NCBI GenBank assembly: GCA_046563655.1
Contig: CM102286.1
Span: 9,982,001 to 10,046,000 of the forward strand
Source: Yuukianura sp. NJ FZ-2021
Lineage: Eukaryota
Length of the DNA: 64,000 nucleotides
Direction: 5' to 3'
Part shown: in pieces, positions 1-64,000 of the stretch
Layout: the number at the start of each line of letters is the position of its first letter
How positions within the stretch are numbered: position 1 is the first letter of the stretch
Notes under the pieces: generated by a model
What the model was told of the DNA's origin: nothing
Seen by the model: the letters and a program-made list of their open reading frames with translations, nothing else
Databases searched by the model: none
Made by a program: the position numbers and the translations under genes

Positions 1-28
1 AGCAGTCCAGGCAATCAAAAACAAAATA

Positions 29-1218
29 ATGTTGAAACATTTTTTCCCAAAAGAATTTGTTCTTGATCAAGAAAGGCAATTAATTGCAAATTTGACAAAA
101 CAATTTAGCTTTAAGCTGGAATTTACATCCCCATACCATCCAATAGCAAATGGCATGATGGAACGCTGCAATAAGACACTTAAGAACGGAATTGCAAAAA
201 CCGTTGATGAAAATCAAAAGAATTGGGATTTATGTTTGGAAAGAGCAACATTTGCTTATAATGTCCAAAAGCATTTTTCAACGGAATTTTCCCCTTTTAT
301 TTGTTATTTGGCAGAGGAGCTACTTTGCTAATAGACATTGACCTGCCGAACTTTGATTCCGATCAAGAGTTCGATTTGGAAAAATTAAATCAGCATACGC
401 ATGAAGCTCAGTTAAATTCTCATAAAAATCATGAGAAAAACAAATCCAGAGACAATAAGACTCGGAAGGAACAAAAATTTCAGATAGGCGAATTGGTCAT
501 CAGATCTAAGCCAATTCTGAAAAAGGATCTTAGTAAAGTGTATATTGCTCAAAAAGATGGGCCTTATAAAATAATTAGCGAAACTAGTGAGGTTAATTAT
601 AAAATTAAAAAATTAAACAGTCGTTCCAAGAATGTAATTGTTCATGTACGAGATTTGGAACATTATCACTCTGAATTTTTGCCGACTTCTGACAGTGAAA
701 GTGAAAGTGATCATGTCAGGGAAGTAGAAAGGAAAATTATGATCAGTGGTAACAATGGGGCTAGTGGAGTCCACATTACACCTTGTAGTCTGAGAAAGAA
801 GGATAAGAGTAGTACTGTTTCTTCTCCCCCTTCTAGTTTTCGTCACTCAGCTGTCAATGTAAAAAGTAAAACAGAGTCAACGTCTAATAAGCAAATTAGT
901 TCCGGCACTAAATCGCAGATTAGTGCGAAAAGTTACAGTTCCAACTCTAGGTCATTGTCCCGACATGCAAATCTTGCAAATAGTAGTGACAGTGAAGCCA
1001 GTTATGGTAGTGTGAGTCATCTGTCGGTTATAAAAACGACGAACAATGCACGGAGTCGTGTCATTTCATCTTCGTCCTCTTCTGAAGAAGAAACTCCGCT
1101 ACCTCCGGTTCAACCTCCGACAAAGGCCAATACTCCAACCAGAAGGTCAACAAGGCCCGGCACAGTTTCGACAAAGTATGGAGTCCCACTCTTAGTCTAT
1201 GGAGACGGAGACGGATGA
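29..1218 (+). mobile_element. Gypsy-type LTR retrotransposon 3' pol: integrase core and GPY/F region plus Ser-rich tail, frameshifted near 301-331
   Basis: FTSPYHPIANGMMERCNKTLK (rve motif), W...L...FAYN...H..T..SPF, KDGPYKI (GPY/F) and VHVRDL; split over ORFs 29..331 and 301..1218; followed by a PPT and an LTR. Confidence 0.9.
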
Positions 1219-1878
1219 GCTCTTACTTCAGATTGATAATGAAGTTGCCGGTAAGCTCTAAATGACCTTTCACCTGCATTTTGTCCATGTCTCCTCTCCT
1301 GTCTCAAACAATTCAATTTATTTTTTACATAATACTAATTCCAAATTTATTTTTATTTTTCAGATCAAATGCGTACCCTGCAGATGACCCAATCAGCTCC
1401 TTCACCTACAACCTCTACTTCATCAAAGGACTCTATCAACTCTACATCTTCGACCATTCCATTACTACTGAATTCGAACCCACCGGACGGTCGAACCGAG
1501 CTTGGTTCCGGTTTTTCTGCATGGAATATACCGGAGAAGCGGAAGAAAACATCTACTCCATCGGTATCTCCACTGGCAAATTACGATGTATCACAACATC
1601 GTCGACACAATTTCGCTCGTGTGAGTATTTCAAGGCCACCACCTCGAAGACCCTCATAAGCAGCAATAAAAACTAAAGTCTACTGGATGAGCGATCCTGG
1701 TCTTGACAAACCCTCGCGACATTCGAGCTACTCTTGCGGCGATGGCGCCGAAAACGTCTGCAAGACGTCGACCCAGGACCTGCTTCATTTGTAACCAGTG
1801 CGGCCACAAAAAGAAGCACTGTCCGAACTTCCGAGTCTATCGCAATCCAAGTGAATTGCCTTCGTAAGAAGGGAGGAT

Positions 1879-2288
1879 TGAGACGAAGTCAACGGCCTTC
1901 AATTTTTCTGTTAGATTTCTTGGGCTTTTGTCTTAGTCTCAACTTTTGCAAAATCTAGTTACACTCCAAAATTAGCTTCTTTCTTAGCTTCTAAGAATAA
2001 CATACAACTCATTGTTAGCATATTCAGTTCCGCTGGACTTCTAACTCCTGACTTAGTTTTCCAGTTTCCGGTCTGAGCTCTATAAAAGGAAGCTCATTTT
2101 CCATGTACAAAGTCTCTTTCATTTTTATTCTTTAAAGTTACTAGAACTCTGGCATTGTGTGACTGAAAGAGTTCATTCACCTTGGAAATTTTGAAAAATA
2201 GAAGTTTACTTTCAATAGCAACCTGCTATTTCTAAAAGCTTGTAGTTGAAACTTTATTCTTTCCAAGAAAGTTAACGTTTTCACTACA
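1879..2288 (+). mobile_element. 3' LTR of the Gypsy element (~410 bp)
   Basis: Polypurine tract AAGAAGGGAGGA at 1866-1877, then TGAGACG...TTTCACTACA, with an internal TATAAAAG box. Shares TTTCCGGTCTG..C.CTATAAAAGGA and the TTTCACTACA end with the LTRs at 47469 and 49684. Confidence 0.8.
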
Positions 2289-2715
2289 ATGTGGAAGTTA
2301 AAGGAAAGTGGTGCGAAGACCGATGTAAGAACATTGGCATTGTTGTAGTGGACAGTGACGTGTATTTAGACGTATGATGAAGCATCTCCGTGAATGTTCA
2401 GTGATTGCAGTAGATATGGAGATGAGCTTCGACAAGAGATATATTGACAAATATATCTCCATTTTACAGTTAACGGTCTGTGGATCTGATTATCTCATCG
2501 ATACGTTCACGTTTCTGCATCTGTGTGATCAACTTAAGGAATTTTTTCACGACAGCGAGCATTTAAAAGTTTTTCATGGTAGCACCCATGACCAACTCGT
2601 TCTACAAATTCAATTTCAAGTTTTCATGGTAATAAAGATTGATTTTCAAATGGTTCGACTCGTTACAGTCAACTTACCTTACCTAACCTTACAGTCGACT
2701 CGTCATGACTACTAA
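2289..2715 (+). pseudogene. Rrp6/EXOSC10-like DEDDy 3'-5' exonuclease fragment
   Basis: IAVDME (ExoI), LQL...DYLIDT, KVFHGS..D..LQ..F (ExoII), matching the RNase D/Rrp6 pattern; truncated, frameshifted near 2370 and abutting the LTR. Confidence 0.75.
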
Positions 2716-2969
2716 CCGGACCAGCCACGACCTCCTGGCATCGACCGCCACGAGCATCCCAGCCCGACTACGTCACCCTCAACAGCGAATTTGAACAGCT
2801 GGTCGAGACCACGAAGGCCGACCCCCCCGTAACTTTGACCATGCTAGTGGTCAAAGTCGGCATGTGCAACCCGGCGGCTTAACCTGTTAGCTCTATGTAG
2901 TCTCTTTCTCTCTATTCCGTTCACTAGCTCTCTATCTCTAACATTGAACTCCGACATTGAACTTTCTGT

Positions 2970-3130
2970 ACCTCAACGTTATCGAATACATGTGGGCAGA
3001 CATTAAACGGAAACTCCGCGCACGAAACAGGAATATGCAATGAAGAAGAGGAAGAAGAACTGATAAATATTGTACAAGGGGAACTGCGCTGCTACAGCCT
3101 GGATTTGACCAAGGCACACTTCGGACACGT
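2970..3130 (+). mobile_element. Tc1/IS630-family transposase C-terminal remnant
   Basis: Manual translation LNVIEYMWADIKRKLRARNR fits the LNPIE.W..K catalytic-E motif. Confidence 0.65.
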
Positions 3131-3510
3131 ACAACTGTAATGGGCTACGCACTAGTGCTTTCATTGCACTCGTAAATGTATTCTTTGAATCACGTAGGTT
3201 ATCGCGTATGTACTATCGTCAGGACGACATGCACCTGGACCATATTCAAGTAGCCCCGATTGTTGTAAGTTTAAACCAATGAAACCGCAACTGTTACCGA
3301 CAAGTAATGGCACATGTTGTAGTTCGACGTTGGCCCAGACACAGGCTGCGATGGGGATGACGAAGACGAGGAGGACAACGGCTATACTCCTATTGATGAA
3401 TTAAACTATTCAAACATGCCGACGTTGCTGCCACGGAACAGCTAGGACGACGAAGAGTACGATGAAAGGAATGAAGACAGCCCTTATCAGGACATGCCTA
3501 TAATAGGTGA

Positions 3511-3804
3511 GAGAATAGACAACGGGGAGTCGTAAATCCTAACAACTTCAGGGAAAATGAGATTTCAAAAAGGCAAAAACGGTCATTTATTATAGCCTTT
3601 CCAGGAATCATCCTGGTTTCAGTTGTCGCTGGGGTTGGACTTGAAATCGCGGAAACAGAAACTGGAGTACAAGCCATTGTGGCTGAAGCGATGAGCAAAG
3701 CTGTTCGGAACCGTAAATCTCTCAAGCCTCGCTTAAATACAATCCCTGAAGAAGACTCTGACGAAGTAGAAGGAAAATACTGGACTGAAGATACACAATT
3801 GTAA
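3511..3804 (+). pseudogene. Envelope/fusion-glycoprotein-like remnant (furin site plus hydrophobic peptide)
   Basis: Open frame without an early start codon reads ...SKRQKR|SFIIAFPGIILVSVVAGVGLEIAETET...EDTQL*. Confidence 0.4.
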
Positions 3805-3943
3805 ACATATATTTTGTCAAGTTACTTTTTTTTTGTGAAAATTGTTAGTTTTAAGAGTTCTAAAAATAAATTTTTGACTCGTACCAAAATGGTATTTAAG
3901 CGCTTGTTTTTCATTCTAAATGTTTAGTCTGAAACTAGCAGCC

Positions 3944-4150
3944 ATGGGAGACTTTTACGTGACTCTTCAGAATGATTCTTCTTGAAATCATTATCCAGAG
4001 AACACAATTACAAATTCGAGAAGTCATTTTGCAGAGACAATTCGATTAGAATGTGTAAAATACGAAGTGGCACTAGTGGAGTGTACATATGTTCATCACG
4101 AGTATTTGCTTCACAAGGAAAGATGGCTTAGACAAGTTAGCAATCCTTAA
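3944..4150 (+). pseudogene. Polinton/Maverick minor capsid (penton)-like N-terminus with an in-frame stop
   Basis: GCCATGG start; MGDFYVTLQNDSS*NHYPENTITNSRSHFAETIRLECVKYEVALVECTY fits the recalled penton pattern FY.TL.S.SS..YP.NT...F...L...I.L....EVAL.E..Y. Confidence 0.7.
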
Positions 4151-5328
4151 AGTCGATTACCTCCCATGTCACTTTTGTTCAAAATAATATTGAAAGTTTG
4201 TTCTTTTTTTTTTTAGACAATCCAATACAGACCCGAACTTCCTAAGGATCGTCGTTAATGACTTTGTTCGACTTCGCCGCGGTATATGAAATTAAACCCT
4301 ACCTTTCTCTTATCACTCGCGACTTTGCGGATTACGACTTTTTTTGGCCACTATTAACGTCGAATTTTTTCTCGGTACGACCTCAACAATCGACATTTGG
4401 TGAAGAATTTTAAAACTTCCCGCAAAATTCTTGCAAGAAACAATGGAAGTTACCTTAGGAGAACGTTTTGGCAAGAATTTGACGTTATCCTGGAGGAGGC
4501 GTTTGCGAAGGAATCGTCAACGTCTACTTGGCATTGGTCTTGCATAATAGTGTGAGACACACAATGACCCAGTGTCAGGCAATCAATGTAAAATGAGGAT
4601 TACTTGATTTGGGATTCAATTAAGAAAAAAAACATTTCCTAGATTATGTTATCTATGCTCGTTAAAAGAAATTATTTCTCAATAAACATATTCTAAAATA
4701 GTTCACTAATGTAAAATAATTAAATTTCAATTAACTCAACGAAAATCGCCTAACATGGAATAAAAGTGATTTAACAATCCAAGAAATAAGTTTTTAGAAT
4801 CACAACCTACTTCACGCTTAATTAATATTCATTTAGTTCATTTTAGACATCAACAAACCCAGGAACATTTGGGGAATTTTAGTTACAAATAATTCGAAAA
4901 AGAAATGGCTACAATGTTGGCTGACTACAGTTCATCAGAAAAGTCAGACGATGGGATCACCATTGCGGCAAATCGGTTGATGCGTTGTAATCAATAAATC
5001 AACAATTCAACCTTGGGATTAGCTTTCAAGATCACTTGCGTAAGGCACATCAGTTAGTAGACTATGTGAACTAAGGCGAGAAAATTATTGATTTTTTCCT
5101 GACTCAATTAAACGCTATTGTTCCAGGTTGTGTTGTTTGTTCATCCCCTCTCGTGTGGATAAGGGAATGGCGTGGGATTCTATTTTTTAGAGGGGAGGTG
5201 GCTAGGGTGGATTTGGTAGCTGGCGGGAGGGGTGGAAAGTTTTGAATTTGAATTTGAGTGTTTTGGTTCTTTGAGTTTTTCGTGGTTGTTTTTTGTAATA
5301 GTTTTCGAGTTATCAATAAAAAGTTACA

Positions 5329-6410
5329 ATGGTTAAGATTTTTTGCGAATCAGCGCCAGTTGTACAACATAGATCTCGCGTGGATTTGGTTGCGTGTACA
5401 ATCAACGAGGTTGCTGCTGGTGCCGGTGAGGTTCGTTTGCCAGATTCATGTCAGGTGTGTGCCTTTTGTTCGCTTTTGGTTAGAAATTAAGAAAATATTA
5501 TTTTGTTATGAATATTGAGCGGATTTGCGTGTTTATGAAGATTAGTAAATACAGTACAGAGAATATCAGAGATTAATATTATTATTTTATGTATAGCGTC
5601 GTGGCCGTCGTGTTGTCCCCACTGTTAAAACCAGGAGTAGAATTTCCTCGACAAAGGTAACTTAACAGAACAGTCAGCGTGTATTATGTTCATCTCGATT
5701 TCAACTATCTCTGCATGTGAATAATTTCTGATTTGTAGGATCGACGTCGAAAGGGGAACATTTGGGTACCGTCAGATTCAAGTGAGTCATCTGATTCTGA
5801 AGAGTCACTTGCTGCAGATCCTGACGATCTTGTGCCTTATCGTCCACCTCAATTAAGAGGTGTTAGAATTGTTGGAATCGACGGTATTGAGTACGATATC
5901 GTCGGCATTAGAGAAATTGTCCAGGACAAAAAGGGCAATGAGGTCTACCAAGTAGATTTCGGACCTTTGTACTCTTCCGACAGGTAAGTTCGCCCCTTAT
6001 TATTTTTTTTAAATAAGCTTTTTTTTTTCAAAAAAAAAAGTTGGTTGGGCTGGGTTTATTTTCGTGTGTTTTTTTAGTACATTGTGATGCCCGTCTTTCC
6101 AGTGACTATTATTATTTTCTTTGCAGATACCAACTCGATCCCCTTAGGTCATTGTAGCAACTTCAAAGAACAAAGTGACACATGCGGAGTCCATAAAGTG
6201 CGTCAAAGGCGGGGCCAATAGAACAATGCCTAATATTATGACACTGCAACAGTATTACATCATTCAGTCTGGGTTTCATTTCCAACCGAAGAGGTTCTTT
6301 TAAAGTGGTACCACTACGTTTCAATTCAACATTTCGGAGACTTGCAGCATGTCGTCATTCGAGAGTAAGTAGATTTTTTTGTCCAACCGTACTGCCGGTA
6401 CTGGTTTGAC
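5329..6410 (+). CDS. Spliced cargo gene in the mini-Polinton: basic N-terminus, acidic Ser linker, chromodomain-like segment; last exon frameshifted
   Basis: Exons 5329-5454, 5597-5656, 5739-5983 and 6127 onward have GT-AG introns and join in frame: MVKIFCES...DSCQ|RRGRR...STK|DRRRK...SDSSESSDSEE...EYDIVGIREIVQDKKGNEVYQVDFGPLYSSDR|YQL. The 3' end is approximate. Confidence 0.6.
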
Positions 6411-6472
6411 ATGTCGAATTGTTGCATACAGAGTCTGTCGCCGCACAGCGTGTTAATGCATTTCGAAAGCGA

Positions 6473-7194
6473 ATGTCGGGGGAAGGGAGTAGCGACGAGC
6501 CATCTTCCAGTAAAAGGTTGGATGCCAAGGCGTTGCTCTCGGGTGGTCAGGAGAAAGAACCAGAAAAGAACCCAGACGCTGCTGACAACACTGAACAAGA
6601 ATTTTCTGAAAATTACTCAAATTCAGTCGAGCCACTCGTGGATTATATGGAGAAGGTGGCAAAGGTCGAGTACAATGAGAAGAACCAGGACATCTTTTTC
6701 AACGATGATTTTCTGGTCAAAAAGTTTGGACACACTGTCACATTTCGCATGCGTCTTGGATTCGACAACTACAGCCAAGGTAAGCAACAGTTGAACAAAA
6801 TGTTCTCTTGTTCCGTCACAGAGGTGTGCCAGACTGCCCAAAAACACTACGCATCGAACACAGGGGTGCATCCGCCGTCATGGACTTTGAGATGATCCCG
6901 GGACTCATCGGCATCCTCTTTGAACTGTTTCTCGAACACGGCGGAGCAGTCAGTGACTTGCCGGAAATTGAACTCACTCACAAAAAGAACATTGCAAAGC
7001 TTCAGGTCCGAGTCGGTAACCATACGCGCTTTACGGATTGGAAGGATTCGATGGCGGAATACAAGGAGGTGGAGAACAAGAACTACGGTCCAGAAGGAAC
7101 AAGATGGTTTCGCGCAAAACACAGTGACTTCAAGACAACCCAAATTGCCACTGACCGAGTAGTCTTGGACCTTGATGGAGTCATAAGACAGTAG
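6473..7194 (+). CDS. Orphan cargo protein A (frameshift near 6810-6830), paralog of B
   Basis: ORF 6419..6895 (ATG at 6473) joins ORF 6808..7194; segment LRIEHRGASAVMDFEMIPGLIGILFELFLEHGGAVSDLPEIELTH. Confidence 0.6.
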
Positions 7195-7489
7195 ATGCAA
7201 CCTTTTCAACATTTCAACTTGTTACAACTAAACATGTTAGAAAAACAGTACAATTGTCTACTAGTGCGTTTAGTATTGTATTTGTAAAATTGTCTAGCGA
7301 TACACACCATATTAAACAATAGCAACTTTCTCTTTCCTTACTGTCTCATTCTGTCTTTTTTGGTGAAATTTGATGAAAAAAAAAATAAACACTCTCAAAA
7401 AAAAAACAATGTGAAGAGAAAGCAGTCTGTCAGTTTGGGGTGGAGCGTGGCGTATGAGTTTAATTTGTTGGGGTCCATTTCATAGTTAG

Positions 7490-8108
7490 TTGGTCAGAAG
7501 CATCAGCGGTCGCCTCGTGCAGTCTGCAACTGGAATCCAGCACATCAACATCCACACTCTGTTCAATAGTGTCATTTTCGAGTCCACTCTTCTGCTTCAA
7601 ACAACAATGGCTGCAAGGAAACCCATCAGTAGGCAAACGAGACCTCATCCAGTGAACGACGTTGTTATTGTGCTGGTTTAGCAAAAGTGGCGAAGACAAA
7701 GCGATCAATATACGTCAAACCAGGAGCGCCACTGCCATTGACTTTGAAGATGTGCCGAAACTCATCGGATACCTCTTCCAGATTTACATGGAGAATGGTG
7801 GTGATTCGAGAGAGTTACCACGCATGCAGATTACACACGACACGGAACGGCATCTCATGACGCTGAAGCATGAATATGCCACTTCAGCCTTCCGGACATT
7901 CTGGAGCTGTCGCGACAAGTCGACTCCTCACGCATGGCAGGTAAAACATGACCAACAGGAAATGGAGGAAATGCCACAAGACACTGAGGCTATTGACGAA
8001 CAACAAACCAGACCTGAGTATCTTGAAACCGTCTATGAGACTACTGTCTACAACAAGCGAAATAGGAAGACTCTTGCACTCGAAACTGTCCACCAGTATT
8101 TCTTTTAG
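7490..8108 (+). CDS. Orphan cargo protein B (frameshift near 7665), paralog of A
   Basis: INIRQTRSATAIDFEDVPKLIGYLFQIYMENGGDSRELPRMQITH aligns without gaps to protein A (DFE..P.LIG.LF....E.GG....LP....TH). Confidence 0.6.
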
Positions 8109-8977
8109 ACTATAATAATTTTTACGATTGATATTAAAATTTTCTTATTGAATTAGAGGATCTCAAAATGAGTCAATTAAATTAAGCGATTCTTCCTGGA
8201 TATTCTGTCATACATATTCATCTTGTTTGATTTAATTAAAGACAAAGTCTATAACAAGGCGATGGGTTAGAATTTGGAATTTAATAGGTAAAAAAGAAAA
8301 ATACTTTTTTTTTGCATAACTCATTTTTTCCTTTTCAAAACCTTGTTGGATTTTTTTTTGAATTGCAATAGAAGTTTTTTTTTTTACATACGACACGACA
8401 CCATCTACCAATCCAAAACGGGTCAAAACCAAATAGACATACAACGCCATCTTTCACTCACAACTAGAACTTTCCACCCCTCCCGCCAGCTACCAAATCC
8501 ACCTCCCCTCTAAAAAATAGAATCCCACGCCATTCCCTTATCCACACGAGAGGGGATGAACAAACAACACAATCTGGAACAATAGCGTTTAATTGAGTCA
8601 GGAAAAAATCAATAATTTTCTCGCCTTAGTTCACATAGTCTACTAACTCACATCTAACGCGATTAATCAACATTATTGCGGCTCAGAGCGCAGTGATGTT
8701 CAAAATCCTTGCCAATTATTTTGTCCAGCCCAATCCCGTTTACACTATGGATTGAGAGATGAATCATGACTCATCAATCAGTCGTTGCTCAGAAGGTGTT
8801 AGTCCGGCAATGTCGAAGGCTCGTGGAAATTACATAATAACAGGTCCCACCCTTGGGACGGTTAATAATTGTATGTTAAGTAAGTAACAATCGGTTTCGT
8901 TCGCCTTCCAATTTGAAAGAAACTGACTTCAGAAAGATGCTCAGAAACTTGTAATTAACTTACACGAGTTGTACACT

Positions 8978-9035
8978 GTTAATGGGGTACCACATTACTT
9001 GGCGTCGTTAATGGGGTACCACATTACTTGGCGTC
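8978..9035. repeat. Perfect 29-bp tandem duplication
   Basis: GTTAATGGGGTACCACATTACTTGGCGTC occurs twice in a row. Confidence 0.95.
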
Positions 9036-9059
9036 TGTACCTGTGATGCCAATTCAAAA

Positions 9060-9407
9060 GGGATCTACAAAATCCGTTAACTTTGTTGGGAGGTGTCAAC
9101 TGCTCGAAGGATTAAAAGCAAATTCGAGATTGGAGATGCTATTGTTACCACTGGAAGAAAACGTACCCGTCCGTCACCCGGACGTGATAAGGTGCAATCA
9201 TTTGAAATCGATCGAATTTTGAGAATCATTTCCGACTCCTACAGAGTTCGGAATCGGGCTCCTACATTCAACTTCGTTTTCAGAGTTTCGTATGATTTCC
9301 CAGAAATACGTTGCAGCAAGCGAACGTTCCATAAAAAGCTAAAAGGAATGAACTTGGAGTACAAACGAAAAAACAGGAGCAGTGTTAGCGTTACATACGC
9401 TGTATGA
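9060..9407 (+). mobile_element. Tc1/IS630-superfamily (Sailor/DD82E-like) transposase N-terminal DNA-binding remnant
   Basis: STARRI...TTGRKRTR...ID.I.RII...Y.....PT......CSKRTFHKKLKGMNLEYKR fits the HTH-region pattern. Confidence 0.6.
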
Positions 9408-10510
9408 TAAATGTAAAATGTTTCTGTTAGGAAGAATGTAAAAATTCCATGGCTAGAGAACAGCGTTTAATTCACGTTTTTTGATAACAAGTGCAAATAT
9501 ATTCGCTGAACTTTAGAGTACAACAAAGGGAATGAACGGTGAAGTCCACATTTTATTATCTTAATTCTAATTACTGTTTCTATTCGTTAGTACACAAGTC
9601 AAGCCACAACCGAGATGCTGGGCTACCGATTCTAGAATTTGCAGCTACTGTCAAGGGTGGAAAAAACGAGATGGAAAACTCTAATGTTAACGAGATTGTT
9701 CATGAACAAGAAAACACTATATTAGCAACCCCACGAGACCTGTTTATGGGAAACTGCAGCCCCGTAGAAACACGACTAACGATACGGTCGAAAACCAATC
9801 CAGTAAAAAGCTAACTCTAACGTAAACGATTGTACTGATTTGATAAGAATTTTTTCCCCAGCAACTCATTATGCAGATCTAACGCCCGATCCAGAAGTGC
9901 CAAAATTCACAACCACTTGCGAAATTTCAACTGAGTGTGAAATGACCTTAACAATAGCGGACCAGACTTCGGCTGGCGATCCTGTAAATGTGGAAGGTTG
10001 TGTGATGTCGCATGATCCGATGTGTAAAATTTTAAGAAATGACGGATGGCCAATCTTGATGCTTTCATAGAGATGAGAGAAGCGGGATTCGATTTTGAAG
10101 TGTGTGGTAGTATCGATTTTTTCGGAATACTCCAGGGTATCTGTTGGTTGAATGATGCTGCGGACAATTCCCAAACGTGCTCCGCATTGATCATTGGAAT
10201 TATCATAATAATCAGTAATACTTAACGCCAAGTCCTTGCATATAATATGTTGTGGGTTGATGGGGTTTGTTTCTATTCTATAAGCGTCTTACACATTTTT
10301 GCTTTAAACTACTATTTGACGTTTGCACTTACTGGATTGAACGACGCTTACTTGCTAAAGCTCTCCTGTTGATTTGGAATTGACTGATACTTTTGCTGTT
10401 GTCAAGGTAATTGTTAATTATTCTGTTATTCAAATCATAAGTTGTAAAATTGAACTTTAACTTTGTGTAAAATGGCATAGAGTCTTGCATCACCCTTTTG
10501 TTTTAATTAG

Positions 10511-11063
10511 AATGCGGCTTTCTTTACCAGCAATGCCCGTTCCCGGTTTTCTACCATACTTGCGCCATAATTTCCCCGCAATTTCTACCCATTGGCTGCC
10601 TGCCAGCAAGAATGAAGCCAGCGCGTGGAAAATATCAATCACTGAGACCAATGTACAATTAACGAATCCGGACAATATAATTTGTACCGATAGGGGTACG
10701 AGTTTAGGGTTCTTAGATCAAATCTTACATTCGTGGTATGATGATTTGCATGTTAAGGCTCGTTTTGAAGACGGGGATACCTTTTTGCCTTATGAATATG
10801 CTCCATTTCAACAATACAGTTTCTTATTGTATTGGTTTAAAGCTATGGCCTCTGAAAACTTATTTACTGAACGGGAGATCTTTATTTACCGGACCTGGTT
10901 TTACATTGATCACTCATGGGTCCCAACCCGTTTTGATGGTATATTGTACTTGTTAGATGTACATTTTTTATCGTAGAATACTCAAAGACATGCATTATAA
11001 ACAGAATCTAAATTTAAAGGAGTTATACAGGTTAAGGATGAATACTACGGCTGTTGTGTATAA
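10511..11063 (+). pseudogene. Orphan gene C, paralog of D
   Basis: Exon after acceptor TTAATTAG; GFLPYL..F......WLP, LH..DL, DGILYLLDVHF; premature stop at 10976; a later TAA overlaps AATAAA near 11061. Confidence 0.5.
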
Positions 11064-11126
11064 ATAAAGCTTTGTGGTACGTCTTAATTATTCTTATTGC
11101 GTCTTTTGTCTGTTATTTTGGTATAC

Positions 11127-11255
11127 ATGCGTCCATTTTTAATGGAAAATCTTTCCGAGTTTGCAGTTATCCTGAGGTGCAAATTTTGTGGTAGGGAATA
11201 CACCAATTTCCCAGATTTCAAACAACATAAACTCGACTTTCATCGCCATCTTTAG
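11127..11255 (+). CDS. Single C2H2 zinc-finger microprotein (37-42 aa)
   Basis: MRPFLMENLSEFAVILRCKFCGREYTNFPDFKQHKLDFHRHL*: exact C-x2-C-x12-H-x4-H spacing with aromatic/hydrophobic core residues; below the ORF-track cutoff. Confidence 0.55.
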   Translation: MRPFLMENLSEFAVILRCKFCGREYTNFPDFKQHKLDFHRHL

Positions 11256-11336
11256 CCTTCGTCATTACTACGTAAGATTAAACAACCTATTGGTTGTCTG
11301 ACGAGTTAATTATAGTAACCTATCAAATATCGTTCT

Positions 11337-11645
11337 ATGGAAAGTGGACTGTCCCATGCCGTAAAAAAGGTGATCATGGTTGATGCTATGACTCAGACGG
11401 ATGAGTCTTCGATGACCATGGATTCTACCTCCAGTGTGTCTGACGCTGGAACTACACCCTCTATTGCGACACCCTTGGATTTGGCTTTAGAAGACATATT
11501 GTCGGATGAAGATTTTAGCGACGATGATGTTGTATATTTGGCTCATTTCCCTGCCTTACGAACAGCTAGTGCCTATACACGCTTCTGTCCTAGTGACGAA
11601 AATTCAATGGATATTTATGCCTCAGACGAAAGTCTAGATAACTAA
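11337..11645 (+). CDS. Small acidic disordered protein with a SIM-like motif
   Basis: ATG ORF of 102 aa, D/E/S/T rich, containing SDEDFSDDDVVYL; the stop codon overlaps AATAAA. Confidence 0.4.
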   Translation: MESGLSHAVKKVIMVDAMTQTDESSMTMDSTSSVSDAGTTPSIATPLDLALEDILSDEDFSDDDVVYLAHFPALRTASAYTRFCPSDENSMDIYASDESLDN

Positions 11646-11960
11646 ATAAAGAGGTAATCCGCCTTCTGGAAATTTTTTTGGCACATGGCTGTGAAAGGTT
11701 GATACGGAAAATTTATTTCTTCATCTAATGGAAGTTGTCTTGTTGTGTATCCTACGTTTACTAAGAATTTCTGAAAAAGAACTTGTAAGTTAGTAGCAAC
11801 CCAGCTATTGTTCCTGATTATTCGCTGAAAGTAATTTTGGCCTATTGAATTAATTCTCTATTCCGTATTGATCGGGTATAACAGCAGAAAGATACGTAAA
11901 TTATAATTAACTAACCTAGTATTTTTTAGGAATAAAATATTGATTGGTTGCACTTTATAG

Positions 11961-12435
11961 GTACCCAATATCTTTAAATGCCAGGGTTACTTCTTGGGGC
12001 GGGTTTTTACAACCCCTTCTACCCCTTGCCAGCAACAAATTTGCATCGCGTGCCTATGAATGGTTTCCACTTGCTCGTACTTCGGATATTACTGACTGAC
12101 TTTTTGTGGTTAACTTGGACCATGTCAAACTAATTCGGAAACACAAGGCAAGTGGGGTCACTACCCGGTCTCCCGGACTTATTTTAGGAGTTTTACACTA
12201 TATGTTAAGGGATTTATATGATACACCCTTAGTAGAAAGAGATTTTGCAATTCGGTCTTCAAAACTGGATTATGGACGTGATCGAATTCAAAAAGTTGTT
12301 TTTTGTCAGCGTCATAAGGTAAGTTCGGATTTAAAAGTAATCAAACTGAATGAGGACTTAATGCTAGATAGAGAAGAAGGTATATTGTATTTGCTAGATA
12401 CTCACTTTTGTTTGTTTCTCCGAACTGCGTTTTAA
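11961..12435 (+). pseudogene. Orphan gene D, paralog of C
   Basis: After acceptor TTTATAG: YPISLNARVTSWGGFLQPLL...FASRAYEWFPL..., one in-frame stop, then ...VLHYMLRDL...EGILYLLDTHF. Confidence 0.5.
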
Positions 12436-13692
12436 TTATGTAGATTATATACTCTTCTATACGTCAAGATTAGAGGGTACTGCATCATCCCTGGAAGCAT
12501 TAGACTAAGGGCCAAGTAGTTTTTACAAATTGTTATAAAGGGAATCTTCTCTTGGATGGGTATACTTTCGCCTTCAATTTGACGTCATTCTCGAGGCGTG
12601 AGTCTATCCCCAGAAGAGTATAGTTAAGCGTGTGTGCTATTCCGTGGTAGAAAAAACGGAACCTGCCACATATGAACTACTGGCCCAAAACTTTGCTATA
12701 GGCTTCTCACTTCCTAGACTTTTTCAATTTCAGATTAAAGGTTCTACTATTGACGGTTGCTTTTTACACATTCCAATACTAATTTGTAGTGTCCGACATA
12801 CGCTAATTGCATAAATTTCTCATCATGAATCCTACACAGGTGATGGTATACTTGGATAATAATATAAAATTCCCAATGAACTAATGTATATTGTTTTTGA
12901 TCTGTTATTTGGGTAATCATAGAACACCAGGGCTTGCAGTGGATTTACTGGAGTACTACACAGCGAAGCCTTAAGAATTCGAGAGGCATTAGAAACTGCC
13001 ACTGTCCTTGCTAGCACCTCAGAAAGTACACGAAGTGTGGAAACGACAATGTCAGCGTCTACTCAGGAAAGCAATAACCTAGAAACAAGGATATCACGAT
13101 CGCCGGTGTCCCTAAGTACATCCATGTCCACTGAATCAGTTATGGATGACAGTGGTACTGGAGCCTTGGCTATTGATGATGTCCCCGAGGCCCCCTTGGA
13201 TACTCATGTCATTACTTCTTCCTCTGAGCCATTTGCTGCTAGTGTTTACGTACTAACTCAACTTAGCATCTCCTGTCATCAAAGTTTTCAAAACTGCAAT
13301 TTCAAGAAAATCTATCCAAAATGGCGGGGCAAAGCATGTTACGCGTATGAAAGCTGCCTAGCGCAAGGATTTACTCCTGGAGCCACGATAACACAGGAGC
13401 ATTAGCGGATTTTAATGCCGGGTTAGGAAAAAAGGACGATCACACCAAAATCGCTAAACTGTTTTTTCTCCAGATTTTCCTTAATCATGAGATAATCTTG
13501 AGATAACCCCACAAATTCAGGTTAGGGTGTGATCGCCCTCAAACTTATTACCGATTTAGAAGTTTGGAGATCACACCTCACTTTTCTAACCAGATTTTAG
13601 TTCCAACGTAAAAAGCAGTCCGAGCAGTTTTATCTCGGTAATGACGTGAAGCTCCCTACTACATCAATCTCTATCGAGTCACGACCATTCTT

Positions 13693-14139
13693 TTGGGTCA
13701 CGATCGATGCCGTTTTCGATATTTTCGTGTAACGTTTACATTAATACACCAAAAGGGCTGTTGGCCCGTCTCCATTATGAACCCCCGAAGTACTAACGTA
13801 CGATCTCAACTCTTGTCATCACTATTCGTTTCCATTCGGAGTCTACTCGGTGCTAGGTTCCAAGCTCTCCAGAAATTCAAAATTATTGAACCCCCTCAAA
13901 ATCAACTTGCGACTCAGCATCAATATATTCCCCCATGCTGCTTTATCTGTTTCAAATTTGATCATGTTCGCCGATACTGTCCGAACAATACTCTAGAAAT
14001 TCGCATGTCTCTTCCCTTCCAAAAAGAAAGGAAACACAGAAGACAAATACTGGAAAAACAATATCCCCATTACTTCAAAAAATGTCGAAATAAGTATGAA
14101 CAACATTCTTCAAAATCTTCGAAATCTGTAAATAAATAA
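13693..14139 (+). mobile_element. Retroelement-associated ORF with a CCHC zinc knuckle
   Basis: CFICFKFDHVRRYC = C-x2-C-x4-H-x4-C, with a basic C-terminus. Confidence 0.6.
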
Positions 14140-14341
14140 AATGTGAAGAAAAAAAATGTATCAAAAAAATAAATAAAATCATCAAAAAAAGACAATTTTA
14201 AAATCAAAATAAAAATTTAAATTCCCTACTCTACCCTAATTGGTATTCTCTCGAATACGAATTCGAGCCACAGAGGACCCCGCTGAGGCCGGTAAGGACC
14301 CCAGGATACCCCCAGAAGGCCCACTTTCTTAGGTTAGGATG

Positions 14342-15002
14342 TGTGGCGGTGGATGACCACACCCCCAGCCACCTCATAGGTTATGATAAGTTATACACAC
14401 ATTACATAGCTATGTATTGGTAGGGAGTCAGTCCTAATACTGCCTTATTCAGAGTAACAGCTCTTCCATGTCCTTCGTCTGTCCACTCATTGACCTACAT
14501 CCGGCTGATCTCGGCGCCACCGAGCAGCCACACAGGAGATATCCGGACGTTACCCGCAGCAACAATGGAATAAGTCAACTGCATTGTTGGATTCTACTAT
14601 TAGAGTGCTGCTTGTTGGAGGAATTGACAAGGTCAAGCCAATAACCGCTCGACCTTGGTCAACCCCTCCAGTAATTAAATTAAAATATCATCTGCTTCCT
14701 TGGGTCTTACAGGCTCAGAAGCCTGTCTGAAGGTCCCATGTTGTGACTACCCATGTCACAACGTGGAGTTTGGAGTTCCATGGACTGACGAGTGACCAAG
14801 CTCACCAGCAGCCCATGTCAAGACTCACCTGCACCACCATCCTCAGTCCGTTTCTTGCTCTCATCAAGCAAGCTTCCATCTAAGTTGTACATTCTGACTC
14901 AATAATCGAAGCTGTAGGCTCCGTCATTTTCTTTTTTTCTTTTTAATAAAAAGGGTAAAAGCCCCAAAAAATCCACTTGTCATCTTGTTGTTTTCACCCG
15001 CA
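14342..15002 (+). mobile_element. Probable LTR remnant; boundaries uncertain
   Basis: Starts TGTGGCGG after a GC-rich segment, has AATAAA near 14945 and ends ...CACCCGCA; no TSD or partner LTR found. Confidence 0.3.
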
Positions 15003-15129
15003 TTCTTCTTCAAATCATCAAAAGTTCGCTTAAAACTCTGACACTGCTGTAGATTTCATATCGATGAGCATTTAATTCCCGGATTTGTAGCGTTTCTGGA
15101 GGCGAAAAATTTGGCGCTTGTAAAAAAAA

Positions 15130-15600
15130 AACAGTACTACAGCAGGAGCAAATTGCAAAAGGAGCTAAAATTAAAGTAGTCGATTACGTTAAACAAGAAC
15201 TTGGAACAACAAACGATAGCAACACTGCTAGAATAGCGTTCCGTGAATCTACAAGATTTGCCAAAATCGGTCGTGATCGCTAATAGACATTATCTTAGCA
15301 ATTTTAGCTTCCGGTTGATAATGTGTTGTTTGGTAATTTGTGTAAGGAAACCGCAAAGCTGTTTGTTAAATTGTGTGGTTGGTACTCAATGCCAACTACA
15401 GTCAACAAAGTGCTTATCCTCCATGTATCCCAAGTTCTGTCCGAGTCACAGCATTTTGCCTGTCGGAATGCTTGGAGAGGACGCTGCAGAAGCTAGAAAT
15501 AAGTATTACCGAAAGTTTAGGGTGCAACATGATAAAGAGAGAAGCAGAAAGGACAAGATGAGAGACATGTTCCGAACGTTCAATTCACATATAACGTATA
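15130..15600 (+). mobile_element. Transib transposase C-terminal pseudogene fragment
   Basis: GTTNDSNTAR and HSILPVGMLGEDAAEARNKYYRKFR..H....SR fit Transib/RAG1-like NDGNTAR and LPIG.LSEEA.EARNK motifs. Confidence 0.8.
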
Positions 15601-17299
15601 TTTTGGAACTTGCGTGGTAGTTCTGAGTAATTCAAAATTTTGGAAAAATGGATTCAAAGACAATTCTTGACACGAAAAACTCGTAAAACCGGCCGGTTCG
15701 AATTATGTGTTGTATGACAAACTGGTAAGTTTGCCCACTCAGATTTTGTAAAAATTAAGCAGCATCCAATGCACTCTAAACAGCAAAGATGCCATCCTAC
15801 ACATGCTATTTGGGTGCCCACACAGGAACGTAACGGAAATCAAAAGAAGGTCATTTTAAATTCAAAATTAACAGAAGTGCCTGTTTGCGCAATGTGCAGA
15901 TAGTCATTTTTTGGTTTGGTTTCTTCTGAAATCAAGACTCCTCCACACATAACTACACTCAAAGTTGCACTAGCCTGGCCTTTGTGGAAACATGACAAAT
16001 GTTCCCTTTCCGATCACCCAGCCCAGCCTCTAGAACTACCTAGAAGTTTCTGCCCGTCCAAAAGCATAACCAAGTACCACTTCCTCCTAACAGTCTCGCT
16101 CAATCCTAACCACCATCTGGTCTGCTGCTCTACGGCCCGCAGCCCTTGTCCCCCTATTTTGGCACGGCACTCCAGAACCATCATTGGACAAACAGAATCA
16201 TTGAGTCATTGGACAAGGCGTTAGTAACTGGATCAGGCCTTGAATTTCTGGACAAGGATCTACTCACTGCGCAAAGCCCTAGTCACTGGACAAGAACTTG
16301 AATCACTTGACTACCCCCTGAATATTTCTTCTTCATGTTTTTCTTAATTTAAATACCCATACATTCCCCCTTCATCCGTCCATGGGACATGTATTGCATT
16401 GGTTGGAATACGTATGTTGCATTTAACAATCCGTTGTGTTTGGTTCTTTTGGTCATTAGACTAAACTCTTCCTTTATTTCAGTACAAGATACAAGTTACT
16501 GCATGGTCTGTCGTTGGATGAGCCCAATGGGAAAACAGTGACGCTAGGATTCACCCGCAGCAGTTTGATTTGCAATAAAAGAGCCATGTATTTTCCCCAG
16601 AATGCCGAAACTGAACTGTCGAGGATCCTGATTTCAACCTCAGGAAAACTGCAGCCTACAAAAAATAGTGAGAAATCGGAAATATTGCTCTCAATCGAAG
16701 AAGTGGAAATCCTACTATTCTTGTACGAACGCTACTACACACTAGATCCATGAACACGATTGCCAGGGATACCGCGTGTCAATCACTTCCTGTGGAGCTA
16801 CGTAACTACATGATACCGCGAAATTAGTGTTTAGTAGTGTGAATTCCGGTTTACCAACCTCAAGAATTTTACGATGTAATGAATAATAATATTACAAATG
16901 TGACAAGCCGAAGTATAGTATATTCCTATACCTCCTCTACTGGAGATGACATGAACATTACCGTTTTAAGACTTTTGACCTTTGATGCACTAGTACTTAG
17001 GTTAGGTTACGATCTAACCATAACGGGTCTAACTCTCGGTGCTTCGTGAATCTATTCACACTTCCAAGATTCGTTTTTTATTTAAGACTTCAGATTTTAA
17101 TATTTAAGACTTTTTGGAACTTTAGATCCAGGCGTTTCTAAGTATACAGTAGAGGAAGCCTTGGCTCTCATGTTGGACGTGTCAATGTCGAAAGAACAGT
17201 TACAATCGAATACGATGCAAAGCCCTAAAGAAGAATCGAATACAATGCAAAGCCATAAAGAAGAATCACTGATATTTATCCAACGTAAAAAGTGGCGGA

Positions 17300-18410
17300 G
17301 GCATAGACGAAATGCCGACCAGATGAAAACAAATTGACTATATCTGAAACGTATGCAAAGGTGAAGCTCCAAGCCATGATGCAGCATACCTCAGAAAGGA
17401 TTCGTGAGTTACAAATTACAAAGAAGTGATCACTCAGCAAGCCGACATTGAGCGAAAGAAAGAAATTCATACCACACTAATTTGTTCCTGGGGTTTTGAT
17501 GGTAGCAGTGGCCAGCCGGTTTCCAAGCAGAAATACTCCGATCAAAGCAAATCTGATGCAAGCCTGTTTGCAACAACAATAATTCCAATGCCGTAATAAT
17601 AATGTTCTTTCATAATCCAAATATTACAACCAAAATTCGATAAGCTTTCAATTTAAATAAGCTTAAATAAATTGACTACTTCCAGATTACTCAAAGCCGG
17701 AGATAGAATTTATGGAGCAATCATACTCAGTCAGTTAGACTTCGCAGACCTCTAAAAATTGAATGTGTGAAGGAAACCTCGGAACACATTTTAAGTGAGA
17801 AGGATGCCGTAGATGTTGAAATTTGGGCATTGGCACCCATTGAAATCATGCTAAAAAAAACTCACGGTTGTAATTGACTTTTCCTTTTCCGTGACGCTCA
17901 CGGATGGAAATGTACTGAGTACAATTACAAGCAGCTTCAATGCAGAGCTGCCCAATCTGCTAAGCTAAGCAAAAACAATTCAACGATTTGAAAAACATAA
18001 ACACCGAAGTGTTTAACCGAGCGCCTGGAACCTTGAAATTTGGAATAAGCCCGCTCCACGCATGGACCAGATTTCTGGAGCGCGATGAAAATTTCATACC
18101 GTTGGAACGTGAAAACCTAGCACGCTTCTAAACCAACTATAGCCGGTCGCAAAAAAGTAATCAGCAATCTATTGAGAGACCACCTTGGGCTCGGGCTGAC
18201 GGTTGACAACCAAAACCCGGAGGCTCAGATTCCACCAACAACGGAAACACCACACGTCGTTTTTTCAAGGACATTGATGTCGTGTGTCAGATCACTGAAT
18301 TTGACATAAATATTGGTCACAGATTCAAAATAATACTGTTGACCCTGTCTTGCCAACTAGATATTGATCCGACAATTCTCCAAACCTTCTGCAAAAACAC
18401 TGCAGAATAG
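17300..18410 (+). mobile_element. Transib transposase pseudogene (catalytic core), heavily frameshifted
   Basis: WGFDGSSGQ, SDASLFATTIIP, RPLKI...KETSE, SCPIC, FGISPLHAWTRFLE, PKPGG..STNNGNTTRRFF. Confidence 0.85.
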
Positions 18411-18517
18411 TGCAGTTTTGCTGTTGATATTGTGTAAGCATTTTGAACTTTTCACCTTTTCGCTTAACCCCCCAACTGTGCAGCCGTTAAGTCCTCACGG
18501 AGGGCCAAACCGTGGCA

Positions 18518-18802
18518 GGTTACATGGTCAGAATTATTTGGTCAGAAGTGAAATGGTCAGAAGTAAAATCGTCAGAATGCAAAAGATCTGAGGTTAGGCT
18601 TGGTTAGGTTCTGACTATTTTTTTCCTGATCATTCCACTTTTCATTTTTTTTTCTTTGCAAACCTTAGTTTATTGTTAAACATTAGAGTAACTTGCAGCT
18701 GCCAGTGGCAGGTTAAGAAATTTGAGCAGTATGGTAATAATTATTAAAGCATGTAGATTTCACTTTTGATCTTTTCACTTTCTGACCAAATCACATGTAA
18801 CC
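18518..18802. mobile_element. MITE with GGTTACATG termini and GGTCAGAA subterminal repeats
   Basis: GGTTACATG...TTTGGTCAGAAGTGAAA is inverted relative to TTTCACTTTCTGACCAAATCACATGTAACC; no clear TSD. Confidence 0.6.
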
Positions 18803-19116
18803 GGGCCATACAAATCATTTAGATATCTTACCTAGCATTCCAACTTAAAGTTAAAATGTGAGACACGTAAATTCGGTGTAGCAAAAGTTGTCACGTTTCC
18901 CCAAAATGTTAAATCAGAATATCCCAGTTTCTTCCCGAGTAAAGCAAGCAAGCAATTCTACTATTTCTCGAAAGAAGAAAAACTCAACCGCTCAGAAAAT
19001 TGAAAGGGTTTCGATGAAGAGTTCTCAGTTATACATGAAGGTCTCTCTAAACTAAATTAATAATACGACTAACCATTTTGCCTAACCATTTTACAAATAC
19101 GAGGTTATGCTAAATC

Positions 19117-22100
19117 TCAATTCTGAGAGTTGGGAGTAGAATTTAGAGCAATGTTCGCATGTACGCTTTCAGCATTGTCTTCATTGTTGCGATGAAGTTT
19201 ATCATCCCTTTCCCCAATTTGATCACAAGGTTCAATACAACATGAGGAAGACCGTACATTGATTTCCAATGTAGTCTGAGTGCAAGGTTGCGCACAAGTT
19301 GTGTGCAGTATCGTAGCAGTGTCGTCTTCACCAGAGTTACGAGATTCTGATTCACTGGTCTCATGACTATCCTCGCTTACCTCAGGTATTGTTGAGTCCA
19401 TTTCTTCGTTAATTGAGGAATCAGCAGCGTTTCCCTGACCATCATTTACATCAATTTGTACTTTTGGTCTTTCTTCGATGCTTTCGTTTGCTTCTGCAAC
19501 TTCGCTTTCACTTACATGCTGAAAAGATGAAGACAAACATTGTTGCGGCTTGCGAATGCTGAGAATCTGGAACAATGAGTTAACAAGAAAAATAAGTCAA
19601 TTAGTCACACAATATTTTGTACCGTGATTGCTTCTTCTAGACGATGTAATGGAAATGAAACCTGAAGGGTCTAATTAATGCAAGAAGCCGCATTAAATCA
19701 TAGAAACTTCGCGATCTTACGTAGTTTAAGACGCCTTCGTTAAATGGACAAAGAAAAAGTTCAGAAGTTCAAATTCTTAAACGAAAGGGGTTTGCTTAGT
19801 TATGAAGGAAAACCAACTGAAATATTGAGATCGTTACGATATTTTCTAATTTTCAACTTACTTCGGGTTTTAACGGAGACGGTAGTGAAATTTCCTGAAG
19901 AGCTGGATCCTCGGCGTCAATATCTGTAGGGACCTTCCGCGTCTTGAATGTTAATGGTGTTCGGCGCAAAATATCCTCAATCTGCGACGTCGTCTTTTCC
20001 TGTTGAGATTTAGATGGAAAGTGAGATCGTAGCATTAAAACCTCTCTTCATGCACAGAAGTTCCCCATTTCAAAGGAAGCATAGAAATAAGGATTAAGAG
20101 AAAAATCATTCCAGCGAAAGCTTTATGAGCACTTCAAATACCTTAAAGACATTGCTAATGCAAATAGGTAAGTAAGAGAGTTTGAATTTGCATTTAGACG
20201 TCTCTTGATTGGCCAATAGAAGAATGATAGTTAACTTCCCCGTTGAACCTACCCGTTCGATTACTTGCACGAGGTACTAAAAGTGATTGCTTACCCGGTT
20301 TTCAGTCATCTTCCTCTTCAGAAGTGCAATATTTTGAAGCAAGTTGGTATGGCGAACTTCGATGTCACTCAAAATATTTCCCATTTCTTGCATCAAATGA
20401 ACTGACTCTGAAAAGTGCATCTCCCAGCTACCGGGTGGTACAGCTTTACCCGAAAAATATAGTTCGAATTCATCTTCCGGCATACTCAAAGATTCTGCAT
20501 TCAGGCCTTGAATAAACGTCACAGCACAGCACTGCAGAAAAATAAAGTAAGTTAGAAACTAGCTTGAATAAAGTAAGTTGATGTCTATTGAATCAAAACT
20601 AAATACTGGGAAGTTAGGTGTGTCCTTCATTATATATAGCGAAAATTAATAGTAGTGTTTTATTCTCGTTACCAAATTGGTGAAAAAATAGCCAGCTTCT
20701 CCGCTCATCAGTCGAGATGCATTGCAGAATCTGTTGATGTAGTTGATATTGCTCTGCAGTCGCGTGGGATTCGCTTTGATTACGATGTAAATGAGAGCTG
20801 GAAGAAAGTCATCAGCAGAAGTAGGACCCTGTTTTGATTTCCCCAAAGCCTTCATAATACGCGTACAACATTGAGAGATGTGATGCAGTTTGTCCTGTGG
20901 AGCTTTGACAGAATCGACTCCAATAATATCTACAATGAAAATACACAATTACTCAAGTACAGTAAAACAATTGAAGCTTTTGACAGCATCAACAGAAATG
21001 CAACTCTCCTGGAAGAAGAAAATAACCCTCTTCATTCACGTTTCACATATCAATCACTAATGCTAACGTAAAACCATTCACAATAAATTATAGTGAATTA
21101 TCAAATCTATCTAGTGGATTTTCCAAAGTCGGAATCGTTCTTGTTACTATTCCTAGCAACGCAACATGAAAAAAAAACAGTGGAGCTTTTCTACTGAGCG
21201 ATCAGCGAAAAAAATGAGCGTTATTGCAGAAATCTCACATCGCCCTAACGCTCATCGAAATTGGTTGAACAATAAAAGAAGGTAAGAAACTAAAACAGTT
21301 AAAAATATTGTAATAACTTTGTTAATTACATTGTTCAAACAATCTCCAATGTAGTTCGGGAGATGTGAGATTTCTGCAAAACGTTTGATTTTCTCGCCGA
21401 ACGCTGATCGCTCAGTAGAGAAGCTAAACTGTTTTTTTTAAAGTTAGGTTTCTAGGAATAAATAGTAGTCTTGGAACAAGACCAAGACTCTTGGCCAGAG
21501 AGACTAATTTGGAAGACAAATTGTAATGAGTTCAATTTAATTACACACCACTGCAACAACTGTTTAAAAATGACCAATGGGAATGGGTACCCGCAAAACT
21601 TGGAGAAAAAAAAACTAATACTTCTGGTAAAAAAATCCGACTTATACCACCCGAGTTGATTCACAAACGAAACTTAGTACATAGTTGCGTAATCTAATCA
21701 GAGAAGTGCATACCGTTGATGGCGGCCCATATGAAGTCTCTTACGTCCTTGTCCCGCTCATTTAGGCGGATTTCTAGTCTGTCGGTACCGATCCAATTCA
21801 GCTTCCTAATTCTGTACAAAGAAACGCAAACCGAAAAGTTATACGTAATGTCCATCAGCTGAATTCATATTTTTTGGTTTGGTATTTATCAAAATTTTAG
21901 GCACAAAAATGTTCACTGACTCACTTTGTTTGTAGTGCTAAATCCTTCGCTTCGTCGTCCATATTAGTAAAACTGGGCATGAACAACTCTTTGTAAAGTC
22001 CAATCGTGAAGTACTTCTCAATTAGATCCATTAGTTTATCCTTCTCCTCGGGCTTTACGCTCTGATAAATAGGGACGGCGTCCACTTTGCGTCTAAAGTT

Positions 22101-22929
22101 ATCGTAAAACGTCTGCACCAAATCCGACACGTCTTCTATGCGTCCTTCCTCTACCAACTTTCTGAGATCCGCTTCACATTCCTTCACCTTGACTGTGATA
22201 TCACGCCTTATTGGATTCGGGAATGGCGACAAAAAATCGTTAAACTCTTTGCGTAGTGCTTCGAATTCTACGTCGTTTGTCCGGGGAGTTCTTTCTAATC
22301 GCACTTTTTGCACTGGCTCTTTCACCTTCTGTTGTGAAGGAGAAGGAGTTTTACTAAATACTGATCGAAATGAGGAACTTTTTCTGTCTGTCTGATGACG
22401 TTTCTTCTCTTCAAACTTGGCGAAACTATTGGTTAATGGAGATGGAAACTGCAGAGAATCCAGTGACCTATACAAAAACAAGCAATGAGCAGCTTACTGA
22501 TATAAGAACAATATTAAGAAGAAATAATACGAGAACCAGATAATTGTTAACAAAATGAGAGGAAGTTAGAAAGAAGGCTAATTAGAAGGCTTACAATTTA
22601 GAAGCAGCGGCCTTAGGTAATGTAGCAAACGCCGAAATCCCAGACCTTCCGAAAAAGCTTTGAACTGCCGCTGTACCAACGTGTGAAGCTGGCTCATCTT
22701 TACTGTTTGATTCTGACTGAGCCAACTGTGCTAATTGTAGCTTTGCTTGTTGGCTTCTTTTATACTCTTTGTAGCAAACAGAACAGTATCCTTCTTGGAT
22801 TTCGTTTCCGTAGTGTCCACATCCGTTTTTACAGAGTAGGTCCTGTTGACTGATCTTGAATTTGTAGTGTCTTGAAGTACTTGATGTTGTCGCCAACCCA
22901 GAAATTGCACCTCCAGCTGATTCTTCCAT
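19117..22929 (-). CDS. RABGEF1: Rab5 GDP/GTP exchange factor Rabex-5 (A20 zinc finger, helical bundle, VPS9, coiled coil), 7 exons, ~685 aa
   Basis: Exons 22929-22595, 22467-21925, 21811-21714, 20929-20673, 20531-20295, 19999-19862 and 19566-19117 are all GT-AG and in frame (2058 nt). [11 protein letters not shown]....GYCSVC (A20), SADDFLP and [10 protein letters not shown] (VPS9), LPSPLKP C-terminal motif. Confidence 0.93.
21171..21438. mobile_element. Palindromic MITE in Rabex-5 intron 3
   Basis: AAACAG..AGCTTTTCTACTGAGCGATCAGCG...TGCAGAAATCTCACATC is inverted against GATGTGAGATTTCTGCA...CGCTGATCGCTCAGTAGAGAAGCT...CTGTTT. Confidence 0.75.
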
Positions 22930-23140
22930 GGTGGCGTGATTGTGATACCGCTGGTGTCTTCCTAGGCAGTGATCCTCCGGGTAATCGTACAGTAAGAGTC
23001 GTACTAGTCCAAAGGTGAAAGTTACAGCCTGTAACTTACAGGTACAAGTGAGTCGCACGTCAAATAGTTTAATAACTTCTGGTTTTACTCCAGTCCTTGC
23101 TACAAAAAATATAACCGCTTTATATCACAATATTCACTAT

Positions 23141-23726
23141 TAGTGATGTCCCGAGTACAAAGTTACGTAGTACAAATGCTAACGAGTATTGTCGTTCTCT
23201 CTACTCGCAAGCACAAACTACTCGTGAAAAGTACTCGCGAGTACAAACGGATACCCGCTCACCACACACGTAGTAGATAATGACATTTGGACTCTTACAA
23301 TAGGTTAGTTTGGTTAGGTTCACAGTCAAAAATCAATCAAAAAGGCATTCACTCATTTTAAATACAAGATTAGACCGGAAGTTAACTATTTTTTAAATTG
23401 AAATTGTTAACCACTGACAACAACGGACGAAGACATGTTCAAAACTTGGGCACAAATTTACCTTCTTTTTCTACCTTCAGTGTCGCTGCAAAAAGAAATA
23501 CCTCGGTTTTCGTTTTTCGCCTATTCGTGGAGAAATCTTAGCTTTTTTGCATAATAATTCGAGCAAGATTTAAAAATTTAGTCATACAAGTACTTTCTAC
23601 GTACTCGTTAAATTCTTTACGAGTACGAAGTTATAGAGTTACGAAGTATGAGTAGTAGCGAGTACTTGTACTCGTTATTACTCGTACGAAGTAACGAAGT
23701 AGTACTTCGTACTCGGGACATCACTA
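23141..23726. mobile_element. hAT-type MITE ~210 bp upstream of the Rabex-5 ATG
   Basis: TIR TAGTGATGTCCCGAGTAC / GTACTCGGGACATCACTA, perfect 8-bp TSD TTCACTAT, many CGAGTA/TACTCG subterminal repeats. Confidence 0.9.
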
Positions 23727-24144
23727 TTCACTATATCACTATTCACTAAGTAGTGCTACATATGTTCTTTGCATCATCGAAAAGCTTACCAGGGTAACTT
23801 TAACTTTCTAGGTTACTTGACGTTGATGGTGGTCAATCGTTTTTAACACTATCCGGTTTTGCTATTCTCAGTTTACTAGCTTGACCTCGTCGTTTATTGT
23901 TTGAACCAAAACACTTGTGTACTTGTGTGTTGTTTTGTACAACTTGTAAGTTGTGTAGTACTTGTACTTAGTGTGCTTGAACGTGTACTTGTACTTTTTT
24001 TTAGTAACTTTCTAGTTTCCACCAGTTCTACACCTTTCCTTAAGTATCTGTCGCTCCTTTGTGTAAAAAAAAATAAAATGAGGTTGAAGTTTATGAGGGG
24101 AGAAAACCCGCAATATTTCTCGACAGAATTACATCTGGATTTCC

Positions 24145-24454
24145 GGTCGAAGTAAACTTTGAGGTCCTCCGTTGTACCCCCAAATTCCATTGTACCCCCA
24201 CATTATATTCCGTGGTGGCAAATTCAAAAAAACAACCAATCACCCCCTCTTCTGTTGATTTGTTCAGTTGCGCATAGATTTATGAACTGTACCCCCCGTC
24301 CTTAGTCAGGTTTGTTTAACCTAACCTAACCTAACCAACAATAGAGGGGGCGATTTGTTGCTTTTTTGAATTTGCCGCCACGGATTATAATGTGGGGGTA
24401 CAAGACAATGGAATTTGGGGGGTACAACGGAGGACCTCAAAGTTTACTTCAACC
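24145..24454. mobile_element. GG-terminated palindromic MITE (Merlin-like signature) nested in the left TIR
   Basis: GGTCGAAGTAAACTTTGAGG / CCTCAAAGTTTACTTCAACC; 8-bp TSD GGATTTCC/GGATTTCA; the right TIR of the host element shows the empty site. Confidence 0.8.
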
Positions 24455-25179
24455 GGATTTCATGATGTGTAAAATTCCACACATTTGGAATAGCAAAAAC
24501 GCAACAAAAATCCAGATGTATGAAATTAAGCACGTCTCAAATCACAAAAACACAACAGGAATCCTGATGTGTCAAATTTGGGATGTGTGAAAATAAAAAT
24601 ACAACACAAATCCTAACATGTCAATTTGAAATGTATCTCGCCTCATGCGCTTTTTCAGATGTGTGAAATTGAGGCGTCTCAATTCCTCATGTGTCAATTT
24701 GAGATGTGTTTTTGGTGCAGGTGGTTGAACTAAGGCACAGTCCAATCCGTTGTATACACCCAGTTCATTTACCCTCACAACTATCAAAAATTGTCCCCGA
24801 CTTCAGAATTTGAAATTTGTTTCACATTTATTGTTAACTTCTGCTAATGACGCCGAAATTAATTAAACGCTACAATTATTAATCGTAGCACCATATCAGA
24901 AAAAAATTATGCAGTTTTTCTACCGGACAAACAGCTGAAAAGAACACGTTCAAAAATCTCACATTCCAAATTCTTTGAACAACAATAGCAAAACGAAACG
25001 TTAAATAATTAAAATTAACCTAAAACAGTTTGAAGATGGCTGAAAATTGATATAATCACTACCCTGAACGTTATTGGCTTTATATGTTTTTATTATACTG
25101 TGAGGTCTATTTAAAAGCAGACACCACACCCCAAAATTGTTGCTACAGGCAACAGCAAAATTTTTGTTGGGGCTTACTG

Positions 25180-25445
25180 TATATAGTATATATTTATAAT
25201 ATATAGTATTTATTTGTAATATATAGAATATATTAGTAATATATATAGTATATATTCATGGTATATAGTATATATTTATAATATATATAGTATATATTTA
25301 TAGTATATAGTATATGTAGTATATATATTATAGTATATAGTATCATGGCATATAGTATATATAGTATAGTATATATTTATAGTATATAGTGTATAGTATA
25401 TATTCATAATGTATATAGCATGCATTTCTAATATATAGTATATAT
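25180..25445. repeat. Degenerate (TATATAG/TATATT)n simple repeat
   Basis: Visible run of tatatagtatata units. Confidence 0.9.
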
Positions 25446-26202
25446 CCAAAGTTTATATTTTTAATTTTTTTAGGTTAAGCAAGTCTAATTGGGAGAATAG
25501 AGTTGATACAATGGCAGTCGATACAATTGAATTGGCACAATGTTGTGCTTCCCATAAGAAAGACGCAGAAGGCGTAATGATGAGAGCGGTTAGTTATTAA
25601 ATAATAAAGTTACTAAATATAGTTGAGTTAAATGTGTTAACCATTGAGTGGATTGGCGTAGAGTTAGGAATTAGAATATCCAATGTGGTTTCGCCGGATG
25701 CACTCTTGATTTACTTCAACCAAATGTGCACAAAAACACATCTGAATTTAGACATGAGGAATCGAGACGTCTCGATTTCACACATCAGAAAAAACATATG
25801 AGGGGAGATACATCTCAAATCGAGACGTTAGGATTTCTGTTGCGTTTTTGGTTTCGCACGTCTCAAATTTCACACATCAGAATTCCTGTTGTGTTTTTGT
25901 AATTTGAGATGTGTATAATTTCACACGTCTGGATTTCAGTTGTGTTTTTATATTTCCAGATGTGTGAAATTTCACACATCAGGAATTCCAGAAGTAAATC
26001 TGTCGAGGAATATTGTGGGTTTTCTCTCCTCATAGAAGTTACCCCTTGTTGCCGTGAATGTAAGTTACAAACTTGTGGTATGTGGTATTGGTTACAATTT
26101 GTAACCTATACCACAAGTGTGGAAATAATGCAACAAAAATTTGCATACTAAGATTTGATCATGTTTTGGGTTTAATATGACATGACGTATCGTCCACTAA
26201 TC

Positions 26203-29200
26203 CATGGAGGGAGATGGGTGGCAAAATTATTTTAAATTTCCGCGCGTTAAAAAGCGTTTCGTGCATAAAAACAACATTTTTCGCCGATAAAAACAATGCG
26301 CAAAAAGTATTTTTAACTGGCGTAACGTTTATTGCTAACCTAACCTAAAACTCAATTGCAGGAAAAATTCAATTTCAGTAATTGATTTTTCCTGCAATTG
26401 AACTTTGTTTTTCTGCAATTAAATTTGGTTTTTCTGCAATTGATTTTTTTGTTTTTCTGCAATTAATTTGTTGTTTTTCTGCAACTAGAAGTATGTTTTT
26501 ACCATTTCAAGGGTTGTTTTTACCATTTTAAAGTTTTGTATTTTACCATTTTGTATTTTACCATTTCAAACTCTCGTCTTTTACCATTTCAAAGTTTGTC
26601 ATTTAAAAGCTTGTTTTTCGCCAATTAATTGCACTAAAAGTCCCATATAGCCTAGGTACACGTGCACAGATGGGCAAAGAAATTATTCCTTATTTTAATC
26701 GTTTAATTTATATTAAGTACATCATAAATATAAGAATAATTTATTAAAATTAATGCATAATTTTTATAATTAATTAGCTTAATATTTAAGGCGCCGATTG
26801 AAGTAAAGTTTAACGACCGAAATGGTAACACCACGAAATTTCAAAATTTCAACGATTCAATTGATAATTTCTGCCTTAAAGGGCAATTTGCAGTGACTCT
26901 TCTAAAAGTCAATTGCTAATTTCTGTCTTAAAGTTCAATTTGAAGTAACTCTTCTAAAAGAGACAAACTAAAATAACCTAACACCGCGCCTTAGTCGTGG
27001 AAAAATAAAAGGGAATTCAATGAATGAAACGCTATAGAAGCTTACCCTATAGATGTGTTTCCTGTACTGTTTCGTTCATTGAATTCACTTTCCCTTTCCT
27101 ATTACCTAACACCGCACCTTAGGTGGAGGGAATCGAATTTGGAAACTGTCGCCGCCCAAGGACAGTCACCCATACATTCCGGTACTACGGGTAAGCTCAC
27201 GAACTCCAACTCCAAAAAACTGTAAGCAATATGCTAAGGTTAATAACTAACACCGCGCCTAAGGCGCGGGAAAGAAAAAGTAAAGTCAATGAATTAAATA
27301 TGACAGACTTAATTAAACGGAATTCGAAAAATATGTTGCCAGCATTCTTTAGCATAGGCGTATAGAATAGAGTGACGGCAATGCAAATTTTCCCACACAG
27401 ACCTACAAATGTTATCACAGAAATGTAGCCATTGTAGCGACGCAACGCAGCCGCAGGCGGCTACGATTAGTGTCTACACTTACTCTTGTTAAACCTTACT
27501 TCAACCCGCTAATGCCTTCCTCTTTGTCTTGTCAATGTAAAAGTTCAAAATGCTAAACAGTCCAGCATTGTTTTTAATAACACTAATGCGCCTTAAAGAT
27601 TAAGCTAATAAATTATAAAAATTATGGATTAATTTTAATAAATTATTCTTATATTAATGATGTACTTAATATAAATTAAACCATTAAAATCAGGAATAAT
27701 TTCTTTGCCCATCTGTACACGGGTACCTAGGCTGTATGGGCCTTTTAGTGCAATCAATTGGCGAAAAACAAGCTTTTAAATGACAAACTTTGAAACGGTA
27801 AAAGACAAGAGTATGGAGGGGTAATAACGACTTTCACTATTAATTATTTTTATCTTATAATTAAAAAAATTTCCTTAAAATAAAAAAAAAACTTTACAAA
27901 AAGAAAAAAAAGTTCCGGGAATTTTTTTTTTTTGTATTTAGAAAATAATTTTTGTAATTAAAAGTATTTTTCTAAATTAGAAATATTTTTTTATATTTAA
28001 AAAAAAAGTTCTTTAAAAAAGTATTTTTTAGTTAAAAAGTTTTTTTTCATATAAAAAAAAACTTTATTTTTGACGGAAGAAATATAAATATGGAGCAAAG
28101 TGAAAAAACTTTTCAAAAGAAAAAAAGAAAAAATTTTTGTTTGGGATTGTGTCGTCATAAGCCAGGATTCGGTGGTCACTTGTGTTCTCCCAATTGCAAA
28201 CCACGCCACTCCACTGTTGCCGGTATTGAAATTCAGAGAGACACGCCGTTGACAAGGCAGTTTTTTCTCGTGCCAGGCAGCAGGGGTCGGTGGGTGGTCC
28301 AAATGCTCGGTGGACAATAGACTTGCATGGAGTGTCAGTAGCGCTAGTCTGGCGGAAAGAAGGAGAAACACACGATTATCAGCAATAAAAGGGGCCAGAA
28401 TTGATAACGCTGAAAAGAAAAAGATGTTTCTCATTCTTTCCACCAGACTAGCGCTACCAACACTCCATGCAAGTCCATTGTCCGCCGGACATTTGGACCA
28501 CCCACCGACCCCTGCTGCCTGGCACGAGAAAAATAAGCAATGACGGCGTAAGTTCTGTTTGAATTTCAAACCGGCAACAGTGGGCTGGCGTGGTATGCAA
28601 TTGGCAGAGCACAACTGACCACCGAATCCTGGCTTATGACGTCACAACACCAACTTCAGAAAGAAAAAAGTTTTTTCTTTTTTTCATTTGAAAAGTTTTT
28701 TTTTCACATTGCTCCACATTTATATTTTTTCGGTCAAAAATAAAGCTTTTTTTAAATAAGAAAAAAACTTTATAACTAAAAAATACTTTTTTAAAGAACT
28801 TTTTTTTAAATATAAAAAAATATTTCTAACTTAGAAAAATATACTTTTAGGTACAAAAATTATTTTTTAAATACAAAAAAAAATTTTTTTCAAAACTTTT
28901 TTTTTCTTTTTGTAAACTTTTTTTTTATTTTAAGGAAAATTTTTTTTAATTATAAGAAAAATAATTTATAGTGAAAGTCGTTATTGCCCCTCCATACAAG
29001 AGTTTGAAATGGTAAAATACAAAATGGTAAAATACAAAACTTTAAAATGGTAAAAACAACCCTTGAAATGGTAAAAACATACTTCTAATTGCGGAAAAAC
29101 GACAAATTAATTGCTGAAAAACAAAAAATCAATTGCAGAAAAACCAAAAATTAATCGCAGAAAAACCAAATTTAATTGCAGAAAAACAAAGTTCAATTGC

Positions 29201-29384
29201 AGGAAAAATCAATTACTGCAGTTGAATTTTTCCAGCAATTGAGTTTTACTGCAATAAACGTTCCGCCAGTTAAAAATACTTTTCGCGCATTGTTTTTACC
29301 GGCGAAAAATGCTGTTTTTAATGCGCGAAACGTTTTTTAACGCGCGAAAATTTAAAATAATTTTGCCACCCAACTCCCTCCATA
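26203..29384. mobile_element. Non-autonomous long-TIR element, IS3EU-like (outer)
   Basis: CATGGAGGGAG.TGGGTGGCAAAATT.. / ..TTTTGCCACCCAACTCCCTCCATA; ~590-bp TIRs; TSD CTAATC/CTCATC (5 of 6 match). Confidence 0.8.
27812..28996. mobile_element. Foldback (almost fully palindromic) IS3EU-like element nested in the right TIR of the outer element
   Basis: TATGGAGGGG...CCCCTCCATA with arms of ~550 bp around a centre near 28400; perfect TSD CAAGAG; the empty site is visible in the outer left TIR near 26570. Confidence 0.88.
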
Positions 29385-29744
29385 CTCATCTTCTAACTTT
29401 AAAGTTTTTCCCGTGACGCTTTTTGCTTTTATAATTCTATCAATTTTGAGTTAAATCAAATCATTAATGCGTGCTTTTCTCATCATGAGTTAGGCAGTTG
29501 ACCTAACCCTTACTTTAGACCAAACGTTCCCCACTGCTTATTACCGAACTTGGATTTCTAATGAATTTAGACACATAGAGTTTCTAAATATTGATTACGG
29601 GGATCAACGGTGTAAGTAAAGACTACACAACCAACTGAAATGACTCATCTATCTAATTCTCTATTCTGTCTGAATCTACGGTATGTGTCAACTTTAGAAC
29701 AATGCACGACTTTGTTAATATGATTATAAACCTACTACGCTGTT

Positions 29745-30632
29745 TTAGAAACTACGTGTAACTGGGCTTATGACATCAAAAGCTTTGAAATAATCCGTAG
29801 TTTGAAATAACAAATTAATCAAGCTTTTATGATCCCCGTAAGAAATGGATTCACTCAAAGTTTCGTTTTCAAAAACTCGCTTTTTGGTTAAAGAATGAGA
29901 AAATAGCGTCTGTAGACAGTGATTGCAGTAAATTAATTCAAGCACGTCAGAAAAATAAATTCGAGTTTATTTTTATAAGTGAGGTTTTTGCTTGCCAACT
30001 TCTGCATTAAAACCGCAACCGAATAGTTCATCTTCCGAAGACATTTTGTGGTAAACTAAACACGGAAGTTTCATAGCAAACACGTACTGATTTGTATTCG
30101 TTGAAAGTTAGTTATTTGCGTATTACTATTTCGACATTACATTCGGAATTTCTTGAGGAATAGACGTAGTAACCCGAGGAGCACTTTGAAGTAACGATTC
30201 CAAGTAACTAATTTCGTGATTAATTATTTTCCCCTTTCGCCTGAAAGTAGTTTTCACTGCCACAATTTCCATGGGGTAATATCCTAGGAATTCTTCTTCA
30301 GTCTAGAGACATAAAATTCAATGTTAGGTTTAGGTTGTTTAGAAAACAGGAGCTAAAAGACGTTTAAATAACGTTACCTCTTCATGTGATCCAAACAACT
30401 GCCTAAAAGCCTTAAGATTGGTTGCCGTCTGCGCTATTATACTTTCGAGATCGTCAATGGGAACTTCTATTTTTGTTAGTGACGAATTTTCAGCAACATC
30501 TTTCCTCTTCCTGCCTATACCCCGTCCATGTTTACGTTTACGTCCGCGTCTCTTCGAGGGAACATGTACTCCTGCTTCTTTTGGCATGATTACGCCCTCC
30601 AGCGCGTTGTAATCCTCCGGTCCGGTAAGCAC
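29745..30632 (-). pseudogene. Decayed spliced gene of unknown function with a basic NLS-like stretch
   Basis: Exon with KRRGRKRKHGRGIGRKRK ends at donor GAG|GTAAC; the next exon after CTCTAG continues in frame (TEEEFLGYYPME...) but hits stops. Confidence 0.35.
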
Positions 30633-31927
30633 TGCAAATGAAATAATTATGATTCATAACGAACAACACCGTAGAGTAGAAGTAGACTTCAGACAGTGAT
30701 GACTGATGAAGCTATGGCTTGAGTATTGATTTTCGTTGATTGTGCTATACGCAATAGTTAATCCATAATCACCCTACACCCTGACCATACTGATCTTTTA
30801 TAAAACCTTAGGTAACTGCCTACGAAAAACTTTGTCATATTAGAAATCCTTGCTCCTATTGCCCTATCCCCATCCCCATCCGTGGCAAAAACACTATTTG
30901 TATATGTTTACTTACGTATCTTCTTCGGTGTATGTATAACCGACCTCGTTAGTACGTCGAACGCTGAATCCACAGTAATCCTTTACTACAAATTCCAATC
31001 AGCTGACGGGTTGTATTCCTGTGGACGACAAAAACTATGCAAAAGTGAGCGATCAAAACCGAACGAGCATCCGGGTATTTATCACTATCTTTAATTCAAT
31101 AAAATAAACGAATTTTACTGACTTCCAGTAACTAAGTTAAATCTAAAGATCTCTAACTTGTTTTGTGTTTTTTGAACAGTAATAGGTTGACGTAAACTTT
31201 AAGTACTGTAATTGTAGCAGCGCAGTATGGGCTACAAGGGGTTGCTACACTTGTGGCGTAACTAAACGATACCGATACCCCATTGGTTATGCTTTTATAC
31301 TAATCAAGCCTAACCTAAGCTAATTCAGTTCACCCCGTAGTGTAGTGACATATTTCAGTTACACATGTATAACACGCCCTCAGCACATACTGTGACAGTA
31401 CAATGGGTGTCGTTAAAGCTTATTCTAACCGAATATTCAATCCGAAAGTATTGTTAGTTCTTTTTTTCTCCGTAGGGGCAACACTAATCCTCTGAGAACT
31501 CGTAAGGTTTCGCGGGGTTTAAGATTATGAAAGCCCGAGAAAACTAAAATTCTGTAAACTGCCTCTTCCTGATCTTCGCTAATGTGCTGCTCACTCTGAA
31601 TGAATCATATAGTCCTCATAAGTGTCGGAATGCTGTTGGAAATTCTAAATCTAGAATCTTAGTTCCAAATAGTAATTACTTGTCCAATTGAATACCCAAT
31701 AGTATCTCTTGTACGTATAGGTAATTGCAATTGCATGAAACATGTACTTAAGGTAGTAATTAATAGGTTGATACTCTTGCGAACACAAGACCTTAATAAA
31801 CTTTTGTACTCTGTAATTATAGAAATTTTAATTAACTACTGTCGATATAAAAGGAGTCAAATGATCATAACACAATTCTAACTGAAGGTTTTTTTTAAGA
31901 ATTAAGTTACTGACATTTTTTTTCGAA

Positions 31928-33191
31928 ATGCTTTCAGAGTATGAATTGAATGTTTTCAAGAAATCATTTACTTTGCTAAAGAAATTGGGCGTTCCACCCA
32001 TTGTTTATGAAAATGGAATTTTGAAAAATACTGACCGAAGTTTGAGAGCCAATTTGATCAATTCCAGTTTTCTCACTCTTCAGTTTTTCTACTTTTTATT
32101 TTGTACGATTCAAATGATAAATGGCGATGCAGAGCGAAAAGTGGTTTTAATTTTTCTAAACATCGTCACACTGTCGTCAGTTTCCTTTCGACTCACGATG
32201 CTTCGCTACGCGTCGGAAATTTCGTTTCTCGGCAACAACATTCTGAACATGGCAAAAATTTTGGGTGAGTTTCATGTTTACTCTGAAAATTAACAAGCAA
32301 ATTAAGAAACGATTCGAAAAATTAACATTTCAGGTAAACTGGTCCCGAATGGAGATGTTGGTGAGCATCGAACTCGAGGTTACATCTACGCACTTGTTCT
32401 GTTAAGTCTCGCGATCAGTGCAATTTTAACCATCTTTCAAAGTCTGGTCACGAACTTCATTTTCTTCGGCAAAAGTTTCTGGTTCTTTGGGCTTTATTTT
32501 ATAGCATCAACCTACTCTGGTGTTTTCCTCTTACATGACCTGACATTCCTCTGCAGCACATTCATCACTTCCGTTTTGACTTCAATGTTTTGGCTTCAAA
32601 AGTCATGGTAACTTAAAAAAAAATTATTAATTTTTTTTTTAACTTTTTTTCAACTGCCTTTTCTTGAGTAAATTTAGCATTGATTGGCCACTGGAGAGCA
32701 CCAACACGAAGAAAGAGACGCCACCTTATATGGCATGTCTTCACACCTACCGATGCATGCGCCTTCTCAATGACGTACACAACGTTTGCTTTGGAACTTT
32801 CTTTATCCCTGGCATCAAGTTAGCCGTAGTACTGACTCTATTCATCGCAGTTTTTTGTACTGTACGCCTGCGTGAAGCTCTGACTTTAATAGTCTACAGC
32901 TTCTTCCTCATGTACATGTTTACCGCAATAATAATGATAATGCCTGGCGCTATTATCATGTCGAAGGTCTACAACATCTCCAAGAACTTTCACTGCAACC
33001 TCGACTCTGCAAACAGGAGCGACAACCGGCTGGACAGGAACTGTAAATTGCTAATTGCCAAGAGTTCAAGAGCATTACCAATTCTAAGGTGCACGATTGG
33101 AGCGTTCTACCACATGGAAGGCATGGCTAAGTTAACCTTGGCTGATAATATTGCTCGAGGCATTGCTTTTTGTCTCATGACATCGCAGTAG
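31928..33191 (+). CDS. Divergent gustatory/odorant-receptor-like multi-pass membrane protein, 3 exons, 374 aa
   Basis: Exons 31928-32264, 32334-32607 and 32678-33191 splice in frame (1125 nt); several hydrophobic segments; C-terminal LRCTIGAFYHME...LT pattern; TATAAAAG near 31846. Confidence 0.75.
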
Positions 33192-34511
33192 GTTAGTGAA
33201 ACGCTATCCACACGCGTAGAATATGTAGGAGCTGAAGGCCGGAGAAGCCCAGGTGGATAAACATCAGATTGTTGATTGCTACAAGAGGTTAGGTTTTTTT
33301 AATTTTGTTAAATAATTTGCAAAACTTGCTTCACCGTACCTTACTATGGTAATGATTTGTATGTAATGTAACGGAATTGACGAAAAATTGGCGCAAAAAG
33401 TTGTTTGCAATCAATTTTTATAAAACTAGGAGGTATTGAACAACCTCTTGTAGTAATAGAAGAAGTTGCTATAGCAACCTTGGGAGAAGCAAGTATTTAT
33501 TGCGTTAGTTTCGCATTCAGTGGAAAGAGTGGGATAACGAAAATAAATAAAATTAAAACTTGCATCTTTACGAGTATCCAAATAATAATATTTCTTAAGT
33601 TAATTAATAGCACTATAAATAAAAAATTTCGTCAGTAACATGGATTCTGAGTAAAGAGAATTGCGGAATCTGTATTAAATTTTTTTTACGGAGAATAAAT
33701 GTACCTATTTTTATTTTAGCACAATCGCCTGCCTAGTGCAAGTTGAAGTAATTATTAAAATTGTATAAATATGTAGAATGCCATACGATTAATTCTGAAT
33801 GCTGAATAATTCTGCATTCTCCCTATGTTTCTTGTCTCAACTGTATTTCGAAATAAAGCTTTCTTCTGGTGGACTCGGGTAAAATTTTTGAAGGCGAGTT
33901 TCTCTGACTGAGTTCAGTACGTTACTTGTTTTAAAAAAATCAACATGACCTTACTGCTTAACAGCTAAACGCTAAACAAAATTTTGTTTAGTAGGTGTAT
34001 TCCATTAACTGTAGTTAGGTTGGATTTTACTGAAAATGAAAATGTATTTAGGGGAAATAATTGATAATTGAATATGAGATTATGACGCCGTTCAAGTCGA
34101 AGAATAGGTGAATTACTCGTATTTGACTTTTGGTCTCCAGCGGTTTGAAAGGTAATTAAAGGATTGAAAATATCGATCTAATTAAAAACAAATCTTTAAA
34201 CACATTAAGACTGTGACAGGAAACTATACTAAAGTAATTACTTGTTATTCCTTACCTAGTGCTTTAGATGTTATTACAGTGAAACACCTGAGGTAATTGA
34301 TAGGTTACATAAACGAAAACGAAATCTGTAGTTAAGTCTTTCACTCCATAATTATAGAAAATGCAATTTTAATTACTGTCGGGCAAAAACTTATCGAGTT
34401 ATGAGAAAGCTTTTTTTCAGTTTTCGCCAGTTTTCTCAGTCCTCATTTTCATATTTTTCTTTTTTGTTTCGTAACGGTTCAAACGATTTTTTTTTAATTT
34501 TTCTAAACATT

Positions 34512-34839
34512 AGCTTGTTTCAAATAAGACGATTATAATCGCTTTTCAGATTAATCTGCCGAAACAGATTAATCTGAGCCCGCCCGCAGGCGCAATGCGC
34601 CACTTTTTAGATTATAATCGGCCAAAAAAGAATCCACAAAAACTACGATTCTCTCGCATTAATCTGCTCCCTCTACCTGACCGTCACCACCCACTGTTGT
34701 TATTTTTGAAATTTTGATTTCCCGCCAGTCGACATCAGCTGATAATCGGCCGAAAAAGTCGGATACACTCAAATTATTCGATTATAATCTAAGCCGGGTT
34801 AATCCGTGTAGGATTATAATCATTTATTTGAAACAAGCT
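34512..34839. mobile_element. MITE with GATTATAATC palindromic repeats
   Basis: TIR AGCTTGTTTCAAATAA / TTATTTGAAACAAGCT. Confidence 0.75.
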
Positions 34840-35064
34840 TGAGTAACACTGTCGTCGGTTTCTGCTCAGCTCACGATTATTCCCTACGCTTTGGCAGTTC
34901 TCAACTGGGCAAACATTTTAAGCGACTTTAACAGTTTAATCACACAAAAAAGTCAATGAATGAATAAAAAACACATAATTTACATATTACTTTTTGAAGG
35001 AAAAGGTCACTGAAGTGACCTCGCAGAGTAACCTAAAACTTAATATCTCTAAGGCCTTTTTATT

Positions 35065-35671
35065 CAGAGCATTTTTGAATACGATTACTTAATCATAATC
35101 CGATCTGGATTATGATTACAGATTAATGATCTGTTATGTGTAATCAAATTGTAATTTGTAATCGGTAATCTACTTGTAGTTGATTGCAATTCCGCATGCC
35201 TCGATCGTAATGAATAATCAAATTCAAAAATACAATGTCAGATTACTTGATTACAAGGAAAAATTTGAATATCGTTAAATATTACCGCCATACATGCCGA
35301 ACATATGTATTTCATGTAGATAAATATCGTATCAATAATAAAATAATATAAAATAATAATATAATATAATATATAAAATAAATATTTTTATAACACGGCT
35401 TTTGAAAAATGACAAGGTATTTCTATGCGGTTGAGATTCAAATTTCAAAACGTACAGTTAATTCCACTACCAAGCGTTGACAATAATAGAAAGCATATGC
35501 AATATGTAGCTCCGATTACACATTATCATTAACTGATTACGGATTACTTTTTTTGATTATGATTCCGACTACAGGTAACCATAATCCATTAAAGTAATTG
35601 ATTCTGATTTTCGTTCTGTAATCTTGTAATCTGTAATCAATTACAATTTCTGAGTAATCAATAGGGCTCTG
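35065..35671. mobile_element. hAT-type MITE with GTAATC/GATTAC repeats
   Basis: CAGAGC...GCTCTG termini; 8-bp TSD TTTTTATT/TTTTTAGT; dense GATTAC subterminal repeats. Confidence 0.75.
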
Positions 35672-36579
35672 TTTTTAGTTTAGTTTTTGACATATTTATT
35701 GTCATGTTGGATTGCTTCTTTTCTTTTCAGAATTTGACAATTGGAAAGGTCAGTTATGAGGTTAGGCGACAGTTGTCTTGTTTTTAGTTAACAGAAAAAA
35801 AAGGAACCACCAACCTTGTTTCCTTAGCCCAGCAGCTGGACGTGGACACGATGTGCGTTCTTTTTAAAACTAAGACCAACTTAGGAATAGTCAGTCAGTT
35901 AACGTTCGGTATGATGAGTGAGGTGTACCACGCTTACCTCGTAATTTTCAAATTGCCCCAGGTCAACATGCGCAGAAAGGCAATTACGGTTGCGCGGTAC
36001 AATTATGATGCGGACGGGACCGTCTTGTTGTCTTGTACAAATGAAGAGACTGCTGTGTCATTTAGTGCACTTAGCATTTAATGCTATGCTGCGTTTTAGC
36101 TATTTAGACGACGTGTGTATTTCTCTGGTCCCCGCTCCCAACGCCTCCCCCTCTTCCTTTACGTACTCTTTGGAACAGCTTGGGGCGAAAAATTCTGGTT
36201 TGTTTACATTTCTTCGACACTTTTCTTACAGCTGATTATCTTCTGCAACACTTTTAAAGCTTCTCTTGCGTTAAATTTTAATCTGATTAGTCCTTATTTG
36301 CGAAAGATTAGTTAGCACTGGTGACGAAAGTGTAGTTATGGGTGTTTACACCACCGAATCCGTCTCTAGTACGTGAGATCAAGTCACCAAACATTAAATT
36401 GTCAGACACGAAATACATCCAAAGCATTCATCAGTTTTTGAAGTGTGTTAAAGAGAATTCTGGGTAAGAAAATACTCCGATAGGATACGTTACTTCAGGG
36501 ATGAAAAACGTACGTACCGATTGAATTGAAATCTAAAGCAAATAATTCAATTCTGAATACGCATGTTCTGAGAACCTTG

Positions 36580-36775
36580 ATTTGGACAATGTACCAAAAT
36601 TAAAAAGGCTGATATGAAATCATGGGTTGATATAACCTGCATCCCATACGCTGATAACGCTACTAAACGCCAACTTTACCCCATAATTAAGGCACATAAA
36701 CCACTTAAAATTGAGTACTTCATTGACACAGTGACGAGGGAAAACGGACACGAAATCTCCCGCCTTCCTCTTTAC
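36580..36775 (+). mobile_element. Tc1/IS630 (Sailor-like) transposase fragment between the second D and the E
   Basis: LDN... then KADMKSW...IPY..NATK.QL..IIK.HKP...Y.ID......GHEISRLPLY, cut off just before LNPIE. Confidence 0.65.
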
Positions 36776-37111
36776 CCTACGTTTATATTACTCGGGTAAA
36801 AGCTATTCGGATACAACCCGAGTAGAATTTTACTCCGTTTCAACGAAATTTTTAAGAGTAGAATTTGAAATTGGCACCGTTTTAACACGTGACGGTTTTG
36901 CGGGAAACCGAATTTGGTTTCCAAATTCAAACTGTGAAGTATCAAAAACTGACGTTATCTTTAACAACGTTGTCAAAAAATGAGTACACTAATCATTTCT
37001 CAAGCGTTAGTCATTTCAAGGTGAATTAACCGACGTTCAAACGCCAAATCCTATCGAACCAGATGTCGAGCATTGTTGACCTTAAAGAAATTATGGGAGG
37101 AGTGGAAACCC

Positions 37112-37727
37112 TATGAGGTCAATGACCTCATAGGATAGCTAGTTTAAGTGTTTAGTTTAAATTAATTAAAACTAAATTTGTTAGGGCGAATGCCTATAAG
37201 TGTTGTTCTCCGTCTCCCTCCTCCTTTTGAGTTAGAAAGCAGAAGCCGACAGAGGAACTCAAGAAGATTCCTCCTGCAGCAGCCACGCCGTCAACAGCTC
37301 TGCCTTGCTCCGTCAAGCCACAAGTCTGCTTCGCCGGTCAACTGGAGGTCAACCAGGTCAAATCAGCGTGTGGCCAGTGATTGGCCTAGCCAGTGATTGG
37401 CTTGTGGTGGCCAGTGATTGGCCGTAGCCAGTGATTGGCCGTAGCCAGTGATTGCCCGTAGCCAGTGATTGGCCGTAGCCAGTGATTCGCTTTGTTGTGG
37501 CCAGTGATTGGCCTCCCTTCCCCCGGATCCGCATTTGAGTTGTTATGGCCCTTCAGGCCCATTAGGTTTAGCCCAAAGGGCTCGGTTAGCTATGTAGCTG
37601 AGGTTAGTGTTCAGTTTGCTACAATTTTAATAAAATCGTATCTCAGAGATCATCGGTTTTTGGCATTGTTTTTGTTTATTTAATTTTAAGAATAGAGTAG
37701 TGCAGTGAGCACTGCTCAAACCTCATA
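37112..37727 (+). mobile_element. Solo-LTR-like insertion with TA termini and a 4-bp TSD
   Basis: TATGAGG...CCTCATA flanked by ACCC on both sides; TATAAG box, AATAAA near 37629, internal 17-bp tandem repeats. Confidence 0.7.
37370..37515. repeat. ~17-bp tandem repeat (GTAGCCAGTGATTGGCC), about 8 core copies
   Basis: Repeated GCCAGTGATTGG units, most containing an inverted CCAAT. Confidence 0.9.
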
Positions 37728-38889
37728 ACCCCGAAAGGCTAGACCTAGGTTTGGACCTTTGTTAAGTGTAGCGTTTTTCTTGAAGAAACACTAAATCTGC
37801 CAGACGATATTTGTACAAAAAAGTGTCGATTTTCCAAAGCATCGTTTTACGGACTTGTAGAAGACTTGAGGCCGAATTAACAAAGCAACACATTCTGAGG
37901 GAACCAATTAGTGTCATTAAGTGTGTTGCGATTGGAATTTACGTTTTAGAATCAGGATCATACTACAGCTGTCGCGGATGTGCTTGGTGTCGCCAAAAGT
38001 TCAGTTTGTAGAATTCTAGATGAGTTTCTTCACACGCTTCTACAAAATCAAAATCAACTTTCCTATGTCTGCAAATGACCAAGGACAAACAGCTAATGAG
38101 TTTGAAGGAAATTATCAATATCCGGATTGTGTGGGAGCTCTGGACGGATCGCACATTCCAGGTTAAAAAAGATAGAATTAACTTTAGACATAAACTTGCT
38201 TATAATCTGTTTCTAAAATATTGTTTTTTTTTGTATTTGGTATACAGATTTCTATGAATCAATGTTGGTCAACCTCGGAAATGTAACGACGGAAATGCAT
38301 GGGGAAGTTCTAAGAGTGGTCAGGATACAAGCATAATTAGAGCACCATTTCATTTGATTGCGGATTCCGCTTTCCCGTTGTCGATAAAAATCATGAAGCC
38401 ATATCCAATACACGGTACCAATCCTGCACAAACTAACTTCAATTATCGTTTGTCAGAGCAATAATGACCGTCGAGTGTGCTTTTGGGGGATTAAAGGGTC
38501 AGTTGTGTCTTATTTTTTCAATTTACACGTGCAATTTAGTCATTGTATATTTTTATTAACTTACAGCTCGCTTTCGTATTCTCCTGGGACGATGCGATTG
38601 GAACTTAACTAAATTTGTGAAATGCATCTACGTTTGCAGTATCCTACATAATATCGCTGAAGAAAACAAAGAAATTTTTATTGAAGGATGGCTGAAACGG
38701 GTGGAGGAATTTGGCAATTGTATTCGACAACCTCAACAACACAATTTTAATGCCCCTAACCAGAACCTAGCTCGAGCACAAGGGAACAGAAAAAGAACAG
38801 GTATTTCAAATCAGCAGTTCTAAATAATTCAACTTACTACTAAAACCAAGTCAAAAAATTGCGAGTTTAGGATTAATCATTAACAACAC

Positions 38890-39340
38890 AATAAAATGGA
38901 ACGCGCACATCGCGTCCATTTCTAAGAAAGCATTTAGTGTCATCGCGTCCCTCTATCCTCTTCAAGGATTTCTTAACATTAAAAACCGAAAAACGGTTAT
39001 GGAAGCTTACGTTCTCTCCAAAGTTACATACATGAGTGAAATCTGATGAAAAGCAAACACCTTAAGACTATGGAAAAGGTTATTCGTTCTGCGGGAAGAT
39101 TTGTACTAAACGTGAAGAAATATGATCCAGTGAAGGTGAAGATTACGTCCGAATCGAACTGGCTTTTTCCCAAACACCTAGCTGATTTCCATACAACATG
39201 GTTAGCTTCGACTATCTTCTCAGAAAACTGGCCAAATTACTTTAAAAATTACTTCAGTGAAGTCGAATCTACTCAATCAAGCACAACAACTTGAAAGAAA
39301 ACTCACGTGTCAAACTTAAACAGTAGAATTCGCCCTCAAT
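38890..39340 (+). mobile_element. Non-LTR (CR1/L2-like) retrotransposon RT C-terminal fragment
   Basis: WNAHIASISKKA...L...AYVLSKVTY...EKV.RSAGRFV....KYD.V......NWL fits the post-RT region pattern. Confidence 0.7.
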
Positions 39341-39489
39341 TCTTCAAAGCAAGTGTTTCCGTAAGTGGATGGAAACGAAAGAGGATGTGCGGAGTCTTAC
39401 CAACCAGACGGCCATTAAAATGAAACTCAAAGACCTTTTTCTGAAAGCTCAACACGAAGAACACGAGCGCCGAACTGATTTTGAGAAAG

Positions 39490-39900
39490 ACGAAGAAGAT
39501 TAAAAATTGTTCTAACTTCTGTTTTTTAAGGGTAATCAAGTCGGCCATGTTTTCATTCATTTTTTTCATTTCAAGTAACAAGTCATTGTCCATTTTCATC
39601 TTTTCATCCTGATCCCGCTTGTCAGTTTCCTCAGTTTTTCTCAGAAACTCGTTGATCTGAGCCGCAGCATTCTTACGTTTTTTTTCTGTTTTATCAAAAA
39701 GTACATCATAATTTTTGCCGGTTGAATTCGCTTCGCCAAGATTAGGACCTTAAGATGAAACCTTAACCTTAGATGAAACTTACGAATTCATTTTAACACG
39801 GTCCACGCTGATTTTTGAAGCTGATGTAGAGGGACGGTCAGGGTCCGCTTCCGGTTGAAAAAGCTGGTCGGTGTCTTCTTCAGATACAAGCGACAAACTA
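39490..39900 (-). mobile_element. Probable Harbinger second ORF (C-terminal charged coiled coil), convergent with the transposase
   Basis: KKRKNAAAQINEFLRKTEETDKRDQDEKMKMDNDLLLEMKKMNENMADL; position and orientation are typical of Harbinger ORF2; no Myb domain seen. Confidence 0.45.
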
Positions 39901-40842
39901 ACAACAAGCGAGTCGGACATCGTAGACCAGATACAAACGGATGTGGCTAAAATCAAATAACGAGCTATGAAACCTCTCTAAAGATCTTATATCCCACGTG
40001 CAAATTATCCCCCACCACTAGGATTTTCATTGTGAAGTTTTTTGACCAAATTTAGTAAATTCTATTTTCATTTCCAAGTGTTAATGAAAATAAAAATCTA
40101 CCTCTGTGAGGATGAGTTTCGAATAATTGAGATAACTGGTTCAAGTTTCATGTTCATTTATCGTCAGGACGCAAGAGAGTGTTTGCGTAAACGAATTTTC
40201 TGATAAACCAGAACCAATGATATCGTTTGTAAAACGAGCCCTGACGCTTGCGGATCAAGTCACTTTAACTCTTTAAATTTGAGATAGCTTTGCATCATTT
40301 GAAAAGTATACGTAATGTAAAAAGGTATTAAAAAAATAATCTTATTGCATCTAATTGCTTAAAACAAAAACTAAAGTCATTACTCGCTCATGTGCCACCA
40401 TAGAATTTGTACATACGGTGAGGTTCTCTAATTTAAAATTTTAGTTATCTAATTAATTACAAATTATTCAGGACTATTATAAAATTTCTAACACAACAGA
40501 ACTGTATTATAAGTAATAAATTTCATCCAATTCTTTTCCGGGAGTAATAGTTCCGAGGATTGAGGCTGAATTCCCATTAATTACATGTTTGAGGATCAAA
40601 TCCTCACACTGGGTCACGCTAGCTTCAGCTTATACAGTAACATTTGCAGTTCAACAGACTGTAACTTTGGCGGGCATTGTTAAGTGGGACTTATTGCCCC
40701 CACCACTTACAACTTAAATTGAAGTAAGAGAATTGGCTTCTAATCAAAAGTCAAATACTAATGTTTGTTTTATTTCAGATAACCAAGTCCGCTTTATAAA
40801 GGTCAAGGTCATGGAGGTCAAGTTCGCTGAAGAAAGGCCACT

Positions 40843-41146
40843 TGTGTGACCTTACTTCGGCGTAACCTAAACCTAAAAGGCCTAACCTAACCCGCCAAAC
40901 TTCTCTTCAGGGAGGAAGATGTAGCGGCCTTGTCCCTTTGCCCAAGTTTCTTCCCATTTCGTCATTGGTTAGTTTAGTAAGTTAGGAGGAGTTAGGTTTT
41001 CGTTCTCTGCTGCACGGACGGCGATCCACGTCCAGCAGTAAGCTCCAGTTAGTTTAGTTAGTCCTATTTCTGCTATCGTTCAGTTAGAATTATAGGCCAA
41101 GAGCCAGGTTGTTTTTGTGGAGCGAATAAACTCCGCACCACTCACA
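40843..41146 (+). mobile_element. Short solo-LTR-like sequence
   Basis: TGTG...TCACA termini, AATAAA near the 3' end, weak TSD CCACT/TCATT. Confidence 0.4.
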
Positions 41147-43445
41147 TCATTGTTGTTCATCTGCTCCGTTTATTGACCTTCGGTGGATTTCTGGCTTGCG
41201 GTGGAGCTGGGCCTTCTGCCCTGAGAGAGGTGGTCTGAGAGGCCATTTTGGGAGTTTTGAGTAGCCTAGTGCTACAACTGTTCAAAGTGCAATGAAGGCA
41301 CTTTTGAATGACTTTTGAAGTTCTAAGCCTGTTCAGTCTCCATGGCATAAAAGGAAAAAGGCCATTCCAGAAATCGTTTGTCTACCAAGTTGTTTTGGGG
41401 AAGTTCTATGTATACTTACATTTGATTAGAATAATCAATTAATAATGTCTTTCTTTGTCGTCAAGGCACAGGAAATGTTGGCGACTGCTACTCCGGAAAT
41501 TAGGTTATACCAGTTAGGTTTTTGTGAGATGCGGCGGAGGAGTCGCGGGAGATTTGAGATACGGTGTGGAATATATTTATGCACGCCCTCTTTTCACAAG
41601 TGGATATTTATTTCAATGAAAAACTTGTGTCCACAAGCAATAATGGCAACTCATATTGCGCGTACATAGAAACATTGCTTTGCTACAGAAAGGACTAAAA
41701 CCTCCCAGGGTGGATGTGCTTTGTACTATGAAGAAACAATTATTGGAATGGCGGACTCGATTACAATCTTTAATTTGTAATAAAAATTACTAACAATTAT
41801 TATTACAATTATTTATCACAACAGCTGGTACTAGATCCCGCAAATCATGGTGGTGGCGCAGAGATGAATCTCAGGGAAGGCAGCCACATCGGTCAAGACA
41901 TCCACGTCAAGTGGCACAAATTCAAAGGCAAGCACTACATAATGGTACGACACTTCGTCAATGGAACTGTGGAAGACGTGGAATCAACATTAGACTAATT
42001 TGTTGTCCCTCGACGAGCAAAATATACAAAGACAAAGAGGACTTTCTCTCTCCCTCAGTTCGTTTTCGTAGATGTTCCAACGAGACAAAAAAAGCGAACA
42101 GGAAATTATTTGAAGTTGGGTTCTCATAAATTCAACTTTAGGCAGCTGAGTTAAAATGAACCTGTTTGTAGTTACTAAAAATAAACGCTGAATTATTTCG
42201 ATTACTTTCTTTGAATATCTTGACGATGTCGACATTGAAGACATCTACAAGACATCTACTTAAAGACTTTAACATCTACGTGTATCCAGTTATCGATTTA
42301 CAGGAGTTTCACCATAAAGTGTACGAAGAAAGACATGAAGAGTTTAAGTCAATGGGATTGGCTACAATGTGTCATCACTTACTCAAAATTACACTAGCAA
42401 ATAAGGTCAAGCAGCAGATTTGTCTACGAGAAACAAAATCGGTAGATTACCGAATGAGTTATTTGAGTACGCATGATTGGACACATATTACTTAATTTCA
42501 CTTTCGAATGTGTTAGTGGAGAAGATTGAGGTGGATGTGCTCGACAATGACCTCAGGAAGCAGTTTTCGGCCGAAAATACCAATAAAAAATTTCAAATTT
42601 CTGCAAAGAGATACAGGCATTGCTCAAACCCACTAAAACTTCATTGGAAGCTGAGTTGTCAAAGAATATGCTTGCTGCAAATCAAATATGCCAAGCTATA
42701 TTTCAAACATTATACATGGGGACAAAGTATCGAGCTAAAGACCTGGATGAACAAGTATTTCAAATCTTAAACAGCGAAATTATTGCGGCTATTGCCAAAA
42801 AAAAATCACCAATTACAGTTGAAGAATTACGACAAAATATAAAATATTGGACACCTTGCCGGGAGTGGATGAGACAGGGGATAAGGAGAGAAGAGACAGA
42901 AAGTTATCTTGTCTCATCTCCAAAATTTCTTGTCGCGGGGATAAAAATTGGGTTTTTGTCTCTGGCCAGAGACAGGGATAAAACTAACTTTTAACTTTCC
43001 CACCAAAAAAGTCACAAGTTTTGCAAAATCAAAACCCGCTGAAAGCCTACTCAAGATTTCTTTTAACTTTAACTTTTCGTTTACTTAAGAGCATTTTATA
43101 TTCAACAAGCTTAATTTTTAACTTAATCATCTACTTAATTATCATAGTATATCATAATTAAATAGTTGAATCTGAACTACACTGAACACACGGATACTTT
43201 GGAGTCACCAAGAATGGACAAGGTAGGTATCACCTAAAAAGTGTATGAAATTGTTCAAAGTTTGACAGTGGAACTGGCAGTAACTAACGTTTTCACTGTT
43301 ACATTTCAGGCAACTAATCGGTCATCACAGCAAGTGTCATAGTTTCTAATCAACGACAACATGAACTCAATGCTTGGCCTTTCTTTTGACCTAAAATCGC
43401 TGCTCAACATCCTGAAGCGCATTATGACTGAGTACAAAACTGATC

Positions 43446-44200
43446 AGCTGCGTTAGGTTATTAGGTTATGACTAATGTTGATTGTAGGTCATTTAGGTAG
43501 TATAAATACGGTCGGTTTAAGACAGCAAAGTAGTGCCGCGTAGAAGTTTCTATCAGTAGGAATTAACTGTTAAATATGTTTATGTTACTCTTCCATTTTT
43601 TACGAGAGCAAAATCCAGTTCCTATTTAGTATGCAATTTAGTCTTTTGTCTCTTTCGACGAAAAGTAGTATCTTTCCAGATATACCAAAAGTGATATATA
43701 TACCGATTATGTTAAGTTTCACGATTTGCAACTTATGTGTTTAGTCTTTTGTTCAGTTTGCAAGTTTATGTAAACCTCATGTTTTGCCTTTTGTCAAGTT
43801 GAGTTGATTATGTAAGTTATGAGTTTCGTTCTTATATTAGAGTTCAATGCTCTATGCAAGTTATGTGTAATGTTCAGTTCATGTTTCAGTTCTAAATTTA
43901 TCTTAGTCGACAGTTTCAGACCCTATAAATACAGGTTACACCCTATGTTAGAGTTACTCAGCAGAGTCAATTCTGTCTGTCTGAGCAATTGGTTTGCTCT
44001 GATCTCCAGCCTTGGTGGCTAGATGCATGTATTTCGTATTCGTACGTTTCAATAAAAGCATGACCTATGACCTTTGAAAGTTGTGAGTTATTGTCCTGGA
44101 GAGTCAGTTATTGAGTAGGTCAGATCAGTATTGGCATTTAGTAGGTCATTCGGGTCAGGCTAAATGAGTTTTAGTCGGGTCAGTCAGCGCAACCGCAACA
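43446..44200 (+). mobile_element. LTR-like remnant
   Basis: CCTATAAATA box near 43922, AATAAA near 44051, ends CGCAACA; 5' boundary and TSD not resolved. Confidence 0.4.
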
Positions 44201-45604
44201 CATTGTTCATTTCCTTAACTTTTTTCTATAAAAGTGGAGAAATCATCTAAAACTTGGAGACAAATTTAGGAGGGCAGGAAGAACCGGCTACAAGGAAGTA
44301 GGTATTAATTGATTATAGCAATTGATTGCCATCGTGGGAACCAAATTAAACACAATGTTCTAATATACTACTATTTAGCACCGTCAAGACTCCGTATCAT
44401 CATCGACGTAAATCTCTACACATCGACGACTACCGGAAAGACGTGGAGCGCAACAGAAAGCAAACGGCAGAACAGCCGTAAGTTTAGGAGTTCGTTTCTC
44501 GTGAATAAACAAACGTACAATCCAATTATGCTTGCGCTGGGTTTTGTTAAAAGCCTGTAAGCATAATTTTCATCTCAGAGTTAGCGGGCAGGGATGATAT
44601 TCTAGTAGGGTCGTAAGTCGAATAGTATCTCTTCCCGCTGGTAAATTCAAAATTTACCAGCGTTTCGATTCATAAAACGGGTTGCAGGGGAGCTAGTAGG
44701 TGGCTGTTAACTTCTACCAGCCGCCTTTCTTTCTCCATTGAAAGAGCTGAGAAAAGGTCTCAACTCTTTCTCTTTTCGTATTCATAAAGAGCTCCGCCCC
44801 CTCCTTGTATCTTAAAATTCCTAGTAAAGTTAGGGGTGCCTCGGCCCACCCGTAACTATTTACCAGAAGCTACAGATGATGAGTTTAATCAACTAACCTA
44901 ACTTAATAAACTTCAAAATGCTACCTAATCACGAAGATAACGCTCGACAACGATAACTGAACCCTATGCTGATTTCGCACTAACTAGTTATTGCCCAATA
45001 ACCCTACAAATAAAGAATTTGCACAAAAATGACCCCATTTTATTTGACAAGGAGCGAAAGTTGGGTTCAGCACGCAATTGAACCCACGAAATTGGAAATC
45101 CGCGCCATCCGAGCAAGGTTTCCTTGATGGAACCCATTACTGCAAAGATAAACGATATGTGAATTGTTATGACATGTCAAGGCTAATTGAATAGGATTTT
45201 CTGGCATGTTTTTGCCTTTTCCTATGTCGTCCAGTGTTTTGATTGGCTTTTGATTCTAATATTATCAAAAGTAATGTAATTAACTAAAAACAGACACTTC
45301 ACCAATTACAATACAAAAGTGGAAACAAAAACGTATGATTCAAAGTCAACAGAGTCGAACTTGAATGCATGCGCGGAGCTATGCTCACTTCGCCCACCTC
45401 ATAAGTTTGGAGAAAGCTTTCTCCAACTTACCAGGTTTCTCCCAAAAGTTTTATGAATAAGGATTAGCCGACGCTGGTAGAGCCGACCGATAGTTTCTCT
45501 GTAAGGTGGCAGGATTTAAGACCTTTAAGAGAATATAGTCCCAGGGTATTTGTTGCTTAGCAATGCACGTGTATATTTACCTTGACGTCAGAACACTATT
45601 ACTA

Positions 45605-46683
45605 CAGTGCGGCTAATTACCCCCAGTAAGTAAATGCTTTCCCGTGGGTGGGAAGGAAACTTTCTTTGCGCGCGGAAAATGCGCGGCAAAAGTAACTCAA
45701 ACAAAGAGAAACACAAAACTGTGTTTATCTTCAGTCTCTCATTTTGTTAATTCATTTAACTTAATTTCAAGATTTCAATTCGTTGTTTTTTGGTATTCAC
45801 CGATTAATTAAAGTGATTACGACCAATCGATTAACGCACACTACCCACACACCGTTTCAGTCACCGCCGGCTAACCAAAACAAGGCAATTGAACTGTTTT
45901 TACTAAACTTTGTCTGAGAAAACAGAGAACGTAGAAATTAGAAATTAACAACATTTAATTGTCTTGTGTAATTGACAGTTTAAAAGGCCAGTTGCCAGTT
46001 CTCGTCAGTCGCGGTATGTCTGTCGCCTACTCCAAAAATCAGCGAATCAGAATCGTCCAACTGCGCTGCCAACATTTTAACGAATCCTGCACGGACGTAA
46101 TGCATCGGTACAACGTTGATCCTGTTTCGCTCGATCGTCCAATAATTTATTCCAAAGATGTGAAGGCGATCATTGACAAATCTGAAGAAACTGGCTGTGT
46201 TGACTCGTCACACCGAACTAAAGGAAGCCGTTAACTGCCTGCTACTGCCGGAAACACTTCGGCAGTTGTCGTAGCCGCTTTTGAAGCAAACAACCACACG
46301 ACAACAAGGAAGGTGGCTTTGGAATGTGGAATCTCACCTGGCTCTGTACAGAAGATCGCAAAAAAACACAAGTAACTGGCCGTACAAAGTTCAAGTACAC
46401 CAGCACCTTAAGACGACTGACTATTGGTAAAGAGTCGACTTTGCTCAGGATTTGATACCGAGAGTTTTGAGTATCTGCGTTAATTGATTAATGTTTATAA
46501 GGTTACTAACTGTGTCAATTAATTATTGGTAACTTTGATTTACTAACTGTAATTAAACTTAAATTCGTTTCGTTTGATTAAAAAAAAACTTTTTTTTTTG
46601 GAAGCCCGCGCAAAACTCGTCGTTTCGCGCCTTTTTTGCTTGAAATTGGAGAAAGCATTTACTAGGGGGAATTAGCCGCACTG
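45605..46683 (+). mobile_element. Internally deleted Tc1/mariner element
   Basis: TIR CAGTGCGGCTAATT.CCCC / GGGGAATTAGCCGCACTG with TA TSDs; transposase N-terminus ...KSEETGCV...TTTRKVALECGISPGSVQKI...PYKVQVHQHL...D...RV.FA; catalytic domain missing. Confidence 0.9.
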
Positions 46684-47468
46684 TACCATAGATGCTCCTA
46701 CCCTATCTGCAGTCTGAACGAGGCTGCGACGCCACTACACTGGTGCACGATCATAATAGTATTTTATTCACTATACTGCATATTTCACATGGAATATTGT
46801 TCGGGACTAACTAATTAATTTTAAAATAGCTTAAAAATTTTAAAAATCTATAAACTATTAAAATTTTTGTAAAAATTTAACAAATTCATCTTAAATTTCT
46901 AAAAAACTTTGACATTTACGAACTGCTATTATATATAATAGCAGCATCGATAATTCTTGTCCGTAATGGTGCACATGCACTTACATTAGGTCCTTTCGAC
47001 ATACGTTAATCGAATGAAAGTTGCCAACGCCCTTCTTAACTTTATTGTATTGCCACACCCTTTTTAATCCTATTAAATTGCCACACCCTTCTCCCACTTC
47101 GCAGTAGCACATACAGCAAAATAGACGCATTTGGCTAAAACCAATTTCTAATATTGTGCAAAAATGTACACGACGACCTACTTTCATTTGTTGAATTGAA
47201 GCCACTACAACAGGCTGCAGAGAGCGGTAGAATTGTATTCTATGAGAATCATGCCATCGATCGCTTTGAGTCCATTAGTAGTCTGAAACCTCAATCTCTG
47301 TCCATCTTCTGTGGGAAAGTTAGTTATTTCCTGGGCACTTCTGTTTTAAGGGAATGAGATGGCATTGCGGAACAACTAAGGATCGATTATGCGAATTGCT
47401 TCTAGGGAATTGAAAAATATCCAAACCTGGTTTTGTCCACAGGTGTTTTTAATTTGAGACTATTAGTA

Positions 47469-50152
47469 TGTCATGAAATGACCGTTCCAACTCAGCGCGA
47501 CTCCAACTTCACATAATCGAAACACGCAAATCTTTTAATTAGTGTCTTTTGTCTTTTTGTAAAAATGTAAACTAGAAACCGGATTGTACTAGTTAGGTCA
47601 CTGACATTGTGTGTAAAAATAGACTTTTGCTTTACAAATATTCTAACTAGGAGTAACTTGTAACGCCTATCTTACTCCAGTGGTTTCCGGTCTGGGCCCT
47701 ATAAAAGGACCCATCACCGCCTGTACATACAACTCATTCTCTACTGTGACTCTGCTCCGCTTGGACAGAGTTCACCTTTACTACTCGCCAGTTGACCTCT
47801 GCGAGGTCAAACTGGACTTTTCAGTTTTCTTTTAAATTGAATAAAAAAAAGTTCATTCTACTCCGCACCAAGCGGAGAACCTAAAACTTGTAGTGTTGTT
47901 CGTTTCTTTTAGGCCTGAATGGCCTATTTCACTACAATTGGTGGTCGGGTCGCGTTGGAATCAACGGGCATTGACCTCCACAGGGTCCGCTATAGGCGTT
48001 GACCACAGACCTTATGGCGGTGGTCCACTCGGTGCCTCTTTTGAAGGCAAAGACGAGCGTTGACCTTTTGACCCTGAGGTGAGATGCTGTAGCATCCGGT
48101 GCTTTGGATAGCAAATTGCTAGTCCAAGAAAAAGCACAAATTGGAGGCGTTGATTTGCACGCCAAAAACAAAGGGAATTACGTTGACCCTGAGGTCACGT
48201 AAGGTCAAATTTTTATTTTTTACAAAAATCGTGTTGACCTTGAAAGTTCAAGTCCAAAAGACAAATTTGTTTGACCCCTAAGAGGTCAAATACGACAAAA
48301 TTTTGAAAAATCATGTTGACCTTGATAAAGGTCGAATAAAAATAATTCTTTTTGACCCCGATGAGGTCAAATTTTCAAAATTTATGTTAAACAAAGAGGG
48401 GAGGGTATGCAATGCATTTAGCATTGCAGTGACCCCGATTGACCCCGCACAAATAAACTTTTTCTTTGTAGTTTTGTTACAACTCAGAGCAAAACTCAAA
48501 TACCAAACACAATTTATGTCAACTTTGTGAGGTGAAATGCTAATCACCTGAAATAAGTTAATTTTCAACTCAAAAATTTTTTTTGACTGCAAAAAATTGA
48601 CAAAAACAAGCAAGGGCACAATGCCCTCTATTTATAACATTCTGTAATTTTCAGAATGAACATGAAAACAAAAGTCAAATTGACAAAACAATTCCAGAAG
48701 TTGAAATACTTCGTAAAAATTCTCATTCAAATTCAAAATTATATGCCGATATTTGTCGGAATTCTCTTGATTTCAAACAAATTTTAACAAAACTGGTGAG
48801 TTTGCCCAGTCATGTTTCCAAAAATTAAGCAATTGACCTTCAGCCCAAAATCCATTTCAGAACTCAAAATGCAGGGTTCGAAAAATATGGAGGGACATGA
48901 AGGCATTGCTAATTTCAACAGACTAGGGTAAACAAACCCAAAGAATTTATTAAAAGTTACACAATTGATATTAAATTACCTTTGTATGTCGACCCCAGTT
49001 TCACAAGTACATGTTAAAGAAAGATTTTCAGTGCGAAAATTAACCTCTGAGATTTGTTGAAACTGCGGGAACTTCAAAAGTTGTTCAAATTCAAGTAATA
49101 ATTGTCATCTTAATTGCATCTGATTGTTAAAAACAAAAACTAAAATCATGATCTTCTTATGCGCCGCCATTGAATTTGCTCAAAAACGCAGTCGGCGAAA
49201 GCGATCGAACTGCAGAGTTAAATGGTGTGCGACATGTTTTTCATGAAGAATAAATTTGTTTTCTTACAAAAAGTTGCAAAAAGACTCATTTCTAACTCAG
49301 AAATTCAAAATCATGTCAAAAATTCAAAATCCCAAAAAGGAAACTCATAAAACAACAAGAATACCAAGCTGAAAAGCTTAAAATCGTTTCCTTCACCTCA
49401 TCAAAACCAAGTCAACGAACCTATGCGGTTAGTCATGGAACAAAAGTAAGCTGACCTTTGACCTTTTCGCAATATGCAAATAAGGTTGTGTCATGTTCCA
49501 TGCCCCGCTCTCTATTACAAACATTTTTTCAACTTTACATTATTTCATTTTCATAATTTTTCAATTTTACTTAATTTTATTTTTATTTTTTTAGGTGAAC
49601 TTAGAGCCCGCTGATGCACTGGACTCCCTCCATGTCAAACTCCGAACGAACTCAGGAGAGTTCTTACTCTCAGGAGGGAGGAATGTCATGAAATGACCGT
49701 TCCAACTCAGCGCGACTCCAACTTCACATAATCGAAACATGCAAATCTTTTAATTAGTGTCTTTTGTCTTTTTGTAAAAATGTAAACTAGAAACCGGATT
49801 GTACTAGTTAGGTCACTGACATTGTGTGTAAAAATAGACTTTTGCTTTACAAATATTCTAACTAGGAGTAACTTGTAACTCGTTTCTTACTCCTGTGGTT
49901 TCCGGTCTGGGCCCTATAAAAGGACCCAGCACCGCCTGTACATACAACTCATTCTCTACTGTGACTCTGCTCCGCTTGGACAGAGTTCACCTTTACTACT
50001 CGCCAGTTGACCTCTGCGAGGTCAAACTGGGCTTTTCATTTTTCTTTTAAATTGAATAAAAAAGTTCATTCTACTCCGCACCAAGCGGAGATCCTAAAAC
50101 TTGTAGTGTGTTGTTTCCTTTCTTTTAGGCCTGAAAGGCCTATTTCACTACA
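47469..50152 (+). mobile_element. Complete non-autonomous LTR retrotransposon (2684 bp; LTRs 47469-47936 and 49684-50152)
   Basis: Direct repeats TGTCATG...CACTACA, 4-bp TSD AGTA, PBS-like TGGTGGTCGG at 47939, PPT AGGAGGGAGGAA; no gag or pol inside. Confidence 0.93.
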
Positions 50153-51635
50153 AGTAATACACTCTGGGGAATTTCTTTTTTACCCTGGTGAGCTTCACCA
50201 ACGCGAAGCTATGTTAACATCACTTCCAACGCTTGCCCTTCACGGCATTGCGAAAAAGTGGATTATATCCTACAAAATTATAACACCATCTGCAACATTA
50301 GGACCCAGGTTGACTGCGATAAGCTCGTCTGCGACCGTTTCAGAAAAGCCGTTGTTGTTTGGAATCCAGATACTTCAAACCGCTCTGTAAGTTCAGATGA
50401 AACACCACAAACGTCTCATGATACATCGCCAATGCCAATCGCGACATGGACTCCACTCTCCACAACACCTACGCCCATAACAGAATTCAAGAACAATAGT
50501 AATCATGTCGAGCTAAATGACGTTCAAATAAACGCCATTAGAGCAACATTCAACAGCTCCACAAGATTTAGACCTCAGAACGAAATGCGACGTGGAAATA
50601 TCACTGTGGTGAAAGCGCACTGTGAATTTGCATTCAAGTTACTATCAGAATGAGCGGGCCGTGTTGGAAGAGTTAGTGTCAGATGTTGATTTATGCCGAC
50701 AAATTCATCGATGCACAGAAAATCAAAGCGCCTGCGCCGATGTTAGACCTGTCAGAACTACTTCAATTCAACATATACTTCATATTGCGACGTCACCTGC
50801 TCTGAATTAAACGACTCATGCTTCATATGCATTTTTCGAAAAATTTTCGCCGGGATCCTTTTGGCGATTGGCATCGTAGCAGTAGTCGCCTTTTCTCCAA
50901 AAACCATTAAACTAGTTAATAGGCCAAAAAGCGACCCTACTGCTACTACGACAGCAACTACAACTACTACTACGCCAGCATCGACAACAACCACTCAACC
51001 TTGCACTACTGCAACAACCACGTCAAAACCCTTTTTACAAATGGAGTACGAAAATGCGTAAAATCATTTCCAGCGTACTAACCATTCGAGCCACCTCAGT
51101 AGAAGCCGCAAGAGGATTTTCTGACCTGGGATGCGTAACAGGCAAAAGGCGAACGAGACTTTATTGGACGACTGTTCACAATTTCTTGAAGATAAGGTAA
51201 TGCGATTACAAAAATCTTTAGTTGCTAAAACATGTTACATACTGTTGTAGGTACAACATCCCTGAAGACTTATCCAAGTGGAACTCCATTTACTAGATTA
51301 TCTCATTGCTTAAGCACGGCCACTGCTTATTGGACAACCCAAGCTGCCTGAAGCCTGGAAGGAAAAGCCAGGACTCCGGCGTGTCATATGCGCAGAATGT
51401 CAGCATTGTTCGGAAGTGATTGAGTTTAAAAACTCACTACCAGGAAGATAAATATTAGACACGTTAAACAATGCAGTAGAAATAATAGAGCTTTAAGAAG
51501 CTGTACTTCTGTCAAATTAGAAGGTTAGGTTACATGACCCTTGACCTCAAGGGTGCTACTAAAGCAAATTCTGGCATAACAAGTCAACTGAGTGTATACA
51601 AAAATTTACATTGAAAAAACAACTAGTAAAAAGGA

Positions 51636-52425
51636 TGTTATGGGATTTAAAAGTCGAGTTCTAAATCATAAGCTTTCACTTGATTTACGCGTGTGAAATG
51701 GTCCTAATGCATATGAAAACGAGCTACCGATACTGCTGTTAACAAAAACTAATGCCTGTCAAGAATTTTAAAGTTTTAAATCAATTTGGGCACTGTAATT
51801 CCAGAATAGCCTTTCCCTATTAACGTACATAACCTAATCATTGTAAGTTTGCCTCACTGCGAAAGCCTGTGGAACAGTATGGCTTCCACTAGTACCTGTA
51901 AACCATCTACGAGTACTACACAGTTTGACAACGTCTATAAAAAGAGTTCAACACTCTATTCGTAGTTGCATTAGAGGGCATAGGGAAACTAACGCTCAAG
52001 TCACCAGCAATCAGAGATTGCTGTTGGCTTGAACATGGTTTTAGATTAAAAAGTTACAAAGTTTCACAAATTAGACAAAAATTAGGCAAAGTACTGAATG
52101 ATACTGGCCAAAGCGTTTTAGCGTGGCAACAGACTTTTACGTCTATAAATATAGGCTGCAAGTGTGCTGCTCCTCGATCATTTCCTTCAGTTAAAATTTC
52201 GAGTAAGATTTCGTCTTTGTAAAATTCAATTTTGTAAATTTCGAAAAAATTAAGTTCTCAAATTCTAAGACAAATAAAGTTCTAAAATCAAAAACTTCTG
52301 TCATCCTTCACTCTCCAGACCAAAGGAGCCTTCAGGAGAAGTTGACTGTTCACTGCCCTTTCACGGCCATCGCTTTTGAGTTGGATTCCTTCGTTAAAAC
52401 CAGTAAATCGTAAGGTATATCACAA
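51636..52425 (+). mobile_element. Possible LTR followed by a GC-rich leader
   Basis: TGTTATG...CACAACA, TATAAATA near 52144, AATAAA near 52273; partner LTR not found. Confidence 0.3.
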
Positions 52426-53841
52426 CAATTAAACCAGTAGTGGATTGAAGGGACAAGGGACTGGGACTGGGCGGGTGCAGGACCTGTCAGTTCCTGGGCG
52501 GGTTTTCTTACCCGCCAAAAGGTTAGGGCTTCCGCCCCCGGATTTCCTTTCGTGTTCCTAGCACCTCCGGCGCGGGCAGTCCCGACTGACCCAAGGAGGT
52601 GGGGTACACATTTAAGTGGCCCCTTTCTTGTCCGTTCAGCGTCTCCACTCCGCGCCACCGACGCGGGTAGTCAGTGACTGCCCAAAGTGGCGAAGTGGGT
52701 CTGCTGACCGGTTCTTCAGACCCCTTAAGGGTCAAACTTCAATTCCTACAAAAAATAATTGGCCTTTTCAGCGCCAAGTGACCACGCCCCTTCAATAAGT
52801 GGTCATCAGGATAGGGCACTTCGAAGTGACCCTTTGACCTTGGTGACCCTTACAGAGGAAGTAAGAGAATCTTCAAATTAAACTAATGGGGTTCTCATCA
52901 GAGCCGAAAAGGAAATAAATCTTGTGTCGCGACGTCAAAGTTGACACTTTTTGATCTTTACAAACCCGATCAATGGATTTACAAAAAATGATTTTCTGTA
53001 GCTATTCTGCCTATACAAAGTAGTTCTGAAGACAAAGTTACAAAGTTCTAAATAAAAAGTAAAATAAGTTTTTAACTAGGGTATTTTATTACGTTGTGTT
53101 GCTTCTTCAAATATTACACAATACTTTCGAAATTCAAATTGCAGGTAGTAGATTTTCAAGGTAGGAGTAACGCCAAGAGGTGGGAGAAAGTAGAAGGGTT
53201 AAGCCACAATTAGTTCAATCAGTATTTTGAATTAGTAAATTGATTTGAAAAATTTTCTTTGAAATAATCTGAAAAACACCTTGGCACAGTTTTTCAAAAT
53301 TTGTAAATTCGATTACATTCATAGATGAACTTATGCCCCCCCCCTCTATAAAATTTGTGAGATTAAGAGAAGAGAATGCAGCTTGGCTTCGATGATTTTA
53401 AAAACTAATTGAAGGCAGACTAATTCTAATAATCTCTGCCCCATAGCTCAAATTTTTTCAGATTTGAAATCTGTATTTGAAAAATTCAATTCAAAAAAGA
53501 AAATTTGTTGTTTCCTCAAAAAATCTTAATAAATGTTATTTTAGCCTAAAAAAACAAACATGATACATTTTGAAAAAACGTTTTCAAAAGGTTTTCTGAA
53601 AAATTGAGTTTAAGACAAAGCGTCAAACGCGTCTAGACTCCCCACCATTATCACCAAGCGAAGAATTATTGAAAATTGATATCAGTTGCTGGATTTGTGC
53701 TGCAACTTTGTCTGATTTCACAAACCCATATATTTTAAGTTGAAGATCTTAAAAGTTTTAACTTCTTTAGAATCTTTTAAAAGTGTGTGACTTCCAAATT
53801 GTTCATGTCAATAACAAGGTAGCTTAGCCAACACAAGTAGG

Positions 53842-55025
53842 ATGCCTGTCGCTACTTGTAGTTTGTGTAAATTTTCTATTGTGGACTACAATCCTGCTTT
53901 CGTCGACGTTTCCGGAGCGCACGCATCAGTGTGGGTAACCGAATGTTACCATACTTTTTCACTGGTGAGTTTCTGGAAATATCTTTTGAAAAAAATAACT
54001 TTCTAGTTTTAAGGTAAACTAAGTCGATATTTTTGTTTAGGAGATGCTTGATGAAAAAAATCATTGCGGTGGGAACTGTTAACGGTGTGAACATTATGGA
54101 ACAGCGCAGAAGGTTGACCTCTTTTATATAAGTTTATCGCTCTAGTACGGTTAGTTAATTCAAGCAAATGTTTTTTAAGCACTCCGTGTCCATTTCCGGT
54201 ACCAATCCTGAAGTGTGGGGCACCAATTCTCTCCAAGGCACACGAGGTCAAAGGATTCCGTGTTATACTCAATTATGGGGCGGGTGATTACTTGATTGTG
54301 AGGTTAGTAAATTCTTTCAATTAGTTGTTTTATTTATGCATAATGTTTTAAAAACAAACTTTTCCTAAAAAAAACTTTTTTTTAAGCCAAGCCATGAATG
54401 CCGTCACAAGTGCTATGCAGCTAACGTGCAGACGAGTTGAGGAATTGAACGGGAAATTGGATCCGTAAGTTAGGTTTAAAATTCAATTTTTGCAACTTTT
54501 CCAAAGAAAAATTTCTGAAATTTGTTATGATTTTTTAGGGAAACTCAACTGGCTGAAATTACTAGATTGAGAGGGGAGTTGGAGGCACGGGTGCGCGGCA
54601 CTTCGATAATTGAAAGAAAGTTGAAACAAGATCATGAGAATGCCATCATAAGCAGGTCAGTTAAAATAACAAGTACGATATCCTTGAAATTTACTTGATC
54701 GTAATGACTTTGTTGACCTAATTATTTAAATTGTTTTAGAGAGAATCGAATTATAGAATTAAGCCGAAAGCATGAGCGTGAACTAACTGCAATTAAGTCG
54801 GCCTTTGAACGACTCATTCGATCTAGGTAATTTTTAAATTATTAAATTGCAAGTTAATTTATTAGTAACTAAATTTTGGTAAATTTTTGTTTTAGAAACC
54901 TGAGGACTACTATATTCTCGGGATTGCTGACAGCTAGAAGCAAAGGTGGTTCAGATCGTATTGAGGACGCTGTTGCCTTTGGTCCTATTACTTGTTACGG
55001 CCATAACACTACGACCCCAAAGTGA
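53842..55025 (+). CDS. RING-H2 plus coiled-coil protein (putative E3 ligase), 7 exons, ~242 aa, one extra T in a T-run
   Basis: Exons 53842-53964, 54041-54112, 54180-54302, 54387-54464, 54539-54655, 54740-54826 and 54896-55025. Removing one T at 53955-53959 gives MPVATCSLCK...TECYHTFHWRCLMK...TPCPFPVPILKC followed by a heptad-rich E/R/K/L region. Confidence 0.7.
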
Positions 55026-56712
55026 CCGCCGACCAAGCCACACCATTTCAAGGTCCACTAAGTGGACACCGAAGGGACACCCAGTCCCGCGGTCATGCTT
55101 TTTCCAGCAGCTTCTTTTTCTTCGAAAGAAGCAAAGGAACATTCTAGAAAAGAGTTGGAGTGTCACGGCTAATTAAGAGCCTGATCCTCCAACCCAAACT
55201 CACACCCGGCAACAAGCCAGGCTAAAACAAAAACCTGATTGAGACGGGGGCCTTGTCACCAAGGGCCCCGCTTCAACTTGTCAAAGAAAAGGACTCGCGT
55301 CCTTTTCCTCTTGGTCTGTCTCTGGCTTCGCGTTGTACTTCTTACTTCCTCCTGACCTAACTTAGCAGCCTCCAAAAGGGTAATCCTCGGACTCTCCAAG
55401 CCTAACCCAGCCGACCGGAACGAAGCCTCGAAAACCTACGCTCACCGGAGTTACAAAGGCCACTTACGACTCAGTCAGTACAGGTAAGTAGAACTTTCTC
55501 TCATTTTTTCTTTCCTACCTTTCTCATGTTTCTCCGGCCGACTCCGGTGCCCTCTTATCTCTCTCTCTTTTTTCTCATCCATGGTTGACCTAGACCGGGG
55601 TCATAGCATAGCGATTTCCTTTTACAAAAGAACGCTAACGTGGGGCCGGGACGGCCCCGTCAGGGCAGCCACCGTAACCTAGCGGTGGTAGCGTCAACCC
55701 TCCTCTTCGCCTCCCCACCATGACCTTAGGTGGAAGGGATCCAAACCCCTAGTGGGTCCTTGCCATGCCCTTTGGTGGGGCCCACGACTCGGAAGGGCGC
55801 CTTCGGGCGGAACTTCTGAGAGTTACTTTGTTTTCGGAGGTTTCCTGTGGGTGTATGGTGGGACCTCCCACCCAATCCTCGGGTGGGGCGGACCCTCCAC
55901 GGCAGGACGCCTCCGGCGACAGTGCTAGTGGTAGGTAGGTATCATACTCTTCCTCAAGCAGTTCAGGAAGGCTCAGGGCCCTTGGCCCCAATGCCATTGT
56001 TTGGAACATCTTTAGTACGACCGACCCTTCCGAAATTAGTGAGGGGAGTTTACCAACAAATCATCGCTTTGAGGACAAAGACGATGATGCGATCGACTTA
56101 TCCAAAAATTGAGTTTTTGGTAATTCAGTTACACACCACCCTAATTTAAAATGATGTTAGTCGCTATTAGATGTTTTCCTTCTTTCAATTGAAATGGATT
56201 TGAGCCGAGTCTGTTCGCAGAATAAAAGGAGCTACCTGTTTTGGATTTGAACTCAGTGGGTTTCACATATGTTTTTTGACAGTATCTTCGTGGTAACAAA
56301 ATTTCTTCTAAACAACAAAATGAGTTTGGGAGATTTGCCATTAGGAGCTACGTTTCTTTTAAAAAAGGAGCATAATCATATTTCGGTTAAGGACACATTT
56401 ATTCTTGATTATTTTGGATGAAGGTTTGTGAAGTTGTAGAGTCGTGAGCTCTTGAACCGTGGAAATCCATTTACTTGGGTCTATATGAAGCGGCTTCGAA
56501 AGACGACTAATTTTGAAGCTCGGAACATTCCCTATGCGATGCGCCGTCTCAACAACATTTATCTGCGATCAGACAGGGGAGAGGTTAGAAAATTCGCTGA
56601 CTGCGTTCAAAACTGTTTAAACGAACTGGAATCAACCGACGAAAAACGTTTAAAGTCAAATTATCCTCTAACATTTTAGTTTCGCTAATTGTTGTTCTTT
56701 GAGACTGACAGA

Positions 56713-58036
56713 CATGGCAGCAGCATCAAAGACATCATTGGCTGATCTTCTGAAGTTACGTCAGAGCTTTGGCTACAAATCCTGATGCACAACAGGGTCA
56801 TCGCCATTTGCAATAAACAGACACCAAATCCAACAATCAAAACCGCACAACGGGAACTGATCAGAGTCAGGAATGACATGCTACACAACAAAATCATCAT
56901 CGCCACGACTAACGATGAAGAAATTAAAGATCATTCAAAGACGCACATAGAGTTTGTCACAATGATTGGAACCATGAATGAAAAGCTGATGTCACTTCAG
57001 CCAGTACCAACTCCATGCTCAGTACTCGCTCAATCAGTTTCGCCATCATCCACACTACCACATCTTCATCATGTCAACACCTAATTTCCAAAGATGAGTC
57101 TACCAACTTTCAAAAGAAAGTATGAAGACTGGCTGACATTTCGAGATCTATTCCGCAGCACAGTCATATCCAACACAACCTTACCAAACAGCGTCAAAGT
57201 TCTGGTACCTCCACTCCGCTCTCAAGGGTGAAGCCGGTAAAACCATCAAAGGTACTCCAATTTCCCATATCAACTTCCCAGGAGCATGGAAGCTGATGGA
57301 GGAACGGTACCATAACAGAAGAGAACTCATCTTTACATTGATTGAGAAACTGATTAATTTTCCGAAACTGAAGCAAGAAAATGCTGCACAGTTAAGGAAA
57401 TGAATTGACTGTTTCAATGAGGCAATTACACAGTTGGAAACACTTAACGAGCCAACAGAACACTGGGATTCCATCGTCGTCTATCTTCTCAAGGAAAAAA
57501 TGGATCCAGACTGCCGTCGTGACTGGAGCAAGCAAATAAAGGGCTCTTCCGAAATTCTCTGAGACAAAGGAATTTCTGTAAAATTATATCCGAGGACTCG
57601 AATCCACTGAATTTTTATCGTCGTTCGGATCATCCAGTCAAAGCAAGGCTCACTCCAGTTCCACTGAAAGTAAGCCAAATGAACAATCACACAAGTTCAC
57701 ATGTCCGCATTGTCAAGGTGAACATGGTTTGTTCAAGTGTGACAAAATGGATACAGTTAAGTGTGAAAGACTCGATAGAACAAGGAATACATCAACTCCT
57801 TACAAGAAAAATACAAATGGAGAAGTCCAAACCGAAATCTTGCCATCGGTGACTTGCTCATCATCGAAGCAGATGACACTCCACAACTCAAATGGCGCAT
57901 GGGCACAGTCATGAAAACGTATCCTGGTCCAGATGGACTTGTTCGTGTCGTCAAACTGAAGACGAACAAAGATTCAGTCAAACCTTCAGTCTCCAAGGTC
58001 TGTGTTCTGCTTTGGATCAGAAGATCCAAAGAGTGA
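56713..58036 (+). mobile_element. BEL/Pao retrotransposon remnant (gag joined by deletion to the integrase C-terminus)
   Basis: LPTF...YEDWLTFRDLF...YLHSALKGEA...AWKLMEERY.N (DUF1759-type gag), CPHCQGEHGLFKC knuckle, GDLLII.AD.TP.LKW.MG.V...YPGPDGLVRVV. Confidence 0.9.
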
Positions 58037-58225
58037 TGATACTGCTATTTATCGACTTAAACGACAACCATCCCGTTAGTCAATTCGCAAATCACCATTT
58101 TTACCAAGTTTGGATATCAAATTAAGTTTAATTCTAATCATACATACTGTTTGGGTGAAATGACAGTTTCATTCTTATATGGGTGTGTCGGGTTGAGTCG
58201 ATACCAGTGAGGAAGCGGTTTTCTT

Positions 58226-61056
58226 TGTAGCGTCTCGCACCGCTACTCACCAGAAATCTGGCCGCAGCCACGCCCTCAGACTCTCAATCACTGATCAGCA
58301 GATCCCACAACTGCCCAAAGACCAATAACTCACCAAAACGCTGCCAACAACAATCAGTGAATAAATGTATGAAAATATATTTATTCACTGGAATAAATAA
58401 ACAACTGAAAAACACTGATGACTACATCATATATACAACTGATCTCCTCCTCCTCTAACAACCAAAACCAGACTGACTAACTCTATACAAAACTCCTATC
58501 CTCGCTCGCTCCTCGCCTCATCTCAAATCTACCGCGAGCCACATCATCATCTCAACCTGCCCCTACTATAACACTACACTAACGCTATGGGCGAGCAGGC
58601 GTCTCACGTTCCCCCTTCCGATGGATGGCGTTCCAGTCGAACCACGGGCGACATCCAACTGCAGCAGCTCCGCAGACGACTGCTACTCCCGGATCTCTGC
58701 AACTCCATCTCCATCGGCATCATCCTCACCGTCATCTCATCATGGACATCAGCGGAGTCTTCATCATAGTAATCGTCAACCGCAGCATCGGATTCCTCCC
58801 TGATGATCCATCACGTCAACACTTGCACTTTCACTAATTTTTCTCAAAATAAACTGGATTGGAGCCCATAAATGGACTCCACTGTCACTGCATTTCCACA
58901 AATTTGCGACTCCACCTTCCATCACTTTATACGGGACAGTGAGACCCCCAACAGTCGAAATTGTAGACAATGAGCACCACAACAACACAAACACTTTGAA
59001 GCCAATGACTTGACTCCCTTACGCTGCTACAGATTCTGAGTCCTCCTTCCTTCACTTTACGGGACAGTGAGACCCAACGACTCATAATTTGTAGACAGAA
59101 CCGCAGCACTTCAACAAATAAAAAGCCAATTAATTCACTTGTACACACTTACAAAAACTTTTTTCATTTTTTCATTATTTAATCTTTTTTAGGGGAAAAG
59201 ACCCTGAATACACATAAATTTCAATAATTTCACTCTCCTGCACTGCGACAAATTCTGTGTTCCTCCTTCCTTCACTTTACGGGACAGTGAGACCCTCAAC
59301 AACACAGAACTTGAAGCGAAACAATCCAATTCAACTGATTTTTTCCAATAATTTCACTTCACTACACTTGCACTCACTTTTCATGTTTTGATTTTTGAAT
59401 TCGGAGGGATTAAGACCCTTAGTTTAGTTTTTAGCACCGTAGCACTATTAAGCTCATGATTTTGAGCTAGAGTAACGCCGCACTTCAGCAACGTGGCCGG
59501 GCAAACGCTCTCTTCTTGATTTTGAGGGATTAAGACCCTCCGTAGCAATTTTTTGTAAAAGCTCACTGTTTGGAGCTAGAGTAACACTGCACTTCAGCAA
59601 CGTGGCCGGGCGAATGCTCTCTTTAATGTGACCTCCTTGGAGACCTACATTCTGCAGTATGCCACCTTCATGGTCATACAAATTTTTACTAACAACACTT
59701 ATCACTTCACTTCTCACTGCACATTTGACTTCCTTTTTCCTATGCAGAGGATCCCGCAGTCTCCTCCACTAACTTCCCCGAACCACTATATACACATAAT
59801 TGGAGCTGCTAAAACGCAGCTCCATAAGCACTCACACCAATAATAATTTTAACTATTCACAAACTTTTTACAATGAGTGATTCACAACACTCTATTTCCA
59901 CTATGACAAAAACTTCCACCATGATTTCCACAAAAACCACTTCTTCCATAAATTTTTCTTAAATTGGAGCCAACTGGGTTGACTCCTGTGCCACTTGAGC
60001 AATTTCTATGATTTTTTAGATTAACACTTTCGTCACACTTCATTTTATCACTTTTTAAAATTTTGAATTCACTTTGTCACAACTTTGACATTTTTGGATC
60101 ACTTCAACCGCACAATCACTATCACAATCACTTATTTACATCACATATATACACTACTGCCTCCTTCTTCAGCGCGGCAGACTTTGGAACTAACAACATC
60201 GTTGGTGCTGAAGTGAAGTGCACATTTTCCAGGGCCGAAATGAGCGCCTGTGTGGGATCACTTCCAACACTCATGATTGGAGCCACCGCAGCGACTCCAT
60301 GTTCTAACTTTCGAACTAACTTCTGCATGCTTTCCACTACCACATGCATTGCCGCAGCAACAATTTGTTTTTCATCACTTGTTTAGTACATTACCATGTT
60401 TCTTCTTACTTTTGGGATTTGCCCATATGCACTGTACACTTCACTAATTATCTTCTTTTTGATCATCGGTGACCTTTGACATGATTGGAGCCACTAATCG
60501 TGACTCCTAGACACTATGAAAGCCATCGCAATGACTCCATGCACTTCCACTTTTGATGAACAACCGCAGCTGATCATGATTTTTCACTATTTTTACCAAA
60601 ATTTCGGGTCAAACGCATTTGACCTTTAATGAGCTCACTGACCTTTGGTAGTTGTCTCACGAACGGTCGCCACTGTGTAGCGTCTCGCACCGCTACTCAC
60701 CAGAAATCTGGCCGCAGCCACGCCCTCAGACTCTCAATCACTGATCAGCAGATCCCACAACTGCCCAAAGACCAATAACTCACCAAAACGCTGCCAACAA
60801 CAATCAGTGAATAAATGTATGAAAATATATTTATTCACTGGAATAAATAAACAACTGAAAAACACTGATGACTACATCATATATACAACTGATCTCCTCC
60901 TCCTCTAACAACCAAAACCAGACTGACTAACTCTATACAAAACTCCTATCCTCGCACGCTCCTCGCCTCATCTCAAATCTACCGCGAGCCACATCATCAT
61001 CTCAACCTGCCCCTACTATAACACTTCACTAACGCTATGGGCGAGCAGGCGTCTCA
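58226..61056 (-). mobile_element. Young complete non-autonomous LTR retrotransposon (2831 bp; LTRs 58226-58606 and 60676-61056)
   Basis: 381-bp LTRs with only two substitutions seen; 4-bp TSD TCTT; on the minus strand PBS TGGCGACCGT and PPT GGAAGGGGGAA; LTR termini TGAGACG...CTACA; no gag/pol motifs. Confidence 0.95.
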
Positions 61057-62959
61057 TCTTTCAGATTTAAAATAGCATAGTCAAATGCTTCCGAACTGGC
61101 TTTTGACTCAAGCCCGAACCACAACAATACACTTTTACACTAGTTCTTATGGGAAAAATGAGTTGTGTATACTTTTTGTCTTTTAGTATCATTCATTCAT
61201 TCAGAAGTCTTCTGCTGCATCTCTTTGGTTTAAGACCATAATGTTAAGAATAGAATTTTCTTTTCCTCTCAAGTATAACTGTAATTCGATTAATTAGGAA
61301 GATAAACTATTAAAAACCTAAATCATCTTCGGATTCAATTCAGAACCAGCCCTCAATTCAGTACACATTCAAACTCAAAAGTGCAATCTTCATTCATCTT
61401 GGATCTGTGCCCTAAATTTTTCCTGCTGTCTGTCAACCTTTCAACAATTTCAAGCAAACGGCAAAACCTGTCAGCTCCAGCAGGAGAGGGCCTAACCGAT
61501 TTTGAGAGGCGCTTTCTTTCAAAATATTCCCTGCACAGATCCTGGATTCATGTGGTTTTATTGTTCAATTTTATTTTTTGGAAAAATTGGACTCAGGTCT
61601 AAATTGGTTAGGTTAGGTTATGGCATGTTGGCTTTGTTGGCTAGGCATGTTGTGGCTTTTTACCACATATTTTAAAATAGTAAGATGTGCCACATAGGTT
61701 TTTAGAATGAGCGTTTACTTTTGAGCGTTTTAGGATAGACTAAGTGTTGACTTTTAGCCTTAGGTTATATGTAGCGACTCAACGGTCAAAAAAGAACAAA
61801 ACATCAACACAACATCGCAATAGCATATAGTATATAGGGAAAATGTTGACTTTGTCGGTTTCAGGCTAAAATCACAAAAGCACAAAACATTAAAAAAAAC
61901 TACTCAGTTTTACTAAAGGAATATTTCAAAAAAAATTGTAAAAATTTCATTTGAAAATGTCGTGACAAAGAAGAGCGCAGGCGAGCAAAAAAAAAACTTT
62001 TTTTTAAAAATTTTAAAAATTATGCGGTAATCCCCAACCTCTTACTCGATAGACCTTGAGGATGGCCATCTTGTTTGCAAAATGTGCAAAATCTATGTTT
62101 TCAAAATTTTGCATTTTTGGCAACATCGAAAGAAACAGTGACTGTAGTTAATTTTTGACATTTGACCTTGACCTCGACGTTGTAGCGGATTGTGGTTTGT
62201 CAGTTTTACTAAGTTTCTGCAGAAAATTGGCTTGAGATTTTAGATGTATCAACGCCATCAACTATCAACATGTTTTCAAAAGAATAAGGTGCAAGCTAAA
62301 CGTTTGGCGACATAGTCCGAGGGAGAGGGTAGAAAGAAAAATAGTTTTCAGTTTCTTTCAGGGTACGCCTGATAAAAGTTTCGCTGCGTAAGTTTCACGA
62401 TAGTTTCCTGAAAGTTTCAACCGGGAAAGGAGCGCGTGCTCCTTTCAGCTTTTTATAAAAAGCTTATAACGACATAATGTCGTTGTCGCATATGCAGTTC
62501 CCTCTCTTTTACTTTTAATCTTTTCTTCTTTTTGCCTTGCCTGTAGTTCAGAATCATACTGCGTGCTGATTTACACTTATCACAAGTAAAGTTGTACTAA
62601 CTTTTACTTTAAGCGTTCCAATAATTAAAACTATCGGAATGCCAAGACAAAAGGATCCCATCTGGGATAAATTTGACCGATTACCTAATCCGGTGGGTGG
62701 CAAAGACCTTTTCTCGAAACGTTCGGAAACTTTCAAACGAGCGCTCCTTTCGCGAAAGTAGCGCTCTTTTCCGAACCCTGGTTTCTTTTTAGCTGCAGTT
62801 TTTATTACCTCAGAGCTGTTTAAAGTTCTTGCCATTTTGTATTGGCATTATCAGGGGTCAAGTCCCTTGATTTGTGACCAGCGCCACCATTCTAGAGCTT
62901 CACCTTCCATCGATTGATGGAAGTTGTTTTATTGTTATTTTTAACAGAATGAAATTACT

Positions 62960-63800
62960 TTTCCCAGTTACACCGTAATCAGTGATTGCATGGACAACTG
63001 TTGCCACCCCTTTCCACGTTTTTAGACAGTAAATGCTCAAAAGACTAACGGAAGATCAGGATGCTGGCAAAATACCAAAATTCCAAAGATTTTGTATTTC
63101 ACGAATGGTATGGGTTCCCAGTGAACAAACACGAAAACTTTGTGAATCTTGCTTACCGCAATCAGGACTTTGGAGTGAAAGCTGAGTGGCGCTTTTCTGC
63201 AACAACGCATTGGAAGCTGATGTGCGACACGGTTTCAGCAGTCTGCAAGCGAATAACTAGGCTTGCCAGGCTGAAGGACGGCGTTATTACTTCAAATGCA
63301 CACCGGATGTTTGAATTTCTACCGAAAAACAAAAATGACAATCAGGAATTTCTATATGTAACTAATGAATGATCGTTATGCGTTAGAGCCATTATCTCAG
63401 CCGGAACTGACGGTGAGAAAAGAAAGTGCATTGGAAGGGTAAACGTTATTGACATTCAAGCAAGCACTGTGATTGGCAATATCACTGGCCGCAGACTATT
63501 TGAAAAACAACGAAATATTTAATTAATATTTCACTCTTAGAAAGGCGACGGCGTTCAAGCGTTACGTACACTTCCCGTGGCGGCTTAGAAACATAGCTAT
63601 CGTCGCGAACACGCTCTGTACGTGCATTGCTATATACATTCCATTCAAATTTTGAAACGTGCATTTGACATTCAGAGTCGTTTCCCGAATTCCTTCCGGG
63701 AGATGTGGAGGAAAAAGACGGCATGGACGATCAGGAAAAACCAGATAAAACTGAGAGTGACGGAAGCCGCAGTGAAGAAATTCAGATGACCGCAAGCTAT
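62960..63800 (+). mobile_element. DDD-type transposase pseudogene, Sola2-like
   Basis: YTVISDC, ILYFTNGMGSQ, ENFVNL....DFGVKAEWRFSATTHWK..CD......KR resemble FSDG..SQYKN / DFG..AEW.F.ATSHGKG.CDG; superfamily assignment is from memory. Confidence 0.65.
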
Positions 63801-64000
63801 TAGATCATACTTCTCATCGTTCAAAGAATGATGATGATTCCAAAACCACCATTTATAAGGGTGAGAGCATAATGCAGCGTCCTAGATGCAAATGTTCCTG
63901 TAATGCATCTAATTACATAAGCCATATTAGGAATGTTATCAATTCATGTTATAGGATTTTGCTCTTGAATAAGTATTCTTAGATTTGGCAAACTGCAACT

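Follow-up and report, generated by a model that had tools for sequence, protein, structure and literature searches.

The 64-kb window (the whole stretch of 64,000 nucleotides that was analysed) contains a bounded, recently inserted, gene-carrying non-autonomous transposon that has no enzyme gene of its own. The most likely identity of this 3.6-kb element, one to which we give about an even chance, is a Maverick-type derivative that has undergone internal deletion, stands as a lone copy and is decaying.

Element borders and the empty site

The element occupies positions 5052-8648 (3,597 bp). It is flanked directly by two copies of the target-site duplication CACATC (5046-5051 and 8649-8654), which is perfect at 6 bp and does not extend to the seventh base. 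The left terminal inverted repeat (5052-5241, forward strand) is 190 nt long, begins AGTTAGTAG and is G-rich in its inner third, and the right terminal inverted repeat (8468-8648, reverse strand) is 181 nt long and ends CTACTAACT. An alignment of the two arms with each other shows identity at 180 of 181 aligned positions and a single 9-nt gap. Each arm contains one occurrence of the terminal 25-mer, and these are the only two in the window, compared with 0.00 expected from 100 shuffles. The end motif AGTTAGTAG...CTACTAACT can be read as AGT-T-AGT-AG // CT-ACT-A-ACT, such that the termini are AG...CT with two AGT units separated by one T. The right arm is preceded by a non-coding, AT-rich sub-terminal stretch with runs of T and A (8109-8467). 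Further copies of the element were not found within the 64-kb window using tblastn and blastn. The initial annotation of this DNA had described near-identical inverted repeats of approximately 185 bp and a perfect 6-bp duplication, and both descriptions agree with these borders.

Contigs from four sequencing runs (X1-X4) were placed on the window; X4 belongs to a different study and carries a different organism label. A single X4 contig (351 nt, depth 3.64) joins position 5045 to position 8649 with six shared letters, which fit the duplication on both sides. The number of bases skipped by this contig is 3,603, equal to the 3,597 bp of the element plus the 6 bp of one duplication copy. Because the contig represents the empty site, the whole block moved as a single unit. 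No empty-site contig is present in X1-X3. The filled short form is also found in X4, in which one contig (8012-8778) spans the right end and a second (5311-5991) covers gene 1.

It is highly improbable that no transposon inserted here and that unrelated inverted repeats flank host genes, with a deletion allele mimicking an empty site. The empty site is known from one contig of low depth, which could derive from a paralogous locus rather than from an allele, but this explanation does not account for a skipped length that includes exactly one duplication copy or for arms that begin precisely at the duplication. A 6-bp match would arise by chance once in 4,096 cases, and the arms are 99% alike and resemble no other sequence in the window.

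Cargo genes and the search for an enzyme

Three gene-like units are found on the forward strand of the element, consistent with the earlier description of an interior filled by three same-strand genes. Their intron-bearing structures were predicted from sequence alone and so are putative. Gene 1 (5329-6157) has four putative exons (5329-5454, 5597-5656, 5739-5983 and 6127-6157) encoding approximately 153 aa, and its frame is intact. Gene 2 (6349-7194) has exons at 6349-6364 and 6432-6779 followed by a third exon, and its frame is interrupted in the element copy. With the sole strong acceptor for the third exon, which places the exon start at 6822, the reading frame runs into a stop codon at 6893-6895, and the conserved C-terminal domain sits in a different frame (6784-7194). 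The gene models may also include an in-frame splice that joins gene 1 exon 3 to gene 2. Gene 3 (7607-8108) starts with an ATG at 7607 and reaches a stop codon at 7679-7681, its frame being interrupted near 7660 in the element copy. The gene 3 domain, a paralogue of the gene 2 C-terminal domain, is encoded in a separate reading frame spanning 7656-8108. Other contigs show length differences at the gene 2 and gene 3 break points that are not multiples of three, and the sole X1 contig covering position 6686 in gene 2 carries a stop codon there. As modelled, with two of three frames interrupted in the element copy, the cargo genes are decaying. Between copies of the conserved gene 3 domain, all four of the substitutions listed are synonymous, and therefore the gene 3 family is or was formerly under selection.

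No relatives of the three gene products were found in any library searched. The gene 2 C-terminal domain had no matches among 1.84 billion representatives. Candidates were retrieved for gene 3 (three, among near-length proteins), the gene 2 N-terminal ORF (20) and gene 1 exon 3 (52, among longer proteins only), none of which scored. A PDB sequence search with gene 1 exon 3 gave nothing below an E-value of 0.65, a PDB search with the gene 2/gene 3 profile gave no rows and the protein atlas gave no usable match for gene 3. The predicted fold of the domain shared by genes 2 and 3 is unusable (pLDDT 37.6). A chromodomain identity was considered for gene 1 exon 3 and rejected, the leads being weak throughout. 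Chromodomain-like leads in the protein atlas score 0.80-0.82, compared with a lead level of 0.9; the top Foldseek match of the exon 3 model (pLDDT 58.4) is the CDYL2 chromodomain with an E-value of approximately 1; chromodomains reach Z 2.2 in VIA-align, under unrelated rows at Z 3.3; and Pfam Chromo was not found.

The initial annotation had recognized no pPolB, integrase, ATPase, protease or capsid motifs in the element, and profile searches bear this out. Of the stop-to-stop pieces of at least 35 aa that overlap the element, 0/62 reach the Pfam cut-off, and seven of the 62 have sub-threshold rows (13.7-15.6 bits). The element gave no signal for a polymerase, integrase, capsid, ATPase, protease or transposase. 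Outside of it, no Polinton core families were found in the 64 pieces scanned of the 73 window pieces of at least 90 aa. The sole integrase of the window lies outside the element at 2-1215 and has Ty3/Tf2-type domains. The end sequence had no matches in metagenome contigs or viral contigs.

Copy number and origin of the element

Contig depth provides a crude copy count that covers copies of at least 90% identity. The unique X1 contigs have depths of 56-60 (5212-6858 and 8128-8497, the latter at 59.9 being single-copy in the sub-terminal stretch), compared with 52-59 in the flanks. The depth of the X1 end-core contig works out to approximately 99, equivalent to two arms only. Depth in X1 climbs to 114-184 across 7492-8131, and related copies of 6829-8128 (the gene 2 C-terminus through gene 3) are found elsewhere in the genome, where they lack the sub-terminal sequence. 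Judged by X1 depth, the element seems to be a lone copy and not part of an amplifying family.

The initial annotation had proposed a satellite-like replicating unit, namely a family of mini-Mavericks that depends on a helper polintovirus acting in trans for repeated replication, integration and perhaps packaging, and that has working accessory genes of its own. This is improbable. Polinton-type ends and duplication are in its favour, as are the 4/4 synonymous substitutions listed for the gene 3 domain. The short form is also common to both organism labels while the empty site persists, and therefore did not arise by chance very recently within a single line. Against this proposal, X1 depth indicates that gene 1 and the two unique sub-terminal stretches (5242-5328 and 8109-8467) are each present once, with two end arms only, and the additional copies of the gene 3 region stop short of the end-proximal sequence. 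Two of three genes are interrupted, gene 2 carries the additional X1 stop codon, and no helper was found in the 64-kb window (64/73 pieces of at least 90 aa scanned). It is similarly doubtful that the element represents a genuine mini-polintovirus genome carrying cargo only, replicated from its terminal repeats by a helper and integrated in trans at 3.6 kb. An insertion size of approximately 3.6 kb had been suggested on the basis of the intact duplication and fresh inverted repeats, but this does not follow because an internal deletion after insertion spares both.

The Polinton/Maverick part of the earlier reading fares better than its satellite part, which is unsupported: a duplication of 6 bp, AG...CT termini carrying AGT repeats and a 190-nt inverted repeat are all compatible with it. 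These features (duplication, end motif and end length) are the only basis of the candidate assignment. In the available text of PMC8097293, intact vertebrate Mavericks have perfect 6-bp duplications, ends of the form (AGT)2//(ACT)2 or (AG)3//(CT)3 and inverted repeats 46-1,447 bp long. A 6-bp target-site duplication is likewise a Polinton/Maverick criterion in the accessible part of PMC10748475. The element has such a duplication, and its inverted ends fall inside the range of about 46-1,500 bp; its AGT repeat is imperfect relative to the published (AGT)2, a vertebrate motif that may not be that of the host. The properties of an autonomous Polinton are missing, as the element encodes no core genes (pPolB, rve integrase, ATPase, protease or capsid) and is 3,597 bp long compared with 13-25 kb.

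The main alternative, which is less probable but deserves serious weight, is that the element is a non-autonomous cut-and-paste member of a known or unclassified family with 6-bp duplications that captured host DNA in the manner of Pack-MULEs. As such elements excise and reinsert, a single copy per genome would be expected, and X1 depth indicates a single copy with exactly two end arms. The relatives of 6829-8128 that lack sub-terminal sequence are consistent with host gene capture, the introns of the element resemble host introns and the window pieces scanned contain no Polinton gene. However, no matching transposase was found, and among the families checked in print, a 6-bp duplication, AG...CT ends and inverted repeats of approximately 190 nt occur together only in Polinton/Maverick. 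Typical target duplications are 8 bp for hAT and 9-10 bp for Mutator, neither of which fits the 6 bp of the element. CEREP1A (3.4 kb, C. elegans) and Pack-MULE captures do share with the element a kilobase size, inverted ends, the lack of a transposase and interior relatives elsewhere; CEREP1A is ascribed to hAT-type enzymes in the portion of PMC11414722 available.

Three further transposon types were considered and rejected. IS3EU/GingerRoot elements have 6-bp duplications and ends of TA..TA or TG..CA (PMC10045372); the duplication length fits, but the element ends in AG..CT. Dada elements have 6-7-bp duplications, target small-RNA genes and lack terminal inverted repeats (PMC3706591), whereas the element is bounded by 190-nt inverted ends and no Rfam family matches the window. 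MITEs are hundreds of bp long, non-coding and present in many copies, whereas the element is 3.6 kb long with three gene-like units at single-copy depth.

The borders and the empty site show that the element is a non-autonomous DNA transposon inserted as a unit by an enzyme encoded elsewhere, through integrase- or transposase-type strand transfer with a 6-bp stagger. The proposed model for its origin as a Maverick-type derivative is that an internally deleted Maverick-type genome retained its two ends and a cargo block of lineage-restricted, intron-bearing genes. The deletion may have occurred either before integration, in which case a defective mini-genome would have used a helper integrase, or in place soon after integration. 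Replicative movement would be expected to leave a donor copy behind, yet X1 depth shows no third end arm. A single copy fits a cut-and-paste element more naturally than a replicative one.

Comparison with known elements and significance

In nematode Mavericks, as described in the accessible part of a preprint (10.1101/2022.07.12.499685), an intron-containing cargo block of 2-5 kb adjoins one end and the core genes are intronless. The element resembles Polinton/Maverick transposons in its 6-bp duplication, its inverted-end length and, with an imperfect AGT repeat, its AG...CT ends, and it resembles the nematode cargo region, as far as those excerpts describe it, in its intron-bearing, lineage-restricted genes just inside one end. 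Host introns end in tatag, tacag or tgtag, and therefore the nematode analogy may not apply. Polinton remnants in Caenorhabditis elegans are also partial, strain-variable structures that keep their ends, being either ends-only copies or copies with the polymerase and an end but no integrase (PMC11414722, sections available). According to the same sections, these remnants are fragments at rearranged loci with species-specific ends of 744 bp, whereas the element is a compact end-cargo-end structure with a perfect duplication. No compact Polinton derivative of this kind was found in the literature searched, and a published example may exist.

The internally deleted, defective genomes of protein-primed linear DNA viruses, known from adenovirus biology, retain both terminal repeats. 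Like the proposed Maverick-type derivative, they keep their origin-bearing ends, lose core genes and need a helper. Defective adenovirus-type genomes are free and occur in infections, whereas the element is chromosomal and apparently a single integrated copy.

The element and its available empty site provide a useful marker and test case, but they do not point to a system of a new type. Should the doubtful mini-polintovirus reading be true, the element would be the first described Polinton satellite or defective-interfering form, and its arrival without a donor would mean delivery from outside the genome. If the ends are Maverick ends, as in the preferred reading of a deleted Maverick-type derivative, the element would be a natural example of two ends alone sufficing for integration by Maverick machinery, and its cargo an accessory block able to travel without the viral core. 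Both of these implications would bear on the shuttling of genes between species by such elements.

Borders, empty site and surroundings

The element (5052-8648; 3,597 bp) is defined by its inverted arms and a target-site duplication. Self-alignment places the left arm at 5052-5241 (190 nt) and its inverted repeat, the right arm, at 8468-8648. The arms are identical at 180/181 aligned positions, differing by a single substitution and a 9-nt gap, and their similarity ends at the inner edges of both. The terminal 25 letters occur twice in the 64-kb window, once per arm (0.00 expected from 100 shuffles), and no other part of the window has similarity to the ends or to the interior. CACATC immediately borders the element on each side (5046-5051 and 8649-8654); the match stops at 6 bp, the seventh base being different. 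The near-identical inverted ends and perfect 6-bp duplication described in the initial annotation are therefore both present. A 5-bp duplication that leaves a C unpaired at one end would yield an identical empty site, but the symmetric 6-bp parse is simpler and is preferred.

The region is covered by four DNA sequencing runs: X1, X2 and X3 from one sample (organism A) and X4 from a different study (organism B). Contigs from these runs were aligned to window positions 2052-11648. One 351-nt X4 contig (depth 3.64; shorter side 130 letters, with 6 letters fitting either side) joins 5045 to 8649, skipping 3,603 bases, while no X1-X3 contig makes this junction. As the skipped stretch equals the element plus one copy of CACATC, the complete element is inserted DNA flanked by a genuine 6-bp duplication, and it entered as a unit at a target cut staggered by 6 bp. 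The intact duplication and fresh ends had also been taken to suggest insertion at approximately 3.6 kb. That step is not warranted, since both features would survive an internal deletion made after insertion.

In organism B the site occurs filled as well as empty, because two further X4 contigs exist beside the joining contig: one spans the right end into the flank (8012-8778; depth 6.98) and one covers gene 1 (5311-5991; 20 other letters and 25 gaps). The filled and empty depths total 10.6, compared to 5-7 in neighbouring contigs, so the empty site may be allelic or may belong to a paralogous locus.

A + strand reading frame ends at a TAA (4994-4996) within AATAAA (4993-4998), so the element lies in intergenic DNA, approximately 55 nt past an upstream gene's stop codon and poly(A) signal. 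Just left of its flank, 3652-4291 is a multi-copy repeat (contig depth raised 5- to 30-fold in all four runs, with many variant contigs), and 330 nt to its right a 29-nt unit is perfectly duplicated in tandem (8978-9035). An LTR-retrotransposon pol gene truncated by the window start leaves its 3' part at 2-1215 (+), with an rve_3 integrase core followed by Integrase_p58_C and a Tf2-type SH3. A Rabex-5-type gene (A20 finger, DUF5601, VPS9) is located at 20.6-23.1 kb; a 322-nt palindrome (72%) at 21148-21460 within a long intron of this gene probably represents a small insertion of foldback or MITE type. The host is probably an animal, and its introns are short and end in tatag, tacag or tgtag. 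The AT-rich stretch at 24131-29383 (GC 0.32-0.34) is foldback-like repeat DNA, a cluster of large nested palindromes in which 27811-28997 is its own reverse complement (84% over 1,223 nt) and the arms at 26204-26577 and 28996-29383 match at 87%, with more pairs at 24.1-26.0 kb. Two direct-repeat pairs, 47468-47937/49683-50153 (473 nt, 96.6%, spacing 2.2 kb) and 58223-58606/60673-61056 (384 nt, 99.2%, spacing 2.45 kb, within strongly negative GC skew of -0.29), may be either paired LTRs or tandem duplications of recent origin.

Gene content and reading frames

The three same-strand genes first proposed for the interior correspond to three + strand gene-like units with predicted GT...AG introns of approximately 40-140 nt. 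Gene 1 (5329-6157) is predicted to have four exons and an intact frame of approximately 153 aa. Gene 2 (6349-7194) has a predicted short first exon, a 348-nt second exon and a third exon with a single strong acceptor (exon start 6822), from which the reading frame reaches a stop at 6893-6895; its conserved C-terminal domain lies in a different frame (6784-7194). In gene 3 (+), the frame opened by the ATG at 7607 stops at 7679-7681, and the conserved domain is in the frame at 7656-8108. Genes 2 and 3 are thus frame-broken in the window copy. An X2 contig is identical to the window over 6154-6858, so the window's letters are real. At both break places, other contigs in the runs differ in length by numbers not divisible by three; relatives of these genes elsewhere are probably intact. 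In X1, the sole contig at 6686 (depth 56.3 of 56.3) turns a gene 2 glutamine codon into a stop.

Gene 3 is paralogous to the C-terminal domain of gene 2 (18/47 residues identical, E-value: 4e-13). Of 10 listed substitutions in the gene 3 frame, 5 are synonymous and 5 are not, while all four in its conserved domain (7799-7907) are synonymous; because 40 of 299 differences are listed, this is only a hint of past or present selection on the gene family. The predicted donor that follows exon 3 of gene 1 (5983, phase 2) would join in frame with the acceptor before the gene 2 ATG (6348), so genes 1 and 2 could share a transcription unit or even form a single gene. Skips of 82 nt in X2 and X3 contigs (7406-7489) and of 84 nt in one X4 contig (7578-7663) reflect differences in length between copies of the spacer and of the gene 3 start.

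None of the five exon pieces or 62 stop-to-stop pieces of the element reaches the Pfam cut-off, in agreement with the earlier statement that no pPolB, integrase, ATPase, protease or capsid is recognisable. Protein homology searches with the gene 1-3 products (gene 1 as exon 3, against longer proteins) and a PDB sequence search (gene 1 exon 3 and the domain shared by genes 2 and 3) gave no matches, and a protein atlas gave no usable match for gene 3. Chromodomain-like leads for gene 1 exon 3 were rejected, none being significant, and the fold model of the shared domain (pLDDT 37.6) was useless. As far as the searched libraries reach, genes 1-3 are true orphans. The element encodes no recognisable enzyme, so the enzyme that inserted it came from elsewhere.

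Copy number

Copy number was taken from X1 contig depths rather than read counts, such that only copies of at least 90% identity are visible. Unique contigs cover 3987-5116 (depth 52.3), 5212-6858 (56.3), 7431-7750 (60.2), 8128-8497 (59.9) and 8584-11167 (59.4). The mean depth of the bin 4932-5251 (37.3) equals (185 x 52.3 + 40 x 56.3)/320 and is fully explained by two of these, so no further contig lies on the left arm core. Subtracting two unique contigs from the bin 8452-8771 (mean 70.1) leaves approximately 99 over the 86-nt arm core, approximately 1.8 times single-copy depth, which fits two arms and no third. Gene 1 and the two sub-terminal stretches thus each have a single copy of at least 90% identity. 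Depth climbs to 84 (6852-7491), 114 (7492-7811) and 184 (7812-8131), so one or two more copies of the gene 2 C-terminus-gene 3 segment exist elsewhere; these stop short of the end-proximal sequence.

The initial annotation had proposed a satellite-like unit, mobilized in trans by a helper and carrying its own accessory module. With single-copy depth in X1, no helper in the window and broken frames in genes 2 and 3, that reading lacks multiple copies, helper and intact genes, and is improbable.

Proposed relationship to Mavericks

Intact vertebrate Mavericks end in 5'-(AGT)2//(ACT)2-3' or (AG)3//(CT)3 and have perfect 6-bp duplications and inverted ends of 46-1,447 bp (PMC8097293), while nematode Mavericks, from a survey that tested for a 6-bp duplication, are 13-25 kb long, their ends measuring 100-1,500 bp and their duplications 5-8 bp (PMC10748475). 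The element has AGT-T-AGT-AG ... CT-ACT-A-ACT, a 6-bp duplication and 190-nt arms; the fit appears good but not exact, the published end motifs being from vertebrates. Other families with 6-bp duplications were rejected: IS3EU/GingerRoot has TA..TA or TG..CA ends (PMC10045372), and Dada is without inverted ends and targets small-RNA genes (PMC3706591). Rfam gave no match in the window.

Nematode Mavericks are described as having intronless core genes and a 2-5 kb cargo region, located between the integrase and one end, whose genes contain introns (10.1101/2022.07.12.499685). The element's interior looks like such a cargo block on its own, although this is an analogy only and nothing shows the host to be a nematode. 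No Polinton core genes were found in the window (64/73 pieces scanned, the other nine being within the element's 62 or in the 28-kb palindrome), and its sole integrase (2-1215) has Ty3/Tf2-type domains.

A lone copy without a donor is awkward for a replicative element and natural for a cut-and-paste element, which keeps an unclassified transposon of the latter type alive as a possible, if doubtful, explanation. Non-autonomous derivatives are a routine feature of transposons. Polinton remnants keeping their ends are known in C. elegans (PMC11414722). No compact end-cargo-end Polinton derivative was met in the search listings and excerpts examined.

The favoured model, a Maverick-type derivative, is as follows. 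A Maverick-type integrase would have acted on the AG...CT ends. The element itself would be a Maverick reduced by internal deletion to its ends and accessory genes. The presence of the short structure in organism B, alongside the empty site, is slight evidence that the short form arose early.

Follow-up and report, generated by a model that had tools for sequence, protein, structure and literature searches.

What do two related genes encode that lie side by side within a short element bounded by long inverted repeats, and what could they do for that element or for the host? The two genes, hereafter genes 1 and 2, are adjacent on the same strand of the window analysed here (the whole stretch of 64,000 nucleotides, numbered from its first base), encode small acidic proteins and share a core spanning approximately 50-60 residues. 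The original prediction for this locus held that they are tandem, deeply diverged paralogs of an unnamed protein family carried by a miniature Maverick, that frameshifts need repair, and, as a weak suggestion, that the proteins resemble single-strand-binding folds of the PC4/PUR/Whirly type, which would suit a role in protein-primed replication. The features on which our analysis draws are listed in Table 1.

Table 1. Positions of the element, its genes and their conserved segments within the 64-kb window
Feature	Position	Strand	Details
Left target-site duplication CACATC	5046..5051	.	6 bp; read from the sequence by script
Left terminal inverted repeat	5052..5241	+	190 nt; starts AGTTAGTAG
Gene 0	5329..6157	+	Tentative exons 5329-5454, 5597-5656, 5739-5983 and 6127-6157; about 153 aa; from frames and GT/AG sites
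Gene 1	6349..7194	+	Exons 6432 (or ATG 6473)-6779 and 6824-7194; 225-244 aa; from ORFs and sequence
Gene 1, possible first mini-exon	6349-6364	+	ATG 6349; GTAAGT donor at 6365; 67-nt intron
Gene 1, intron	6780..6823	+	44 nt; GTAAGC...AG; phases read from the sequence
Gene 1, conserved core	6841-6981	+	47 codons
Short ATG-started frame upstream of gene 2	7607..7681	+	TAG 7679-7681; overlaps the conserved frame
Gene 2, conserved frame	7682..8108	+	Follows acceptor AG 7680-7681 (..CTGGTTTAG); 5' exon candidates in the text
Gene 2, conserved core	7698-7838	+	47 codons
Right terminal inverted repeat	8468..8648	-	181 nt
Right target-site duplication CACATC	8649..8654	.	6 bp

The relationship between genes 1 and 2 was recovered by every protein-level comparison of their cores. 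BLASTP aligned the two cores without a gap (18/47 identical, 32/47 positive, E 8e-13), and when each peptide was searched against all six frames of the 64-kb window with tblastn, it found its partner copy (E 2.6e-10 and 5e-10) and no other match below E 1. The gap-free alignment of the two peptides on the plus strand was reproduced at the predicted sites. A profile of the core, run against the six-frame translation of the window, likewise detected no copies beyond genes 1 and 2. In the shuffled-sequence test proposed with the original prediction, the core pair reached a Smith-Waterman score of 109, compared to a mean of 28 for shuffled sequences (sd 5, max 62; z = 16), and 0/5000 shuffles attained it, so the alignment is significant. 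The core pattern can be written as K-x-h-x-h ... D-[FM]-x-x-[VI]-P-x-L-I-x-x-L-x-x-[IF]-[YF]-[ML]-x-x-G-G-x4-L-P-x-h-x-x-h-x-H, in which h denotes a hydrophobic residue.

At the DNA level, the two cores are 52% identical over 141 nt, with identities of 57, 74 and 26% at first, second and third codon positions, respectively. With second positions 74% identical and third positions at chance level, it is the protein that has been conserved and not the DNA, in agreement with the prediction that this similarity is not a DNA repeat. The corresponding pN of 0.385 and pS of 0.80, the latter being saturated, point to protein-level constraint on the core. We consider it almost certain that genes 1 and 2 are old paralogs that arose by an ancient duplication, and the proposal of a tandem, deeply diverged pair held under protein-level constraint is upheld by BLASTP, tblastn, shuffling and pN/pS alike.

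Gene 1 was predicted to be interrupted by a frameshift, a claim that did not survive closer reading. The break coincides with a 44-nt GT..AG intron that joins both frames in phase; its length leaves a remainder of 2 on division by 3, which fits the change from the ORF at 6410-6895 to that at 6784-7194, and its GTAAGC donor hexamer is also used by an intron of a host gene. The frame change in gene 1 thus reads as an intron rather than a frameshift. The predicted product has an acidic, Ser-rich N-terminus followed by the conserved core, and an ATTAAA occurs downstream of the gene.

The conserved frame of gene 2 is open from 7656 to a stop codon at 8106-8108, lacks an in-frame ATG before the core and is preceded by a good acceptor (..CTGGTTTAG). 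Candidate 5' exons are provided by ATG 7373 with a donor at 7411, by ATG 7607 with a donor at 7629 and by the gene 1 donor at 7191. From a scripted list of in-phase GT donors, one model starts at ATG 7373 and has a 38-nt first exon, a GTGAAG donor and a 271-nt intron, and another starts at ATG 7607 and has a 67-nt intron with a poor acceptor. An intron from 7629 to 7681 (53 nt) was rejected on account of a phase mismatch. Upstream of gene 2, the short ATG-started frame could be intronic, or coding if a single frame break is assumed; alternatively, ATG 7607 may be the true start, with a single frame break falling within the 26-nt overlap at 7656-7681. A frame break in gene 2 is consequently one of several readings, given that splice models or one break fit, and the gene is not necessarily broken. 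Nonetheless, gene 2 may be broken in the present copy, which would make it less secure that the pair is maintained in working order in this element.

The original prediction further extended the resemblance upstream of the core, to the pieces KKFGHTVTFRMRL and TLFNSVIFESTL. This extension found no backing from BLASTP, shuffling or hhalign. BLASTP gave no alignment between the two pieces at E <= 100, their local score of 14 fell below the shuffle mean of 19.4 and was attained by 4988/5000 shuffles, and neither piece matched the family profile in hhalign. In addition, the pieces stand at unequal distances from the core, and the gene 2 piece is in a different frame from its core.

To place the pair within a wider family, a profile of both window proteins was compared to 1.84 billion representative proteins, and a sole match, P0001, was obtained (234 aa, hmmsearch E 1.6e-4). 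A word-based profile search of 5.8 billion clusters returned P0001 together with P0002 (353 aa; 62% identical to P0001), whereas a word-based search with exon 2 of gene 1 returned no relatives. P0001 derives from an ENA contig and P0002 from a JGI contig, both of them short. In BLASTP, P0001 aligned with gene 2 (24/59 identical, E 7e-13) and with gene 1 (15/44 identical, E 8e-8), and the gene 2 core is about equally near to P0001 (41%) and to gene 1 (38%). As P0001 is as near to gene 2 as gene 1 is, the duplication would be old relative to that divergence. An alignment of all four sequences contains 13 invariant columns (K, D, P, L, I, L, G, G, L, P, H, L and L). P0001 and P0002 carry the core at their N-termini, with the D-[FM]-x-x-[VI]-P-x-L-I, GG and LP signatures of the window proteins, followed by long, helical C-terminal parts unrelated to those of the window proteins; outside the core, the sequences of the four family members are unrelated.

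No named family was recovered for any of these proteins. Pfam gave 0 families at E <= 1 for either window protein, sub-threshold noise for P0001 and nothing at E <= 0.01 for P0002, whilst PHROGs gave 0 matches and the family profile matched 0 PDB sequences at E <= 10. A pattern scan of 185,579 prokaryotic genomes matched 41 stretches, of which 0 were confirmed. The prediction of an unnamed family is borne out by the Pfam, PHROGs and PDB sequence searches, and, judged by its sequences, the family is real, very rare and uncharacterised, with two known members besides the window pair.

Genes 1 and 2, together with a further gene upstream (gene 0), fill the interior of a 3597-bp element. Its inverted arms, 190 and 181 nt long and within the Maverick range of about a hundred to several hundred nt, differ by 1 mismatch and one 9-nt indel in a global alignment (189 nt at 94.7% in blastn), and the 6-bp target-site duplication CACATC is perfect on both sides. 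A search with the initial 25 nt of the repeat located exactly 2 occurrences in the window, where 0 would be expected by chance, and no further copies of the element or its ends were found in the 64 kb. Near-identical ends and a perfect target duplication indicate a recent insertion, so that little decay would be expected. The termini, AGTTAGTAG ... CTACTAACT, carry the motif AGT-T-AGT-AG, which is of the AGT type, a kind of repeated end motif associated with jumping-back priming, but is not a clean (AGT)2 or (AG)3, the motifs used for comparison being those of vertebrate elements. Interior GC content is 0.438, compared to 0.377-0.386 in flanking 2-kb bins.

Mavericks are usually 15-20 kb long, and the present element, at 3.6 kb and devoid of viral core genes, differs from Maverick/Polinton elements in both respects as well as in its imperfect end motif. 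A Pfam scan of the stop-to-stop ORFs of at least 70 aa, complete except for a few in overlapping alternative frames, revealed no polymerase, integrase, capsid, packaging ATPase or protease within the element on either strand. Elsewhere in the window it likewise gave no ORF for a polymerase, capsid, ATPase or protease, and no autonomous Maverick. Integrase-like ORFs were detected at 2-1215, 3.8 kb outside the element, and Rfam gave no match over 4000-10000. On the other side of the comparison, long inverted ends, 6-bp duplications and short AGT-/AG-type terminal motifs are hallmarks of Mavericks in the excerpt of PMC8097293 available to us; the first two are present here, together with termini that are AGT-type but imperfect. 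Similarly, the available portion of a study of nematode Mavericks describes a cargo region next to the left repeat that spans 2-5 kb, is GC-richer and holds genes with introns (bioRxiv 10.1101/2022.07.12.499685), a description that the GC-richer interior and the introns in all three genes resemble. The predicted Maverick-type setting thus holds with respect to inverted repeats and target duplication, with termini that approach the expected motif. It is these ends, and the ends only, that would join the element to the Mavericks, at most as a non-autonomous derivative, and we regard the three genes as probably the cargo of such a derivative.

Gene 0 offers few clues of its own. Its tentative product combines a stretch rich in Arg with another that is acidic and Ser-rich, and includes a chromo-like segment, for which an Atlas feature search returned weak, sub-threshold chromo leads (scores 0.80-0.85). 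Pfam matched no family to gene 0 even at E <= 10, Chromo included, PDB sequences gave nothing better than E 0.65, and no homologue was found among longer proteins. The surrounding window looks eukaryotic, with fragmented ORFs and host-type genes split by short GT..AG introns; one example, on the minus strand, is a Rabex-5-like gene with VPS9, DUF5601 and A20 zinc-finger pieces.

Structure prediction was then considered for the core. With the four-row family alignment, AlphaFold2 reached a pLDDT of 42.9 for exon 2 of gene 1 and 49.7 for P0001, and both models are unreliable, being too poor to judge the fold. The ESM Atlas model of P0001 itself scores 0.44, the structure rows returned for it all lie at TM <= 0.36, and no usable feature match was obtained. 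At E <= 0.001, Foldseek retained 0/304 PDB hits for the gene 1 model, 0/80 PDB hits for the P0001 model and 0/389 hits for the gene 1 model among the viral models of BFVD. Both low-confidence models place an amphipathic helix at P-x-L-I-G-x-L, with one or two strands ahead of it, and they differ after the GG, where strand(s) are predicted in gene 1 and a helix in P0001 (both pLDDT < 50). Conservation continues beyond this helix as GG-x4-LP-x-hydrophobic-x-x-hydrophobic-x-H, and the helix would therefore lie inside the conserved region instead of capping a strand-strand-strand-strand-helix unit at its C-terminus. The proteins are acidic, with pI values of 4.8 and 6.8 for the cores and 4.5-6.2 for the whole pieces, and the 13 invariant columns include one Lys, one His and zero aromatics.

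A second likeness suggested by the predicted order of hairpin, helix and strand, with the invariant Lys opening the first conserved strand, is to ubiquitin-like (beta-grasp) or PB1-type interaction domains, a resemblance that we presume and treat as a lead only. Some ubiquitin-like and PB1-type domains pair between paralogs. Against this likeness, the window proteins gave no Pfam match at E <= 1 and no Foldseek match, and no acidic partner motif was recognised.

Several explanations for the pair can be weighed against this evidence. The originally predicted one, in which genes 1 and 2 encode PC4/PUR/Whirly-like single-stranded DNA binders, perhaps as a heterodimer, that serve strand-displacement, protein-primed replication of the element, draws on the strands that precede an amphipathic helix in the low-confidence models, on the side-by-side arrangement of two paralogous half-units, which would suit a heterodimeric fold, and on element ends that belong to the protein-primed type in the excerpt of PMC8097293. 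The likeness is a loose one. PC4, Whirly and PurA are absent from the Pfam results at E <= 1, neither PDB sequences at E <= 10 nor Foldseek supplied a match, and conserved aromatic or basic binding residues are missing from these acidic proteins, in which a single Lys and no aromatic is invariant. Moreover, conservation runs on past a helix that would thus not be terminal, the similarity that was to supply an upstream 'third strand' is not significant, and the element has no polymerase for such a factor to serve. Neither the fold nor the replicative role found backing, the heterodimer is unsupported rather than refuted, and we assign this explanation only the faintest probability. Very improbable, too, is a selfish poison-antidote pair, in which a harmful paralog is neutralised by its partner as the two co-assemble through the core, favouring retention of the mini-element. 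Linked, co-oriented and diverged paralogs in a mobile element with no mobility gene of its own are consistent with such a couple, and toxin-antidote elements on transposons, as well as linked Maverick cargo genes, are reported from nematodes in the available portion of bioRxiv 10.1101/2022.07.12.499685. Arguing against it, no similarity to known toxin or antidote families was detected in Pfam or PHROGs, and the presence of gene 0 is left unexplained. To our knowledge, the partners of known animal toxin-antidote pairs are also not paralogous to one another, as genes 1 and 2 are.

Other explanations concern the genes rather than the function of their products. Genes 1 and 2 could be one gene, with a single transcript encoding a protein with two tandem cores, since a GT immediately ahead of the gene 1 stop codon (7191-7192) matches the phase of the strong acceptor at 7680-7681, and ..CTGGTTTAG is the only usable acceptor before the gene 2 core. 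Yet this donor (GTAGAT) is weak, a matching phase arises by chance in 1/3 of cases, P0001 and P0002 carry one core each, and an ATTAAA lies downstream of gene 1, all of which make a fused gene improbable. Passenger host genes with no role in the element, a tandem host pair captured between its ends with gene 2 already decaying, would account for host-type introns in all three genes and for a gene 2 that has no in-frame ATG before its core unless splicing is assumed, and the window holds no second copy for comparison. However, the gene 2 core is intact and shows the same protein-level conservation (41% to P0001, 38% to gene 1), and the recent insertion indicated by the element ends leaves little room for decay; we therefore consider mere passengers unlikely.

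The explanation that we favour, and which we hold to be plausible while stopping just short of calling it probable, is that genes 1 and 2 belong, as cargo or accessory genes with introns, to a non-autonomous Maverick-type element, and that their core forms a small structural or interaction module. On this view the element would be internally reduced, and its mobilisation would fall to a full-length relative at another site in the genome. The core consists mostly of residues of the buried type, which would form a hydrophobic helix face, a Pro cap and a GG / LP turn, with the flanks and C-terminal tails free to vary. Because of these buried-type residues, we read the core as a module for structure or for protein-protein interaction and not as a surface that binds nucleic acids. 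It may be the site at which the paralogs associate, be it with one another or with a partner that they share. The nucleus is the probable location to judge from composition, as the Arg-rich and acidic Ser-rich stretches of gene 0 and the N-terminus of gene 1, acidic and rich in Ser, would give these products the look of nuclear proteins. As a mechanism for the core, such interaction is itself doubtful.

A bolder version of the favoured cargo reading would treat the 3.6-kb element as a Maverick satellite without viral genes, a self-contained module of three genes in which the paralogs form a heteromeric pair of an undescribed fold that acts on the element ends, on the replication or packaging of a helper, or as a poison-antidote couple. 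We think this improbable. If true, it would mean that the mini-element persists through its own proteins and not just by passive hitch-hiking.

Overall, the analysis yields a well-founded annotation of an orphan family carried by a small mobile element, and a moderate lead, rather than a demonstrated new mechanism. With no relative in Pfam, the PDB or PHROGs and two other members in very large collections, any function found for the family would be new. Maverick cargo genes have been put forward as a means by which genes pass from one animal species to another. Should this element be a cargo-only derivative whose ends are intact, it would demonstrate that cargo is able to move in the absence of the viral genes, and the paralog pair would provide a handle on what such cargo does.

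The 3597-bp transposon that holds gene 1 and gene 2, two tandem diverged paralogs, has near-identical inverted ends of ~190 nt. Its termini are of the AGT type, and the 6-bp sequence CACATC is perfectly duplicated at the element. Structurally, its inverted arms differ only by a 9-nt indel, located close to 5197-5205. No mobility gene was found within the element.

Coordinates of the features described in this part (window positions)
Feature	Position	Strand	Size
Element, whole	5052-8648		3597 bp
Third small gene	5329-6157	+	~153 aa
Integrase-like ORFs	2-1215	+	
DNA_pol_A_exo1 ORF group, first	2359-2712	+	
DNA_pol_A_exo1 ORF group, second	42172-42991	+	
Tandem duplication	14130-14203		37-nt units
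Tandem duplication	17204-17263		30-nt units
Rabex-5-like host gene	20649-23124	-	
DUF1759 match	57137-57400	+	
Negative GC skew	58000-62000		

Elsewhere in the window, a Rabex-5-like host gene contains pieces of an A20 zinc finger, of DUF5601 and of VPS9, separated by short introns. Matches to DNA_pol_A_exo1, a 3'-5' exonuclease domain, came from two separate ORF groups (E = 6e-10 for the first and 0.0018 for the second, the latter adjoined by a weak HRDC match), and these may represent duplicated exonuclease genes. Integrase-like ORFs at the window start matched rve_3, Integrase_p58_C and the Tf2-1-type SH3; they probably belong to the terminal part of an LTR retrotransposon truncated by the window edge. 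A further match (E = 1.9e-15) was to DUF1759, a domain of gag proteins of Pao/BEL-type retrotransposons. Adjoining this match, GC skew was strongly negative (-0.29 and -0.20). Two short tandem duplications were also observed, the 30-nt units being 93% alike and the 37-nt units 70% alike.

Within the same element as gene 1 and gene 2 lies a third small gene, gene 0, which is intron-bearing with tentative exons at 5329-5454, 5597-5656, 5739-5983 and 6127-6157. Its product is Arg-rich in one stretch and acidic and Ser-rich in another, and it also includes a chromo-like segment; the ESM Atlas feature search supplied a weak chromo lead (scores 0.80-0.85). Pfam returned zero matches at E <= 10, and a homologue search found none.

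Shortly 5' of the gene 1 stop codon, a GT at 7191-7192 provides a weak donor, and a strong acceptor of matching phase lies at 7680-7681, ahead of the gene 2 core. Given this shared phase, splicing of gene 1 and gene 2 into a single two-core protein would be formally possible, despite the weak donor.

Follow-up and report, generated by a model that had tools for sequence, protein, structure and literature searches.

Seven similar hairpins in a young non-coding LTR retrotransposon from an animal genome: a candidate RNA motif under selection

A non-coding LTR retrotransposon

The locus holds an LTR retrotransposon of 2,831 bp, which occupies positions 58226-61056 of the 64-kb window (the whole stretch of DNA that we analysed) and has its sense strand on the minus strand. 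The 5' LTR (60676-61056, minus strand) is 381 nt long, has TG..CA ends and carries, in sense orientation, a TATATA starting at 60885 and an AATAAA starting at 60835. Its counterpart, the 3' LTR (58226-58606, minus strand), is also 381 nt long and shows 2 mismatches to it. A candidate primer-binding site (PBS; 60656-60672, minus strand) starts with TGG 3 nt past the 5' LTR, and a polypurine tract (PPT), GGAAGGGGGAA (58609-58619, minus strand), lies 2 nt ahead of the 3' LTR. A tRNA search, covering the 64-kb window only, found no tRNA gene. The element is bordered by the target-site duplication AAGA, with an upstream copy at 61057-61060 and a downstream copy at 58222-58225 (both minus strand). 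An empty-site joint (58221/58222 to 61057) is present in contigs of four public sequencing runs; five letters match both sides of this joint, and the duplication is given as 4-5 bp. Because the flanks of the element are themselves repetitive, these contigs probably represent empty paralogous sites.

The difference of 2/381 between the LTRs indicates that the element is young, in agreement with the recent mobility that the initial annotation had proposed from their near identity. Elsewhere in the 64-kb window we found no LTR copies beyond the element's own two. That the element is non-coding, as had also been claimed, is borne out by its reading frames: the longest is 104 aa in sense and 124 aa in antisense, and neither the open reading frame (ORF) list nor a Pfam scan of 11 ORFs revealed gag, pol or env coding capacity. 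No ORF scored above the Pfam threshold; ten of the 11 had no match of any kind, and the remaining one had a single sub-threshold match, at 16 bits where the cut-off is 30. The element is thus a young non-coding LTR retrotransposon.

The combination of LTRs, candidate PBS and PPT with no gag or pol suggests a non-autonomous retrotransposon of the LARD/TRIM type, best known from plants, that would be mobilised in trans. It resembles these groups in having LTRs, a candidate PBS, a PPT and a non-coding internal domain, in lacking gag and pol, and in needing mobilisation in trans. Unlike a typical TRIM or LARD, it is intermediate in size, at 2.8 kb with 381-nt LTRs, and its host is an animal; animal TRIMs have been reported from ants and cestodes (PMC3532108, PMC4558846).

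Searches for an autonomous partner or for further relatives were negative within the collections covered. The LTR-PBS junction had no matches in metagenome and viral contigs, neither viral contigs nor contigs of prokaryote genomes contained a conserved internal 26-mer, and hairpin 5 with its flanks had no match in genome contigs. The 124-aa antisense ORF, compared with protein collections in search of other copies of the element, had no homologue there, nor did an acidic reading of 68 aa, located upstream of the PPT, that was compared with longer proteins in search of a partner polyprotein.

Seven hairpins with a common stem base

The internal region contains seven short hairpins on the minus strand. 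All seven that the initial annotation had listed are present, and hairpin enumeration recovered them independently. Folding energies, z-scores and mean pair probabilities within the whole internal RNA are given here for the sense strand. Hairpin 1, GGAGUCCA-uuua-UGGGCUCC (58861-58880), has an energy of -14.1 kcal/mol, a z-score of -4.96 and a pair probability of 0.96, and hairpin 2, GGAGUCAA-guca-UUGGCUUC (58998-59017), has values of -8.9 kcal/mol, -4.38 and 0.98. The most stable is hairpin 3, GGAGCUGC-guuuua-GCAGCUCC (59802-59823; -18.1 kcal/mol, z -6.75, probability 1.00), followed along the window by the 9-bp hairpin 4, GGAGUCAAC-cca-GUUGGCUCC (59966-59986; -13.1 kcal/mol, z -4.99, probability 1.00), and by hairpin 5, GGAGUCGC-ugcg-GUGGCUCC (60279-60298; -15.3 kcal/mol, z -4.34, probability 0.99), whose apex is C(UGCG)G. 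Hairpin 6, GGAGUCAC-gauua-GUGGCUCC (60487-60507; -14.2 kcal/mol, z -5.75, probability 0.76), is followed directly on its 3' side by AAUCAUG, as is hairpin 5. The last, hairpin 7, GGAGUCAU-ugcg-AUGGCUUU (60519-60538; -6.4 kcal/mol, z -1.0, probability 0.33), is marginal, with three G-U pairs and a covariance-model E-value of 0.023. The hairpins are dispersed across the entire 2-kb internal region, and three of them lie within ~400 nt of the PBS.

Stems comprise eight pairs in six hairpins and nine in hairpin 4. All 57 stem pairs form, as originally described: 47 are Watson-Crick and 10 are G-U, with no A-C and no other combination, so that every non-Watson-Crick pair is a wobble on the sense strand. 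The consensus is (U)GGAGUC-NN-loop-N'N'-GGCUCC(A)AU, in which pair 5 is a U-G wobble; the tally at this pair (six U-G, one C-G) reproduces the six of seven reported earlier. Sequence is kept in the six outermost pairs (GGAGUC/GGCUCC) and in an AAU on their 3' side, which in five of the seven forms part of CCAAT. Compared pairwise, the outer arms have an identity of 0.87; for the two inner stem positions the value is 0.35, no more than random sequence would give, yet these positions are paired in every hairpin. The 30-nt flanks have pairwise identities of 0.26-0.28, equal to the expectation from composition, and the seven hairpins are therefore not recent duplicates.

Several comparisons indicate that this pairing exceeds chance. 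In the alignment, 56 of 56 cells pair, whereas shifting the partner by 1-3 columns leaves 23-50% of them paired. Double changes occur at three stem pairs (seven cells), and the covariation score, computed on the seven paralogues inside this one element, is 0.53 versus 0.25 +/- 0.05; none of 500 shuffles reaches 0.53. The 14 inner pairs and one extra pair are all complementary, each with a chance of ~0.4 by our own arithmetic from composition. Dinucleotide shuffles yield 0.56 occurrences of the word GGAGTC and 0.17 of GGCTCC, whereas the observed counts are seven and four; all four GGCTCC words are 3' arms of hairpins. A loose pattern, GGAGY..RCTCC, has seven matches in the window, five of them inside the element, where 0.74 are expected, and none of 100 shuffles reaches seven. 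We also examined 13 matches to the anchor pattern in metagenome contigs, which are single matches in unrelated DNA and serve as a chance control only; 12 of these show no more than one inner pair. A covariance model found the motif nowhere else in the window (the other 61 kb, host genes included). A search of a protein atlas with the piece of host gene pointed to a eukaryote and had a mollusc cluster as its best match, a signal too faint to assign a taxonomic group.

Known RNA families offered no counterpart. Searches of Rfam 15 at E up to 1 and 10 gave best E-values of 0.22-8.5, far under the gathering scores, and returned neither transport elements nor the histone stem-loop; the only match over a hairpin was MIR159 at hairpin 3, at 14.5 bits against a cut-off of 74. 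The same searches detected no hammerhead ribozyme, and on that ground we rejected a retrozyme reading. A literature search for non-autonomous LTR elements with packaging stem-loops returned work on KRAB-ZFPs as its sole match.

Strand asymmetry and variation within the family

On the sense strand, hairpin energies range from -6.4 to -18.1 kcal/mol, with z-scores of -4.3 or lower for six of the seven, and the antisense folds are weaker for six of the seven. Antisense pair probabilities for hairpins 1-7 are 0.80, 0.04, 1.00, 0.78, 0.07, 0.32 and 0.00. Segment z-scores are -2.7, -2.5 and -2.0 in sense and -1.4, -2.1 and -0.9 in antisense. This asymmetry is of the kind predicted for an RNA structure on the sense strand. 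However, the sense strand has much G and U and little C (A 0.31, C 0.15, G 0.27, T 0.28), so part of the asymmetry between G-U and A-C is expected from composition. By our own reasoning, composition would bias neutral decay toward G-U, and the wobbles would correspond to ~5 independent events, with p roughly 0.03-0.08.

Public sequencing data provided a view of the wider family, by way of assembled contigs from runs that include no RNA; five runs from two studies were listed, and the contig comparison yielded coverage depth, joints and, of 610 variant rows, 41. A hairpin position missing from these 41 rows is no evidence of conservation there. The element family is high-copy in four of the public runs. 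At position 59819, the change G>A is the majority base in all four and converts pair 5 of hairpin 3 from C-G to U-G. Conservation through compensatory change is seen among the seven paralogues, and the single readable family variant also keeps its pair. The number of hairpins varies: hairpins 6 and 7 are skipped in some family contigs through a joint from 60481 to 60552 (X1, X2), and also from 60492 to 60575 and from 60537 to 60585. The module bearing hairpin 2 is replaced in two contigs (one X2, one X4). Read by eye, the stretch between the joint in the second of these retains the 5'-arm word with no matching 3' arm.

Taken together, the survival of pairing through two-sided changes in a motif that is repeated, restricted to the element and asymmetric between strands gives good support to the earlier claim of selection on RNA structure. 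We consider it probable that a selected single-strand structure underlies the hairpins and, given such a structure, likely that it acts in the sense RNA.

Possible roles of the hairpins

We propose that a single selected RNA motif, present seven times in the sense transcript of a trans-dependent element, accounts for the hairpins. One RNA-binding protein would dock at each copy, and the RNA would be multivalent by virtue of the array. Since the element encodes nothing, it must be copied by the proteins of another element, which makes a helper's Gag or nucleocapsid the most likely client; this protein would capture the element's RNA into particles. Wobble-dependent CUGCGG quasi-palindromes and interchangeable hairpin arms could add RNA-RNA contacts that favour dimerisation. 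The probability that the hairpins serve packaging or dimerisation is, in our estimate, roughly 0.4.

The candidate contact sites are distributed through the element. CUGCGG occurs at seven sites (60569, 60357, 60291, 59759, 59106, 58785 and 58675), compared with 0.17 in shuffles. One lies within AGCUGCGGUU (60562-60571, minus strand), a 10-nt quasi-palindrome that needs wobble pairs; UUGCUGCGGCAA (60349-60360, minus strand) is a 12-nt quasi-palindrome that could alternatively form a mini-hairpin with a UGCG loop. The leader contains an additional hairpin of 7 bp with a UGCG loop (60607-60624, minus strand) outside the GGAGUC class. As read from the sequence, the UGCG loops (those of hairpins 5 and 7 and of the hairpin at 60607-60624) and the seven CUGCGG sites need G-U pairs to be self-complementary, and the loops of four of the seven hairpins are not self-complementary. 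The word AAGTG is enriched in the element, with 30 copies against 9.3 in shuffles. In a more elaborate and unlikely version of the packaging proposal, the RNA would be a purpose-built capture scaffold in which seven stem-loops, seven CUGCGG quasi-palindromes and ~30 single-stranded AAGUG words all belong to the sense strand only. The hairpins would then be recognised through the U-G wobble of the stem base, not through the loop, and the quasi-palindromes would link two RNAs. If true, such a scaffold would give a parasite that has no proteins the edge over its helper in the competition for particles, and would represent a multivalent packaging code of a kind undescribed for LTR retroelements.

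Known systems offer partial parallels. LARD and TRIM groups are described in PMC7215508 as specifying conserved RNA secondary structures; compared by description, theirs is one global fold, whereas the element here has a small sequence-defined hairpin in seven copies. The RNA of VL30, a non-coding rodent LTR retrotransposon, is packaged by MLV as helper and dimerised in its particles, and hairpins with GACG tetraloops, known from gammaretroviral packaging signals, act in packaging (PMC516450). Like our element, VL30 is a protein-less LTR element, and short repeated hairpins that share a common feature serve there in packaging and in dimer contacts (PMC516450). In VL30/MLV, however, the shared feature is the GACG loop, and there is one pair of such hairpins, located in the leader. 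In the present element the loops differ, the common feature is a stem base with U-G and a 3' AAU, and seven copies extend over 2 kb; none of the seven has a GACG tetraloop. Retroviral psi signals are also composed of several small stem-loops in genomic RNA (HIV-1 SL2/SL3, RSV SL-C), and are recognised by Gag/NC, in HIV-1 and RSV via exposed loop guanosines, as presented in PMC7599994. Here, unlike in psi, no loop residue is conserved across the seven hairpins. Against a packaging role stands that conservation falls on the paired base of the stem (with its AAU) and that there is no shared exposed loop G, unlike in the described contacts between nucleocapsid and tetraloops. The spread of the array beyond the leader, the lack of some hairpins in certain family contigs and the marginal hairpin 7 also count against it. 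Hairpins 5 and 7 have a UGCG loop, as RSV SL-C may have. Dispersed packaging stem-loops are familiar from RNA viruses, in alphavirus arrays and MS2-type signals, where many weak, similar hairpins would jointly lead to selective capture; their conserved elements lie in loops, and as these replication systems are unrelated to an LTR element, we regard them as an analogy only.

The same structural evidence would serve equally for a selected sense-RNA motif bound by a host protein instead of Gag, by which a non-coding RNA that stays unspliced would be exported from the nucleus, stabilised or localised, on the model of retroviral and retrotransposon transport elements. Dispersal over 2 kb and a conserved stem base with single-stranded AAU fit a generic site for an RNA-binding domain at least as well as they fit a nucleocapsid site. 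Nevertheless, we consider a host client unlikely: the Rfam searches gave no match, transport elements and the histone stem-loop included, the motif is missing from the host genes and the rest of the other 61 kb, and no result implicates any host protein. Selection could also be absent altogether, if the hairpins are functionless remnants of a short quasi-palindrome that was duplicated internally, their pairing maintained or renewed by mutational processes, for example gene conversion between arms or template switching, and their G-U bias a product of strand composition. Template switching is reported to give rise to RNA hairpins and to preserve them (10.1101/2021.04.15.439925). The element does contain diverged duplicated modules, three internal ones of 72-81% identity (58880-59400, minus strand), two of which end equivalently in hairpins 1 and 2, and the C-poor sense strand and the variable hairpin number in family contigs point the same way. 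Neutral decay of duplicates, however, would not leave flanks at random identity beside arms at 0.87, and arm-to-arm copying would erase the U-G at pair 5, which is kept beside varying inner pairs in six hairpins and, in the family majority, in the seventh. With the full complementarity of the inner pairs added, we judge a functionless origin quite improbable.

Last, the repeats might act as double-stranded DNA, as an enhancer- or insulator-like array of protein-binding sites with GGAGTC/GGAGCC as inverted half-sites and CCAAT as a box; certain LTR elements of insects have arrays of this kind in their untranslated regions. Such sites would fit with the sequence conservation of the outer arm words and of the AAT behind them, and with the enrichment of AAGTG. 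A protein that reads DNA sequence would not require the inner positions to covary, however, and the spacing of the arms varies from 8 to 10 bp. The half-sites also differ consistently (T versus C), as wobble pairing would have it, and every non-Watson-Crick pair is a G-U on one strand. We therefore find a DNA array very unlikely.

Mobilisation of non-coding LTR retrotransposons by the proteins of other elements has largely been inferred from common LTRs and leaders, and defined RNA signals are known in very few such cases. The element described here offers a candidate signal that is compact, countable and mutable, a 20-nt hairpin in seven copies with a diagnostic U-G wobble, in a young and abundant animal family. 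Should the hairpins bind a helper's Gag, they would provide a simple system for multivalent RNA selection and for competition between parasite and helper; should they not, they would still be a clean case of a new structured RNA motif selected inside selfish DNA.

A tandem-repeat origin of the hairpins was considered and rejected, as the element contains short, low-score arrays only and none at the hairpins. Two 65-nt direct repeats with 88% identity (59450-59623, minus strand) carry one 7-bp hairpin each, and these hairpins keep their pairs through one-sided changes (U-A/U-G and G-U/G-C).

The LTR element and its surroundings

The minus strand of the window carries a complete LTR retrotransposon (58226-61056). 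Its 5' LTR (61056-60676) and 3' LTR (58606-58226), each 381 nt long with TG..CA ends, differ at 2 positions and are thus as near-identical as the initial annotation had described them. A TATATA word at LTR position 172 and an AATAAA at position 222 are placed in a manner that fits minus-strand transcription. A TGG-initiated stretch, the putative primer-binding site (PBS), lies 3 bases past the 5' LTR, GGAAGGGGGAA stands two bases ahead of the 3' LTR, and AAGA borders both ends of the element. The internal region (2,069 nt) contains no sense ORF longer than 104 aa, and a Pfam scan of 11 ORFs gave no match above threshold; its only hit, at 16 bits, falls short of the cut-off of 30.

The sense strand contains 12-15% C in LTRs and internal region alike, and within 58000-62000 a strong strand asymmetry is confined to the element (plus-strand GC skew -0.29 and -0.20). 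The final ~230 nt before the polypurine tract (58607-58840, minus) differ in composition, being GC-richer than the rest; within them AAGUG appears only at the upstream edge, twice (58830 and 58824), and they give an acidic 68-aa reading for which no homologue was found. The segment could be what is left of the helper's coding end. Elsewhere, the window is animal-like: a Rabex-5-type gene piece (21921-23124, minus), whose exon-like frames encode an A20-type zinc finger and DUF5601 as Rabex-5-type exchange factors do, belongs on its predicted domains to the animal host's own genes. An open frame at 262-1218 (plus) encodes an Integrase_p58_C C-terminal domain (E 2.2e-08), which marks it as a remnant of a different LTR element; it shares neither LTR similarity nor the hairpin motif with the element described here.

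Pairing, conservation and strand of the hairpin copies

All seven hairpins proposed in the initial annotation were located on the minus strand (hairpins 1-7: 58861-58880, 58998-59017, 59802-59823, 59966-59986, 60279-60298, 60487-60507 and 60519-60538). Their 57 pairs comprise 47 Watson-Crick and 10 G-U pairs and no A-C, bearing out the claim that every pair is kept and that each non-Watson-Crick pair is G-U. When the hairpins are aligned on their arms, 56 of 56 cells pair, a proportion that falls to 23-50% if the 3' partner is slid by 1-3 columns, and double-sided changes occur at three pairs (7 cells). The covariation score, calculated from seven paralogues within one element, is 0.53 versus 0.25 +/- 0.05, a value reached by 0 of 500 shuffles. 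Hairpins 1-6 have folding energies of -8.9 to -18.1 kcal/mol each (z -4.3 to -6.8), and hairpin 7 is the weak copy (-6.4 kcal/mol, z -1.0). As read from the sequence, its 5' arm is fully complementary to the 3' arm of hairpin 6, so that arms can be exchanged from copy to copy.

Compared pairwise, the seven copies show an identity of 0.87 over each arm's outer six positions versus 0.26-0.28 in the 30-nt flanks, about the composition expectation; the copies therefore form islands within otherwise unalignable sequence. The first three bases past the stem, AAU, are also conserved. At the two inner stem positions identity is at random level (0.35), yet these positions are paired in every copy; as an outside control, 12 of 13 chance anchor-word matches in metagenome contigs have 0-1 inner pairs. 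The internal sense strand has 7 GGAGTC words where dinucleotide shuffles give 0.56 (maximum 4 in 500), and 4 GGCTCC words where they give 0.17 (maximum 3), all four of the latter being hairpin arms. For 8-bp hairpins of any sequence the enrichment is only moderate (9 versus 3.0, matched by 1 of 200 shuffles), indicating that the signal is the specific motif and not hairpins in general. Run unfiltered over the 64 kb, a covariance model trained on the seven copies recovers only these (E 1.8e-9 to 0.023; next-best match, E 0.46); a model matches its own training sequences by construction, and the informative part is that nothing else in 64 kb matches. No Rfam family matches the hairpins.

Partition-function folding of the whole internal region gives mean pair probabilities for hairpins 1-7 of 0.96, 0.98, 1.00, 1.00, 0.99, 0.76 and 0.33 on the sense strand and 0.80, 0.04, 1.00, 0.78, 0.07, 0.32 and 0.00 on the antisense. 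Folding is worse in antisense for six of the seven, in agreement with the proposed strand specificity; hairpin 3, entirely Watson-Crick, folds equally on both strands. Three 690-nt segments (30 shuffles each) have z scores of -2.7, -2.5 and -2.0 in sense and -1.4, -2.1 and -0.9 in antisense. In the duplicated 7-bp hairpins of the 65-nt repeats, two changes are one-sided, with pairing kept solely via sense-strand wobble. Taken alone, the G-U/A-C asymmetry points to the sense strand suggestively, not decisively: independent wobble events number only about five and, on a sense strand rich in G+U and poor in C, neutral decay itself would favor G-U.

Hairpins across the family

Five public sequencing runs from two studies contain parts of the stretch, with 104-382 contigs per run matching at 80% likeness and summed depths that greatly exceed that of the unique flank. 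The element family is abundant and is present under two organism labels. Among the best-supported 41 of 610 variant places, one falls in a hairpin: 59819 G>A, the majority state in all four runs analyzed (221/270, 1120/1120, 16/16 and 90/90 depth units), changes pair 5 of hairpin 3 on the sense strand from C-G to U-G, and hence the family majority has the U-G wobble in all seven hairpins.

Counting against conservation, some contigs from two of the runs lack hairpin 6 and/or 7. Their joints (60481 to 60552, 60492 to 60575 and 60537 to 60585) omit 47-82 bases within 60481-60585, which implies subfamilies with fewer hairpins. The module containing hairpin 2 is replaced in two contigs; in one of these, from another run, the insert retains the 5'-arm word and, by eye, shows no matching 3' arm. 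Together, the joints and the replaced module indicate that hairpin number varies within the family.

Contigs from four runs join 58221/58222 to 61057, five letters matching both sides, and one solo-LTR-like joint was seen (58604 to 60671). Several empty-site variants exist; the element is nested in another repeat, and its flanks (58000-58221 and 61057-61300) are repetitive, with summed contig depths from tens to ~1,700. Since the flanks themselves are deep in the same runs, the empty sites probably represent further copies of the repeat that the element inserted into and do not prove polymorphism.

Possible roles of the array

What recurs in the hairpins is a stem base that is defined in sequence and contains a wobble, together with a conserved 3' AAU; the upper stem varies freely yet is always paired, and the loops vary too. 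The element whose transcript strand carries these features encodes nothing, yet is young and numerous. The paired inner stem, conserved arms and sense-favored folding support the earlier proposal of selection on sense-strand RNA structure: we put the probability that stem structure is under selection at roughly 0.8 and, given selection, consider it probable that the structure acts as sense RNA. A packaging or dimerization role is a tentative candidate. Each hairpin would be a protein-binding module, the array would provide avidity and, because the element is wholly helper-dependent, capture by the helper's Gag would be the most economical role; CUGCGG words or the exchange of arms might in addition mediate RNA-RNA contacts.

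Alternatively, a host RNA-binding protein might read the hairpins for export, stability or localization, which we regard as unlikely. Less likely still is that the hairpins have no function and mutational processes keep them paired, as the wobble would be lost if one arm were copied from the other, and decay has affected the flanks but spared the arms. An array of double-stranded DNA sites is the least likely of the three, given that inner positions covary, spacing varies and the wobble pattern is limited to one strand.

The logic of a packaging role is common to known systems, but the features are not. Helper-dependent non-coding LTR elements (LARD, TRIM) are an established class, and conserved RNA secondary structures have been attributed to them (PMC7215508). 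VL30 is reported to be packaged and dimerized in MLV, with GACG-loop hairpins functioning in gammaretroviral packaging (PMC516450), and nucleocapsid zinc knuckles to read exposed loop guanosines (PMC7599994). In contrast, the hairpins here have neither GACG loops nor a conserved loop residue, conservation lying in the stem base, and occur as seven dispersed copies, unlike in these systems.

Other words are enriched on the sense strand. CUGCGG is present 7 times across 58670-60571 (minus; 60569, 60357, 60291, 59759, 59106, 58785 and 58675), where shuffles give 0.17 (maximum 4 of 500). As C(UGCG)G it caps hairpin 5, in keeping with the UNCG type of stable RNA tetraloop closed by a C-G pair; 5 of 12 UGCG words lie within the first 390 nt past the PBS. 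CUGCGG is self-complementary given two G-U pairs and its antisense is not, so that self-pairing is possible on sense RNA only. Two sites extend to quasi-palindromes of 10 nt (60562-60571) and 12 nt (60349-60360), and these sites are possible dimer contacts. AAGUG occurs 30 times versus 9.3 in dinucleotide shuffles (maximum 21), spread evenly over 58607-60675 (minus), and its complement CACUU twice; the AAGUG words may be bound by protein in single-stranded form or act as sites at the DNA level.
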